Below, in pieces: positions 1 through 64,000 of a DNA stretch of 64,000 bases. How positions within the stretch are numbered: position 1 is the stretch's first letter; every line of letters starts with the position of its first letter. Made by a program: the position numbers and the translations under genes. Source of the DNA: Curvularia clavata (lineage: Eukaryota); assembly GCA_023920165.1 (NCBI GenBank), contig CP089275.1:4898001-4962000 (forward strand), in the 5' to 3' direction. The notes below the pieces were generated by a model that did not search any database, was not told where the DNA came from, and worked only from the letters and a program-made list of their open reading frames with translations.

Positions 1-707
1 ACTTGACTGTAACAACCGACAAGCTCGTCGCCATTTCGGGAATGGCAAAGCATATGCGAGAAATGCTGCACAATATCAAGCCGGGGCCGCACAGATATCT
101 CGCTGGCCATTGGGAAGACAAGCTTATTGACTCACTCTGCTGGCTGACTCATTCGTGGTCCGTCAGAGCGCCCATGTATCGCGCACCGTCTTGGTCATGG
201 GCGTGCCTCGAAGGAAAGGTCTATACCTTTGTCTCACAGGGCAGGTCTGGTCAAGTCCAGCACACATCTGTCGAAGCGGTAGATGTAGTGAGCCTTACAG
301 GAGACGATACCGGAGAGGTGGTCTCCGGCTCCGTGACGCTAAGGGGACCCTGCGCCACTATGAGCATCGACCTCGAATTAAAGAATGATGATTGGTATGG
401 CAGCGAGAACCAGAGGAGTTGGACCGGAGTGCAAGAAGGTAAATGGCCCCCCAGTGTTAACAAGTCACTCGGGAGACCCGTACCTCAGGTGTATTTCGAC
501 ACGGCCGACGACATGTGCGAAACACCACTGCTCCTCTGGCTCACTTCATGCTCGGATGAGGTCCTCTACGGTAAAGGACTCGTTTTAACATGCCTGGGTG
601 ATGGCACATACCGACGAATCGGGATAGCCCTGTGTTACTTCGCTAGCAACGATGAAGCGCTCGATTTCAAGAACAGTCTTGACGAGCGATGTTTAGTCGT
701 GGTATAA
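1..707 (+). CDS. C-terminal part of a heterokaryon incompatibility (HET-domain) family protein, 5' truncated by the window
   Basis: Open frame to TAA at 705-707. Carries motifs typical of the region downstream of fungal HET domains: DKLVAISGMA, YLAGHW..LIDSLCW, YRAPSWSWA, YRRIG. Confidence 0.8.
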   Translation, partial: LTVTTDKLVAISGMAKHMREMLHNIKPGPHRYLAGHWEDKLIDSLCWLTHSWSVRAPMYRAPSWSWACLEGKVYTFVSQGRSGQVQHTSVEAVDVVSLTGDDTGEVVSGSVTLRGPCATMSIDLELKNDDWYGSENQRSWTGVQEGKWPPSVNKSLGRPVPQVYFDTADDMCETPLLLWLTSCSDEVLYGKGLVLTCLGDGTYRRIGIALCYFASNDEALDFKNSLDERCLVVV

Positions 708-1508
708 GCATGGCCAATTCTGTTCATAAACATACAAAAGATGTGTTAGCTCGCCCATCAATGATGCGGTCATTCAACTGGTGTCACGTCTTACAGCATC
801 TGCACCCTTGTACTTGGCCTTTTAAGTATGGTCCTACTCTTGAATGTATGGGCAGCGATCGTCGATTGAGGTTACAAAGGGTCTTCTCTAGTATGTGAAT
901 TATAAGTAAGAGTTCAAGATAAGAAAGGCAGAAGATCATACACCGTTGGCTAGAAGCAGAGTTGGTTGCATCGTGATTCTTGTCGTAGTCTGACCCCGGA
1001 CCTCGAGACGCGGCAATTTAGGTGGAAAGGCCCTACCCTACCCCCACGTGGGGACTCTACTGACTGCGCCACTGTCTTTGTCAATTTCATCATCAGAGCA
1101 GAAGCATCCCATGCTGGAGCGCATGGAGTATAGTCCTTGCGACGTTGATTTCACCATATTTTACACTCTCGTGCATTCCACGCCGTCAGCTCAGCTCAGG
1201 GCATAGTGAGATATTCCTAGCAGGGATACGAAAAGTGAGACATGCAAAATTCTACATCCTAGCCACTTGAACATAAATGGAATGGCGGCTTCGGCTGCAA
1301 AACCAGACATGAAAGAACGAAATAGGGAAATGGCTCGACACAGGGAGAATGTATGAGACATACACTTGGAGCGATGACCTGATTCACATCGACCTTAGTT
1401 ACGGGTCGCAAATATGAGATATTGAGTTGTGTAAGATGTTTCCACCATTACCATGACTGGAGCTGAATTGTTACACAAGCTTACGGTCGCCTGGCAAAAG
1501 GTCTCACC

Positions 1509-3002
1509 CTATTTGGCCTCTTTGATCAATGCCTCCGCAGTGGCGTCTTTTTGACTCACACTACCGCTTCTTTCTGCGGGCTTTAATTTTCCTGAAGGGG
1601 GGCCTTCGCCACTGTTCTGAGCAGCGTTCTTCAGCCTCTCGGTGTCGGCAGGGTTGGTGTCCTGCTTCTTCGGGTCCTTCTCGTCATCGTCGCTATCGCC
1701 AAGACTAAAGGGATCATGTTCATCAGGCTCTGGGTTGGGTGCTACTGATGTGAGAGGCTGCCACTTCTTGCCACCCGACTTTCCTTGACTCGCTGGGTTG
1801 CTGGGTGATGGGTTCCGATACAGGGCGTCTACCTCATCCACGGGACCGCTCTGGGGAGGCGAGACGGGTGTCGGCTTGAAGAGATCGGGGTTAGCGTTGG
1901 GGCGGCTTGAAGTTCGTGGGGGCACTGTAGTATGTGAGCGATGCTATTGACGCAGGGAAACAGTGGCTTACTGTCGTTGTCCCGCAATTCCAACTTAGCA
2001 AAGTCGTCGCCAATCACTCTGTTGTCAGCGTCGTAACGGCTGTGATCTGCCGACCTTCGTTGCTCAGCCGACTTGCGGATACCGTGCATCTGATCCGACT
2101 GGGATGGGCCAAAGTTTTGTCGCTGTTGTGGAGGCCCAGTCCGGCCCGTGTATTGCGGGTTACCGTATCTATCGTACTCTTCCACCTCGCCGTCGAGCTT
2201 CTTGGCGAAGTTGGTGATCCATTTGGACACTGTCTGCTGCGTCTCCTTGAAGCCCTGCTCAATGTTCTTGCGGATCTCTGGAAGGTCGTCTGCAGTTTTG
2301 TGCTATTAGAGACATGGACAGGCGCATAGCATACACACATAGACTCACCTTCGAAGAAACTGTATTCGCGCTCAGACTCTCCAGACCGCTGACGGCTGCC
2401 TTGCTCACGCGGCCGTTGGGCGCCTGAGCCGGCCTGGGTCTGATAATGTTGGGCCAGTTGTCGCGCATAGATCTCGTCCTGCTCAAGCTGGCTGCGGGGC
2501 TGTGGGCGCGGTGGCTGTGGCGGGGGCACTTCCTCCGCCTTGAAGTTGGGGTCCGACATGCCTGCCTTGGCTTAGTACGTATGCCCTTGGAAACGAAACG
2601 TAGCCGTCACATACTGAGTAACGCGTTGAATGCGGGCTCGACCTTGCCACCACTGGCAACCAATACAGCCTTGATCACATTGCTGTCGACATTGGGGAAA
2701 GCCTCGATGAGCGTATTTTGCGCCTGCACCTGGGGGTCGACAGGTCGTGGGGGCTTTTGCGGCGGGATCTCGGTTGCCTCGTCGTTGAAGCGCACGCCAG
2801 GCTTGGGCGACTTGGATGCAGGCGGTGGAGAGCCCGCATTGTCGTGGGAAGAGGCCGCCGGGGCGTCGTTGTCGTCGTCAAAGTCGAGCTCACGCGCCGT
2901 TGTAGGGCTCTCTGGAGGCTGCCACAATTGCGTTAGTGGGGGATAGGCAGGCGCTGCGTGTCGCTATGTGCTCACCTTTTCTGTGCTGGTCTTTTCAGAC
3001 AT
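1509..3002 (-). CDS. CUE5: CUE-domain ubiquitin-binding protein, Cue5-like autophagy receptor
   Basis: Five exons, with GT-AG introns at 2919-2975, 2562-2614, 2290-2348 and 1925-1971, join in frame from MSEKTSTEK to TAG. CUE domain LIEAFPNVDSNVIKAVLVASGGKVEPAFNALLSMSDP, then QLEQDEIYARQLA, DDLPEIRKNIEQGFKETQQTVSKWITNF and a C-terminal KKWQPL (W-x-x-L Atg8-interacting motif). Confidence 0.85.
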
Positions 3003-6000
3003 GATGGGTGTTACAGTCTGTGAACCACCGGGGTCAGGCTCAGTGTGCAACGGGGTTTGGGTATGTGTATGCGTGTGGTGTACGGCGGTGCTGCGTGCCC
3101 AAGACTGGAAGCTCTGCATTGGTCCAATGCGAGGCTTCGCCGCCACAGATGACGTTTCGCGCCAAGTGGGGCTGCCAACCCATTCCCCGCCTGCGCTTCA
3201 CACCCCAAGATCGCCTTGCCACAACTTTACAACATTGGTTGCAGTCTCGATGGATTTTACAAACAGTGACCATGGCCGCGCAATCGTTCAGTGCTTGATG
3301 CAGCATCAGAGGATGCTTAAGTACACAGAAGTATACGTCGATGAATGCGGGCTGCCTGACCAAGCATGGCGTCGATGAGAACCGACCATTGGAAGGTATC
3401 AGTCTCCTTTATGCGTATTCTGAACGCCATGATCTGGTTTCTTCGGAGTCTCTAGATTCATTTGGAAATACACTCCTCTGCCAGCGTGTCCGACCTCTGA
3501 GACACATGCAAACGGATACTGCGACTCCGTGGTCCTTCTCCTTGTTCAACGAATGGAAACTGCCCTCGTCTCGGTGCCAAATTCCACCAAAGTCGGGTTA
3601 TGCAAAAGCTAGTGCTACGTATATCTCATAGCTTGTGTCATAGTGTCGTGCAGAATTCATGCATTTAACAAAAGGCTGTGCTATGTCTGGGGATTTCGCA
3701 TTCGCCCAACATATAGACCTGAGGCTCTGTCAACATTCCAACCATGCCAACAACAGGTTGGGGAAGATGTAACGTTCACCCATATCGGAGATGCATTCTT
3801 GCTCATGTTGAGGAACACAGTGCGCTCATGTCCGGATTGTAGCGATGCATAAAACTGCTGAAATGTTTTTAATCCAATCTCTGCGGCACAGGGCGAGTAT
3901 TGTTATCATTGTCGGCAGGGGGTCTCAGCTAGCTCTGACGTCCAGGGGATTGCATCGATCGGGACGACCTGTCAAGTTGGCTACATGGAAGGATACGTGG
4001 GTACATGTGGCGCTGGCTAATTGGATACATAGAGAAGTGAGCGACAGTGATGTTAGCTTCGTTCCTGAGCTGCTCAGCCAGGGTGCACCCGCCCGTGCTA
4101 CGGCCGCAACGGGGCGCCTTGGTAAATCTCCGAGCGTCGCATGGCAAAAACCAAGGGCTCAAGCAGGTTCATTGGTCTCGGAACAACAATCGAAGGAGGG
4201 CGAGAACCACAGATGGTGCAAAGTTGGCTCTGTTTGCCTCGATTCCCATGGCTAAAGTATGCAGTAGGATCCGACGGCCCTCGGCTAGCGGCGCGTCGGA
4301 AAGCCCAACCCATTTCCAACCACGATTGAAGACGGTGGGATTTTCGGCCGTACTCATACCTCGTATGGTAATATTTGGTCACAGGTGCGTAGTGCAAAAC
4401 TCAGCTCTATGAGGTTGCGAGTCCGCTAAATCGGGGCTAGACTCGGCGCGGCTGAAGGACCCCTGTCCCGAAAGGGCTAGCCCCCTCGGTAAGGCTGATC
4501 GACGGTGGCCGGCGCCTTGGTACCGTTGGACGGCGTCGAGGAAGAAAAAAACGTGCTTGCCAGGAGAAAAACACCTGATGGAGGCTTGCTAGATACGATT
4601 CCATGCAACATAGTGCGAATTTAGATAAGGTAGCAAGCAATTACATTGGGTGGGAACGCTGCTAACACGATCCAGATTGTTATGGCCCAAGATCACAGGC
4701 TTGTCCAAATCTTGTCACCAAATCTTCACGCCCAGCGCCCTCGCACATGCAAGACTTTTCGCAGTCTTGGAAGCAAACTCGACCGAGCCGCAGTTGGTGT
4801 TGCTGCAGCGGAGATGCGAAATCAACACTGACTCTTCCCCGTTCGCATCTGCTGGGACTGATCGCGAAGCTAGGACCAGCCCCCACCAACCCCATCGCTC
4901 ATCGCACATCACACATCGCATGTCGCTAATGTCTGCAGGGCTTTCCCCACCCTAGTTTTCCCATTGCTGACATCTCACAAACCAACACGATGATGAACTT
5001 CGATGCATGTGTCCGATGCATACCAACTACGTTTACGCCTCATCGCACCTAGATGCGACGCCACTGCTGGGTTGAGCTTCTCTGGCCCAGGTCCAAGGAT
5101 GTTTCACATGCAGCCATGCTCCTGGAGCAGCCTTCGATGACACCCGGCCTGGCCGACGTTCAGGCTGGACTAGTCGCCTTGTTCAGGGTTGTTACGTGTA
5201 GCAAGACTCTGGCTTCGTATCAAGGTGGATTGCGGCTCCTTCAACCCGCCCCTGGCAGCTTATTTCGCCGCATGTAAAACCGAACGGATGGGTACCGCGT
5301 CGAAGATCATTTGCAGGCCTTGTCTAGCGGCGTGGAGTCTGTACGTAAGTACGTACCATGCTTCGACTTCTTTCCCATCTAGCCTCAGCCCCAAGTCGAC
5401 CGTTTGCCGGTACTGTGCCACAAGCAACCTGTCCGAAGTCGCTCCAAATAGCTACTTGCACAGACTCCAACACCTTCCGGAAGGCACAGACATGCTCTGG
5501 ATCTGACCGTGAGGCTTCCGCAATCAAGCTTGCTCCGACCAAACTTACGTATTTGCAAATCTGGGCGCACACCCAATCATACACTGCGGAGAGATCGCCG
5601 GACCTACCCGTCAAGCCGCCGGCCGCTAGACAACAGGTTTGCCTTCACAAGCCATGGCAAGTCCCTTTTCTATGATGCTGGTACCGAGGCGTCCGCTATG
5701 CCTGGAACGAGGCCGGTTGAGCCACTACGCGTGTCAGGATAGAGAGCTGAACCCTGGCCTTTTTTTCTCCCCCTGCTGGTGGAGCATTGTAATTCTGCAT
5801 TTGTCTTGATTGCGACATCTTCATGCCGTGAACATGGAAACCATACCTTAGCCAGTCATATGCACGTCAGACTATCCTCCTAAACCTTCACTCGCAGATC
5901 CGCGAACTTTGTACATGCCCTTGTTGCATCTTCTCCTGGCTTAGTGTGTTCCAGCGCAACGCTACCCGTCCGGGTCCCGTCCCGGATGCAGGTAGGGCGA

Positions 6001-6385
6001 AGCACTTGAAGAGTGCAAATTATCGGGACTGTCTCAAGATCACCGACACGATTAACGAAAGGATCGACCGTTGGGCGCTGTCGAATCCACAAAATGTATC
6101 GTTCCAGGCCAATCAAGATGGCGCTTCTCGAGCCTCGTAGCGGGGACCCCAAAGCGTGGAACCTTATTCTGACTCGATAGTCTCTTGTATGGTGGCTTCA
6201 TCTCCTGCAGTCCCCTAGCTGTCTTTGAAATGCGGCCTTCTTTTAGAGAAGACTTGGCGGACCCTTTGCAATCGAAGTTTCTATCGCCGGACGTTCATTG
6301 ATTAAAGTAGGCATTGCGCTGACGAGCAATTCTCCGAGTCCTTACCTTGTCTTCTCCACCCCATCTTTTTTCGGCGGTCCACACC

Positions 6386-7847
6386 ATGCCCACTGAATTT
6401 AGAGAAAACCCAGATTTCAAAGCATGGGGTCCCTTCATATCGCCACATTACCGCAACGAACCCATCACGCTATCTGATATTATCATCGCATCAGTAGTAT
6501 GGGGCCTCACGTTGGTGAATTGCGCAATTGCGTCTGTTCTTGCTACAAGGCAAACCAAGGAGTCGCGGAATCCCCTTCAAAGTGTTTACATCTGGATGAT
6601 ATGGCTGGAGATGCTTGTCTGTTTTGTTATGGGGCTTGAATGCTATCTGCATCTGCACAAGCTCATCAGTCCAAGTAAGTGTCATACGACATGAACTGGC
6701 CAAGCTCCGCTGACAGTGAATCAGGTTTCGCCTTCTACTTCACCATTCTGTTCTGGTGGTGTATCCAGGTCCAACTGCTGCTGCAAATCATTATCAACCG
6801 TATTCGCGTCATCGTGCCAGATCGCAAACGTGGAAGAATGATCATGATTGCGACAGCCACGTTCGTTACGGCAATCAACATCAGTGTGTTCAACATTTGG
6901 ATCCCTGCCCGCTTGCAAGTTAATCATACGTAAGCTGGCCTAGTTTTCAATCTCCAGACAGATAATCTAACGCCATCACAGGTATATTATCACTAACGAG
7001 TACTGGGATCGTATTGAAAAGGGACTTTACCTCCTGGTGGACGCTATACTCAACTGGTATTTTTTGAAGACTGTCAAGGCAAATCTCATCAAAAACGGAC
7101 TCACCAAGTACAACTCGCTCGTACGCTTCAACCAGAAAATCGTCGTCTTCTCGCTGCTCATGGACATCATGATTATTGCCGCTATGTCGATCCCAAATTC
7201 TTTCGTGTAAGTTGCTTCGCTTTGTTACCAAAAGTCGGTTGACTAATTGAGCATGTAACAGTTACATTCAATTCCACCCCCTAGCTTATATGGTCAAACT
7301 CAACATTGAAATGACCATGGCCAACCTCATCAAACGTATCGCTATCTCCACGTCCCGCAAAACTGGCATGCATTCTATGGCACAGGAATTCAGGTCGTCG
7401 TCTGAACAATCCAGCACTGGCCGTCACGGTACAGGCACACACAAGACCCACCGCTCATCCGTTCACGAGCTCGCTAGCTTTGTCAGTTGTGACGCAGACA
7501 GCAAAGCACATGACCGCGACCGCATCGTCAGCTTTACTCCCAAGGCGAACCAAATCAAGGAAACCCGCGAAGTCATCATCCGCAGCGAATCCAATCCTTA
7601 CTATCAGGGCGACGGAGCAGAAGTCAGCATCAGCGGTGGTGTACATGCGAGAAACAAGTCTGCAGGCAGCGTCTACGTTGAAGAGAGAGGAATGAGTCGT
7701 CGGAAGAGTATGGACAGTATAGCGGAGGGTAATGAGAGTATGAAGAGCGCAGACATAAGCACAGATGTCAGCAAGAAGCCAGACGACAGTGACGATGAAG
7801 CAGCGCTGGTCAATAATAAAGGATGGTGGCCTCGAGGGGCGAATTAG
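6386..7847 (+). CDS. Uncharacterised fungal multi-pass integral membrane protein (GPCR-like topology, Ser-rich cytoplasmic tail)
   Basis: ATG in ACCATG context. Introns at 6675-6724, 6930-6981 and 7207-7261 join the exons in frame. About 6-7 hydrophobic segments; YIQFHPLAYMVKLNIEMTMA before a hydrophilic tail. Confidence 0.8.
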
Positions 7848-8505
7848 AAATCTCCGTCCGCGCCTAATATTATCTTCTTCAGTATTTCGTTCTTATTTCC
7901 GCATATGCTGGGTTCATCTATACCCCTTTCTCTTATGTCTTTCTCAAAAGTATTAAAATATGAGCATAGATTATGTTGATGAGTCGGAGCGAGAGGCGTT
8001 CTACTACACATATATCTTCCACCGCCAAGATGTTTTTCTCTCCTTTTTCGCATCGTACATGTGCAATACACCAGATTCCCTTCTCACTACTCTCCTGCGC
8101 AAAAATCACTCCGTCTTCTTCTTGTTTCACACCACGGCGGAGACATACATGCGCACAGAACAGAAAAAAACCCCCCTCCCAGGTACATGAAACACGTCTT
8201 CCCCGCATCCTTCACGAATCGCCCATACATGTCAGCCCCCCTTTTTCTGTCACTCCATTCATGTACGTCACCATCCCTGCCCACGACCATCACCACCACT
8301 AGGCCATACATACACTTCTGTATATACATGCCCAACCCCTCCAGCGCCACACTTCACCTCAAAACAGAACTCCTCCGTCACACCGCCGTTTTCGCTGCAG
8401 CAGCTATTAGGTGCATATTCAAACCGTCTCTATCTAGCGTATTCAGCGTGGCGTTATTTTTTTTCTTCCTTGCTCGCGCGTTGTAACGACACTTTGTTCA
8501 GCCAT

Positions 8506-8635
8506 TTCCGCTTCGAGACGTCCGCGTCCGCTTCGGGTCGCCGATCACGGTACGGAAGCTGCCTAGCGCCGTAACCTAGCCGTAAACCTAGCTGCTGCTA
8601 CGCGCGTGCGCGCATGTGCGAGGCCGCGTAGCTGC
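8506..8635. repeat. Cluster of short direct repeats, an inverted repeat and an alternating purine-pyrimidine tract
   Basis: TCCGCTTCG occurs twice and CCTAGC three times (8562-8592). GCTACGCG (8597-8604) and CGCGTAGC (8625-8632) are inverted. 8599-8620 is a perfect 22-nt Y/R alternation. Confidence 0.75.
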
Positions 8636-11498
8636 CTTATGGATGTATGCAGGGGAGACTGCAGAATGGACAAGTGTGGGGTAGGTGTGGCGAACAGGCC
8701 TGTAAACTAGGTAAGGGTGTATGTTTTAGAAGGGCTGAAGAAGAAGAAAACAAGCCGAGAGCTGATAGGATGGGACACTGGCGGATGGCGAGAGGTGTGT
8801 TTGAGGACAGAATGCTTGGTGAATGGATTCAGGGAATTGTGGCGGGCGGGCGGGCGCAGGGAGCCGATTGGTTCTTTCCTTGCCCTGATTTTACGTACAG
8901 TTTTTTCTTGTCCTCTATTCGCGGTTGACTGGGGTTGAACTGAGTTTGGGGTTCGTGGTACCGAGATTTTGCCGCCGCAGGTAGGGCTTATTTTGGTGGG
9001 AAACTAAGTTTGTGGAGTAGGAAGTGCTTGTCGCTTCACTCTACCTACCTAGTTAGGAGTATGCTGCATTCCGAGGATACCCGGAGCAACACCGCTTCGA
9101 TAGGTGTAACTTTGTGGAAGAATCATTATAGTTTTTGGGAATCGTGTTTAAGCATTTCAAATTCGTATCTACGGTGTTTTTGTGTGGTGGCGGTTAGGTT
9201 GACCTTGCTAAGCCACGGCAAACTCTGTTCTAGCTCAGGTGATTGCAGACGTGGTCTGGAACGAAAGCAACCGTATCAATAATCGTATGTTGCTTATTCC
9301 ATAAGCGATATATGACATATAGGCTTTGAAGTGTAGAATTACCTGTTCAGTCTTAGCATAATACTTGTTCTGTACACCTACGTCTGCTATGCATACTTGG
9401 ACCCTGAATGCACATAAACAGAAACTACGATTGGCTGAGAATTAGCGTTTAGGTACGAGATGGGCCTAGTCAACGCTTGTTGTCTGGGCAATATACATAG
9501 TACGTACGATTGCAGACATGGTGCACTCGATGTGGGAATCATACTTTGGACATGCTGTAGCAAGGTAGTGGCAAACAAGAGTTTGATCCATCCGTCAAGT
9601 TTGGGGCTGCAAAGCTGCAGTTACTCTAGTGTGTTGCAATTTGTGGTGGCGATAATCACAAACTTACGACTGAGGGATTTCTGGGGCTGAGACAGTCGCT
9701 TCTACAACGATCGGCGCTAAGAATTCACTTCCAGACCAACAACATAGTTCTATCAGCGATCGAGATCACGACTAACATAACAAGTATCTCGCTTCGGGCC
9801 GCCATCATGAGATCTGGGATCTGGAAAGCGCTGCTGATCCCAAACGCTATCTCTCGAAGCTCCAAACCGACACCTGGTGCATCTTGATCGACAATCTTGC
9901 AAGACCGATAACGAAATTCATTTGAAAACCTTCATCTTAAAGGTGTGCAGGCCCGCAATATCCCATTCGGCCAAGATACGACAATCTGTTCATCTTCGAT
10001 CAGATTTGGCCCGTGTACTAATACGTTGGCCATGACTACAATTTCATACATTCATCAGACCTTCTACCATTGCAACATATCTATATACCGACTTGAAAAT
10101 CTATTCGTGTCTTCTTCATCTCCTCTTTTCTTCTCGCACTGCAGATACGAGGGTTTATTTACTCAAACATTGTTACTGGTTTCCCACGTGTAACCACTTG
10201 TCATTGCCGTGCTGGCTTAAAAGATCTCGCAGACAAACCAATCATGTTGCAAGTGTAAGCGTCATAGGAGAGTGACACGGGTTTCGATGTGTGTGAGAGC
10301 TCTGGCCAGATCAATATGCAGTCTCAGTAGAGCGCCAAAGTTCACGGTCTAACTTTCCTCAAGATCCCACAGTCGACTTTTTCCTTTTCGTTTGTTGTAC
10401 GCGTATGTCATTTTGGAACTGAAGATCAAGATTCTGGTGTAAGCGATACACGCTTGGGGTGCCATAAACCAACACACATGAAGCGTCGTTGGCATAGACA
10501 AGCAAAGATGAGGGAAGGCTAGTAGATAGTGCCTTTGTGAAAGGGGTTCACACCAGGGTTCAGTGCTGCGAATGTTTCTACACTAGATACGAGTGTGATG
10601 AACTCGCAGTACCGCAGGACAGCCCCCTTCTATTCCGATGCTCTGTACTCCTACGCCGTCATCCACGCAAGCATCTGACTGGATTTTATTTATTTGTGCC
10701 ATAATATGACAACTGTGGGTACTGCTTGCTTTGTAATACTACTGCACATAACGGGCACTCTTGACCATGTCGTTATGATAGTCGGAGCGTGATCTCGGAT
10801 TGCTTGGCAACCTGGGTCTTGGTCCTTCGGATGAAAGGCGCTCCCATAGTCCGATTCACGTTCCTGTACAGCCCATGAAGTCCGCAAACTTTCTAGGCGT
10901 GCGTAAGAAGTGGGGTAATATTTTGTTGGGTATTCCGTGATGGCAGCGACGCCATTGACCATCACCCCGGTGTCGGATCTCCAACGCTACGATATGGACA
11001 GGATGAGCTGTGCCAGCTGCAGTTCAGTTTCTTGAAACAGATTCGGTTTTGCAGCCTTGTTTCAATCGTTTGATAGACTGGAGCAGGGTAAACTCCAAGT
11101 ACTCCAAGTATGGTCATGTGCGTAGGAGTAATACTGGAGGAGAGTGCGGGGTACTTCGGGCCGAACAGGGACCAAAGGAAGACAGCAGTTGTTCCACGGA
11201 GCACTCCCCACCGCCCCTCTCCGCACTTTCCTGGAGAGGGCTTACCGTTCATCAGCTCCCTCGTGCCAATCCCACGTCAGAAAGCAATATCTAGAAATTA
11301 GACGCGTCTATCGGCTGTACCAAGATAGTATCCCGAACTGCTAGTATGAGTAAACTACTGTGCACTTCTTCAGCCTTTTAATTTTCTTGTCCCTCTCCAA
11401 CTTTGAACCACTGAAGCTCACACTGATCACAACTGTCTTGTCGATCTCATCACGTTCATTTTTGCCCCGCTATTTACAGAAGCAGACCAACAAATACC

Positions 11499-13397
11499 AT
11501 GGGCGTAGGCGATGCGTCGATTCGCTCGAGTGAGCGCCCCGAAATAGGGTCCGTCAATATTCCACTTGGTACATTCCCAGCGTCGTCAACCAGCGAATCT
11601 GTGAATGCCGCCAAGGTTGCTGATGAGGTGGTCGCCCACTTCAATGAAGCCCTTTCGAAGAATGACTATGCGGCCGTTGCGGATCTCTTTTGTAAAGAGA
11701 ACAGCTATTGGAGAGATCATTTAGCTCTTTCTTGGGAGCTCCGGACAGTAAAGGGTGGTTCGGGTATCAAGGAATATCTGGACTCTAGCAAAGCGCGGTT
11801 GACGAAACTCGAAGTCAGCAAGAGCTCCGAGTTTCGAGCCCCAAAATTTGGTGCGATCGATCTCTTGGGTGAAGTCAAGGGAATCAATTTCTTCATAAAT
11901 TTTGAGACAAGCGTTGGCCGTGGCCAAGGTGTTATGAACCTGGCTGAAGAGAATGGACAATGGAGAATTTTCACCCTCTTTACTTTGCTGGAGGAGCTCA
12001 AGGGTCATGAAGAGCCTCTTGGTCATCGCAGGACAAAGGGCGTTAAGCATGGTGGTGACCCTAACAGAAAGACATGGAAGGAAATGCGCGAGGCGGAGAA
12101 GGAAGGAATCGATCCCACGGTACTGATTCTTGGAGCTGGGCAAGGCGGACTTACAGTCGCTGCACGACTGAAAATGCTCGGCGTACCCGCATTGATGATC
12201 GATCAGAATGAAAGAGTGGGCGACAACTGGCGCAAGCGTTACCGACAACTTGTGCTTCACGACCCGGTTTGGTATGACCACATGCCCTACGTGCCTTTCC
12301 CAGCGCATTGGCCGGTGTTCACGCCAAAAGATAAGCTTGCCGAGTTTTTCGAGGCGTATGTCAATCTCCTTGAGCTTAATGTTTGGACTTCCACAAGTAT
12401 CAGATCGACTTCCTGGGATGAGAATAAAAAGCAATGGACGGTAACAGTCGAGCGCCGAAAGCCAGATGGAAGTACCGAAACGCGGACGCTGCACCCACGG
12501 CACATCGTGCAGGCAACCGGCCACTCTGGCGAGAAGAACTTTCCCCAGATAAAAGGAATGGAAAACTTTAAAGGCGACCGCCTATGCCATAGTTCTGAGC
12601 ACCCCGGCGCGAATCCAGAATCGAAGGGCAAGAAGGCAATCGTCGTAGGAAGCTGCAACTCCGGCCATGACATCGCACAAGACTTCTATGAAAGAGGCTA
12701 CGACGTTACCATGGTGCAGCGTAGTACAACATGCGTGGTTTCGTCCACATCCATCACCGACATCGCAAACAAAGGCCTCTACGACCAAGACTCGCCGCCA
12801 CTCGATGACGCTGACATCACTTTCTGGAGTCTTCCAAGTGCTCTGCTGAAGGCGATACAAGTTAAAGGCCAAAAGATCATAGGAGAAGCCGACAAAGAGA
12901 TTCTCGATGGGCTTCGCAAGGTCGGCTTTGGCCTCGATCAGGGACCAATGAACTCGGGATTGCTCATGAAATACTTCCAGCGTGGTGGAGGCTATTACAT
13001 TGATGTTGGTGCATCCCAACTCATCATCGACGGCAAAATCAAAATCAAGCAAGGCCAAGAGATTTCTCAAATCCTGCCCAACGGCATTGAGTTTGCTGAT
13101 GGCGACAAGTTGGAGGCTGATGAGATTGTATTCGCGACTGGTTACCAGAACATGCGCACCCAGGCACGCAAGATCTTTGGCGATGAAGTTGCCGATCGCG
13201 TAAACGATGTTTGGGGCTTCAACGATGAGGGTGAGTTCAGGACCATGTGGCAGAAGAGCGGACACCCTGGTTTGTGGTTCATGGGCGGTAATCTTGCTTT
13301 GTCTCGATACTACAGCAGGATCTTAGCTTTGCAGATCAAGGCCATTGAGGAAGGACTCATAGGAGAGGCAGGACAGAGTGCAAAGCCCCATCTATAG
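11499..13397 (+). CDS. Flavin-containing monooxygenase (type II FMO / YUCCA-like) with N-terminal extension
   Basis: Intronless 632-aa ORF. FAD motif GAGQGG, VGDNWRKRY..LVLHDP, ATGHSG, FMO-like FKGDRLCHSSEH, second dinucleotide motif GSCNSG, FATGY. N-terminal YWRDHLALSW (SnoaL-like) extension. Confidence 0.92.
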   Translation: MGVGDASIRSSERPEIGSVNIPLGTFPASSTSESVNAAKVADEVVAHFNEALSKNDYAAVADLFCKENSYWRDHLALSWELRTVKGGSGIKEYLDSSKARLTKLEVSKSSEFRAPKFGAIDLLGEVKGINFFINFETSVGRGQGVMNLAEENGQWRIFTLFTLLEELKGHEEPLGHRRTKGVKHGGDPNRKTWKEMREAEKEGIDPTVLILGAGQGGLTVAARLKMLGVPALMIDQNERVGDNWRKRYRQLVLHDPVWYDHMPYVPFPAHWPVFTPKDKLAEFFEAYVNLLELNVWTSTSIRSTSWDENKKQWTVTVERRKPDGSTETRTLHPRHIVQATGHSGEKNFPQIKGMENFKGDRLCHSSEHPGANPESKGKKAIVVGSCNSGHDIAQDFYERGYDVTMVQRSTTCVVSSTSITDIANKGLYDQDSPPLDDADITFWSLPSALLKAIQVKGQKIIGEADKEILDGLRKVGFGLDQGPMNSGLLMKYFQRGGGYYIDVGASQLIIDGKIKIKQGQEISQILPNGIEFADGDKLEADEIVFATGYQNMRTQARKIFGDEVADRVNDVWGFNDEGEFRTMWQKSGHPGLWFMGGNLALSRYYSRILALQIKAIEEGLIGEAGQSAKPHL

Positions 13398-13653
13398 AAG
13401 TACATAATGAATAGATGATCCATGATGCAGGACTTGCTTGAAGCTTCCGTCCGCCATCAATAGCGTTGTTCTCCAAATTTTACCTATTTCGTACCTAGCG
13501 CGGGGTATAACTCCACTTCCAGGCGTCTCAATACGCACAAGCACCGAATCTTCGCAGACATCACGTCATTGGAACGCTTAGATTTCTCTGCCGTGTCTTT
13601 CACGCAAACAGGCGTACATCATTATCACATCTCTTCGCCATCCTACGCTAGCC

Positions 13654-14557
13654 ATGTCGTCCAAGCCCCAAGTTGTCCTGGTCGTCGGCGGGACCTCCGG
13701 AATCGGCTATGCAATAACACAAGCCATTCTTTCGGGCCCATATCTCCCGCTTAACACCAAAGTGGTAGCTTTTGGCCTCATAGACTCGAGCATAAAACTC
13801 GAGTTTACCAAGCAGCAAAGAGAGCGGCTGCGCATTGTCGAGGGCGATGTCACCGTGGCTGAGGACCGCGAGTTGGCACTGCGGACATGTTTCAATGTGT
13901 TTGGGGGGCTGGACACACTGGTTTACTGCGCGGGCATCATTACGCCGATTCAGAGACTGGAGAAGTTGGATGTCGAGGCTGTAAAGAGGAGTTTTGATGT
14001 TAATGTTTTTGGGGCCATGAGTATGGTATGCTTCATCCCTTGGCATCGGTTTTGTGGTCAATCACTGGCATGTATAACTAGTTTGTACTGAAAGGATTTA
14101 ATAGGTTCAGCTCGTTCTACCACATCTTCGTGCCTCCAGGGCATCTCACCCACATAACTATGGCCGTGGAAAAGTTATTATTCTTTCCTCTGCTTGCGAT
14201 AGCACAGTGTCGTATCACGGCTGGATGCCGTACAGCACGACTAAAGCTGCACTCACGCGCTTCATTTCTTGTCTCGCGCATGAAGAGCCCCTTCTCAGCG
14301 TCCAGGGTGTCTATCCAAGATTGACGCGTACCAAAATGATTGACGGGCTGGTCGAAGGCAAGTACAGAGGTGTAATGGCAGACCATGAGATCGAGAGGTT
14401 CAGGATCTGGGATGACATGGGTGACGAGATGGTGGAGCCACCGGAGCTATGTGGTGATGCGGTCGCGAAGCTAGCGCTTGGACTGTTTGAGGGTGGTAAG
14501 AGTGGAGAAACTTTGTATTACTATGAGCATGTTCCGAGCAAGATTGCTGGAACTTGA
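13654..14557 (+). CDS. Short-chain dehydrogenase/reductase (SDR)
   Basis: VGGTSGIG cofactor motif, GLDTLVYCAG, FDVNVFG, catalytic YSTTK (YxxxK). One intron at 14026-14104 joins in frame. Confidence 0.88.
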
Positions 14558-15506
14558 GTCATTTGAAACCGTAGGATTATGTTTTGATATTTGGATATAA
14601 AAGGTGAGATATGACAGAGAGCGAATGGCAATGTAAAGATTAAACTGAACTCATGCAGATAATAAGAGCGAGTGAATATAAGACAACCTGCTCACTATGA
14701 AAGTAGAACATCAGCACTAGTAATGGAAATCGATATTCAGGAAATCCACGAAAAAAGTCATTTTTCGAACCCCAACGTCTGTTTCGTTTCTTCTAGGCGT
14801 AGGGTTCCCATGAGCTTATCGTTTCAGTCTAAGATAGCAAATGGGTGACGGTTGGGTCCGAGTGCTACATCAACTCACGCGGTCCCTTGTCTAGCCATTC
14901 CTGAGCATGAAGCGTATAACCAAACCAAACACCTGTGTATCCAAACTGTACTTCTACTCGCCCAACGCATCCCGCTGGAGCTGGCTGTGATTTGATTTAG
15001 TGTGAAGGAATGTCAATGCTGAAGGCATGGGATCAAGTGGTGCACATGAGAGAATAATGTTGTCGAGCATTGAACGGAAGATGGGTGTGGAGACGGTTTG
15101 CTGAAATTCACTGGCGACCCAGCTAGTTTCTAAGCACGATTTTTCTTGACTCAAGCAGCTTCGTTATCCCGGTATCTGTGGGTTTAGGTAGGGGGTCTTG
15201 GGCTTAGGGAAAAAGATGGGAAGTAGAGTTCACGATATTGTAGTAAGAGGAAGAAGAATATAGGATTTTGAACAAGGTCGTGCTGTTGTAAACAAGATAT
15301 CAAAATACAGCGAAAGTGTCATGAGAAATAATTATCAAAAAAATGTGAATCAGGAGGAGTACAATACAGCCATCATTCCGACGCGAGTTCTTCACGCAGC
15401 CAGTATCATCATCATAACTTTGAAGAGGAAAAAGTCCCACAGGGCCATAGAAGATATTCAATATACTCTCTACCTAAGAAAACGGACCGAAAAAAGCGAA
15501 ACAGAC

Positions 15507-17601
15507 CTAGACCTTCTCCTTCTCATCCCCCACAATATGAACCTCAAGCGGCTCAACCGTAATCTGGTCTGTCGAAAAGGTCCTCGACCTTCTAAACACA
15601 GCCTCCTGCAAAGACTCATACACACGAGTCCCCTTCTTCTCTCTGTCATTAACATCATTCACATCACGCAGGCTCCACCCAAAGCGTGCGAAGCGCTCAC
15701 GAACACGTCCGTTAAGGCCCACCAACCTCAATTGCGTATTCTTACCGCCAAAAGCTTCGATATCGGCCTTGAGATCCTTGAGTGCTGTGAGGCCTGTGGT
15801 GTCGATGTTATGCATAGCATGCATGTCGAGGACTACAGTGCGGATCTGAACTGGCTCATCTATGATGTCTGCTTTAGAGCGCAGACGAGCGGCGCGGTCT
15901 TTGCCAGCAACGCTCCAGTTGCGATTTGCGTGGGCCGCCTCTAGTGTTTCGACATCACCAGAGTTGAAAGTCTGGATGGTATCAAGGCACTGGTTCTTGA
16001 TGTGGTATGCGTTGAAGAAGAGCATCGATTGGTGGATGCTGAAGACCTGGGTGTCAAGAGGTACCGCGTGCGTACCTGCGAAATGGGTGTTGGACTCTAC
16101 AGAGATGGACGTGACGCGTCGCACGCGATGGAAGGCCATGAAGAGTAGGTGGTATGCAATGTTGAAGCCAACCGCCGTGCCGATGCCGACTTCAGATGAG
16201 ACGAAGAGTGTGAGCCAGAAAGCCAGCATGGAGGTAATGAAGTCGACCAATGATGTGCGCCAATAGCCATAGAAAACTCTGACTGGGACCACGATGTGCC
16301 ACACTGCTGTAACGATGATGGCTGCCAGTGTAGCCTTTGGAATCCAATACAATGCCGGTGAGAGTTTGAAGATGCTCAAGACGACCACGCCACCAGCAAC
16401 AAGACCGTAGGCAGGTGACTTGACCCCTGACTCCGAGTTGACGGCCGTTCGCGACATGGCGCCTCCAACAGCCATCGATGAAAAGAAGGAGTTGAAAAAG
16501 TTGGTGAAGCCAAGGTAAACGAGCTCTTGAGCGGCATCAGTGACATAACCGTTCTTCCGGCCGAATGCCTTAGCAATGGCAAGGTGTTCAAGCGCCGCGG
16601 CTACAAAAGGTGCAATGGAACGAGCAAATACTTTGCTAATGAGTGCCGAGTCGGGCATGCGAGGCTTTGCAATGCCGTTAGACTTGACCTTGCTAAGCGC
16701 CCAGACAGGATCGTCCTTTTCGAGGTCAATGTCCTTGTTAACACCGTAGGAGATGCCTGCGAAAAGGATAAGAACGACGGCACTGCGACCCAGTGCCAGG
16801 AGCCAGATGGCTTTGTTCTTCTTTCCCCATCGCTGACCCATCTTCTGCATGAGATAGAGCAGCAACAAACCTCCAAGACCAATCCCACAGGTCGGGCCGT
16901 CATATTGGGGTATTTTGGCGAAGAGGTCGTGTATGATGTTGGCTGTACCGGAGCCTACTGTGATACCGAAAAGGGACGGGATTTGACCAAGCATAATGAC
17001 GATGGCTGCTGCTGAGATGAAGCCACTCAAGACTGGTACAGATATGAACTCGAGCAGGAACCCCAGCTTGAGCAAACCGAGTGCGAGGGCGTAGATTCCA
17101 ACTGACATGGCGACGGCGGAAGCAATGGCTTGGGGTGAGTATCCGTCTTTCGAGACGTCTGCAATGATCTCTGCTGTCAAGAGGCCCATGAGCGACGTGG
17201 GACCAGTAGAGAGATCTGGAGTACCTATCAGTACATGATATTCCGAATAGTAAGAGTAGTTTACCTTTCGAAGTTCCCATGACGAGGTACAGAAAGTTGG
17301 GTAGCCAACTCGACATAAGGCCATACTGCCCTGGAATCGTGGCAATCTTTGCATATGCTAATGACTGAGGAATAAGCAGTACACCAACTGTGATTCCAGC
17401 TAGTGTGTCGTTAAGCAGCCATCTTGGGTTGTATTTCGGGAGCCACTGAATAATTGGGGCCTTCTGGAGCAGGTATTGTCCAGCAACGGAAGGAGCTGCA
17501 CGGATAGCCTTTTCGCCATAACGAATAGTACGGTGAATGGTGGTGTCGGTAGCTATGGCCTCGCGGCTCTGCTGGGCTTTCTTCCTGAAATATTCCATCA
17601 T
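15507..17601 (-). CDS. SulP/SLC26 sulfate (anion) permease with C-terminal STAS domain
   Basis: DTLAGITVGVLLIPQSLAYAKIA and GTSKDLSTGPT (joined across intron 17216-17264), AMSRTAVNSESGVKSP, STAS-like VVLDM..IDTTGL. Confidence 0.92.
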
Positions 17602-20536
17602 AGAAGATCTGTATGAAGAAGAAAAATAGACAATTCTAGGACAAGTAGCAGCCAGGCAAAGCAAGGCAGTCTATGGGGATAGTACTGCGCATCTATAAGA
17701 ATAAATATACACCAAAAGGTATTGGAATCCAGAGAGAGGGGTTATTGAACAGGCGGGAGCCTCATGCAGCGCGACCAGGGCGTTAGATGCTAGCTTGGAA
17801 TACGCACCTACAGGATCACAGGCCAGTACACCTGTTTCGGAGCTGACGCGCATATAAACGAACCGGCAATGTTTAGGCAGGTTACCATGTGAAGGCACTT
17901 CCAATCATCCCAGTCCGAGTCCCGCTATATCCAATGGGGAAGGGAACTACAAGTCACTTACACAATGATACGCCGGAGTGCTGACCTTCCATCTTAAGGA
18001 AATGGGGCGATAGCCGTATTCCACGCTGGCAACCGTCTGTACGCAGCCCGATAAACGTTAGATAGGCCGATGAACGCCCGGGTTTCTAGCTCTAGACCAG
18101 TGGTGATATGTTTCTGCGGCTTCTTGGAATCGTCTTGTTGCTGAACCTCGACAATAGCTACAACAAGGCTCGGTGCACGTTTTCCACTTGTTGAAACCGG
18201 TTCGTCACCCATGTCGTGTTGGCCGCGCAACATAGGGTTGCCAGCCCTGAGTAGGTGAGTGGAGACGTTTCCAAGGTATCCATTCAGGTCCTCTCTGCAA
18301 GGTCACCACAAACGATGCAAAGTGATCATGCCGCTTGGTGTGACAAGGGCTTCGGCAGAAGCGCCGATGACGCTTGTGTAGCTGCAGACGTTTCTAAGCG
18401 GTTTCGACTTAATCCTGGGTTGCATGCCGCGCTTCGCCGCAATATTCCCTTCACGAGTCTATTGACTTTGCTACCTTTGACTGACTGACGATCGGTAATG
18501 GCAAACTCGGATCATGATTCTATTTTGTTCAGCGTCCTCAAACCCCTCTTTCGAACGACGAAGCATGGGGAAACGGGATTACCCCGCAGTACAAAACAGC
18601 ACTGAACTAGCTTCCGTCAGCCACGCGGGCCATGCCTTGTTGAAGCTCTGGACTAGCGCATCGAATTAAGCTTTCGGACAAGCTCCACGAATGGGGTGGC
18701 CAAGCATCCTTGTCGAGTATCTCCCAGGTGCTGTAGGTGTGCAGCAGGGGATCACAGTCTAAACCAAGCATCCACGACGTGTGATTGAATCAAACGACAG
18801 TGGCCAAGACCGGCAATTGAGTCGGTGCTAATCGTGACCTGACAAGCGGTCATAGTCGTGCAGTTTGCTCATGTTTCAGGGATTTCGATGATGGTATTTT
18901 AATAATGGAATTCGACGCCGACCCTAAACCAGTGGCATCATAATACTTGAGGACTTTCTTGAATGCGAACATGAGGGCCATGGCCGTCTAGATGACGACG
19001 CGTGACTGGCGCCACAGCAACCCGCTTTCATAGCGCGGATTACAGAGCAGTCGCCACATTCGTGGCATGAGGATGGAGGGGCCAATGGAGAGGGGCTACG
19101 CGCTCAGCCAAGAACTTCAAGGCTGCAGCTGTCATCCCTCGGCGTTATGTACTTACCCAATGTGCCGAAAGCCGACATGTCAACCCAGGGCTGTGAGACT
19201 GGCGTGGATAATGACAGCCTGGTATTACAGCATACATGGGGCACAATAGCAACCACATATTTCATCAGTGTGGTGTAAAGGATGTCAAGGACGACTGACG
19301 GATAGTGCGTACGGACGCGCCGAGCGGGATGGAGTTAGCGAGTACAATACATGCATGCGAGGTGACTTGGGGGTTGTTGACCAATGAATAGCTCCAACAG
19401 GAGCCAGCCAGATGTATTCCGCTTAGCGGATTGGGAAGGTAGCCACCAAAGTAGGGAACCTGGCCAGTGTTTTGATGGTGTACAGAGTGGGACATGATGA
19501 TAACAGTGAGTTTGGTAGCCTGATCGTAGATGTGTTGAGTAGAGAGTTGTAAAATTGCTGTTGGGCGAAGTCTGTATGGTAACATAGCAGGTCAGATACC
19601 AAAACTGGTGTTCTCTTTCCCCATCTCTTTCGTTTTAGCCCAGACACCGTTCTATGTGAGAGAAGACAAGTTGCACGGTTGACACCTAGTGTGGTGATGA
19701 CTGAGTTGCAATCTGTAAGTCGATTAGAGAGGGTTAGAGTTAGTGGTTAGCACCAACACATTCGGGCAGGATTTTGGGTGTGGGTGAATTGATTAAATCG
19801 CATAGAGATGCAGGTTGAGCGACGACGGTCACATCTCGATTTTCGCAAATATCACGGAAATCATGACGTTCTACGAGTTACTCCCTCCAATAACGGTGAT
19901 ATATCGGAAATCCGGGGGAAGACCAGCAGACTGTCTCAAACATGTTCCTTGGCGATGCAAAGCGAGTGTTGGCAAGGGCGTTCTAGATGTGTAGCGAAGA
20001 AGAGGGGGTGTTCAGCCCGTCAAGGGGGCTTGGACCGATGACACGCTCGTCCACATGTTCGATTGGATAGCAAGAGGGTATGAATTTCCAGGCGCGTAGA
20101 GAAGACATGATAGGAAAGTGGTGTCTGTGTCGTTGCCAAGATGTAGTGGAGCAGAGTGTTCTGCAAATCGCGTTCTCTACGAAGCCATCCTGTATACTGT
20201 GAGTTCCGCGTGGTTGGCTTGCGCCCCTTATGCCGCTATGACCAAAGGCGGTAATCGTCGACACGAAACATGCGAGATGAATTCCTAGGGCGTTGGAAGA
20301 GATGGCGACAGGACGCGAGGAGAAGTGCGATGGTGATGGTGACGGTTCAAGTAACGACGATGTTGAAGAGCGGCGAGTGAAGAGCGGCGAAGAGCGGCGG
20401 AAACAAGCTTGCAAGCTCCGCGACGGCGCCAATGCCAAGACGAAATTTATTATCGATAGCGACGTCTACGAAAGCCACGACCTAGAGACGGCCAATAGGC
20501 CGCATTAATTGCCCATATACCAGAGCTTTTGGCGAC

Positions 20537-23099
20537 ATGGCGCGCAAGAAGAAGAGTGCACAGTCCGACGCGGTGACCAACGGTAGCGCCTCGGTGACGC
20601 CGCCGCCCGGTACTGGTGCTGGAGGCGCAGGCTCAGGGAAGAAGGCGGGCACCGAAGTCTCGACGTCTGCGCTCATCATCTGTCGCAACAAGTGAGTCTG
20701 GGGCGGGTACTTGCCGTCTTGCTGTCCTTGTCGAGAAGAGCATGCCCTAATAGACCTGCTATAGGCATTGGCGCTATATATCTTCGTTCCATGGTCCCTG
20801 GCTGCAACTCCCGCCAGAAGTCCTCGAGTCGCTCGCCCACAGCAATTATCTCTCCCCTCGCCCACACCCCATTGATCCCGCCGTCTTCTATGACCTTGTC
20901 AAGATCCGCAAGGCCGTCGACGAAGCGACCAACCTGGCAGTGCGCGCCACATCGGGCCTGACCTCGGCCGCCCTCAGCAACAGTCTCAATGGGGGCAACA
21001 GCCTGCTGGGCGGTGCAGCCGCGCTGGGGATAGGCTATGGGGGAGGGGGGACATCGAAGCTGAGTAGAGAACGGAAACATCGCATGAGGGAGCTGGCGAC
21101 ACATAAACTCAGCCAGGCCTATCATCTCGACGAGATAGCGGCCAGTGTTGCGACCATGCAGAGCGCGAGCACACTCGAGGACGTGGCGCACCTTGTGCTG
21201 CAGCGGGAGCCGACAAATTTGGATGCCAAGTACGTCCATTTCTTCCATGAGAAGATCCCCAGTCGAATGATGGCGCAGTGTACACCCTTGGACACACTCA
21301 ACGACATCATCGCCGAACGTCCCAACGACGGCAGTCCGCTGCGCACGCGCGCGCTGACAAGGATATTCAAGGAGGACTATGTGAACTCGGCCAAGGATCT
21401 GAGCGAGGCGTTGAGCACGGCGCGATACATGATGGCGCAGCATAGAGCAGGAAAGGACCAGTTGGTATTGGCAAAGACGCTGCAAGAGCAGCACGGCAGG
21501 GATTGGAGGCAAGAAGTCAAGATACCCGAAGAAGACCAACCCAATTCACTCGAGACCCAATTACTTTTTCATCGCGCCGGTGTCTACTTCACCATAGCAT
21601 GCAGTCATGTACACGCAGCCCTGGATGGTCTCCAGGAAGCCGAGGAGGCAAAGGCGCGAAGAGACGCCATGATTGCTGAGGGCAAAGACCCAGACCCCAT
21701 GACACCAGAAGAAGCCCATGCACACCATCTCCGCCTCGAAGCTCGCAAGCAAGTCCGTCAGAATGCCAAACGCGCTCTCCGCGACTACCTCGCCTTCCTA
21801 TCACATTTCGACTATACCCCCGGCATCTCTGCAGAAGTAGCCGAGGAATTCTTACGAAGACTAGATCACTCAGCGAACGGTAGCATCAACGGCTATGGCA
21901 ACGACAAGATCAAACCAAACATGAACCGCATGATCGAGCAAACCAACGGCACCGCATCATCGCCCATCTCGGAAGCCCTCGTCCCACATCGTGGTTCTAC
22001 AAGGTCAGCCTCAGACCGAGCCTCGTGGCCCAAATTACCACCACCAGAAATCTTCAAAGTATCACAACTCTTCGACGCCGCCCCACCAGCTTCACTTCCA
22101 CCATATCCAGCACCCAAACCCCAATCAGCAGCGGAATCTGCTGCGTCTGCTGCAGCAACCGCCTTTGCTGACAGTCACGAAAGCATAACCTACCACCCTC
22201 TCATCACGGATGCTCTACACTCTCTCCTCCTCTGCCACGCGCTCATCCAGACTCCACCAAAAGAACATCTCCGGCACGCCCATAACGCCGCCCGCCTCGC
22301 CCGCGTCTGTGATGGATATCCCATCTTCCTCGCCGCTCGGTCCCCCGCCCGCGCCGACTGGATCGAAGTACTACGCCGAGCAGGAAATTGGATCGGACTC
22401 TCCACCTCCTGGGAGAATCTATGTCGACCCGCTCCTCTCCCCGGCCACCAATCCAGCAGCAGCCACACCAACAGCCCGAAGAACGGGCCCATGACACCAG
22501 ATGCCTACGGCAAATCCAGTAGCAGCAGCGCCACCACAGAAACCCCCGCCCAACGCCGCGAACGCCAAAAACACGAAGCCATTCTCGAAGCCCTCGCAGA
22601 CGAACGAGTCGTAGACGAAGAATCCTTCCAGCGCGCTGTCCGCGCCCGCGAGCGGAGAAATCGCGAGGACGAAGAGGAGGAAGTCAAGCGTCAGCAACAA
22701 CAACGAGCCCAGAAAAAAACCAATCCCGATACTACTGACTGTGAAGACACATACCCTGTCCCCCCTTCTTCCTCCTCATCCTCTTCTTCTTCTTCACCCG
22801 CCCCCACTGCTTCTGCAACACCTCCACCTCCACCGCCGCCGCAGCCACAGCTGCCTAAACGCTGGGCCCAAGACGACGGCAGAGAATACCCAATCTCGAC
22901 TGAGCGCGCAGAGGCAATAAGTCGGTGGGTGCGAGATGCCCCGCCTGTCAGTGAGTCGAGTAGTGCGTCTGGGAGCAGTAGTGGGAAGAAGAAGCGGGCG
23001 AAAGGGAAGGGCAAGAAAAGTGGACTGAGGACTGGATTGTCTAGTTTGGGGGAGAGCGTGGAGGCGTTGAGTGTGAGGGAGGAGGAGGAAGTCGAGTAA
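20537..23099 (+). CDS. Conserved fungal protein of unknown function, helical/TPR-like core with low-complexity C-terminus
   Basis: Exon 1 MARKKK...SALIICRN and intron 20692-20764 lead into KHWRYISSFHGPWLQLPPEVLE, in frame with the long ORF 20940-23099. The family is recognised only loosely. Confidence 0.8.
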
Positions 23100-23479
23100 A
23101 TGGGTTTAATTCATTGACAAGATTCTTGGTTCTGGGATGAGTTGTGGTGGATGCAATGAAGGCGTGGCTATCAACACGTCGGTTGTTCCCATGACCAACT
23201 ATTGGGAGATGGATAGTTCATTGATCGCTTGGATAATAAGCTTTGAGCCGAGTGTTGATGGTATCGAAAATATGGTCGTTGTGATGACCACTCTTCATGT
23301 TATCCTTGTGTCTAGTAATGTCTTCACCGTGAAGTGCATAGCCCAAGGTTTTTACATAATAATACATTTTTCTACAGTTGCCAATTGGCGAAAAAAAAAC
23401 AGCTACAGAATGGAGTGTCTGGCAGTTTCTACTGTACAAAAATGAGCATGAATGACCATTCCTTTCTCTTTCCCACACG

Positions 23480-23535
23480 AACTTTTTTTTTGGCTTTTTT
23501 TCTTTCCGCTTTTTTTTTCGCTTTTTGGCTTTTGT
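23480..23535. repeat. T-rich low-complexity tract between convergent genes
   Basis: Runs of T interrupted by GGC/CGC/C; an A9 run nearby at about 23391. Confidence 0.6.
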
Positions 23536-23752
23536 CCTTCTCGAAATTTCAAGTCCCGCTATTAATATATACGTAAACCAGTCGCCAGTTGACAGCAATT
23601 ACTCAAGAGTGGAGAGATTCTCATAATCTGGTACAAGTTGCTAGGGCAAACACCTCTTTCTTGCCTACCGTATTCCACCTCGTTCGTTTTGTCAGAAGCT
23701 CAACCGTATCTTAGCTTCGCCATGTCTCCGCTTCCACTTTGAAAGGTCTCAG

Positions 23753-25708
23753 TTAGCCATAAGGGTCCGATTCCCACGCGCGCTCACTGCAACCAATGGT
23801 CATGTGTTCCCATCCCAATTCGTCCATAGGTTGACAGTCGACCTCGTCAACAATCTTCTTCCAGACCTTTTCGGCATGCTCGGCTGACATGGGGCCATCA
23901 ACCCACTGATACTGTAGGTCGTCCTCGGTGAAAGTAATGGCTTCCTTAAGGTCGGCTGCATCGGGCTCGTCATGGGGATTTTCGTCTATGTCGTGCTGAT
24001 GGAGCAATCTTCGCAAGTTCAACATATTAGCTGCAAGCCAATACGCGCGGTGAAAACGTTTCTCAGTCGCTTTGGACATATCAAAGTCCCACCTGTTCTT
24101 CAAGACAAAGTCAGCACTTGATTCTATGAATCTAGGTATCCAAGGTGTAATCGTTGTCCAGAGGAGTTCATCATGTTTATGCGCAAAGCGGCCGTAGACA
24201 GCAAAGCTGGTTGTACTTGGAGATGGTGTGTTCCATGTGAACGGATCTGCAGCGTTGTGGAGAACCAGAACAGAGAACCTGTTGCCTCCTTGGATGAATC
24301 CTTGAGAGGTATGACGGTGCCACTTGTACTTAGATGACAGTATGTTCTTCTCGAACCAGTCCTCCATGTAAGCGTGAACAAAGTCAAACTTAGTGTCTGG
24401 GCGAAGCTCGTACAGCTTGACCGGCCACTTGTAGTTCTCATACTTGGAAGTGATAGGCTGGGGAATATCTTCTCTGCGCACAGGCTCGGCCGTCAAAGGC
24501 TGAGCTGATGATTGCAGCTCCCTGTGTTGTGGCAGTCGTGATATCCCCGCTGGCAGCGGTCCAGATGCATGTTCGTGGTGCGATGAATCATGCATTCCAG
24601 CTTGGTGTCCATAGCTTGGAGACGAGGGATGAAGCTCGTTCGATTCATGCTCATTCTGTGTGAGGCCATAGTTGGGAATTTGAAGAGTATCGTGGGGGGA
24701 CTGCAGGGGAAGGTGTGAGATCGAATGGTGATCAGACGTTGCTGCGTGGGGATACTGACTATGGTATTGCGTGCCATCTTCAGGACCAGTGCGAAGACTC
24801 GGCGTAGACTGACGGAGAGACGGAGGTAGAGTAGGAGGTGGTTGTGAGTCACTGACAGCTGCTTTGCGCTTCCCAGAGGTCGAAGGCACTGTTGAAGGCG
24901 CAGGCTGTGTATTGCGATATTGCTGCACCATGGCCTCAGTCAGGTGCTCATCTGCAGGCTGCTGGGCTCGTTCCTGTGCTTCTCTCGACTTTTGTTCTCG
25001 TTTCTTCTTTGCGGGCGTGTTTGACAGGTTCGAAGTCGGCCACTCTTGAACAGGTGGAGAAACTTGGGCAGGCGGTGGCTGAAAGTGCAGTTGCCCACGA
25101 GGCGACTGCAACATGTTTGCAGATGGAGGGCAACGGCTTCGTATCTCGAGAGGTCGCGATGAGATATTTTGCAAGTTGGCGTAGGCTTGCCAGCCTTGTT
25201 GAGGTGCTTGTGGGCTTTCACTTTCATGGGCTTGTTGGACTGGATAAGACACTTGCGGACTGCCATAGACGTATGGGTTTCCCACTGCTCCGTATCGTAC
25301 CTGCGGACTGCCATGAAAGAATTGGGGCCCTGGTGCTCCATAGGATACTGGCGAAGGTACCGATAGTGCTTGATGCATGCGCGCTGTCTGCATCTGAGGT
25401 GTCTGAACAGCTCCTGCAAGGGCAGCCTGCTGAGCGCGCCAAGGGTCAAAGTTGAGCATATCATAACCAGGATCTTGAGCAGGTAGAACTGTAGGGGGGC
25501 CGCCAGGAATCAGCCGATAGGTAGGAGTAGGATGATAATGGGGGATGAAGCCATGAGTCTGAGCGTCTGGGTCAGGTGGTCGAGGAACAGGGAAGTTGGC
25601 GCCTGCCGTGTTCGTCGTGTGGGGAGGTGCCTGGGCTTCACTGTCTGAGTCGTCAGCCGGAATTCGCTCATTCTGGGTAGTGCGACCGCCAGAACGCGAA
25701 GGAGCCAT
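23753..25708 (-). CDS. Hypothetical protein: Pro/Gln-rich disordered N-terminus and an aromatic-rich globular C-terminal domain
   Basis: Intronless 651-aa ORF, AACATGG start context. No recognisable family motif. Confidence 0.75.
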   Translation of the reverse strand: MAPSRSGGRTTQNERIPADDSDSEAQAPPHTTNTAGANFPVPRPPDPDAQTHGFIPHYHPTPTYRLIPGGPPTVLPAQDPGYDMLNFDPWRAQQAALAGAVQTPQMQTARMHQALSVPSPVSYGAPGPQFFHGSPQVRYGAVGNPYVYGSPQVSYPVQQAHESESPQAPQQGWQAYANLQNISSRPLEIRSRCPPSANMLQSPRGQLHFQPPPAQVSPPVQEWPTSNLSNTPAKKKREQKSREAQERAQQPADEHLTEAMVQQYRNTQPAPSTVPSTSGKRKAAVSDSQPPPTLPPSLRQSTPSLRTGPEDGTQYHSQYPHAATSDHHSISHLPLQSPHDTLQIPNYGLTQNEHESNELHPSSPSYGHQAGMHDSSHHEHASGPLPAGISRLPQHRELQSSAQPLTAEPVRREDIPQPITSKYENYKWPVKLYELRPDTKFDFVHAYMEDWFEKNILSSKYKWHRHTSQGFIQGGNRFSVLVLHNAADPFTWNTPSPSTTSFAVYGRFAHKHDELLWTTITPWIPRFIESSADFVLKNRWDFDMSKATEKRFHRAYWLAANMLNLRRLLHQHDIDENPHDEPDAADLKEAITFTEDDLQYQWVDGPMSAEHAEKVWKKIVDEVDCQPMDELGWEHMTIGCSERAWESDPYG

Positions 25709-26755
25709 GTTGTGTTGAGGTTGCGGTGTTTGAGCAGCTGGGTGGGGTTTGGTGACTATTTATGCCCAATGTGTAGCGAAGTGAATGTGGCAAGAAAGGC
25801 ACAAAAGGTCGAAGTGAGAGCATATGGGTATTGTTTACACCCCTCTCACATGGAGGCACAGCCAATAAGGCAACCGCTACGAGGCATTTGTTGGAACCGG
25901 AAATTGCTGTCGAGCGTTTGTGGGTGCAAACAGCCCGTAGGCCACGAGACTGTGACATAGATGCTCGAGTGCTATCGATCTCTGCCAACGGTGATAGTTA
26001 TTAGGCAGGTCCTCTTGCAAGTTGAAGCACTATTCGGTGTAGCGCTCTCACACGCAGCTGTATCTACATTAGTTCTGAATACTTTCCGAGGAGGGGAAAG
26101 ACCGTACTATTGTTCTTGGCCTATTGATTAGCATTAGGCAGCTAGGCACGGCGTGTACTGTATTGTCGTCTGGCCGTGGAATATCGTCAACAGTTGAGTG
26201 AGTGAAATGTGTCACGTGAGCTAACTATGTCCGCTTAGTCATCTTTTTGATTGATTTACTCAAACCGTATGAAAGCACTCCAATATCCTCACCGAATACC
26301 GTGACGTTTAATCAAAATGCATAGTAATGGCTCATGTTTATCACCCCATAGAAAGGGTCCATATCTTCATTCGATCAATGTACGTATATACCATTTCCGT
26401 TACTTCATATTCCTCGCATCTCAAGGCATACATACGCATACGTATACTTCATTAAGCGGGTTCAACGCCCCTCTTCTTCGTCATCTGGCGTAAAGAGAAA
26501 AAAAAACCATAACTCATCGCTATCGCAGCATGATAAAAGCTCGCGCGCTGGAAACGCCATAAAAACGCCAAGTGCTAAAGGTTTGATGCAGGCGAACCTG
26601 AAGAACCCCCTCCTTCTTTTCAAAAGACGAAGCCTGCCAACATTGTTGATAAAAAGACATGTCTAGTAGCGGGCTAGACGGCGAAAAGGAAATGAAATCA
26701 CATGACTCTGTACAATACAAGTAACATTGCTGGGCGCCTGAACAAGACGGTGTGA

Positions 26756-27917
26756 TTACCGTCTTGACGAGTGTCGTGTTCGGCGTGTGTGGCGGTCTGA
26801 CGAGCTTGCGCTGCCTGGATTGATTGTTAGTTTTTTTTTTCTTTTAAGATAAATTTGCAGAAAGAATTGGTTACTCACTTGTACTTGTGTAGTCACTGTA
26901 CATGTAGGAAGTTCCGCTGACAGTCGTGCTCTTGTCGTCGTTCTTGTGGTCTTGATGTCTCTTGAGACCGAGGGCGAGCGCCAGACCACCAAGACCAGCA
27001 GCAATTCCAAGACCCTTCTTTGCGCCGCTGTGCTTCTCGGAGCCAGCGCGCGAAGGACGAGCAGGACGACCGGCGCCGTACCAGCGTCCGCCGGCTGCTG
27101 CGCCTCCGCTGTGGTGGTGCTCTTCGATGTACGTCTCCTCGTGGCTGTGCTTGCGCTTCTTGCCGAAACCAAAGATGGCGAGAAGGGTGTCGAAGAGGGC
27201 GCGCGCGCAGCAGAAAAGACACAGCAGAAGCAGGAGCAACACGCCTAAGATGACACCAATGACAATACCAGCAATGGCACCGCCGCTGAGACCGTTGTTC
27301 TGACCCTCAGTTGGAACCAGGTCGTTGCCAGCTGCGCCAGTGGGAATTGGGGTCTGGAACGGCTGTGTCGCGGTGGGAGTGCCGGTGTAGGTGACTATGA
27401 CAACGCCTGAGCCAGTGGGTCGTAAAGGAGCAGATGGTGAAATACCTCCAGAGCTTCCGCCGCCAATCAGAGCGCATTGGCCGGAAGTGAGGCAGTAGTA
27501 TCCGGAATCGCAGCAGACGGAGCCACATGGGTTCTGCGAGTCCTTGCACGTCTGTGTGGCGGTGGCAGGAACATATGTGCTGAAAACCTCGGTCTTGGTA
27601 AGGAGTCCGACCGTCTCGACATAGGTAGTGGTGCGGTATTCCCAGTATCCTCCTGCGCCCTGTTGGTTGGCATTGCCGTTGCCGCATTGCGCCTGGTTGT
27701 TCGCGTCGGTGTAGCAAGTCGAGCCTGAAGGGCAGCAAAGCCAGCCGTCATAGCCACAAGGAACGCCAGCACAGGCGCGCTTTTCCACGGCCTGAGACGA
27801 GTTGTGGTAATCCAGCAAATCGTCAAAGTGGACTGGATATGGCTTTGCGAGAGCGGCAGGAAGACTTGCGAGAGCAATTAGACCGAGCATAGCGGTCGGC
27901 GTATTGAAGAGCTGCAT
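26756..27917 (-). CDS. Type I membrane protein: signal peptide, two Cys-rich ectodomain modules, Thr/Pro stalk, single TM (Mid2/sensor-like architecture)
   Basis: Signal-like N-terminus, CAGVPCG..WLCCPSGSTCY and CKDSQNPCGSVCCDSGYYC, LSGGAIAGIVIGVILGVLLLLLL TM. Intron 26815-26878 gives the C-terminus SSASSSDRHTRRTRHSSRR. Confidence 0.85.
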
Positions 27918-29145
27918 GGTAGCGATCGACTGCTCCAAGGGCCGGTGAGAGCAACGGCGATTGGACTGGAGGGGAAGCGTTTGCAGAAAGAAGAAGAAGA
28001 AGGCTGCGGCGCGATAGTATAGTCGCAGTCGCTTGCCGGGGCGGTGTATGCGTGGGCAGCTGCGGGGTCGACCTGTTGGCTAGCGTCGTGTCCAGGCCGG
28101 GCTGCCTCTACTATGACTGGGTTGCCAAAAGGAAACAAAAAGAAGGTCAGCGATTATTTTTTTGCTCCTGAACAAAGGCCGGAGGAGAGAGTGGTAACGA
28201 GTATGTAATTGTGCAGGAGAGAGCAGCAGACCGGGGCAAAGAAAAGGGTGCACTTGGAATATACGTGAGGTTGGGAGGAGGCCTACGGGGCTGGTGGCTG
28301 GTACCGGGGAGGCTGGGGGAAGGGAAAGCTACTGCCGCCCAGCGTTCCAACACGATGCGGTATGCGCTTGCGCGAATTCTTGGAAGCCCACTGCGCGTCC
28401 TGGTTTATGCTAAACAAGGAAGTTCGTAGTCGTTTGCTGTCGTGTCAAAAGTGGGCGCCTTGTCTGAGGTTATGCGCCCAACAGTGTGTTGTACAGACGT
28501 TGCTCGTGTACCCTCAGCGCGCCCACTGTTCACCCAGCAACCACCGCTCCGCGCCGTCAGACTTACAAGTGTGTGGGCGCACGTTCTTCAACACTTTGGC
28601 CTGTCCAATCTCTCTTCGAGTCGGCGTTAGCAGAGGCTAAATTGGTCTCGCGCGACCGGTATCGAGCCTTGGCGCCTGAGATGATGCTCGTGTGGAGTGT
28701 TGCAACCGGTGCCTGTCGATGCCCGTGGTTTGCAGTGGTTTGCAGCAGTTTGCCTTACTAGTGAGGTACTGCCTTGTTTCCCGCCTATCACCTGGCTTGC
28801 TTCCGCATCATCCGAAGACTCGCACGTCACGACTTTGAACATGCAAAAGCTGTTTTCCTCATGTCACATATGTCATTCTGCGGCTCCAGGGATGATGCTC
28901 CATATATAGCAGCCCGATCTCTTCGACCATCCAACATGTTTTTTCGGCTGACGTGGTGGTCTACATCACGGCCATTTGCATCCCGCACTTGCGCGCTAGA
29001 TCCGTAATTGATGCCATTTGCATTTCATAGGAAAGTATACCCATAGGACTATCCACACTGCCGTTCATTCTCTTAATCCAGCCATGTCGACACAAACATG
29101 AGTGGGTTCGCACCATAGCAGAGATTGTCTCCCTTCTTGTACCCT

Positions 29146-29823
29146 TTACGGCTTCATCACTGGGCCAGCGCCCGCCTTGTTCTCCTGCCTCGTCAGGATC
29201 CTCTTCGGACCCCAAACTCCAGCCCTTCTGCCCAAATCAATGTTGGTCGACTTGAGAACCCCACCGTCACCATTGCCGTTGCTGTTGTCCTTGGTGTTCT
29301 TCGGTCCCGTAGCCATTCCGGAGATTGACAGCGAGCTCAACAGCTTTGTAGGGCTGGCCATGATGCTGTCACCACCAGCCGTCTTCCTAGCCCTGTATTT
29401 CTTGTTGGCCGAACTCTCAATCCACAAGCCTCCTTCCTTCTTGGCCTTGAGTTCTTCTTCCTCCTTGTCTCGCTTGGCTCGCTCCTCGGCCTCTCGCTCC
29501 CTGGCTGCCTTCTCGCGGGCCTCGCGGCGGATGCGCTCCTCTTTGGCTTTGACCTCGGCAGCCTGTCGCGCTTTGATAGCCTGCTCGCGAGCCTGGTTGG
29601 CCTTGATGATGGCATCTTGCTCCATGCGAGCTTGCGCTTCGATCTCGGCACGTGCTTCGGCCTTGATGCAATGGTAGCACGGGAAGTACGAGGGACGATA
29701 CTGGCCGTCTTCCTTAATATCCGGGCAGACTATGTTGGAAACCATTCCTGGACGGCACATCTCGATGTAAGGACGGTCCGAAGGGTGGCCGCACGTATGC
29801 ATCTTCTTCCAATAGAGACACAT
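29146..29823 (-). CDS. Hypothetical protein with N-terminal Cys/His (putative Zn-binding) motif and charged coiled coil
   Basis: ACCATG start; MCLYWKKMHTCGH..C..C..CYHC followed by an E/R/K/A-rich helix. Confidence 0.75.
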   Translation of the reverse strand: MCLYWKKMHTCGHPSDRPYIEMCRPGMVSNIVCPDIKEDGQYRPSYFPCYHCIKAEARAEIEAQARMEQDAIIKANQAREQAIKARQAAEVKAKEERIRREAREKAAREREAEERAKRDKEEEELKAKKEGGLWIESSANKKYRARKTAGGDSIMASPTKLLSSLSISGMATGPKNTKDNSNGNGDGGVLKSTNIDLGRRAGVWGPKRILTRQENKAGAGPVMKP

Positions 29824-30404
29824 GGTGATGAGGCCTGGGAGTCGTTGGTGGGAGTGTACTTGTTGTAGACGTGTTGTAGCAGCTCACTAAACTTGAAGGG
29901 TCGACGTGAACTTGATAGAAGGTGAGAGGTCAAGGTGGAAAAGTGACGCAACATCTAATGAGTGATATATATCACTTGGGTGCTAGGCAGGTGCGGCGGT
30001 GAAGTAAGAGAAGGCGCCTTCCCCTAAGGCAGTGACTATCACCCATGGTGACTGGAGGTAAGTGAAGGCAACCTTGAATACAAAGCAGCCTGCTAAAGAC
30101 TGCAGGCAGGGCCCTTGAAAGAGCCGAAGTTGTTTAGTAGAGGAAAAAAGAGTTCAAATGACAGCAGTAAAAGAATACGACATGGAATAAGACTATAGAG
30201 GGTATATCCATACACAGCAGACAGACCACACAAGTTTTGATGGGCATCGCGCCAATCAAGATGCGTAGGGTACACAAAACATTCCGTATCCATCACCCCG
30301 TGCTTGATGCAGCACGGCGACACCAAATGCGCTCGCCCTCAAAAAAACGGTTGTTTGGTAGTTGTACAACATGACTTAAGGAACAAAGGCTAGCAGGAAA
30401 CTAT

Positions 30405-31227
30405 CTATGCAGACATGCGTTGTCGTTTCGCCTTGGGACGGGCGCCACGGTGCTCGGCTTGAGTGATGCGGCTGCCGCCCATCTCCTTGACCTTAGCCAC
30501 CAAAGTGTCCGTCTCATCCAGCTCCTGCATTTCATCGCCACCACCGATGCTCTTGCCCATGAGCAGAACATTGGGGACTGTTCTCCGGCCAGTGGACTTG
30601 TGTAGGAATGCCTGCAGTTTCTCGCCCATGGGGCTTTGGTCTAGCTCGACAACGTAGGGTTTGGGCACAATGTCGTATTTCTCAAGCAGGATGTGCTTTG
30701 CTTTCTTCGAATGGGGACAGTAGGACTTGGAAAAGATGATCACTGTCGTGGATTAGCACTGGGACGCAAGGCTTGACATGCAGTAACATACTAGGGCTCT
30801 TTTTCAGGATGGCGTTCATCTCCATCTCCACCTCATGGTCTTCGAGAGTTTCGTGCTCCTTGGCGGCGGCTTGGTCGCGAGGCCTGCCACCTTGCTGAGC
30901 AACACCTGGTACCCTGTCACCATCCATCTTGACCCGGCCTGCTACGCTCTTCTGGTCGGGGCCTTCTACTCCAGCCTTAACCTCGCTGTGCTTTGTTGCG
31001 GCATTCTTCTTGGCCTGCTCCTCAGCAGCCTTGAGTCGCGATCCAACATTCTCAGCGTCGCGTTGTTTTACGGCGTCGGCATATTCCTTCTCCTGCAGGG
31101 CTTGTTGGGTCTTTGTAAAGAAATCCGATGACTGTGTCTGGTTGGCCCCTCTGGACATGTAGAAGAGGACGAATATGGTGACGACGATGAGGATGAACGA
31201 CAGCCTCATGCGACGCTGTGACGGCAT
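30405..31227 (-). CDS. Monothiol glutaredoxin with N-terminal membrane anchor (Grx6/Grx7-like)
   Basis: TM segment LSFILIVVTIFVLFY, intron 30743-30791, IIFSKSYCPHSKKAK active site, TGRRTVPNV, SIGGGDE. Confidence 0.9.
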
Positions 31228-32516
31228 GGTGGCGTAGGTGACGTTACTCGTCTGAGCCACACGGTGGTTGTATGCACTGAGGAATTGCTGGCGGGCGTCG
31301 GTTGCTATGTCGCGTAGACAGTATCGCAGTCCAATGGGTTTGCGCCGTGTCGTATTCTCGCTGTGGCAATCGTCGAGACGGTATTGCTAGGGTGCGGTGT
31401 TGGAGGTGGTGGTGTTGGCTTGCGACCAGTAGCAGCCAGCAGGGAGGTTTGGGCACGTGCTGGTACCACAACAGTAGACAAACGTATAGGCGGGGGACGC
31501 GATTGAGTCTCTATGGGAAAAAGAAAGCATACGGAGCTTGCAACGCAGGCCAAGGCTGTATACAGCTGTACGGGAAAGTGGGATAGATATTAGTGGGAGG
31601 TTTCTGGTGCGGCGTTTGAAACATTGCGGAGACGAAGGTGGCCCTGGCCTCCTGGCACTGGGGCGCGCTGTTTCCCCCTCCTTCCCTGTAATCGGGCCAC
31701 CTGCCCAGCGCCAGCATGTGCGACTATTCCAACTAGGCCTTGTTCGCCCCCAAACATGATTGACGCACCTCGCATCAGCCCTACACGCCTCTGAATCTCG
31801 CGTCTCGGACTCGCTGCGTCACATACCGCGGCAGCAGCTTTGTCGCGAGCAACACGCAAGCACATCTGACGAGCATCCGGCGCGCGCAATTCACGGTACC
31901 TCGGTCCGCAGTACGAAGTCGATCATCCATCGCGTCTCCCGCATTTGCAGCCTGAGGCTAAGCCTTACACAGCGAGTCCCCTGACTAGCAGAAGCTATGG
32001 ATTCTACGACATACACACGGATCCTGGAGGCGCGTGACAGCGCGTTTATCTAGCTTCCACGGCCAGAAGCAACGAGGAATTAGCTTCGCTTGGTATGACT
32101 TCCTCCTCGCAGCAGTCGTCCTCGCCCATGTGTCGAATCAGTACGCGCAGTACCGGATCCTCTACTCGATCGAGCGCATCTATTTAGACTACACCCTGGG
32201 CTATCCGAACGTCGCTGAAAGTGCTGCGGTTGCTACCGTCTTGGTCTTTCTCTTCCGACCTCAAAGTGACCGAACCCCGCATCCAGGTATCCACAAAACC
32301 GGCTGCTGTGCTGTAACTAGATTAGCGCTACCCTAGTCCTGTTACGTCCGTTCCGCCATCCCATGAGCATCACCACTGGATTCCGAAAGAGTTGGAGTCT
32401 ATATTAATTCAAAGGTTTGCTGCTTGATCTATCTGTATACACATTGGATCAAGCTATTCCACTCTGCTTCTACTCTTCCATTCAATAACCACTGACATCT
32501 TTGGATTTCTGTCACC

Positions 32517-33568
32517 ATGACCTCAACCCTTTCCTCAACTCCCATTTCTATCGTCCCCTCAGCTTCTGAGCTGAAGAATGGTGCTCTTGGCCAACGCAAT
32601 CTTGAGATTGCTATTCGAGCCCTCGCTCGCGACGGACTGGTCGTTCTCGAGGACATGGTCGATCATGCCGTCCTGGACCGGTTGAACACGAAAATGGTCC
32701 AGGATGCATATGACTTGCAAGCCAGGAAGGATAGTCCTTTCAATTACAACAAAGGAAACATCCAACAGGATCCTCCCATGACCGAGGAGTGGTTCAGCAA
32801 CGAGATATTCATTAGTAAGCGTCATTGCTGGGCGCCTGTGTGACTACATCACAGTGTACTGATATCATATCACAGACCCGATTGTCACCCAAGTGACTTC
32901 GACCAAACTTGGACCTAGGCCATCTTTGCGATTCATGTCTGGCAATACGGCTCTGCCTCCCACCAAAACATCGCCTCCCATGTCCCAGCCCACCCACAAT
33001 GACGCAGACTTTGATCACCCCTCAATCCCATTTGCTCTTGTCGTCAACGTTCCTCTTGTGACCATGACTCCTGAGAATGGTTCCACTGAAGTCTGGCTCG
33101 GAACTCACAACGATACCACTCTTGCTGACCAAGAGGGTGAGCATGGTGACCGTGCAAGTGGCAGGATCAAGAAGCATCTGCTCGATGCTCGTAGGGAGGT
33201 TCGACCACCTTCGCAACCAGTAGTCAAAAAGGGCAGCATCATCATACGTGACTTGAGGCTCTGGCATGGAGGAAAGCCAAACCTTTCTACTGAGCCTAGA
33301 GTGATGCTCGCGATGAGTAAGTCTCCTGTCTCCTTGTCGCATGCCTTCAATCTCACCAATGACAGTTCATTTTGCGCCGTGGTACCGCAACTCTATGACC
33401 GTCGAATTTGCGCAAGAGCTCTCTGAACGGCTGTCGTCTGAGAAGTGTGGTCTGGATGTCGCGGCGCAGTTCATTCCCAATGAGCAATTGCTCAAGAACT
33501 ACTTGAACAGAGCATATGGAAATGCCTATGATTTTAACCAATCAGACAGAATTGAAGGAATCTTTTAG
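32517..33568 (+). CDS. PhyH-family Fe(II)/2-oxoglutarate dioxygenase (KanJ-like)
   Basis: Introns at 32815-32875 and 33317-33365. QPTHND (HxD), ENGSTEVWLGTH, IIRDLRLWHGGKPN (distal His), PRVML. Confidence 0.87.
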
Positions 33569-34094
33569 GCTGAACCAAGGCAGTGCTTGTCTTGGAGGTC
33601 CGGATTCTGCAGCCATATGTAGCACATACTCAAGGTCAGCACTGTGCATGCCACATGACGTTTTCTGTCTTGCATAATACAAGCTTCTTTCCTCGCTTAA
33701 ACAAGTCGATTCCCTGTCACTCCAAACTATTCTCGTCACTCCGCTTTCCACCGCCTTACAGGACAATACCGGGATGTATGTCAGCACTATCGCCAAGACT
33801 TGGCAATCCCACAGTTCCGGCCCCGAGTTTCTATTGGCGGAGACCTTACGCTCAGCGCTCAGTAAGCCACCAAAGGCTTGTCACTGGATGTTGGTATCCC
33901 GTGGCTTGGCGGTGTTGGGTGAGAAGTGTAGTCATAATCCTCATCAGCATCAGCACCATCGGTCGAGGGCTCTTTTCCTTCCTCACGGCTACGTGTGCTC
34001 TTGATGCGGTATCACTCTTCTGTGCACCTAGTGCTAGGCTGCGTCAACTAATCCGCTACTTGTTTTGCTACTCTGAAACCCACTCGTTTGCAGT

Positions 34095-35444
34095 ATGTCA
34101 TTTACACTAAAGAATGCGACATCCTTCCCAAATATCACACGGCCAATGGTTCACGTGGATCCTGAAGATGCAACAACTAGCTTCAAAACAGCCCTCGCGG
34201 TCGAAGTGCCGCTGATGGTTTTGGCAATCGTCACTGTGGTACTCAGAGTTTATTCACGATTAGCCATCAAGAGGAAACTAGCTCCTGATGATGTTTTAAT
34301 ATTACTAGGCACGGTATGTTAAAATCAGAAATAAGGAGAGACGTTTCACCGTAGAGTGTAGTGATTGCTAATGAACAATCAAGGGGGCCGGTTTTGCACG
34401 CACCGTCATATCGTGCATGAGTGCGGAGGACAATTGGGGCTATGATCGGAAAGGGTCTGTCTGCGGTAGCAAGGGAGATGGCGATTTAGGCTGACTATTG
34501 TCGATAGTCCTGATCGAACATCAGAAGTACCATACTACCAGGTAAGGTCCATGTCAAAAATAAAATACCCCACTCACACTCACTAGCATATCTTCGAACG
34601 ACGTATCGCCTATCTCTTCGCTGTTACTTTTGTGCGCTTTTCAGTCCTCGCATACTACCTACGCATCTTCCCACTTGGGATGCTATCGTTACGGAGATGT
34701 TGTTATATTCTCCTCGCGCTAACATTTGCGCACTTCGTCGAAGTCCTGACCGTCCTCATCGTATACTGCGAAAACATTGGCAAGCTCTGGACCAAGGACT
34801 GGCTCGACTTCACCGGATCGCAATGTTTTAGCTCCCTCGTGTACAGCTATTCGGCAGCCATCGGCGACAGTGTCATGGATAGCATGATATTCGCACTTCC
34901 AATATTTTACGTATGGCAGCTCTCCAAGTTGCGTCTTCGCCAGCGGATCGCGCTTGTCTTCATCTTTGGCCTAGGCTTCATCGTATGTGTAGTCGCGCTC
35001 GTCCAGATTCCTTTCATCAAGCGGCGGGAGAGTAACATGCAGTACTTTGGCTCTGCCGTCAATATCCTCATCTCGATCCAAATATCGTTTGCAATCATTG
35101 CGGCATCGCTCCCAGACCTGCGTGCACTTGTAGCGCGGAAGCTTCCTCATTTTTCTCCCCTCCACCACCGGAGCCTGGCTACAAACGGACACAAACCTAG
35201 CGGTAGCTGCGAGCAAGGGAGGATTGGAGTCTGGGACGCCGAACAAGGTCCATCTGATCAAGGAGTGTTGGAAAGCCCCCGTGCATCGCCTGACGGGAAG
35301 AAGGTGTTTAGGAAACCAGACTGGATGAGGAACAGCATACCTGCAAGTTTGATGTCAACAGTCGTTACGCAAAACGAAATCACTCGGCTCTCCAACGAAA
35401 ACATTTCGCGTCCGCCTCAAGTACCGGAGAAAGCAACCAGTTGA
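34095..35444 (+). CDS. PTH11-like rhodopsin-domain integral membrane protein (no CFEM domain)
   Basis: VVLRVYSR..KRKLAPDD, RFSVLAYYLRIF, DSMIFALPI..VWQL..RQRIAL..IFGLG, AIIAASLPDLR. Introns at 34314-34383, 34455-34507 and 34542-34586 join in frame. Confidence 0.85.
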
Positions 35445-36104
35445 AAAGTGCGCCAATAGACTACATGCACGTGGCTAGCGAACCGTGTAAAGACGACGCC
35501 AGACATCGGGCCGAGGTCAAATCCAAGCACATCTTTGCCCTTTATCGAAAGAGGCAGACGCGGATGCTGTGATCAGCACAGCGTCGTTTACGAGCATATA
35601 TACTAAACAGGCGGCCAACTAATGTTCTGTTTTGTCATTGCTTATGAAGCGTGCGAAGGACGAACCAATGCCGATGGTCCGGCAGGGTCCACGGCATCGC
35701 GGCATGCAGGCGAAAACAAAGCCTTGCGGACCCAGGAACGGATCAGAAGTTGTTGAGTAGCTCTGATTAGTAGTACGAGTACGTAGCTACCCCGCCAAGT
35801 TGGGGGTGTGCTTCGCGAGGAGCTTGCGTTTAGTATTGCGCACGATCCGAGAGCGGAATCAAAGGAAAGAAGAATAGAAGTACACTGAAAAATGGCTTGC
35901 ATGAAGTCATGTACAACATACTGACGAGCCATGATCTAAAGACTGGCAAACAAAAAAATCCATCTTCCAACACGATCCCTTGTCCTGCGTTAGCCCGACC
36001 ATTTGAAATACTACGTTGCCCCTCCCGCCCCCATGACCCCACTTCCTACCGCCGCGAAAATCATCCGCACGAGCATCTTGACCCTTTCTAATCCAACCAC
36101 ATCT

Positions 36105-36561
36105 CTTCCCCTCCCCTCCTTCGGCTCCTATTCCCTGAGAAATCCCCACAATCCAGACCCTTATCTAACTCTCCGTCGGGAAAGGCTCACATTGGCTCAC
36201 TCTAGGCTCACCTCGCAGCATCAGCCCAGCTGCAGGAGAAAAAAGTAGTACAATATAATCCATGTACCCCAACTTGGCAACTGGTATAACTGCGTAGCCA
36301 ATTGGCTGTGCAAGAACAAGATTGCTTAGCATGGGCTCATGTGTTGCTGTTGCTTACCGAAGCAAGCATCAGCCAGCTTGGACCACTGGGTACAGGGAAG
36401 GCTAGGTACTAATGCGCGGAAGGGGGTTAGATACAGTACCCGACGGAGTACTAGGTGGATGTTTATGCAGGTGGAATGGGACTAGGGGTCGCGCTAATGT
36501 AGGGTTGGGTTTGTTTGTGGGGACTGAGGGAAAAGGCTTAGGTGGGATGGATGAGGGGAAG
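36105..36561. repeat. Degenerate nested inverted repeat (foldback), intergenic
   Basis: Concentric reverse-complement pairs: 36105-36113/36553-36561, 36143-36151/36515-36523, 36171-36180/36439-36448, 36263-36269/36388-36394. Inner palindrome AGCCAATTGGCT at 36296-36307. Confidence 0.55.
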
Positions 36562-36887
36562 GGAAGGTTACCAGAGCTGGATGAGTGGCTTGCTGGTGTG
36601 AAAATGTAGGAGATAGAGAATTCTGTTTTGTCTCACTTGCTGAGGAATTAGCTCAGCAATATGATGTGAGAATGTTTGGGGAAACAGGAAGTTAGTAATT
36701 CTTGGGGAACAAGGGGGGAAAAGATGGGGGAAAAGATGGAGGGGAAAGAGCATGTGAAGTGCTGGGTGGGGGAGGTGGATAGAAAGATATAAACCTTGGG
36801 TCCGCAGCCAGTCTAGACTGCTGGGTGCAGATTACACTGTACCACCGGATTTTCAAGCAAGGCCACATATACGGATTGCTAGTTACG

Positions 36888-38798
36888 ATGGCCTCCAATT
36901 ACGATTTTATTATTGTTGGTGGTACGAACCTCCTCCCCGCATCTTTTCGTTTTGTAAAATCTCTCGTTTTGTCAATCGGTTTTGGTCCTCACTTTGCAAA
37001 TATTAACTTGCCTTACTACAGCCGGAACATCGGGCTGTCTTCTTGCCGAGCGCCTTGCTCATACTCCCGCTGCACCCCGTGTTCTTCTTCTCGAGACAGG
37101 CACCGCACCTGTTGGCACCTACTTGACCGCTCCATACCACCGCTACCATGCACAAGCGCTGCGCCCAGATTTGGACCACGGCTACGTATGTGAGCCGGAG
37201 GAAACGTTAGGCGGAAGAAAGATTCCGTATACGCGTGGAAAGGGACTGGGAGGGTCCAGTATTCTAAACTTCGGTGTGTATCTATGGGGCAGCAAGCGGG
37301 ATTATGAGCGATGGGATGAGCTCGTTGGCGGCGGAGAAGAAGGTGGTGAAGGGACATTCAAATGGGAAAATGTGAAAAAGAGCTTTCAAAAGATCGAGAA
37401 CTATAACTTCTCAGCTTCCCAAACTTATCGCCATCTTGCCGATCCGTCGAAGGGTGAGCATGGTACCAACGGCAAGTTGCATGTTTGGCTGCCACCTGTT
37501 TTGGAGACGGCCGTTCAGCCACAGATGGAGGCGCTTGAAAAGGCTGGCGAGAAACTGAATCTAGACCCGAACTCTGGCGATCCAGTAGGCATTAGTATTT
37601 TTCCGGCTACATACAGCAAGGACGGAAGGTGTACAAGTGCGATGGCACACTTGGCTGATCCGCCTAAGAATCTCGAAGTTTGGACGGATGCAAAGGTGAC
37701 AAAACTGGTGTGGGAAGGGAAGAAAGTTGTTGGGGTGGTGACTGAAAATGGGCGAGAAGGTACGTTTTGATTGCTCTTTTGAGGCTGGATTGGAGATGAA
37801 ATTCACATAAGGATCGTGCAGCAAAGCGCTAACACACAACAGCAACCGCCAAAAACGAGGTAATTGTTTGCGCCGGCACCTTCGACTCACCTCGACTTCT
37901 GCTTCTAAACGGTATCGGGCCCAAGTCCGAACTTGAATCTCTCGGTATCGATGTAAAGGTCGATCTGCCCGGCGTTGGCAAGAATCTGCATGACCACGTC
38001 CTGACCTTCTTGAGTGTTGAAGTAGACGGGTCTGTAAACGACAAGTATGCATTTGAAAGCGACCCAGAAATTGTTGCCGAAGCAGAAAAGGCTTGGGCCA
38101 AAGACCAATCCGGCGCCCTGACTCTCCACAACTCCGCTCTATGGGGCGGTTTCCTCAAATTGCCAGGACTGGAATCATTTGAAGAGTACAAAGGTCTGCC
38201 CAAGGATGTCCAAGAATATCTTTCAAAAGACGAAGTGCCGGCTTACGAGCTGATTGCGAACTCGGTGCTCTGGCCTCCAGGAACGGAGCTCACAAAAGGA
38301 AATACGTACATGAGCTTCATTGCGTTTTTGATGAACCCGCAGTCAAGAGGTAGTGTGACACTGCGATCCAAGAATCCCGCCGACAACCCTGCTATCAAGC
38401 TGAACTTCCTCACGCACCCATACGATATTCGCGTTTTCCGCGAGGGCATTCGAAATACATGGACGAAACTTAGCAGTTCATCCGCTCTCGCACCGTACAT
38501 TGTACGCCCCATTCACGCCCCAACATCCATGTCGGACGAAGCTATAGATGCTTTTGCGAGGGACAGTGCGGGCACGGTGTGGCATGCTGCTGGCACGTGC
38601 AAGATGGGAAGGGATGACGACCCAGAGGCTGTGGTGGATAAAACGTTCAGAGTAAAGGGCGTGGAAGGGCTGAGGGTAGTAGACATGAGCGTTGCACCGG
38701 TTTCTACGAACAACCATACGCAGGCTACTGCTTATCTGATTGGACAGATTGCGAGCGAAAGGCTGATCAAAGAGTATGGACTGAACAACGGGGCTTAG
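36888..38798 (+). CDS. GMC oxidoreductase (CAZy AA3-like), no signal peptide
   Basis: YDFIIVGAGTSG (across intron 36922-37021), RGKGLGGSSILN, second intron 37760-37842, LLLLNGIGP, VGKNLHDH, VWHAAGTCKMG, LRVVDMSVAP..NNHT. Confidence 0.92.
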
Positions 38799-39785
38799 AA
38801 AGTGATGGGAGACATAGTTTATATCCGGAGGCAAAGTTCTCGAGGCTTCCTCGGTCGTATAGCCCAAAGAAGTGCGTATTGTGATGCAATTTGGGCGAGA
38901 CCGTCCACCGTTTCCGCCTAGTGAAACTTGAGGCTCTGCAACTCGTGCCGGAGCTTTTGAAAAATGCTGAAAAATTGCCTATCGTGGTACCAGAGTGATA
39001 CTGCAGCCCAGTCGAGGCGAAATCAAGGACTTCAGGATGACGTGCATGACTTGCCGCTATTCCCAGAGCGGGATGGTTCCTTGCCTCATCGTGAACGGTG
39101 AATCTCAAATAACTGGAGGGGCTGGGGATGGCACGGACAAGATCTCGGTATTGGCATGGCAATTGTGGAATCAGATGCCGATGTACCCCATGCCAATGAT
39201 TCGCAGTGGAGAAAGAGGCGGCCAGAAGCGTGCCCTAAAATGACGGGTTTGCTACTTGCACTGCGTAACCCTGAGCCTTGGGTGGGGATGGTTAGCCTGG
39301 ACGCGTCTCAACTGCTCCCGTCCCACCCTTACGCTACGAAGAAATCACACGACTAGTCAAGAACCTGTTATCTTTATTGCTAGGGCATCTTCTTAGCCAC
39401 GGCAGAGATTTCTGCCACACGGGCACACCGAGGGTGAAGCTCCAACAAATGGACGCGGCCTAGTGTTGCTGCTCGAAGATGTCATACCGTCTGCCGGGGT
39501 GATAAGCCGGCAACCAATGAGCTCGACGTCGCTAAGTATTTGCCCTCTTGTGGCTTGATGCTGTTGGGTGGATGAGGTTTGCCAGATCCTAGTATCCGCC
39601 GCTTAGATCCGCTTTCACCAGTAGCTCATGCGTGGCGCGGGTGACTTCCCCGCTCATATAACACACCGTCCCACGGTACCGCCTTGTAACTTGTAAGATA
39701 CACGAGGCGGCTCCCTTTCGCCCATTCCACGTGAATTCGTTTGAGAATCAGTCGTTGAGCCTTGGTTCGACCAATCTTCTCAAAA

Positions 39786-41747
39786 ATGGATAGCAACAAT
39801 TCTGGGGGTGAACAAAAGCACGGTGGGGGCGACGACAAGATTCCAGTCGACATCTCTACTCCCGAGCGCAAGAGTCGAACTTCCAGCGACAATGAAAAGA
39901 TTGTCGACACCCAGACTCACCCCAAGGTCGAGATTCCCATTTACAACGATGTCGAGCGCGTCGATCAAACCGATTTGTCATTTGCTGCGATTCTGAAAGG
40001 TACTGCGGCAAACCCGATGAACGTGTTCGAAAAGAAGGCCGCGCTTATCAATGTTGAGATCGACAAATTTGGCATGGGCAGATACCAGATATGCATCTGG
40101 TTCCTTTGCGGCTTCGGTTACTTCCTTGACCTTGCATGGGCGCAAGGTGTCGGCTTGATCGTCACTTCGGTTTACCAAGAAGTGAGGACATGGCAACGGT
40201 TCATTGAAGCAAAGCTGACCAAAAATGCAGATGAACGTCCCTCCTCCTCAGCAGGGAAACATTTTTTCTATTGCAAATGCAGGTCTGGCTGTTGGTGCGC
40301 TTGGTTTTGGCCTGGCAGTGGATGTCATTGGCCGTAAATGGGCTTTCAACCTGACTTGCCTTATTACTTCAATCTTCGGACTCTTACTGGTATGCTGCTT
40401 GACTCAGAAAACGACGATAATTTGCTAAATACCAACAAGGCTGCACCTAAATTCAATTACAGCGCAATATGTGCGATTTACTTCCTCGCCTCTCTTGGTC
40501 TGGGAGGCAATATTCCCATCGACGCCACTATTGCCCTTGAGTTTCTGCCACACAACCGCCGCTTCCTCGTTGCACTCCTTTCAATGTGGCAGCCCATTGG
40601 AGTCGCTATTGCATCTGTCATCGCCTACGGTACGACCGCAAAATGGCGATGCGACCCAACCTTGCCCTCTTGTGCGACAGTTGGTGACGGCGAAGCTTGT
40701 TGCACAGTCAGTAGCAACATGGGCTGGCGCTACAACGTCATTGTTCTTGGATGTATGACATTGGCAGTATTCTTCCTGCGTTACGTTGTCTTCCGTTTCC
40801 ATGAATCGCCCAAATTCTTGCTCGCCAGAGGCAAGGAGGTTGAGGCGATTGAGGTTCTCCACAAGATTGCGAAATTTAACAAGCAGCCGCCACCGACGTT
40901 GACAGTGGACATGTTTGCTGCCATTGATGAAGCGGCTAGCAATGCAACCTCTGGCGCACATGTCAGGGAAGAAACCCCTGCGGGCACTAAAGCAACAACG
41001 AAAAAGGTCATCAAGGGTTTCGGCAAGGAGTTGAAACGTCTAAAGGGCATTTTCGACAACAAGCTATCCGCCTACATCTTCGTCTTGTTGGCGCTTACCT
41101 ATATGGTAAGTCTAGAATCTCTGTGCTCTAGGCTATATACTTATGATATACAAGGGTGACTACTGGTCGTTTAATCTTGCCGGATCTTTCCTTCCGATCA
41201 TCCTCTACAACAACAACGTTTCGGACGGCAGGTCAAGCGTCAGCGACACTTATCAACAGTATATGATCATCTACTTCCCTGGAATCATCGGCGCTGTGCT
41301 CGCGCTTTTGTCTGTTCAGATGCCGTTGCTAGGTCGAAAATGGTCGCTCGTCTTTTCTGCTCTCTGCCAAGGAATTTCCATGGCTATGTATACACAAGTA
41401 TCTTCGACTGCAGCATATGTTGGCCTGAATGCACTCGAGTACATCATGCAAACGGTAAATACCATGGATAGCATGCATATACCCGAATACTGACGAGTAC
41501 CTAGTATTTCAACGCAGTACTGTATGCATCCGCTCCAGAGCTTTTCGATACTGTCTACCGAGGGAGCGTTAGCGGTATACTCTCGTGTCTTGGTCGCATA
41601 GCTGGTATTGTCGCACCATACGCTGGTGCTCAGTTTCTTGCGGAGAAAAGCGCTGGTATCTTGTGGCTGGGAGCTGGTGGTATCTGGCTTTCCGCGCTGT
41701 TGATGTGCTTCTTACCAGTTGAAATGAGGAACCGTCAGATGTTCTAA
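39786..41747 (+). CDS. MFS transporter (SV2/aromatic acid-like subfamily)
   Basis: FGMGRYQICIWFLCGFGYFLD, DVIGRKWAFN, GGNIPID..EFLP, FHESPKFL, YASAPELF. Four introns at about 40182-40230, 40390-40439, 41106-41154 and 41455-41504; stop TAA 41745-41747. Confidence 0.9.
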
Positions 41748-42241
41748 GCGGAAAGGACTGTACCTACGTTAGTGGATCTCGATCGAAAAAGTCATTTTGA
41801 TACCCAAAAAACTTGAAGGAAGTAACTTAGATGTCGTGCTGGAGCACATCCCCATGGACTCATCTTATATCATGGTCATCATACTCTAGCATAAAGTCAA
41901 TTCTGCAGTCGTTCCGAGAATTGCAGACAGCAACACGATGAAAATACTTCGCTCTCACCCATTATCACTGCATATTACACTACTCATTCACGCACGCATA
42001 GGCCCGCAGCCGGCAATTCGGAAAGATTTCTGGAAATAACCTCTTGCTATCTTGTTGCCTGCTTATTTAGCATTATGTGTCTCGCTGTCAGCATGTCTGA
42101 GTAGCAAGTTTTGCCATGCGGTTGTCTGGCTACATGTAAGTGCACAGCGAAAAAAGGGGCCGTACGATTGAACAGCTGTGTATGCACTCTGAGCCCAAAA
42201 ATATTACCCCGCATCATACAGAATTACTATACATGCCAAAA

Positions 42242-43723
42242 CTACTCTTCAATCCTGATATCTGTCCTTCCCCTGAAGTGGCACTTCTCTAACCTCTCTT
42301 TCGTGATCAAAAAGCTATCCGGAAACCACTCTGGTTTCCCATGCGTACCACCTGCCTCAATCATCTTGACCAACGCCTCAGCTGATTTCAAGCAAAGCAC
42401 CATGCCATGTCCATTAAAACCAGCCGATACCCACAGACCCTTTTCTCCAGGGACTTCACCTACAAACGGCTGTCCATCAGCTGTGGCGCCCATGATCCCT
42501 GTCCACTCCTGTACGACGCGGTCAGCTGCCTCGGCATCGGACTTCTCTCCCCAATTTTCCGTGCCGTGATACCCCTTCAAGGTCTCACGAAGGTACTTGG
42601 AAATGGTGGGGTTCAATGACCCATCGTCTACGATTCCGTACTCGCTCGCGCCGCCGTTGGGAAGACGATTTAGGCCGCCGCCAATTACGATGTGCTGACC
42701 GCCGTCAGAAAGTGGCCGTGGAATCATGTACTCGTAGCCATTGCGACCGATGAATGAATAGGTTGTCGGAAGTGGGGCAGGTAGCTGGGTGGCGCTTCCT
42801 GGTCGTTGTACAGTGATTTGTCCACGCATCGGTACTATCGCCCCTTGGAGAGCCTTGAGGATGTAAGGTGTATACCCGTTCGTCGCGACGATGACATGTT
42901 CTGCAGTTATAGTATTATGCTTTGAGATGACATCCCATCGCGCAATACTTTCTTCATCACCTCTTTGAGAGGGCTGTATACTATCGACTGTTGTGTTGGT
43001 GCACAGCTGGAGTCCTTTCTTGACGCATTCTGACAAGACACCAGTCACGAAGCGGTACCCGTGAACGCGCCCAGCTACATATTCAATGGCTCCGTGCAGC
43101 TTTTCCTCTCCTTCAATCGTAGGATTTGAATTTTCTGGAGCTGCGAAAAACTTCTTTTGCACATCTGCCAGGTCTTCGTGGACTTCGTACCATGCAGCTT
43201 TACCGACTTGTCTCTCATGCTCCTCAGCATCAGCGCGTAACGCCTGGATTACAATTTTGTCCAGCTCAAAAGTGGACTTGTCGTAGACAAGGTCGACAGT
43301 GTTGCACAACTTGCTTTCACAGTCAATACCCATTGCTTCGGCCATTCGATGCGTTTCAATTATGTTGGCGTACTCCAGTCTTGCAATTTTCAGCGCCTCT
43401 TGCTTGCCAAACTCTTGCATATGGTGCATGTAAGTTCGATAACTGGCTGCCTTCGTATGTCCGCCGTTGCGGCCTGTCGCGCCAGAACAAATCTCTCGTG
43501 CTTCAATCATTACGACACGCGCATTTGGCTGCATTTGAAGAAGATTATGCGCAATCATGGCACCTGAGATACCAGAGCCAATGATGGCATAGTCGTAAGG
43601 CGTCGTGGGTTTATCGGTTTCGGGCTCGATGACATTTGCGAGAGGTGATTTCGGGTTGTGCCAATAAGAAGGCAGAGGGTTGGCGATTGGAGGTAAGACG
43701 GGGATACTGGCTCGTTGTTCCAT
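42242..43723 (-). CDS. FAD-dependent oxidoreductase, DAO family (PuuB/amine oxidase-like)
   Basis: Intronless 493 aa. IIGSGISG, EAREICSGATGRNGGH, VATNGYT, PMRGQ, WTGIMG.TADG.PFVG, AGFNGHGM. Confidence 0.9.
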   Translation of the reverse strand: MEQRASIPVLPPIANPLPSYWHNPKSPLANVIEPETDKPTTPYDYAIIGSGISGAMIAHNLLQMQPNARVVMIEAREICSGATGRNGGHTKAASYRTYMHHMQEFGKQEALKIARLEYANIIETHRMAEAMGIDCESKLCNTVDLVYDKSTFELDKIVIQALRADAEEHERQVGKAAWYEVHEDLADVQKKFFAAPENSNPTIEGEEKLHGAIEYVAGRVHGYRFVTGVLSECVKKGLQLCTNTTVDSIQPSQRGDEESIARWDVISKHNTITAEHVIVATNGYTPYILKALQGAIVPMRGQITVQRPGSATQLPAPLPTTYSFIGRNGYEYMIPRPLSDGGQHIVIGGGLNRLPNGGASEYGIVDDGSLNPTISKYLRETLKGYHGTENWGEKSDAEAADRVVQEWTGIMGATADGQPFVGEVPGEKGLWVSAGFNGHGMVLCLKSAEALVKMIEAGGTHGKPEWFPDSFLITKERLEKCHFRGRTDIRIEE

Positions 43724-44321
43724 GATTCATTCGGTTTCTCAAGCACTTCAAATCTTGGATAATTGTATTACTTCCTGAGCGACAATTGATTTCACACAGT
43801 GTCTGGAAGATGAAGAGATGTCAACACTGCAAGATAGAGGTACCTGATATAGGAAGTGGGGTAGATGGTATCGGCTACACATTCTTGTTTGCGTTAGGCG
43901 CGACGAATCTCCATCCGTTGCTTTGAACCTCACAACCCCTGCAAAGCGTATATAATTCTAGAAATCAATCAGGTGCTTCTTCGGCAGATGTTTGACTTCA
44001 AAAAAAAATCAGCCACGGTGACATTCATTTCAAATCTTTAGACTAGATGACAAACTTAGTGAGGCGAGAAGCATCCTAAGATATTGTCTGAGATGAAAGT
44101 TTCAAAAAAGACTCACAATCGTGTCTAAATAAAAGCAAGATAAGAGCCCTTCAGGCACGACGAGAAACTAATATTACTAAGTATTCAAATGTTGAAATAA
44201 GTATAGACTGCTCTGAAGTGGGATGATTGCTTATTGGCGGAAAGCTCGGGATAAAAATGTCCGGCCGCCATGTGCAAAGATTTGAATGCCATCTTGAGAG
44301 CACTGCATATATTCTACTTAA

Positions 44322-45518
44322 ATGCACCGGTTGTCACAGCTCTCATCACAGCTAACGCGCCGTTCCGGCTACACACAGAACCGGGTGGGTCAAGGTAATT
44401 CTACCCCGCTTCAACCAGATCACGGCACGTCCATCAACACCAACATGGCGAAAACAAAGGTCGTTGTCACGCGTCAGCTCATTGATGAGGCACAAAAGCT
44501 TCTGGATGCGAAGCAAGACACTTTGGAGATTGTGCAATGGCAGTCGGAAAAGGTAAGTCTATGCGGGAATGTGATGAGGATACGCACAGCTAATACATGC
44601 ATGCAGCCCTGCGATCGATCTTGGCTCTTGGAGAATGTCAAGGGAGCAAGCGGCATCCTTGTGATGCTGACGGATAAGGTTGACGAAGAGCTTTTGGAGA
44701 CCGCTGGGCCTCAACTGAAAGCGATTGCTTCTTTTTCTGTCGGTACGGATCACGTGGACCAGAATGCCCTCAAGAAACGCAACATCCGTCTCGGTTACAC
44801 GCCGACATGCCTTACTGACGCTGTAGCGGATCTAACCATCATGCTTATTCTGATGGCGCAAAGAAGAGGTGGAGAGTCAATGTCAAAAGTCGCCAAGGGC
44901 GAATGGCCCCAGATGCCGTGGCATCCTCTGCTCATGACAGGCCCGCAGATCCGGGGTTCAACAGTAGGCTTCTTAGGCTTTGGACGAATTGCACAAGCTT
45001 CGCTTCAAAGATTATTACCTTTTGGAATCAATCGGGCTATCTATCTTACATCTAAACCCGGGCAGCCTGTCAAAGAGGATCACTTCGGCTTGCTCAAGAA
45101 CGCCAGCATTCCCATTGAGCCTGCCACGAGCGCTGAGCAGCTTGCTCAGGAAAGCGACGTCGTAATTGTCGGGTGCGCTTTGACTGCATCAACTAAGCAC
45201 CTGGTCAGCACCGAGTTCTTCGCGAAGATGAAGAAGTTATCTGTTATCGTAAACATTGCTCGTGGCCCTATCATCGATACCGACGCTTTGGTGAAAGCGC
45301 TAGATGAAGGGCAGATCTTTGGTGCTGGTCTAGACGTGATAGAAAACGAACCAAACATCACGGCTGACCACCCGATTCTGAAGCAACCGAGGGCTGTTCT
45401 CGTCCCGCATATTGGAAGCGCGACAATCGAAACGCGTGAGCAGATGGCCACTGAAAGCGTGAAAAATCTGCTTGCTGGTTTGACGGGAGAGGAGATGATA
45501 AACGAGTTGCGTCTCTAA
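44322..45518 (+). CDS. D-isomer 2-hydroxyacid dehydrogenase (glyoxylate/hydroxypyruvate reductase-like); core enzyme starts at ATG 44445, upstream ATG 44322 adds a PTS2 extension
   Basis: KVVVTR, SVGTDHVD, TDAVAD, GFLGFGRI, VNIARG, GAGLDV.ENEP, VPHIGSAT. Intron 44553-44606. Confidence 0.9.
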   Translation: MHRLSQLSSQLTRRSGYTQNRVGQGNSTPLQPDHGTSINTNMAKTKVVVTRQLIDEAQKLLDAKQDTLEIVQWQSEKVSLCGNVMRIRTANTCMQPCDRSWLLENVKGASGILVMLTDKVDEELLETAGPQLKAIASFSVGTDHVDQNALKKRNIRLGYTPTCLTDAVADLTIMLILMAQRRGGESMSKVAKGEWPQMPWHPLLMTGPQIRGSTVGFLGFGRIAQASLQRLLPFGINRAIYLTSKPGQPVKEDHFGLLKNASIPIEPATSAEQLAQESDVVIVGCALTASTKHLVSTEFFAKMKKLSVIVNIARGPIIDTDALVKALDEGQIFGAGLDVIENEPNITADHPILKQPRAVLVPHIGSATIETREQMATESVKNLLAGLTGEEMINELRL

Positions 45519-46194
45519 GATACGTTGGAATTGCACTAGGTAGCGGATAGTTTCCAATTCTTATGAACATGTACAAGCAAAAAGAAATGGCAAAAATTAA
45601 GCAATCGACTCCCCGGTCCCAAAACTGCCCGACGCCCGCCTTCCGAATTGAGCTGACGCTCTACGACCGACAGCTGCGCCCCCATAGCTCACAGTCCAAA
45701 TTCCTATTTATTAGTTGATCCCTCAATTGGGAGTGATTCGGCTCAATCGGGCAATAGTTCTAGCTTCAATCAAGCGTTGTTTTTGCTAGGGGCCCACCTA
45801 ATTCAGTCAAGAGAATGATTGCTTGATGGTATGATGAGTAATTTTGTGATATAATTACTGCAAGCGTAAATGAGGTAGCAGAGATAACGTGGCAATGGAG
45901 AGGTGGGTGCGTCATCACATTGGGGCATGCAAACGCAGCAGCGAGGAAGTAGGCCATTTGCTTTGAGCCAGGGCTGGCGCAATCTACCGCACTCGGATTC
46001 TTATTAATATTATCTGCCCCAATGCTCGAATCTCCAGCTAGGTGCTATCTTTTCCACATCTATAATGCGTCGCTTGCTGCAGAAGCTTTTATACATCTTG
46101 AGCGAATCTTCCACCCAGAAATCGAACATTATGTCCGCATATTGACAAGCACACCATATTACATATCTACACCACAACGCGAGTGCCAAGCACA

Positions 46195-47745
46195 TCAAAT
46201 AAGTTTGAAACCGCCGGGTACAAGCGTCTGGAACACGCCGGATGGATCATACTTGTGTGCCACCTTCTTCAGCTGCTTGAGTTCGTTCTTTCCGTAACTT
46301 CCAAGCGGATCCTGGAATGAAGCAGCAAAATTCAGGTACTTCCAATGATGGTAAACGCCCTCCTTCTTTGTGATGTCCTCGACCATCTTCACGAGGTCCT
46401 TAAGTCCCTCTTCAAATCCATCGAAGGAATCAGCACCCTCGAAAGTGAAAATGATTTGTAGGAACAAAAGGTCCTTCTCAGGGGTCTCATCAGGACTGAA
46501 ACCAAAGCTGTTCTGCGGACTGCCCTTGCGCGGCTGGGCTGGAAGAGCCTGGAACGTGATCTCAGCAGTGGGCTTCGCGACTGCGTACTGCTTGCAGATC
46601 TCTGGTACAACCTCGCTCCACATGGCGTGAATACTGTGCATGATGGTAGGAGAGATCTTGAACGAAGTGGTTGCCCAGATGGTTCGTTGAGGGTTTGCGG
46701 CAACTGCCTTCGAAGCATTCCTGGTATGCTCACTGATAGGAGCTTCGATGCGGCCATTCATGACTTGAGGCTGCACTTCAGTAATGGCTTTCAATGAGCC
46801 CGGCTTTTGAGCTGCTTTAGTGTACCACATGATGCTGATTGGTGTGAAAGTGGAAGCAGTGTGGTTGTAGCGCACGGTAACCCAGCCGGCAGCGTAAGGG
46901 TCGTATTCACTCATCTTGAAGTTGGTGTATGCTGTGAACAAATCGGTGGCAGCATCGGGTCCGTAAACGGTTCTGCCACCCCAGATCTTGGGAGCAGGGT
47001 AGGCGGTGAGATCAAAACGAGTAACGACACCGAAGTTGTTTTGACCACCCTTCAGAGCGGCAAAGAGGTCGGAGCGAGATGTTGCGTTCGCATTGACGAT
47101 CTTGCCACTGGCGAGTACAACTTCAAAGTTCACAACTGCGTCGCATGCCCATCCGTGCTCAGGACTCAAGAATGAGATACCTCCTAATAAATAACGTTAA
47201 AGGTCTGACCGTGTAGCGCTGATGAGAGCAGTGTTTTACTTACCACCAGTCAAGAAACCAGCAGTTCCTACAACACCAATGCGACCACCCATGACGGTCA
47301 GGTTGCGTTTATCACCCTCGTCGTAGACATCTTGCCACAAAGCTCCGGCGCTGACTCTTATTACCTTGTCACCCTTTGCAATCTCAACCTTTTTCAAGCT
47401 CTGCATGTCGATTGTAACTCCATCATCGATGTTGTTATAGCCGGCATTGGGGTTGTGACCACCACCTTTGATGGCAAACTGAGTGCCATTGTTTTGCGTT
47501 AGGATTGACACAGCTTTGGCTACATCTTGAGATGTGCTAGGGCGCACTATACAAGATGGGTGAAGGCGAAGCTGGAGGAAGGGGTAGGACTGGATTGAAG
47601 CATTGTAAGTCTTCGCCTCCGGGTAGAAGGTGTTGTTTGGAAGGGCAGCGGCCAGTTCCTCGCATGCATTGTTGTTTGACTCTGGGTGTGTAGCCACCGC
47701 AGTGGCGGCGAGCCAGCTAACTGAATAGAGGGCTGTGAAACGCAT
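46195..47745 (-). CDS. Secreted FAD-binding oxidoreductase (BBE/VAO-like, AA7-type)
   Basis: Signal peptide MRFTALYSVSWLAATAVA, FAIKGGGH covalent-FAD motif, VGTAGFLTGGGISF (across intron 47184-47243), DLFAALKGG.NNFGVVT, YLNFA, KYDPSGVFQ..VPGGFK. Confidence 0.9.
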
Positions 47746-49686
47746 CTTGAAATTGCACAAAGCGAGGCAGGTGAGCGAGGTGGGTTGAGCATTTCCTGTG
47801 CCCAGAGGATGTCTTTTTAAACATCTTTCATTGTTGATCGCACCACCGCCAACAACATGTCCGCAGTACCGCAGTATGTTCACACCCCGGTTCCGAATTC
47901 ACAGACTTCCGAATACGAGGCTTAATTTGTGGCATTGCATTTTGCGCCTTGTTCAGTCAGCCGCAGCTGACATGGGCCGCTATAATTGGTCGATCGGCAT
48001 CTGGCTGTCCCCATCTGGTAGTAAAAGCACCTAGTAAGGTTTACACAACATGCTTATACCAAGCTTTGCCGCGTCGCAAACGCGGGGAGCCGGAGTAAAT
48101 TCAATAAATGTTGGTGAGGTGGGCGTTGAGGGAGTCTAAGAAGCAGGGTAAATTTAGCGACTCAGCAATGAACCAAGAAGGTATCTGCACCGCTAGAAGC
48201 TGCGGAGAAGTAGTAAGCGGTGAGGAGAGACACTCATTGGTATCCGAACCATTTTCTGAGGTAAGTGCCGAAATTGTCATTGGAGGAATCCGGCAGGGAA
48301 GCTGGGGGCAGGATATAGTCGGTTTCCAGTTTTTCGTTGTTGACCTACTAGTCTGTGCATTGTCTACTTTTCCCCCTCATCTCGACCCCGAGATTTTCTG
48401 AAGATATTGTTGACACTTCCATGTCTTATGACCGCTTTCGCCTTTTTAGGCTTTGCTTAGTTGTCAGAATAAGCGATCGAGTTACCGATGACAGGCCAAC
48501 CATGCGTTAGTCGGAGGCTGTAAATGGACTCCTTACACTCAGCCTTACACACTGCTAGCGCACTAAATTTAACCCTTGCTTACACATTGTTTTTTCAGTC
48601 ACAGAACTGTCTCTCTTCTTTGAATGATGCGCAGCACCAAAATTCTTTCCGGTACCATGGATACAATCCTTCGGAATATGCACACATTCGGAAAAGTCAA
48701 ATGTGCAAGCCTTGTATCCATTGTCCTTGTTGGAGTAGATTCTCAGGTGGAGCTATCCTGTGATTCTTTCGTTTTTCTTATTACTTTTGAGCCGCAATTC
48801 TAGTGACAACCACCAAATGCAAGGACGTTTCGTTGCATTCACAGTGCCCAGTTAAGAAGCGTTTCACTGCAACGCAACTGCGACATAAAACGAATATGAT
48901 CTCAAGTGTGATACCCGCCTCTGGTAATGTCCGCTCTTCGTGATGGCTGTACAGACCACATGCGAGAAATCAATTATTGAGATCTACAATCCTCGTTTCC
49001 ATTACCCCATTTCGCACGTGTTCGCTCAACGGAAGTTCTTTTTCGGAATTGGCAATGCTTGTCTGAAAAGAAGCTTTGACTCTGCAGTCGCACGACATGT
49101 CCATCGGCAATCGGATGCGGCACGGACCTGCTCGACTGTTGTCCTACCGAAAACCCGGCTCCAGTGCATCCGTGCTGTGAAGCTCGGAGTGAAGAGTCAG
49201 TCCCAGAAATCGTAACTTGGTGTACTGGATCGGGAAGAATTCATGATGAGTTCGTCATTCTGCAGCAGTGATAACCATTATCTGACTCTACTGAAGTTTT
49301 GGGAAAAGAATACCAGACAACTCTACCGGTTCCATAACCCTTGTCTGGCTCGGGCTGACAACAATGTACCGGAATCGGGGTAGCGACGAAAGTCGCTCGA
49401 CCATGATATGACCCGGTGATCTGAGCAAAAGGTGATTTCGGAAGGATTGGGTAGTATTATCTAAAAACGTATGCCCAGCATTGGTATCATGGGGAGACCG
49501 CGAACCAGAGGCCTAATACCTAGAGAGGCCTGAAGTCAATCGAACAAAACATCGCTCATCTCTACAAATCCAACTCATGAATTAAAGAAACAAGCCCACG
49601 CTCTAAACCTCGGTAAACAAGCAGCCTAATACCTTGAAAAGAATAAGAGTGCGCAATGTTAAGGAGATTATCTTCTCTACGTTTTG

Positions 49687-50672
49687 CTATGACTCTCGGC
49701 CTTGGGTGAATAGTGAAATCTGGCCGACGAAGAAAACTAGGATGGAAAATATAGCAACAGAGCTGTATGCGGCAGCAACCTGAAAAAGAAAATTAGTAGA
49801 GTGAAACTTAATGTGAGCAACTCCTCATACCTTAGTATTGTCATCCCAAACATAGGGATGATCCAGATGCGTAGTTGCTGACCAAACATGAAGGAACATC
49901 CCCACAATCATGCAAAGCGTGGCGGAGGTGAGAAACATAACAGGCATCTGCCAAGTAAATATCTGTAGAAGGCTGGGTGCTCTACGGCCCGTCTTCGAAC
50001 AGTGACTTTTCTCTCCGTTCGTCTTACTAAGAACCTTGCGGATATTTGCCAGTCCGTCACGATGCGACGAGAGGCGGTGCAGACGGACAGTTTGGTCGGC
50101 AGCAGTGAGAATACTAAAGAGCGAGAGGATAATACCACAGTACCAAGACGTCCTCACAGGCCACGGTGACTGTTCGCCATTTGGCAAGATGGAAGGCCAG
50201 CTTCCTGTAGATGTTAAGACACCGGCGAGAAGGGCGGCCTGCTAATTCTTAGCTCATCACGAATCTCGGAAATAGCCTCTGTCGTGAATCGCGCTTAGGT
50301 CATCTCTTACAGGCCACGCTCAGAGCATGGCTATGCAAAGCACGTGACTACGCAGCAACTTCAATCACAGTACTCTGTACGTACCACAACGCCCACGAAA
50401 TTAAGTTCGCTCAGCTTGTTGTCTCTCCACTTGACCGTGAGATCATCTCTCTCATCTTCGTCCTCAGTATTGAGTAAAATCTCAATAGGGTCATATGTCG
50501 TTGAGTCTGGGAGCCAAATGCCACCACCGAGGAATCGGAGCATGCGCACTACCGTCCATTTCTTGGTATCCGAATAACTGTTTCCTCCAATTCTTTGATG
50601 CGAAGAGCTTCCAATGAGTGGTGTCCGAGATCCAGAGGACCCTCTGTCTTCAATATCTGCCAAATGCGTCAT
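49687..50672 (-). CDS. Small multi-pass membrane protein of unknown function
   Basis: Three exons (introns 50239-50384 and 49780-49830) join in frame: KLSELNFVGVVAALLAGVL..SWP, WYCGIILSLFSIL, WQMPVMFL. About four TM segments; TAG at 49687-49689. Confidence 0.8.
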
Positions 50673-51257
50673 AGCTCGCAGTGGTGCCTTGGCTTTAGGG
50701 TGGGGTGTCGGCCGTGCTAATCAATGACGTGTTCTCCAAATATCGGACCGAGGAATGGAGATGAACCAAACTTCCTCAGCTTTGAGAGAGAATTGGAACT
50801 TTGTTGTTGTTGTTGAATGTATGTATACTTTGGGCTGCAGTCGGTTCCCTGTTTCTGAAGCAGGTGATAGGTCTCGTGCCTTTGAGATTATGACGCAGTA
50901 CAAATGATATGGATGCTTGGCCAATCAACGTGCCGCCTAGTCACTAGCGAAGGTGCATAGATAGGAGCGAGACACGAGGCTGCGATCAGAACCAAGGACA
51001 GATTGAGAATGTGGGACACGGTCGGTGGCTGTCGCTGACTGGTGGGTTGTCGGAAGTGTTGCCTCTTCTACGGCAATCGGTCGGTCCCATACCCCACTCC
51101 CCACGCATGGAGATGCGCCATTTGTATGGAGCTTCTAGGATGGGTCCGCAAAAAGCAACATCTCGGGGGACTCATAACCAGAGACGACACATGGCCAAAA
51201 TCATCAGACTGCACCCCGCCATACTCCAACTTGTCTCAATTGCAACAAGGAACAAAG

Positions 51258-53111
51258 ATGTCAGCCGCTACACAGAAGAAAGACCTATATGTCGGCACAG
51301 ATAAGCATCGATGGTGGAAAGAGGCGGTGGTGTACCAGATCTATCCTGCCTCGTTCCTTGATAGCAATGGCGATGGTTGGGGTGATGTACCAGGCATCAC
51401 ATCCAAGTTGGATTACCTCAAGGATCTCGGCGTCGACGTAATCTGGCTATCGCCAATCTACAAGAGCCCACAGGCCGACATGGGATATGATATTGCCGAT
51501 TACCGGGACATCGATCCTAGCTATGGCACTTTGGCCGATGTCGACAACTTGATCAAGGAAACCAAAAATCGAGGAATGAAACTGGTCATGGATCTAGTTG
51601 TCAACCATACTTCGGAAGAGCACGCATGGTTTCTCGATTCTCGGTCGTCTAAGGACTCGAAGAAAAGAGATTGGTATATCTGGAAGCCAGCAAAATACGA
51701 CGCCGATGGCAATCGCCAGCCGCCAAACAACTGGGCACAAATCTTGGGAGAAGCCAACTCGGCGTGGACCTGGGACGAGAAAACACAGGAGTACTACCTA
51801 TCACTCTTCACACCAGAACAGCCTGATCTGAACTGGGAGAACCCAGATGTTCGTGCCGCCGTTCACGACATTCTTCGCTTCTGGTTGGATCGAGGCATTT
51901 CCGGTTTCCGCATGGATGTCATAAACCTTATTTCCAAAGTTCAGGGTTTCCCCGACGCACCCATTTCCGTCAAAGACGCGAAGTACCAGCCAGGCCACGA
52001 GCACTATGCCAATGGCCCACGGCTACATGAATGGCTCAAGGAACTCCGTCGGGATGTCTTGTCAAAGTACGACACCCTTACCGTCGGCGAAATGCCTTTC
52101 GTTCGCGACGAGGACGAAGTGATCAAGGTCGTAGGCGCCGAAAGCAACGAGCTGAACATGATCTTCAACTTCGACCTCGTCGACATTGACAACATACCCG
52201 GCGACTTCAAGTATACTCTGCATCCATGGGATGCTCGCGACCTCAAAAAGATTGTAAACAGATTGCAGCGTCTGATGCTCGAGCGCGACGGCTGGAACAC
52301 ACTATACGTCGAGAACCACGACCAGCCGCGCAGCGTAAGCCGGTACTGTGACGACAGCGACGAATGGCGCTCATACGGTGCAAAGCTGCTCTGTCTCATG
52401 CAAACTACGCTCGCGGGCACCCTGTATGTGTATCAAGGCGAGGAAATCGGTATGCGCAACATTCCCAAGGAATGGGGGTCAGAAGAATACAAAGACATTG
52501 AAAGCGTCAATTTCTTCAAGAAGTAAGTCGTATATCCCTGATACCTACAGACTCCAGATTCTAACCGAGACTTCTATAGATACCGCGACCTCTACCCCAA
52601 CGACGCCTCTAAGCAAGCCCTCGCTGCAGAAATTATGCAGCGCAAAGCGCGAGATAGTGCACGCACACCCATGCAATGGTCGTCCGCCCCCCAAGCCGGC
52701 TTCACCACCGGTACTCCCTGGATGCGCGTAAACACAGACTATCCAGACATCAATGTCGACGCCCAGCTAGCCAATCCTACCCCTGCTCCTGGCACTCTGT
52801 CTGTGCATGCATTCTGGAAACGTGCGCTGGAGAACCGCAAGCACAATAAGGATGTGTTTGTGTACGGTGACTTTGAAATGCTGGATATGCAACATGAAAA
52901 GATTGTGGCGTTTAGGAGGTGGGGTGAAAGCAAGGCGTTTCTCACGGTGTTGAATTTTAGTGGGGAGACGTTGAGGTGGGAGGGGATGGGGGAGTTGAAG
53001 GTGCAGAAGTGGGTGGCAGGGAATTACGATGAGAGGGAGTTGGAGGGCAGAGCAAAGAGTGGGGTTGTGGAGTTGAGGCCTTGGGAGGGTGTTCTGGGCA
53101 TGCTTGAGTGA
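51258..53111 (+). CDS. GH13 alpha-glucosidase (oligo-1,6-glucosidase/isomaltase-maltase type)
   Basis: WWKEAVVYQIYPASF, DLVVNH, QPDLNW, catalytic GFRMDVIN / TVGEMP / ENHDQ, YQGEEIG, RDSARTPMQW. Intron 52523-52579. Confidence 0.95.
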
Positions 53112-53366
53112 GTGGAGTAAGGATAAGAGAGGATATGTTGTGCAACAGTGTTCAGTGATGTTATAGACTCCACAATTGTTACCTATAGAGGATGCTACAA
53201 CTGTATACTGCCAGCTGAGCACTAGGTAGAATTAGAACATGATTTCCTTTGACATGAAACGACTCTTGCTTAGGGATTGCTACCGTACCAAATCCGGGCT
53301 GCTGAGCACGACACTTCTTACATGACCTGGCCCAAAGTGTTGCTGACATTAAGGCAACAATCTTGC

Positions 53367-55058
53367 TCAGTTCCTCCGGTTATCTCCCTGGTTTCTTTTA
53401 CTTTTACTCTCCACAGTTCCCGTGATCTTCTTCTCAAATACATTAGGGTGGAGCGTCCTACCCGTCTTGTCTCTGAACCGCCAGCTAACCCTGTTCCAGA
53501 CCAGCGAGCAATCTTGCTGCAGTATCCGAGCGATTAAGCGCAGGTCCTCGGCAGAGAAGATATCGTCAGGCTCAAGTTCGATTTCAGCAGGGCTGTTGGA
53601 GGGAGGCTTGGACTTGCTCGTATTGGTGTGGTGCGAGCAGGCTTCAGAGGGTGCTTTGTTGCTACGGCGCGTGCGGGCATCGGAAGGTGCTTTATTGGAG
53701 CGAGAAGCCGATGCGAGTTTGACTGCAGATGGCCACTCTTGTGTGATGTAATTGGACTGTTGATCGGGCGCGTCCCAAGCAGCTGCGATGGCGTCTCCGT
53801 CTGTCTGATCCCAATCGACACCACCGTCCTTGTTGACATCATTCGTCCCGTCCATATCACCCCAGGAGTTGGCGCCATATTTTGCTTGGTTGGCATCACC
53901 AGCATTCGGGAACTCCCAGCCCATAGTCATGGCACCTCCTCCATCGTTCCAGTTGCCCCAACCGCTGGGCTTTTTTTCCTCATCCTGCTTTTCATCAGCA
54001 TTGTCATCGAGTAGACCCCCCACACCGTTGATCCATGGATCATCTGCATCCTCATCCTTTCTGTTTGCATCAGAGCTGTTAGTGTCTTTCTGATCATGAC
54101 TTTTTGCGTCAGTATTCTTGCCCATATCTTTTTTATCCGACTTTTTCTTCGCATCATTGGGTCTCCAGCCGGTAGGCATGATCACCTTCCATCGTTCTTT
54201 ACACTCTTTCGCGGGCTTGCCAACATTTATCGCAATTGTATCCCAAGCGATGTTTCCATTTTCAGTCTTCATCTGCAACATCCTCTCGTCTTGCTCTTTG
54301 GTCCATGCGTTTGAATCATCGGGCTTCTTTGTGTCGTCTTTTGCCGATTCCGCAGTGTCAGAGGCTCCTACCTGACTGCCAACAATGGACGTCTTTTCTT
54401 GTTCTCCGGATTTGACTTCGCTTGTCCCGTTTTTCTTCTCGTCCTGTTTGGTTTCCATATCAGTAGCAACCACTTGTGGCCCCCAAAGATCAGCCACATC
54501 TCCTGAGTTGCTGGCTTTTCCGATGCCACTAGCTGCCTTCTGAGATACTTTTGCTGAACCGTCGCCACCCCACGGCGTGTCTCCCCAATTATATTCCTTA
54601 TTGCTGGGCACTTTCTTCGAAACCGACTTGTTAGAACCCTTCTTCTCTTCGGTGTACCCTGGATTGCCGTAATCCCATTCATATACCAGATTGTTGACGG
54701 GCTTGGTAGAAGTAGCCTTCTTTGAGGCGGCTTTGGTGTCGGTTGGAGCCTTCGCTGATCGTGTGTTGGAGGGCACTTTTGCAAGGGTAGCTGCGGTCAA
54801 TCGCGGCTTGCCGGTTCCAGTGAGTGTGCCCTTGCGTCCGTCGCTTGCTGTCCATTCCACTATACCTCCCGGGCTAGCAACCTGCATCAATTAGAATCGC
54901 AAGCAAATATACAATGCACGGCGGCTTACCAACTCGGTCAGCTGACTTGGTCTTCTAGGGCGTGGGGGTGAGGGCGGCTTTGGGTCTTTGAAGGGCTTGT
55001 CGCTGAAACCAAGAATGTAGCCTAGCGATACCCTCCGAGGAGGGCCGGGAGTAGGCAT
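53367..55058 (-). CDS. Myb/SANT-like domain protein, largely disordered
   Basis: Exon 1 MPTPGPPRRVSLGYILG..LTEL (55058-54930) and intron 54882-54929 join the long ORF. Myb-like WTKEQDERML..W..IA..VGK..KECKERW; second helical motif FSAEDLRLIARIL..W..VSWRFRDKTGR. Confidence 0.72.
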
Positions 55059-56266
55059 GGTGCGCATACAAATGGAAGGTCAAATGCGATGTTGCCGGCT
55101 TTGAGGTCATTCGCTAGAGCAATTCGAGCGGAGGCAAGAAACTGGGATATCATAAGAATGACTATGAGTGCTAGCCGAAAGAGAAGGCAATGATGAAAGT
55201 GAACCAGACTAACCCGAAACAGCAAGTACGCATGTTGAGTGAATGCACCCAGGTCGCAGTTGCCTTGACAACATCGAGCACAGCATGTGTTTGATGATAA
55301 ACGAGTGAGACGAGAATCAGTAATGTTCGATATGCTGGCAAACGGGCTCAAATGCGAAGATATACGGATGTGCAATCCCTGCTGAACATTCCTTGTAAAA
55401 GGTTATGAGGCTCTCCTACATTAATAAGAAGCTCTGCAGGGATCAGAAAGATTCTATGAGACCATACGAAGGGACGTGGTAATTGGATAGCACTGAGGCT
55501 CAAGTGGTGACCGGGGCGCCCCGTATTTTGATGAAGACAAGATGGCTCACAGCCAAGGCGACCGTCAGCCAGCAACATGGAACATCTCGCAAGTCGCCTG
55601 GGTTCTCGTTCTCTGGATATGCAGTACCTTGGAAGGGGAGGCATATGAAGTAAATGTTGTGGATGCCAGCCACACCATTATATGCAATTACAGGAGTTAC
55701 TGGGATCGAAAGAGCTGATTACGGTATCACATAAAAGAAGACCTGTCCTTAGACCTAGCAGTGCTGTAACATATGCAGGCAAACCCTTTGAGTCAGACAA
55801 CTTTGTGATTGGTAGTAGCGGGATCATCGCACACATCATTAGCCCGCCCTATCAAGGTACCTATCAGCACCAGGCTGTTTAAAAACAATTCAATTTGGCA
55901 AACTACTACCGGTGGAGGTGATTATTGCAGTGGCTAACAATAATGACCGGCAAGGCGCTTCCCAAGGATACCGGGGGATACAGGTAGGTGATTCGAGATA
56001 GTGTAACCTTAGTTACAAAAGCGCGATGCCTATTACTAGAGTATCCGATAAATAAGAGAAGGTAGGTTTATCTCACTTGCCAGATGCAGCACACGTGACA
56101 TTATACACACGTGATAGGGTAGTTATGGGGAACCCTGCTGACTAACAGGAGCGCTAGTGTTCTGGGCCCTGGGATTGCGGGCAAGCTGGCATCTCCGTGT
56201 GTGTACTTGGCGCTTCTCTAAGTCCAACCTCAAGCACGACAGAGCAGCACGACAATACCTGCAAAT

Positions 56267-57060
56267 ATGCTGTTTCCGTCCTTTGCCATTCTCGCTGCGG
56301 CGAGCAGTCTGCTGTCCTTTGCGACGGCGCACAACATCCAGATGAAGGCTCACCAGCGCGAATGCTTCCATGAGCAGCTACACAAGGGCGATAAAATGAC
56401 AGTCACCTTCCAAGTCGGCGACCGGGAATTTGGCGGCAGCGGCAACTTGGAGATTGATTTCTGGGTGCGTGAATAGGAACCTGAGGCTTGTGTGAAATCA
56501 ATGGCCGCAATGGCGGTACTAATCCAACTTCGCAGATTGAAACTCCCTCTCGCAGCTACCAAGTTCACGAGCGCGGCGTATCCAATGGTGATCACTCCTT
56601 CGACGCGACTGAAGACGGAAAGTACACGTACTGCTTCAACAACGAACACTGGGGCGCCAACACCAAAGAGGTCTCGTTTAACGTCCACGGCATTGTCTAC
56701 GTCCCCGAATCGGAAGCCCCGCAAGATCCTTTGGAGAAGGAGGGTGAGGATGTCTGAATCAGAATTGGAAAAGAAATGCGCTAATTGTAGCAGTTCGTCA
56801 GATGTCTGATCTCGTAGCGCAGGTAAAGGATGAGCAGAGTTATATTATCGTTCGTGAGAGGGTACACAGGAACACGGCTGAGAGCACCAACTCGCGCATC
56901 AAGTGGTGGAGCATCTTCCAACTCACAGTATTGGTTGGTCAGGGCTTCTTCCAAGTGTGGTGGTTAAAGCGATTCTTCGAGGTTAGTGGCACCCCGAGAT
57001 TCGTAGTCAAATTCTCTGGTCGCTCTACTAACATACCCCTAGGTCAAGCGTGTTGTGTAA
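56267..57060 (+). CDS. EMP24: p24/GOLD family COPII cargo receptor, Emp24
   Basis: Signal peptide, RECFHEQL, GKYTYCF.N, KEVSFNVHG, RERVHRNTAESTNSR.KWWS, LKRFFEVKRVV. Introns 56465-56535, 56744-56793, 56982-57042. Confidence 0.93.
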
Positions 57061-57815
57061 AATTTGTTTCTCCTAGGAAGCTTCGAAATATTGTGCGACA
57101 GGATATGCTGCTTGTATCCAGCTGCATAACCCTGCATTTTGGCTTGTCTGTTCGGCGTTGAAATGTATGCTTGTAAAGTCCGATATAGGAAAAGATGGAG
57201 TATGGTAGAAATTACATGATGGTCCGCAGGATGGGGGACTGGGTAAGGTCAAATGCGCGTATGCATACTATTTCAATATTTCCTACTTTGCAGTTCAACC
57301 CCAGTCAATGAGTCTTCCTCCTTCAGTCTGAAGAGCTTGGTATTTGTCAGAGACGTTTCGTTGGTCAGCTAGAATAACAGGCTAGTCTTCTTGCACGGGC
57401 ATTTATTTGAGTGGCTGATGATAGTGAGTGGCAAGAAAGACGTATTGCGAATTGCGCATTGTAAGCCAGAATCGCTGCTGAGCTGATTGCATGTGCCAAG
57501 ACCAAAGTGGGATGGCGCTAGTGGGGAGCTCCAGCACCTTCGCTGTGACAAGTACTCACGTAATAACAACGGCTGCCTGCTGTTTCTTCAGCACTTCCTT
57601 TTCCTCCCGTTTACACCATCCTACTCAACAGCACTGCAAACCAGTTGATCTCGTTTGTTTACACTCCCGACCATACACACCACTTAGTACCCCGCGATAG
57701 TCAAGGCGCCCGCGATTGCCACACTTGACAGCCTCTAGGCTTCGCAACAGTCGGCAAACTGGGGAAGAGGCAACAGACCGGCGAGGACGCTCGTCCCAAC
57801 AAGAAAGAAAAGGTT

Positions 57816-60800
57816 ATGACAGTGAGTGTGCCTCGAATCTTGGTATCAAAGCACTTTGCGCGTCTTCAGCCTCCGCTCGCCTGATAAACTCTACGTATGT
57901 TTAGTGCTAACATGGAGAAGGAAAAGATGCAGGTTGACAGCCCTGCTACTGCCGTTGAGCAGCTCAAAGAGGCCTCTGGCAACAATGGCGATATTGATGA
58001 GTCTCTATACAGCAGACAGCTGTACGTGTTGGGCCACGAGGCCATGAAGCGCATGGGCTCGTCCAACGTCCTTGTCGCTGGTCTGCGAGGTCTCGGTGTC
58101 GAGATCGCAAAGAACATTGCACTTGCTGGTGTCAAATCACTAACACTCTACGACCCCAAGCCCGCCGCGCTCGCCGACTTATCTTCACAGTTCTTCCTTA
58201 CGCCCGACGATGTAGGAAAGCCGCGCGCCTCCGTTACCGTACCCCGCGTTTCAGAGCTGAACCCATACACACCTGTCCAGGAATTCACTGGGAAGGATCT
58301 GACATCGGACTTGTCGCAGTTGAAACAATTCCAGGTCGTAGTCCTCACCGACACTCCACTAGATGACCAGATCAAGATTGCCGACTACTGCCACGACAAC
58401 GGCATTTACATTGTTATTACGGATACATATGGTCTTTTTGGTAGCATTTTTACCGATTTCGGCAAGAACTTCACTGTTGGCGATCCCACCGGCGAGAATG
58501 TCACCAACGGTATCATTGCGGGTATCGATGAGGAGGGTATTGTATCGGCATTGGACGAGACAAGGCACGGCCTCGAGGATGGCGACTGGGTCACCTTTTC
58601 CGAAGTTGAGGGCATGGAAGCTCTGAACGGCTGTGCACCTCGCAAGGTAGAAGTCAAGGGACCGTATACCTTCTCGATTGGAGATGTGTCGGGGCTCGGA
58701 GAGTACAAGAAGGGAGGTCAGTTCATTCAAGTCAAGATGCCTAAGATCATCAACTTCGAATCTTTCAGCCAGCAGCTGAAGAAGCCCGAGCTTCTCATTT
58801 CCGACTTTGCAAAGTTCGACCGACCGCAACAACTGCATGTTGGTATTCAAGCCCTGCACAAGTTTGCAAAACTCCACAAAGGCGAATTCCCCCGCCCTCA
58901 TCACGAGGCTGATGCGACAGAGCTATTGAAGATTGCGCAAGAGATTGCAGGCGAAGGTGAAGAGAAGGTCGAGCTGGACGAGAAGCTCATCAAGGAACTC
59001 AGTTATCAAGCTCGTGGTGACCTCAGTCCTGTAGCTGCTTTCTTCGGTGGAATGGCCGCGCAGGAGGTGCTGAAGTCTGTGTCTGGAAAATTCCACCCTA
59101 TCGTGCAATTCCTCTATTTCGACTCTCTAGAGTCACTACCTACTTCAACGACTCGTTCGGAAGAGCAGTGCGCCCCGATTGGTTCACGTTACGACGGCCA
59201 GATTGCAGTACTGGGTCAGGAGTACCAGAAGAAGCTCAGCAATGTGAAGCAGTTCCTGGTTGGTGCGGGTGCTATTGGTTGTGAGATGCTCAAGAACTGG
59301 GCCATGATGGGTTTGGCTACTGGTCCTGAGGGCAAGATTACTGTAACCGACAATGACCAGATTGAGAAGAGCAACTTGAACCGTCAGTTCTTGTTCAGGC
59401 CTGCAGATGTCGGCAAGCTAAAGAGCGACGCTGCGGCAAAGGCAGTGCAGGTCATGAACCCTGATCTGAAGGGAAAGATTGTTACCCTATCGGAAAAGGT
59501 TGGCCCCGAAACCGAGCATGTCTTCAACGAGGATTTCTGGAACTCGCTGGACGGTGTGACTAACGCGCTTGACAACGTGGAAGCGCGCACGTATGTCGAC
59601 CGACGATGTGTCTTCTTCCGCAAGCCTCTGCTCGACAGTGGTACTCTCGGCACCAAGGGCAATACCCAGGTTGTCCTGCCCTTCATCACTGAATCTTACT
59701 CTTCGTCACAAGATCCACCAGAGAAGTCATTCCCTATGTGCACATTGAGGAGTTTCCCCAATCGCATTGAGCATACCATTGCCTGGGCACGAGAGTCGTT
59801 CGATTCGCTATTTGTGAAGGGACCCGAAATTGTCAATCTGTACCTGACGCAACCCGACTATCTTGGCGCGTCCCTGAAGCAATCCGGCAACGAGAAGCAG
59901 ACACTGGAGACTCTTCGGGATTTCCTGGTTACTGAGAAGCCGCTCACCTTTGATGACTGCATCATCTGGGCTCGTCACCAGTTCGAGAAGAACTATAACC
60001 ACGCGATCGCGCAGCTTCTATACAATTTCCCCAAGGATTCCAAGACCGGATCTGGCCAGCCATTCTGGTCAGGACCGAAGCGTGCACCTGACCCAACCAA
60101 GTTTGATGCCTCTAACCCCACTCACTTCACCTATGTTGAGGCTGCCGCCACCCTGCATGCCTTCAACTACGGTATCAAGCCAAACGCATCTCGCGAGCAC
60201 TACCTGGAGGTTCTCAACGACATGATTGTCCCTGACTTCCAACCCGACCCTACTGTGAAGATTCAGGCAGACGAGAAGGAGCCGGATCCAAACGCTAACC
60301 AATCTTCTGGAGATGATAGCGACGCGCTCAACAACATCATCAAGCAGTTGCCTGATCCAAAGTCTTTGGCCGGGTTCAAACTCGAGCCCGTCGAGTTTGA
60401 GAAGGATGATGATACTAACCACCACATTGATTTCATCACTGCAGCTAGCAACCTTCGTGCCGAGAACTACAAGATTGAGCAGGCGGATCGCCACAAGACC
60501 AAGTTTATTGCCGGCAAGATTATTCCTGCTATCGCCACAACGACGGCGCTTGTTACGGGTCTTGTCAACCTTGAGTTGTACAAGATCATTGATGGCAAGA
60601 CGGATATTGAACAATACAAGAATGGCTTCATCAACCTGGCGCTGCCCTTCTTTGGGTTCAGTGAGCCAATAGCTAGCCCGAAGGGAACATACCAGGGCCA
60701 CGACGGTGAAGTCACAATTGACAAGCTGTGGGATCGCTTTGAGGTCGACGACATTACTCTCAAGGATTTCGTTGACCACTTTGAGAAGAAGGGCCTGTCA

Positions 60801-61071
60801 ATCCAGATGATCAGCTCGGGGGTCAGCCTGCTGTATGCATCCTTCTACCCTCCTTCGAAGCTGAAGGACAGGATGCCTCTGACGTAAGTTACATTTACCT
60901 TTGTTGCTGATGTTTGATACTAATACATTGCACAGAATGAGCAAGCTCGTGGAACACGTTAGCAAGAAGCCCATCCCGGACCATCAGAAGAACGTCATCT
61001 TTGAGATTACAGCAGAGGACCAGAAGGAAGAAGATGTTGAGATACCTTATGTGATGGTCAAGCTCAAGTAA
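57816..61071 (+). CDS. UBA1: Ubiquitin-activating enzyme E1
   Basis: [32 protein letters not shown], catalytic [27 protein letters not shown]. Two-codon first coding exon ATG ACA|GTGAGT (donor 57822, branch CTAAC 57907-57911, in-frame acceptor 57920 or 57932). Last intron 60884-60935; TAA 61069-61071. Confidence 0.96.
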
Positions 61072-61388
61072 GAGTGTGACTGGTTCAACTTGGGCTCGTG
61101 ATGCAATGAACTCTGGGCTGGCTTGGAGCGACGTATGAAATAGATGAGCATAGTTTACATGAATAGATGTCATACTCTGATAATTGGTATTTATTATCTG
61201 TGAAAAGAGCATCGTTGGTTAGTTATGCCTATTGTGGTGATTGGTGCCGAATGTCGGATGAGTCGAGGGGCAAAAATGCCAAGAAGTGCAGCGGTGTCGC
61301 GGGAGTTGATTATCAAGCGTCTCTGGTACTTTTCTCCAGCACGCAACAATGTAGACTTTACACGCATATTGCCACAACTCCAAGAGAA

Positions 61389-62482
61389 ATGGCGCCGTCA
61401 CTAGAAGAGCCTGTGCAGGTGGATTTTGAAGCGCCGCTCAAAGCAGCGCCCAAGTTGGTTGCGCCTGAGCCAGGTAGGTTTGCCCCACCACAGCGCTGGC
61501 GACTGTAGCAGAGCAGACGACTAACACATAGCCCACAGAGCACTGCCCTGGGCCCGAATCTGCTACAGCAGGCAAAGCAGACTCGTGCGCAGGATGTCCG
61601 AATCAGGCTATTTGCGCATCCGCGCCCAAAGGACCCGATCCAGATATTCCCCTCATAACCGCACGCCTCTCGTCAGTCAGGCACAAGATATTAGTTCTGT
61701 CTGGTAAAGGCGGCGTGGGAAAATCAACCTTCAGCACGATGCTGTCGCACGGCTTTGCCTCGAACCCACAATCTACAGTCGGTCTCATGGACACGGACAT
61801 TTGCGGGCCGAGCATACCCAAGATGATGGGGGTAGAGGAAGAAACGATTCACGTCAGCGGCGAAGGGTGGGAGCCCGTGTGGGTGAGCGAGAACCTAGGC
61901 GTCATGAGCGTGCAGTTTATGCTGCCGAACCGCGATGACGCTGTTATCTGGCGAGGGGCAAAGAAGAACGGATTGATTAAAAAGTTCCTCATGGACGTTA
62001 CATGGGGGGAGCTTGACTTTCTCATCGTGGACACACCACCTGGTACATCGGACGAGCATCTCTCAGTCAATTCGTTTCTCAAGGCGTCCGGTGTCGATGG
62101 GGCGGTGCTCGTATCGACGCCGCAGGAAGTGGCGCTGCTGGACGTAAGAAAGGAAATTGATTTCTGTCGTAAAGCTGGCATACCTATTCTGGGTATCGTG
62201 GAGAATATGAGCGGCTTCGTGTGTCCGGGGTGCAAGCATGAGAGCCAGATTTTCAGAGCGAGTACAGGTGGTGCAGCGAGGTTGGCAAAGGATGAGAATA
62301 TTCCGTATCTGGGGGCCGTACCGCTGGATCCCAGGATTGGAATGGCGTGTGATTTTGGAGAGAGCTTTTTGACAGCATACCCTGATAGTCCGGCGTGTAA
62401 GGCTATCCAGGAGGTGGTGAGGAGGGTAGGGGAGCAGATGGGGTTGGGGAGGGATGAGGTGCTGCCGGTGGAGGATGAGTAA
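61389..62482 (+). CDS. NBP35: Cytosolic Fe-S cluster assembly factor Nbp35
   Basis: N-terminal four-Cys [19 protein letters not shown] (across intron 61474-61538), P-loop [39 protein letters not shown]. Confidence 0.96.
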
Positions 62483-63526
62483 GATGAATGGAACGGCGTC
62501 TAGTGAGTAGACGCTGGGGTTGACGAAACAGCATGTGCTCAATTGCATAGCCGGTAGCGTTGTTTACAGGGAATCTTTCTGGCCGCTTTGGCCTGCATTT
62601 TGGTCCAATCTCAAGTCAAATAAATGAACATGTTACCTATGTTTAATAAACGCAATGCATGCCAAACGCACGTCGTGTATCAGCCCACTCTGTCAATGCG
62701 TGATTGACATTTACAAGCGCATCCGCATGCAAGGCTTACGAAAACCGTTCACGCAATCCCATGGCAGATCGCCATTTTGAAACACGATTCACAGTCTTGG
62801 AGAGCTCAGCTGCTTGTGTTTGGCAGCGGTGGCTGAATGGGAGATTGCAGAGTGGATCAGAGCCACAATTACACCGCCACTCAACGTGCGTCATTGCACC
62901 TGCCCTGCCCTGCCATGCGGGAAACATGCTCCTGCTTTTGTGAACAAGGGAAGGCACAAACCCGTCGCATTAGCGTGCCCTTGTGCGAATGCGAAGCTTT
63001 GCCCAAGAAAGGTGTCATGAGCTCATAGATGTCGCCCGTGTCGATGGTAGCTCAGGTTCCCGCGTCGATGACCCTTTAATCGCGAAGATCGCATCTGCAG
63101 CTATGCTTTGGTACACAAGAATGGTTCGAGCATGGCCAGGACTCTTCCCCACCCACCCCGGCTTAGCGGCACCGTCATCCCTGCTTGTCTCTGTGCTCAT
63201 CCCTCACTACTGGCACAACACACAACTTTCTGGGACTTGAAGGCCTGTCGAGGCGTACATGCCTTTGCGCCCCCTCCCAGCCTCTTTCCTTCTCTTCTCT
63301 TCCCCTCTGCCCTCAAAAACACGTGCAACCTGTCCGGCCCCCTAATATACCCACCCAAACTTAATTTCTGTGGTTGCTGTGTCTTTTGCTTTTGCGTTTC
63401 GCCCGCCTCCAATTGCATCGTCCGCGACGGAGCTACCTACCGCTACTATTACCCCCTCGTGTCGCGCGCGCATTCCCCATCTGCGCCCAGAGCTGCGGCT
63501 TATCCCAACCTCAGCCCATTGCCATT

Positions 63527-63574
63527 GTGAGTCCAATGCCTGTCCCAGCGTCAACCTGCGTCTGCTAACTGCAG
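63527..63574 (+). other. Probable 5'-UTR intron of the downstream gene
   Basis: GTGAGT donor at 63527, GCTAAC branch at 63564-63569, TGCAG acceptor ending 63574; 48 nt. Confidence 0.6.
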
Positions 63575-63680
63575 TCCTAAAGGCACCGTTGCGTTCCCTT
63601 TGACGCGCTTGCGCAGAGCCTACTAGTTTGTTTTCAATTGCACCAGGCGGAGCCGTAAATCACGACCGGAAACTTGCGCT

Positions 63681-64000
63681 ATGGCGTACGAAATGCAACA
63701 ACCCGTCCTGGACGTAGTCCTGGGCCCGCTCCTCAACTACAGGCGCACCAGCAACCAACAGACCGGACAGCCCATATGGCACGGCAGCGTGCTGATTGTT
63801 ACAAAGCCTGGCCCCCAGGATGCAAGTGGTGCAGGTCCCGCCCCTCAGCTGGTGCTTTCGCCGGCTGGCGCTGTAGACAAGACCCTCGGCGATGTGAGGT
63901 TTAGCGTGGGCGAGACAGTGTCCCATGGCCAAAAGCTGTATGAGGACGGCGACAAGGCTTTCTGGCGCTTTCTCCTCGAGGCGCCCATGCAGCAGTTCGA
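63681..64000 (+). CDS. N-terminus of a conserved fungal protein, probably PhoD-like phosphatase family (3' truncated by the window)
   Basis: Open frame to the window end: MAYEMQQPVLDVVLGPLLNY..IWHGSVLIVTK..KLYED..FWRF. In-frame TAG upstream at 63624. Family assignment is from motif recall only. Confidence 0.7.
   Translation, partial: MAYEMQQPVLDVVLGPLLNYRRTSNQQTGQPIWHGSVLIVTKPGPQDASGAGPAPQLVLSPAGAVDKTLGDVRFSVGETVSHGQKLYEDGDKAFWRFLLEAPMQQF

Follow-up and report, generated by a model that had tools for sequence, protein, structure and literature searches.

A candidate CUG-initiated extension of the ubiquitin-activating enzyme UBA1 in Curvularia clavata, with a predicted nuclear-import signal

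Ubiquitylation has a single essential entry point, UBA1. In Curvularia clavata, the reading frame of its annotated AUG runs on upstream through a CTG codon, which raises the question of whether ribosomes also start there and what the added residues would do. The window analysed here is a stretch of 64,000 nt from contig CP089275.1, and all features described lie on its forward strand. The gene is UBA1, the canonical ubiquitin-activating E1. Its product carries the full domain set (ThiF, E1_FCCH, E1_4HB, UBA_E1_SCCH and E1_UFD in Pfam), with two ThiF stretches (PF00899), PF16190, PF16191, PF10585 and PF09358 each above the cut-off. Orthology agrees: the protein shares 96% identity with the Alternaria burnsii cluster representative at 100% query cover, and 78–90% identity with named UBA1 proteins of Dothideomycetes.

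The leader and transcript of UBA1

The frame of ATG 57816 (AUG1, the annotated start) is open back to a TGA at 57726–57728. It reads QPLGFATVGK and then L at the CTG (57759–57761), and GTGAGT stands at 57822. A start at this CTG would add LGKRQQTGEDARPNKKEKV (19 residues) to annotated UBA1. The codon is embedded in GGC AAA CTG G (57753–57762), with C at −4, A at −3 and G at +4. It is the sole efficient near-cognate (CTG, GTG, TTG or ACG) in frame after the TGA, and the only one of that set in the 221-nt leader that combines a purine at −3 with G at +4. ATGs in the vicinity are located at 57418, 57491, 57512, 57816, 57897, 57912 and 57927; none is present in 57515–57815, and the open frame contains no in-frame AUG before its stop. 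A preliminary description of this locus had reported the open frame, the CTG in AAA CTG G, the interval free of ATG and the 19 added residues, all of which are confirmed by the sequence. The open frame with its CTG upstream of the UBA1 AUG is a confirmed observation.

RNA contigs from four runs place the CTG within the mRNA. Their 5´ limits, which need not be true mRNA 5´ ends and give no transcript shares, are 57594 (run X3), 57604 (X1), 57622 (X2) and 57644 (X11), and each contig is unbroken through CTG 57759. The ATG-free 5´ leader thus extends over 57594–57815 in these contigs. In all four runs the joint 57821^57921 removes intron 1 (57822–57920; 99 nt, GT..AG, phase 0), inside which the RNA depth is 0. 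Exon 1 ends with AUG1 and a Thr codon (57816–57821). Exon 2 (57921–60884), whose end adjoins a putative second intron, continues with EK and, from a second conserved AUG at 57927, MQVD. Exon 1 consequently contributes Met-Thr alone to the short protein, and the joint corrects an earlier reading: the start is MTEKMQVD. In relatives, the intron-less contigs L001 and L079 start at the position homologous to approximately 57604–57609, and cDNA-like contigs are colinear with genomic DNA across the entire leader.

Because the contigs are unbroken from 57594–57644 through the CTG, the codon lies in the mRNA, as had been proposed, and no upstream exon is joined to it. TGA 57726 is located inside these contigs, so the extension frame is closed to any upstream AUG. 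The preliminary description had named one arrangement that would remove the need for CUG initiation, namely an upstream AUG exon spliced to the CAG at 57729–57731. No such joint was found in the four runs, in which 57821^57921 is the only joint, and contigs and genome are colinear. The bins at 57346–57591 lack RNA cover in X1, X2 and X11 and were treated as uninformative. In X3, 22 loose letters precede 57594; they have no match in the window with up to three mismatches allowed.

The base composition of the window leader predicts 2.4 ATGs against none observed (P ~0.09), which on its own is not beyond chance. On the comparative data, the feature as a whole appears far beyond chance.

Start codon and context among relatives

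The comparison was based on those related metagenome loci, 76 in number, whose upstream DNA is long enough; they cover Dothideomycetes and Eurotiomycetes. The UBA1 N-terminus is 96–67% identical across these loci, which are mutually related, so that the counts given here are not numbers of independent events. At the position of the window CTG, the 60 distinct sequences carry CTG (43), TTG (3), ACG (1), ATG (7) or none of these (6), and no Leu codon other than CTG or TTG was found there among the 60. A conserved near-cognate at this exact site, which the preliminary description had anticipated, was thus found in 47 of 60 distinct sequences. Judged by a purine at −3 and G at +4, its context is strong: these 47 non-AUG starts have A at −3 without exception and G at +4 in all but one (46/47), and C is present at −4 in 45 of 54 starts when the seven ATG starts are included. 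The latter show C at −3 and A at +4.

Mapped on the tree, the ATG, TTG and ACG states fall inside a broad distribution of CTG. At least six state changes are required, all of them to start-competent codons or to loss. ATG occupies the position in two separate lineages, as expected of a true start site. Many relatives, like the window, have an in-frame stop 3–10 codons upstream of the CTG, and the codons in between include no efficient near-cognate. The surrounding leader is also nearly devoid of ATG: 41 of 46 distinct leaders have none between 160 nt upstream of the start and AUG1, and the 46 together contain 6 ATGs compared with 110 expected. AUG1 itself directly follows the second basic cluster of the extension, and 57 of 59 distinct sequences carry a purine at its −3 position.

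The CTG is not a universal start. Six distinct Chaetothyriales-related sequences keep the peptide with GCC or GCT in place of CTG, and KPGKR or KPEKR stands in some Penicillium/Aspergillus-like proteins, so another start is needed in those lineages. In Chaetothyriales, the candidate is an invariant in-frame ATT roughly 12 codons upstream. KLGKRR is present in read-through models of Aspergillus species. The Chaetothyriales-related cases, together with an in-frame ATG further upstream in some relatives (L048; P0122, P0246 and P0296), speak for the idea that the extension is made from a rare AUG-bearing transcript or splice form, or from a different non-AUG codon. In the window, a low-depth RNA contig at 57420–57570 (run X3; depth 2.1 versus 489) suggests that a few longer transcripts bearing ATG 57491 and ATG 57512 may exist. 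However, ATG 57491 is out of frame, the in-frame TGA is retained in every contig, no second joint was observed in the four runs, and from the stop to AUG1 the CTG is the only efficient near-cognate in that frame. In addition, both the substitution pattern and the context of the CTG codon are start-like. A source of this kind is very improbable for the extension in C. clavata.

Coding signal and predicted role of the extension

The 19-codon extension (57759–57815), (M/L)GKRQQTGEDARPNKKEKV, is conserved as a protein. A shared peptide in this frame, (K)LGKR[KR].S.E[DE]..P.KK..M, was detected in 76 of 76 loci, with lengths of 17–22, 34, 35 and 46 codons and indels that are all in frame. Lys and Arg of the first basic cluster (KR, 57765–57770) are invariant in 60 of 60 distinct sequences; Lys uses both of its codons, and the invariant Arg is written in six ways (AGA 22, AGG 11, CGA 10, CGG 8, CGC 5 and CGT 4). 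The pN/pS ratio is 0.54 in the extension frame, compared with 1.23 when shifted to frame +1 and 0.94 in the sequence upstream, which indicates purifying selection in frame. The open frame in relatives and the bias towards synonymous changes, which the earlier interpretation had called for, are thereby borne out. A protein search with residues 1–40 of the protein of locus L019 returned four matches. A profile search of 1.84 billion representatives returned 95, mainly short fragments, a few of which carry the extension, with ATG or read-through starts.

The same features bear on whether the region is untranslated and owes its conservation to a leader or promoter element that acts as RNA or DNA. 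Such an element would predict the good nucleotide conservation that the leader upstream of the CTG also shows within Pleosporaceae. In contrast, an element read as nucleic acid does not account for invariant Arg and Lys residues whose codons vary freely, for exclusively in-frame indels, for a pN/pS ratio below 1 in the extension frame and above 1 in the shifted frame, or for ATG at the start position in two lineages. The folding of the leader (MFE −49.9 kcal/mol) is no better than that of shuffled sequence (z = +1.35). A purely untranslated element is hence scarcely credible. Translation from the CUG is instead very likely because of the mRNA cover, the codon states, the context, the coding signal and the almost ATG-free leader, with the start codon included in the mRNA both in the four runs and in relatives' contigs. 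From these data, we infer with high confidence that ribosomes start at CUG 57759 and that a longer UBA1 form is made. All related fungal loci in the comparison share this arrangement, which ATG-only annotation has very probably missed.

The composition of the peptide suggests what the longer form might do. A bipartite nuclear-import signal was defined as two basic residues, a spacer of 10–12 residues and at least three basic residues in the next five. In the window, KR and the second cluster KKEK (57801–57812) are separated by ten residues, and KR-x10-KKEKV passes this rule, in agreement with the bipartite pattern initially proposed. The wider prediction that KR-x10-KKxK is conserved holds in part. 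A basic pair follows the first KR by 10–14 residues in 45 of 47 distinct peptides, so the two basic clusters stand. The strict three-of-five rule is not a conserved property because only 12 of the 47, the window included, fit it.

A CUG-translated extension with a job other than nuclear import therefore has to be weighed. It could act as a phospho-regulated docking or stability element, as a tag for another compartment, or as a means of coupling E1 output to how stringently start codons are chosen. KRRLS is a site of the basophilic-kinase type, and S..E/D is a site of the CK2 type. The best-kept stretch of the peptide is KR[KR].S.E[DE], and 38 of 47 distinct peptides have a Ser no more than four residues from KR; the second basic cluster is often just KK, such that 35 of 47 fail the three-of-five rule. 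On the other hand, two basic clusters are kept at bipartite spacing in 45 of the 47, and phosphorylation and import are compatible. The human counterpart points in both directions: the first 11 residues of UBA1a form an established NLS, with a motif similar to the fungal one, and also a phosphorylation region (PMC4596250). A job other than import is possible but clearly the less probable of the two, and a nuclear-import role is moderately favoured for the extension.

The pathway that would follow involves one UBA1 mRNA with an approximately 220-nt AUG-free leader and two starts, or possibly three. A minority of scanning ribosomes would initiate at CUG 57759 and give M-GKRQQTGEDARPNKKEKV followed by UBA1; the long form would accordingly be the minor product. 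Met is the expected first residue at a CUG start and would probably be cleaved off ahead of Gly. The context of this CUG (C at −4, A at −3, G at +4) is the optimum for filamentous fungi. The remaining ribosomes would yield the annotated form, MTEKMQVD, by scanning on to AUG 57816, and some may continue to AUG 57927. Between KR and KKEK, the ten residues of the spacer would offer phosphorylatable Thr/Ser followed by acidic residues, and the extension would most likely serve as a nuclear localisation signal of the importin-α type. The long form would then supply E1 to the nucleus, with the short form mainly cytosolic, as for mammalian UBA1a and UBA1b. This entire scheme, in which one mRNA yields a CUG-initiated long form as the predicted carrier of a nuclear signal and an AUG-initiated short form, appears reasonably probable. 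The earlier interpretation is supported in these terms, with translation and nuclear import as its inferred parts.

Comparison with known systems and wider meaning

Mammalian UBA1a (nuclear) and UBA1b (cytoplasmic) are the closest parallel. The enzyme is the same, and both systems place two in-frame starts on a single mRNA and gain a basic stretch from the upstream one. In the human and fungal long forms, a short, basic and Ser-rich N-terminus (LSKKRRVSGPD and GKRRLSGED, respectively) is located approximately 40–50 residues before the IDE.LYSRQLY block. The systems differ in that both human starts are AUG (Met1 and an internal Met), whereas the window has CTG as its upstream start, with ATG in only 7 of 60 distinct relatives, and the short form begins 19 residues downstream in the fungus compared with 40 in human. 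HMMER aligned residues 6–60 with 4p22_A and 9mc4_A (E 0.003–0.008), an alignment that is driven by the IDE.LYSRQLY block and leaves the KRR[LV]SG motifs six residues out of register; the likeness to the human NLS is that of a short motif. No publication on a non-AUG or NLS-bearing extension of fungal UBA1 was found in a search that covered sources other than subscription journals.

In Neurospora crassa, cpc-1 acquires N-terminal extensions from conserved near-cognates, at which the rule of A at −3 and G at +4 and the interchange of CUG and UUG have been described (Ivanov et al., 2017; PMC5487733). Like UBA1, it belongs to Pezizomycotina and combines conserved CUG/UUG/ACG codons in this context with an AUG-free open frame; the selection measures are a dN/dS of 0.35 for cpc-1 and a pN/pS of 0.54 for UBA1 (PMC5487733). 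The cpc-1 extensions are approximately 180 residues long, with several starts and a bypass of inhibitory uORFs (PMC5487733), whereas the UBA1 extension would be 19 residues long, with a single start and no uORF, and would likely serve in targeting. Fungal 6-phosphogluconate dehydrogenase has a peroxisomal isoform with a non-AUG start; it resembles UBA1 as a housekeeping gene with dual localisation and a cryptic targeting signal in the annotated 5´ UTR, but the enzyme is another one and the signal is a peroxisomal PTS2 rather than an NLS (PMC7214817). Human FGF2 also has CUG starts upstream of the AUG that yield longer isoforms with a different intracellular location, although this vertebrate growth factor has several CUGs and is no E1 enzyme (PMC2121090). 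Arabidopsis UBA1 has an N-terminal proteoform from Met63 and thus two N-terminal forms by alternative initiation, both from AUG (PMC8770321).

If the proposed scheme is correct, fungal gene models that start at AUG1 or AUG2 omit a protein form of a core enzyme, and odd public models, for instance those with far upstream starts, might stem in part from the frame that is open upstream of AUG1. The division of E1 between nucleus and cytosol is topical because the loss of one human UBA1 start-codon isoform causes VEXAS syndrome. The conserved CUG of Dothideomycetes and Eurotiomycetes would provide a tractable genetic model of E1 partitioning and a short, clear-cut case in which targeting hinges on a non-AUG start. 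A more speculative reading, which we regard as doubtful, is that an NLS-bearing UBA1 N-terminus is ancestral to fungi and animals, with GKRRLSGE equivalent to KKRRVSGP, and that its AUG became CUG in filamentous ascomycetes. Were this true, start-codon stringency (eIF1/eIF5 levels, stress) would set the nuclear share of the sole E1 and act as a translational dial on nuclear ubiquitylation, and the lineages that reverted to AUG would preserve this dial by holding a weak context, with C at −3.

Leader and transcripts of UBA1

The gene that contains the ATG at 57816 (AUG1) is the UBA1 orthologue. All E1 domains are encoded in exon 2 (57921 onwards), which shares 96% identity with an Alternaria burnsii cluster representative; the following matches belong to Pleosporales. 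The + strand also carries the two neighbouring genes, one for an emp24/p24-family cargo receptor upstream (56748-57161) and one for a NUBP/ParA-type Fe-S cluster P-loop NTPase downstream (61532-62482). The codon after AUG1 is ACA, and a GTGAGT donor comes next. A further in-frame ATG (AUG2, 57927-57929, MQVD..) is located 3-8 codons past AUG1 in most orthologues examined; many public UBA1 models begin there, and a third, slightly shorter form starting at AUG2 is possible.

The preliminary description proposed that a CTG at 57759 initiates an N-terminal extension of UBA1 bearing a nuclear localisation signal (NLS). Re-reading of the frame, the CTG context and the ATG positions bore out its account of the leader. 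Upstream, the AUG1 frame reads TGA(57726)-QPLGFATVGK-L(CTG 57759), followed by the extension, and the CTG is in the context GGC AAA CTG G. Among near-cognate start codons, CUG is usually the most efficient. CTG 57759 is the sole efficient near-cognate in this frame past TGA 57726, and it alone among the efficient near-cognates of the leader combines a purine at -3 with G at +4. ATG is absent between 57515 and 57815, and the leader is unstructured (folding against shuffled sequence, z = +1.35).

Of 20 public sequencing runs found to hold the region, contigs from four, each of a different study (X1, X2, X3 and X11; X2 recorded as RNA, the other three presumed RNA) were compared with the window. 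The joint 57821^57921 (GT..AG, 99 nt) was found in all four with zero depth within the intron, and the runs are therefore RNA-derived. The spliced mRNA reads ...AAG GTT ATG ACA/GAA AAG ATG CAG... and, given this joint (slash), encodes MT/EKMQVD. Contig cover is unbroken through TGA 57726 and CTG 57759 to the donor, with left ends at 57594 (X3), 57604 (X1), 57622 (X2) and 57644 (X11, preceded by adaptor letters). Assembled contigs do not fix transcript 5´ ends, and those of all four runs, beginning at 57594-57644, place the transcription start upstream of 57759, as the preliminary description required. Because contigs of the four runs are continuous across 57729-31, splicing of an AUG-bearing exon to that point, the alternative raised in the preliminary description itself, is ruled out. 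In relatives, the metagenome contigs L001 and L079, which lack introns and resemble cDNA, start at the position homologous to about 57604-57609, and across the entire leader they are colinear with genomic DNA of loci L002 and L006.

Transcript cover of the upstream emp24-family gene stops around 57336-57395. Between this end and the main leader, an X3 contig covers 57420-57570 at a depth of 2.1, versus 489 for UBA1, and may represent rare longer UBA1 transcripts; these would include ATG 57491 and 57512, from which a 70-codon upstream ORF opens in a different frame. The 22 loose letters before the X3 match at 57594 have no match anywhere in the window and could be adaptor, chimera or a distant exon.

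Conservation of the extension and its probable start codon

With exon 2 residues 1-200 as query, 80 related loci were recovered from metagenome contigs (96-67% identity); four (L009, L046, L064 and L075) were left out because they lacked an anchor or sufficient upstream sequence. The remaining 76 all encode (K)LGKR[KR].S.E[DE]..P.KK..M, in the frame of the exon-1 ATG or, where intron 1 is lacking, of the contiguous ORF. A pattern search recovered 72 of these, and inspection added four: L016, L032 and L038 have long insertions, and L017 has a first intron of ~1.1 kb versus 99 nt in the window, with exon 1 and its CTG extension intact. Some 1180 nt separate exon 1 of L017 from the LYSRQLYVL anchor downstream.

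Among the 60 distinct extension sequences, window included, 54 have a start codon at the position of the CTG, and the extension length is in frame in each, with 17-22 codons in 51 and 34, 35 and 46 codons in the remaining three. Neither K nor R of the first cluster varies among the 60, with Lys encoded by AAA (32) or AAG (28) and Arg by AGA (22), AGG (11), CGA (10), CGG (8), CGC (5) or CGT (4). The pN/pS ratio is 0.54 in the extension frame (436 same-length pairs), versus 1.23 when this DNA is read in frame +1; the 18 codons that precede the context give 0.94. Stops occur in frame +2 in 42/60 sequences and in frame +1 in 16/60. The open frame and synonymous-biased change that the preliminary description proposed to test for are seen in these sequences.

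The codon at the L position is CTG in 43 of the 60 sequences, TTG in three, ACG in one, ATG in seven and none of these in six; CTC, CTT, CTA and TTA occur in 0/60. A near-cognate (CTG/TTG/ACG) is therefore conserved in 47/60, also as anticipated. A at -3 accompanies each of the 47 non-AUG starts, and G at +4 is found in 46 of them. In the seven ATG starts these positions are C and A, respectively, a weak context that would still permit ribosomes to leak through to AUG1. In a maximum-likelihood tree built from the first 540 bases of coding sequence (60 rows kept; 17 dropped, namely six identical copies, L065-L074 with an intron inside the stretch, and L079), CTG is spread over the entire tree, ATG arises at two points (L016 and one six-member clade), TTG forms a single clade nested among CTG rows and the ACG row L023 is sister to a CTG row (support 99/97). 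This tree requires at least six state changes at the start codon.

An in-frame stop is located 3-10 codons upstream of the CTG, with no efficient near-cognate between, in the window and many relatives. For the window's lineage, it is unlikely that the peptide is conserved without translation or that its translation starts elsewhere. In 41/46 distinct leaders, the stretch that begins 160 nt before the start and ends at AUG1 contains no ATG; leader ATGs total 6 versus 110 expected from composition, a comparison of related rows that is not a probability. The second basic cluster is immediately followed by AUG1, whose -3 position is a purine in 57/59 distinct sequences. In Pezizomycotina, the conserved non-AUG starts described for cpc-1 (PMC5487733) likewise feature A at -3, G at +4 and CUG/UUG interchange. 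A CUG-started form of UBA1 is very probably made.

Breadth across fungi

Among named matches, the nearest to the window UBA1 come from Pleosporales and further Dothideomycetes. Loci that lack the CTG are assigned to Chaetothyriales (Eurotiomycetes) because they share 89-90% identity with Lithohypha, with Capronia, Exophiala and Fonsecaea next. The same peptide is found in public Eurotiales protein models that read through the leader, as ..AAKLGKRRAS..RPEKKIMTD in P0191, P0183 (Aspergillus tanneri) and P0194 (A. nanangensis), as a KLAKRR variant in P0175 and P0185, and as a KPGKR variant in P0202 (A. affinis) and P0214 (Penicillium angulare). Its occurrence in Dothideomycetes, Chaetothyriales and Eurotiales indicates that the extension predates the Dothideomycetes/Eurotiomycetes split; the CTG is not retained in every lineage. 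Ordinary database UBA1 models mostly begin at AUG1 (MT.., MA..) or AUG2 (MQVD..), and a targeted search for extension-bearing proteins found four.

Eurotiomycete-like loci (L045, L050-L053, L060 and L062, and L056, L078 and L065-L074) have an extra in-frame conserved block, ..GKATVTISPHAE.., upstream of the CTG position and some 30-100 nt before the KR codons, with an invariant ATT that has A at -3. This ATT (AUU) is the only near-cognate common to the six sequences without CTG and may be their start. An inverted repeat, CTTGC-N5-6-GCAAG, precedes the block and holds in-frame stops in some loci. P0121, labelled Quercus suber, is a fungal-type UBA1 with the extension, and its plant label probably stems from contamination. 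Many Eurotiales models of 1380-1470 residues (P0182/P0186/P0188 and others of Aspergillus or Penicillium) fuse UBA1 to an upstream glutathione S-transferase, which the open frame upstream of AUG1 might invite.

Basic clusters and the predicted nuclear form

The window peptide fits the classical bipartite NLS rule, as first described, but only 12/47 distinct peptides pass the 3-of-5 rule. Two basic clusters, 10-14 residues apart, are present in 45/47 distinct peptides, and a Ser no more than four residues from KR, then an acidic residue, in 38/47; the window has Thr there. Beside these counts stands the main rival, in which the extension is translated from the CUG and the peptide serves a role other than import.

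The first 11 residues of human UBA1a comprise an NLS and serines required for phosphorylation and nuclear localisation, according to passages of a review (PMC4596250). In UBA1a residues 6-60, LSKKRRVSGPDPK..., displayed by a solved-structure search, a basic Ser-bearing motif is located at a distance from the IDE.LYSRQLY block nearly equal to that in the fungal long form, and an internal Met lies between motif and block, as do AUG1/AUG2 in the fungus. A few database representatives with animal-like UBA1 sequence start with basic motifs (NKRKLSSSE, SKKRRMD). Common descent of the fungal and human motifs is only possible, since the likeness KRR[LV]SG.[DE] is short, the HMMER score comes from the downstream block and the motifs are aligned out of register.

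By leaky scanning along the AUG-free, unstructured leader, part of the ribosomes would initiate at the CUG and produce a long form with the predicted NLS, and the remaining ribosomes would initiate at AUG1, perhaps AUG2, and produce the short form. That the CUG form is both made and serves the predicted role in nuclear import is suggested with moderate confidence. The literature covered, most subscription journals being outside it, yielded no description of fungal UBA1 with a non-AUG or NLS-bearing extension. Near-cognate starts that add a targeting peptide are already known as a kind (cpc-1, fungal 6-phosphogluconate dehydrogenase and FGF2), and the UBA1 case is a new, unusually clean example in an essential enzyme.
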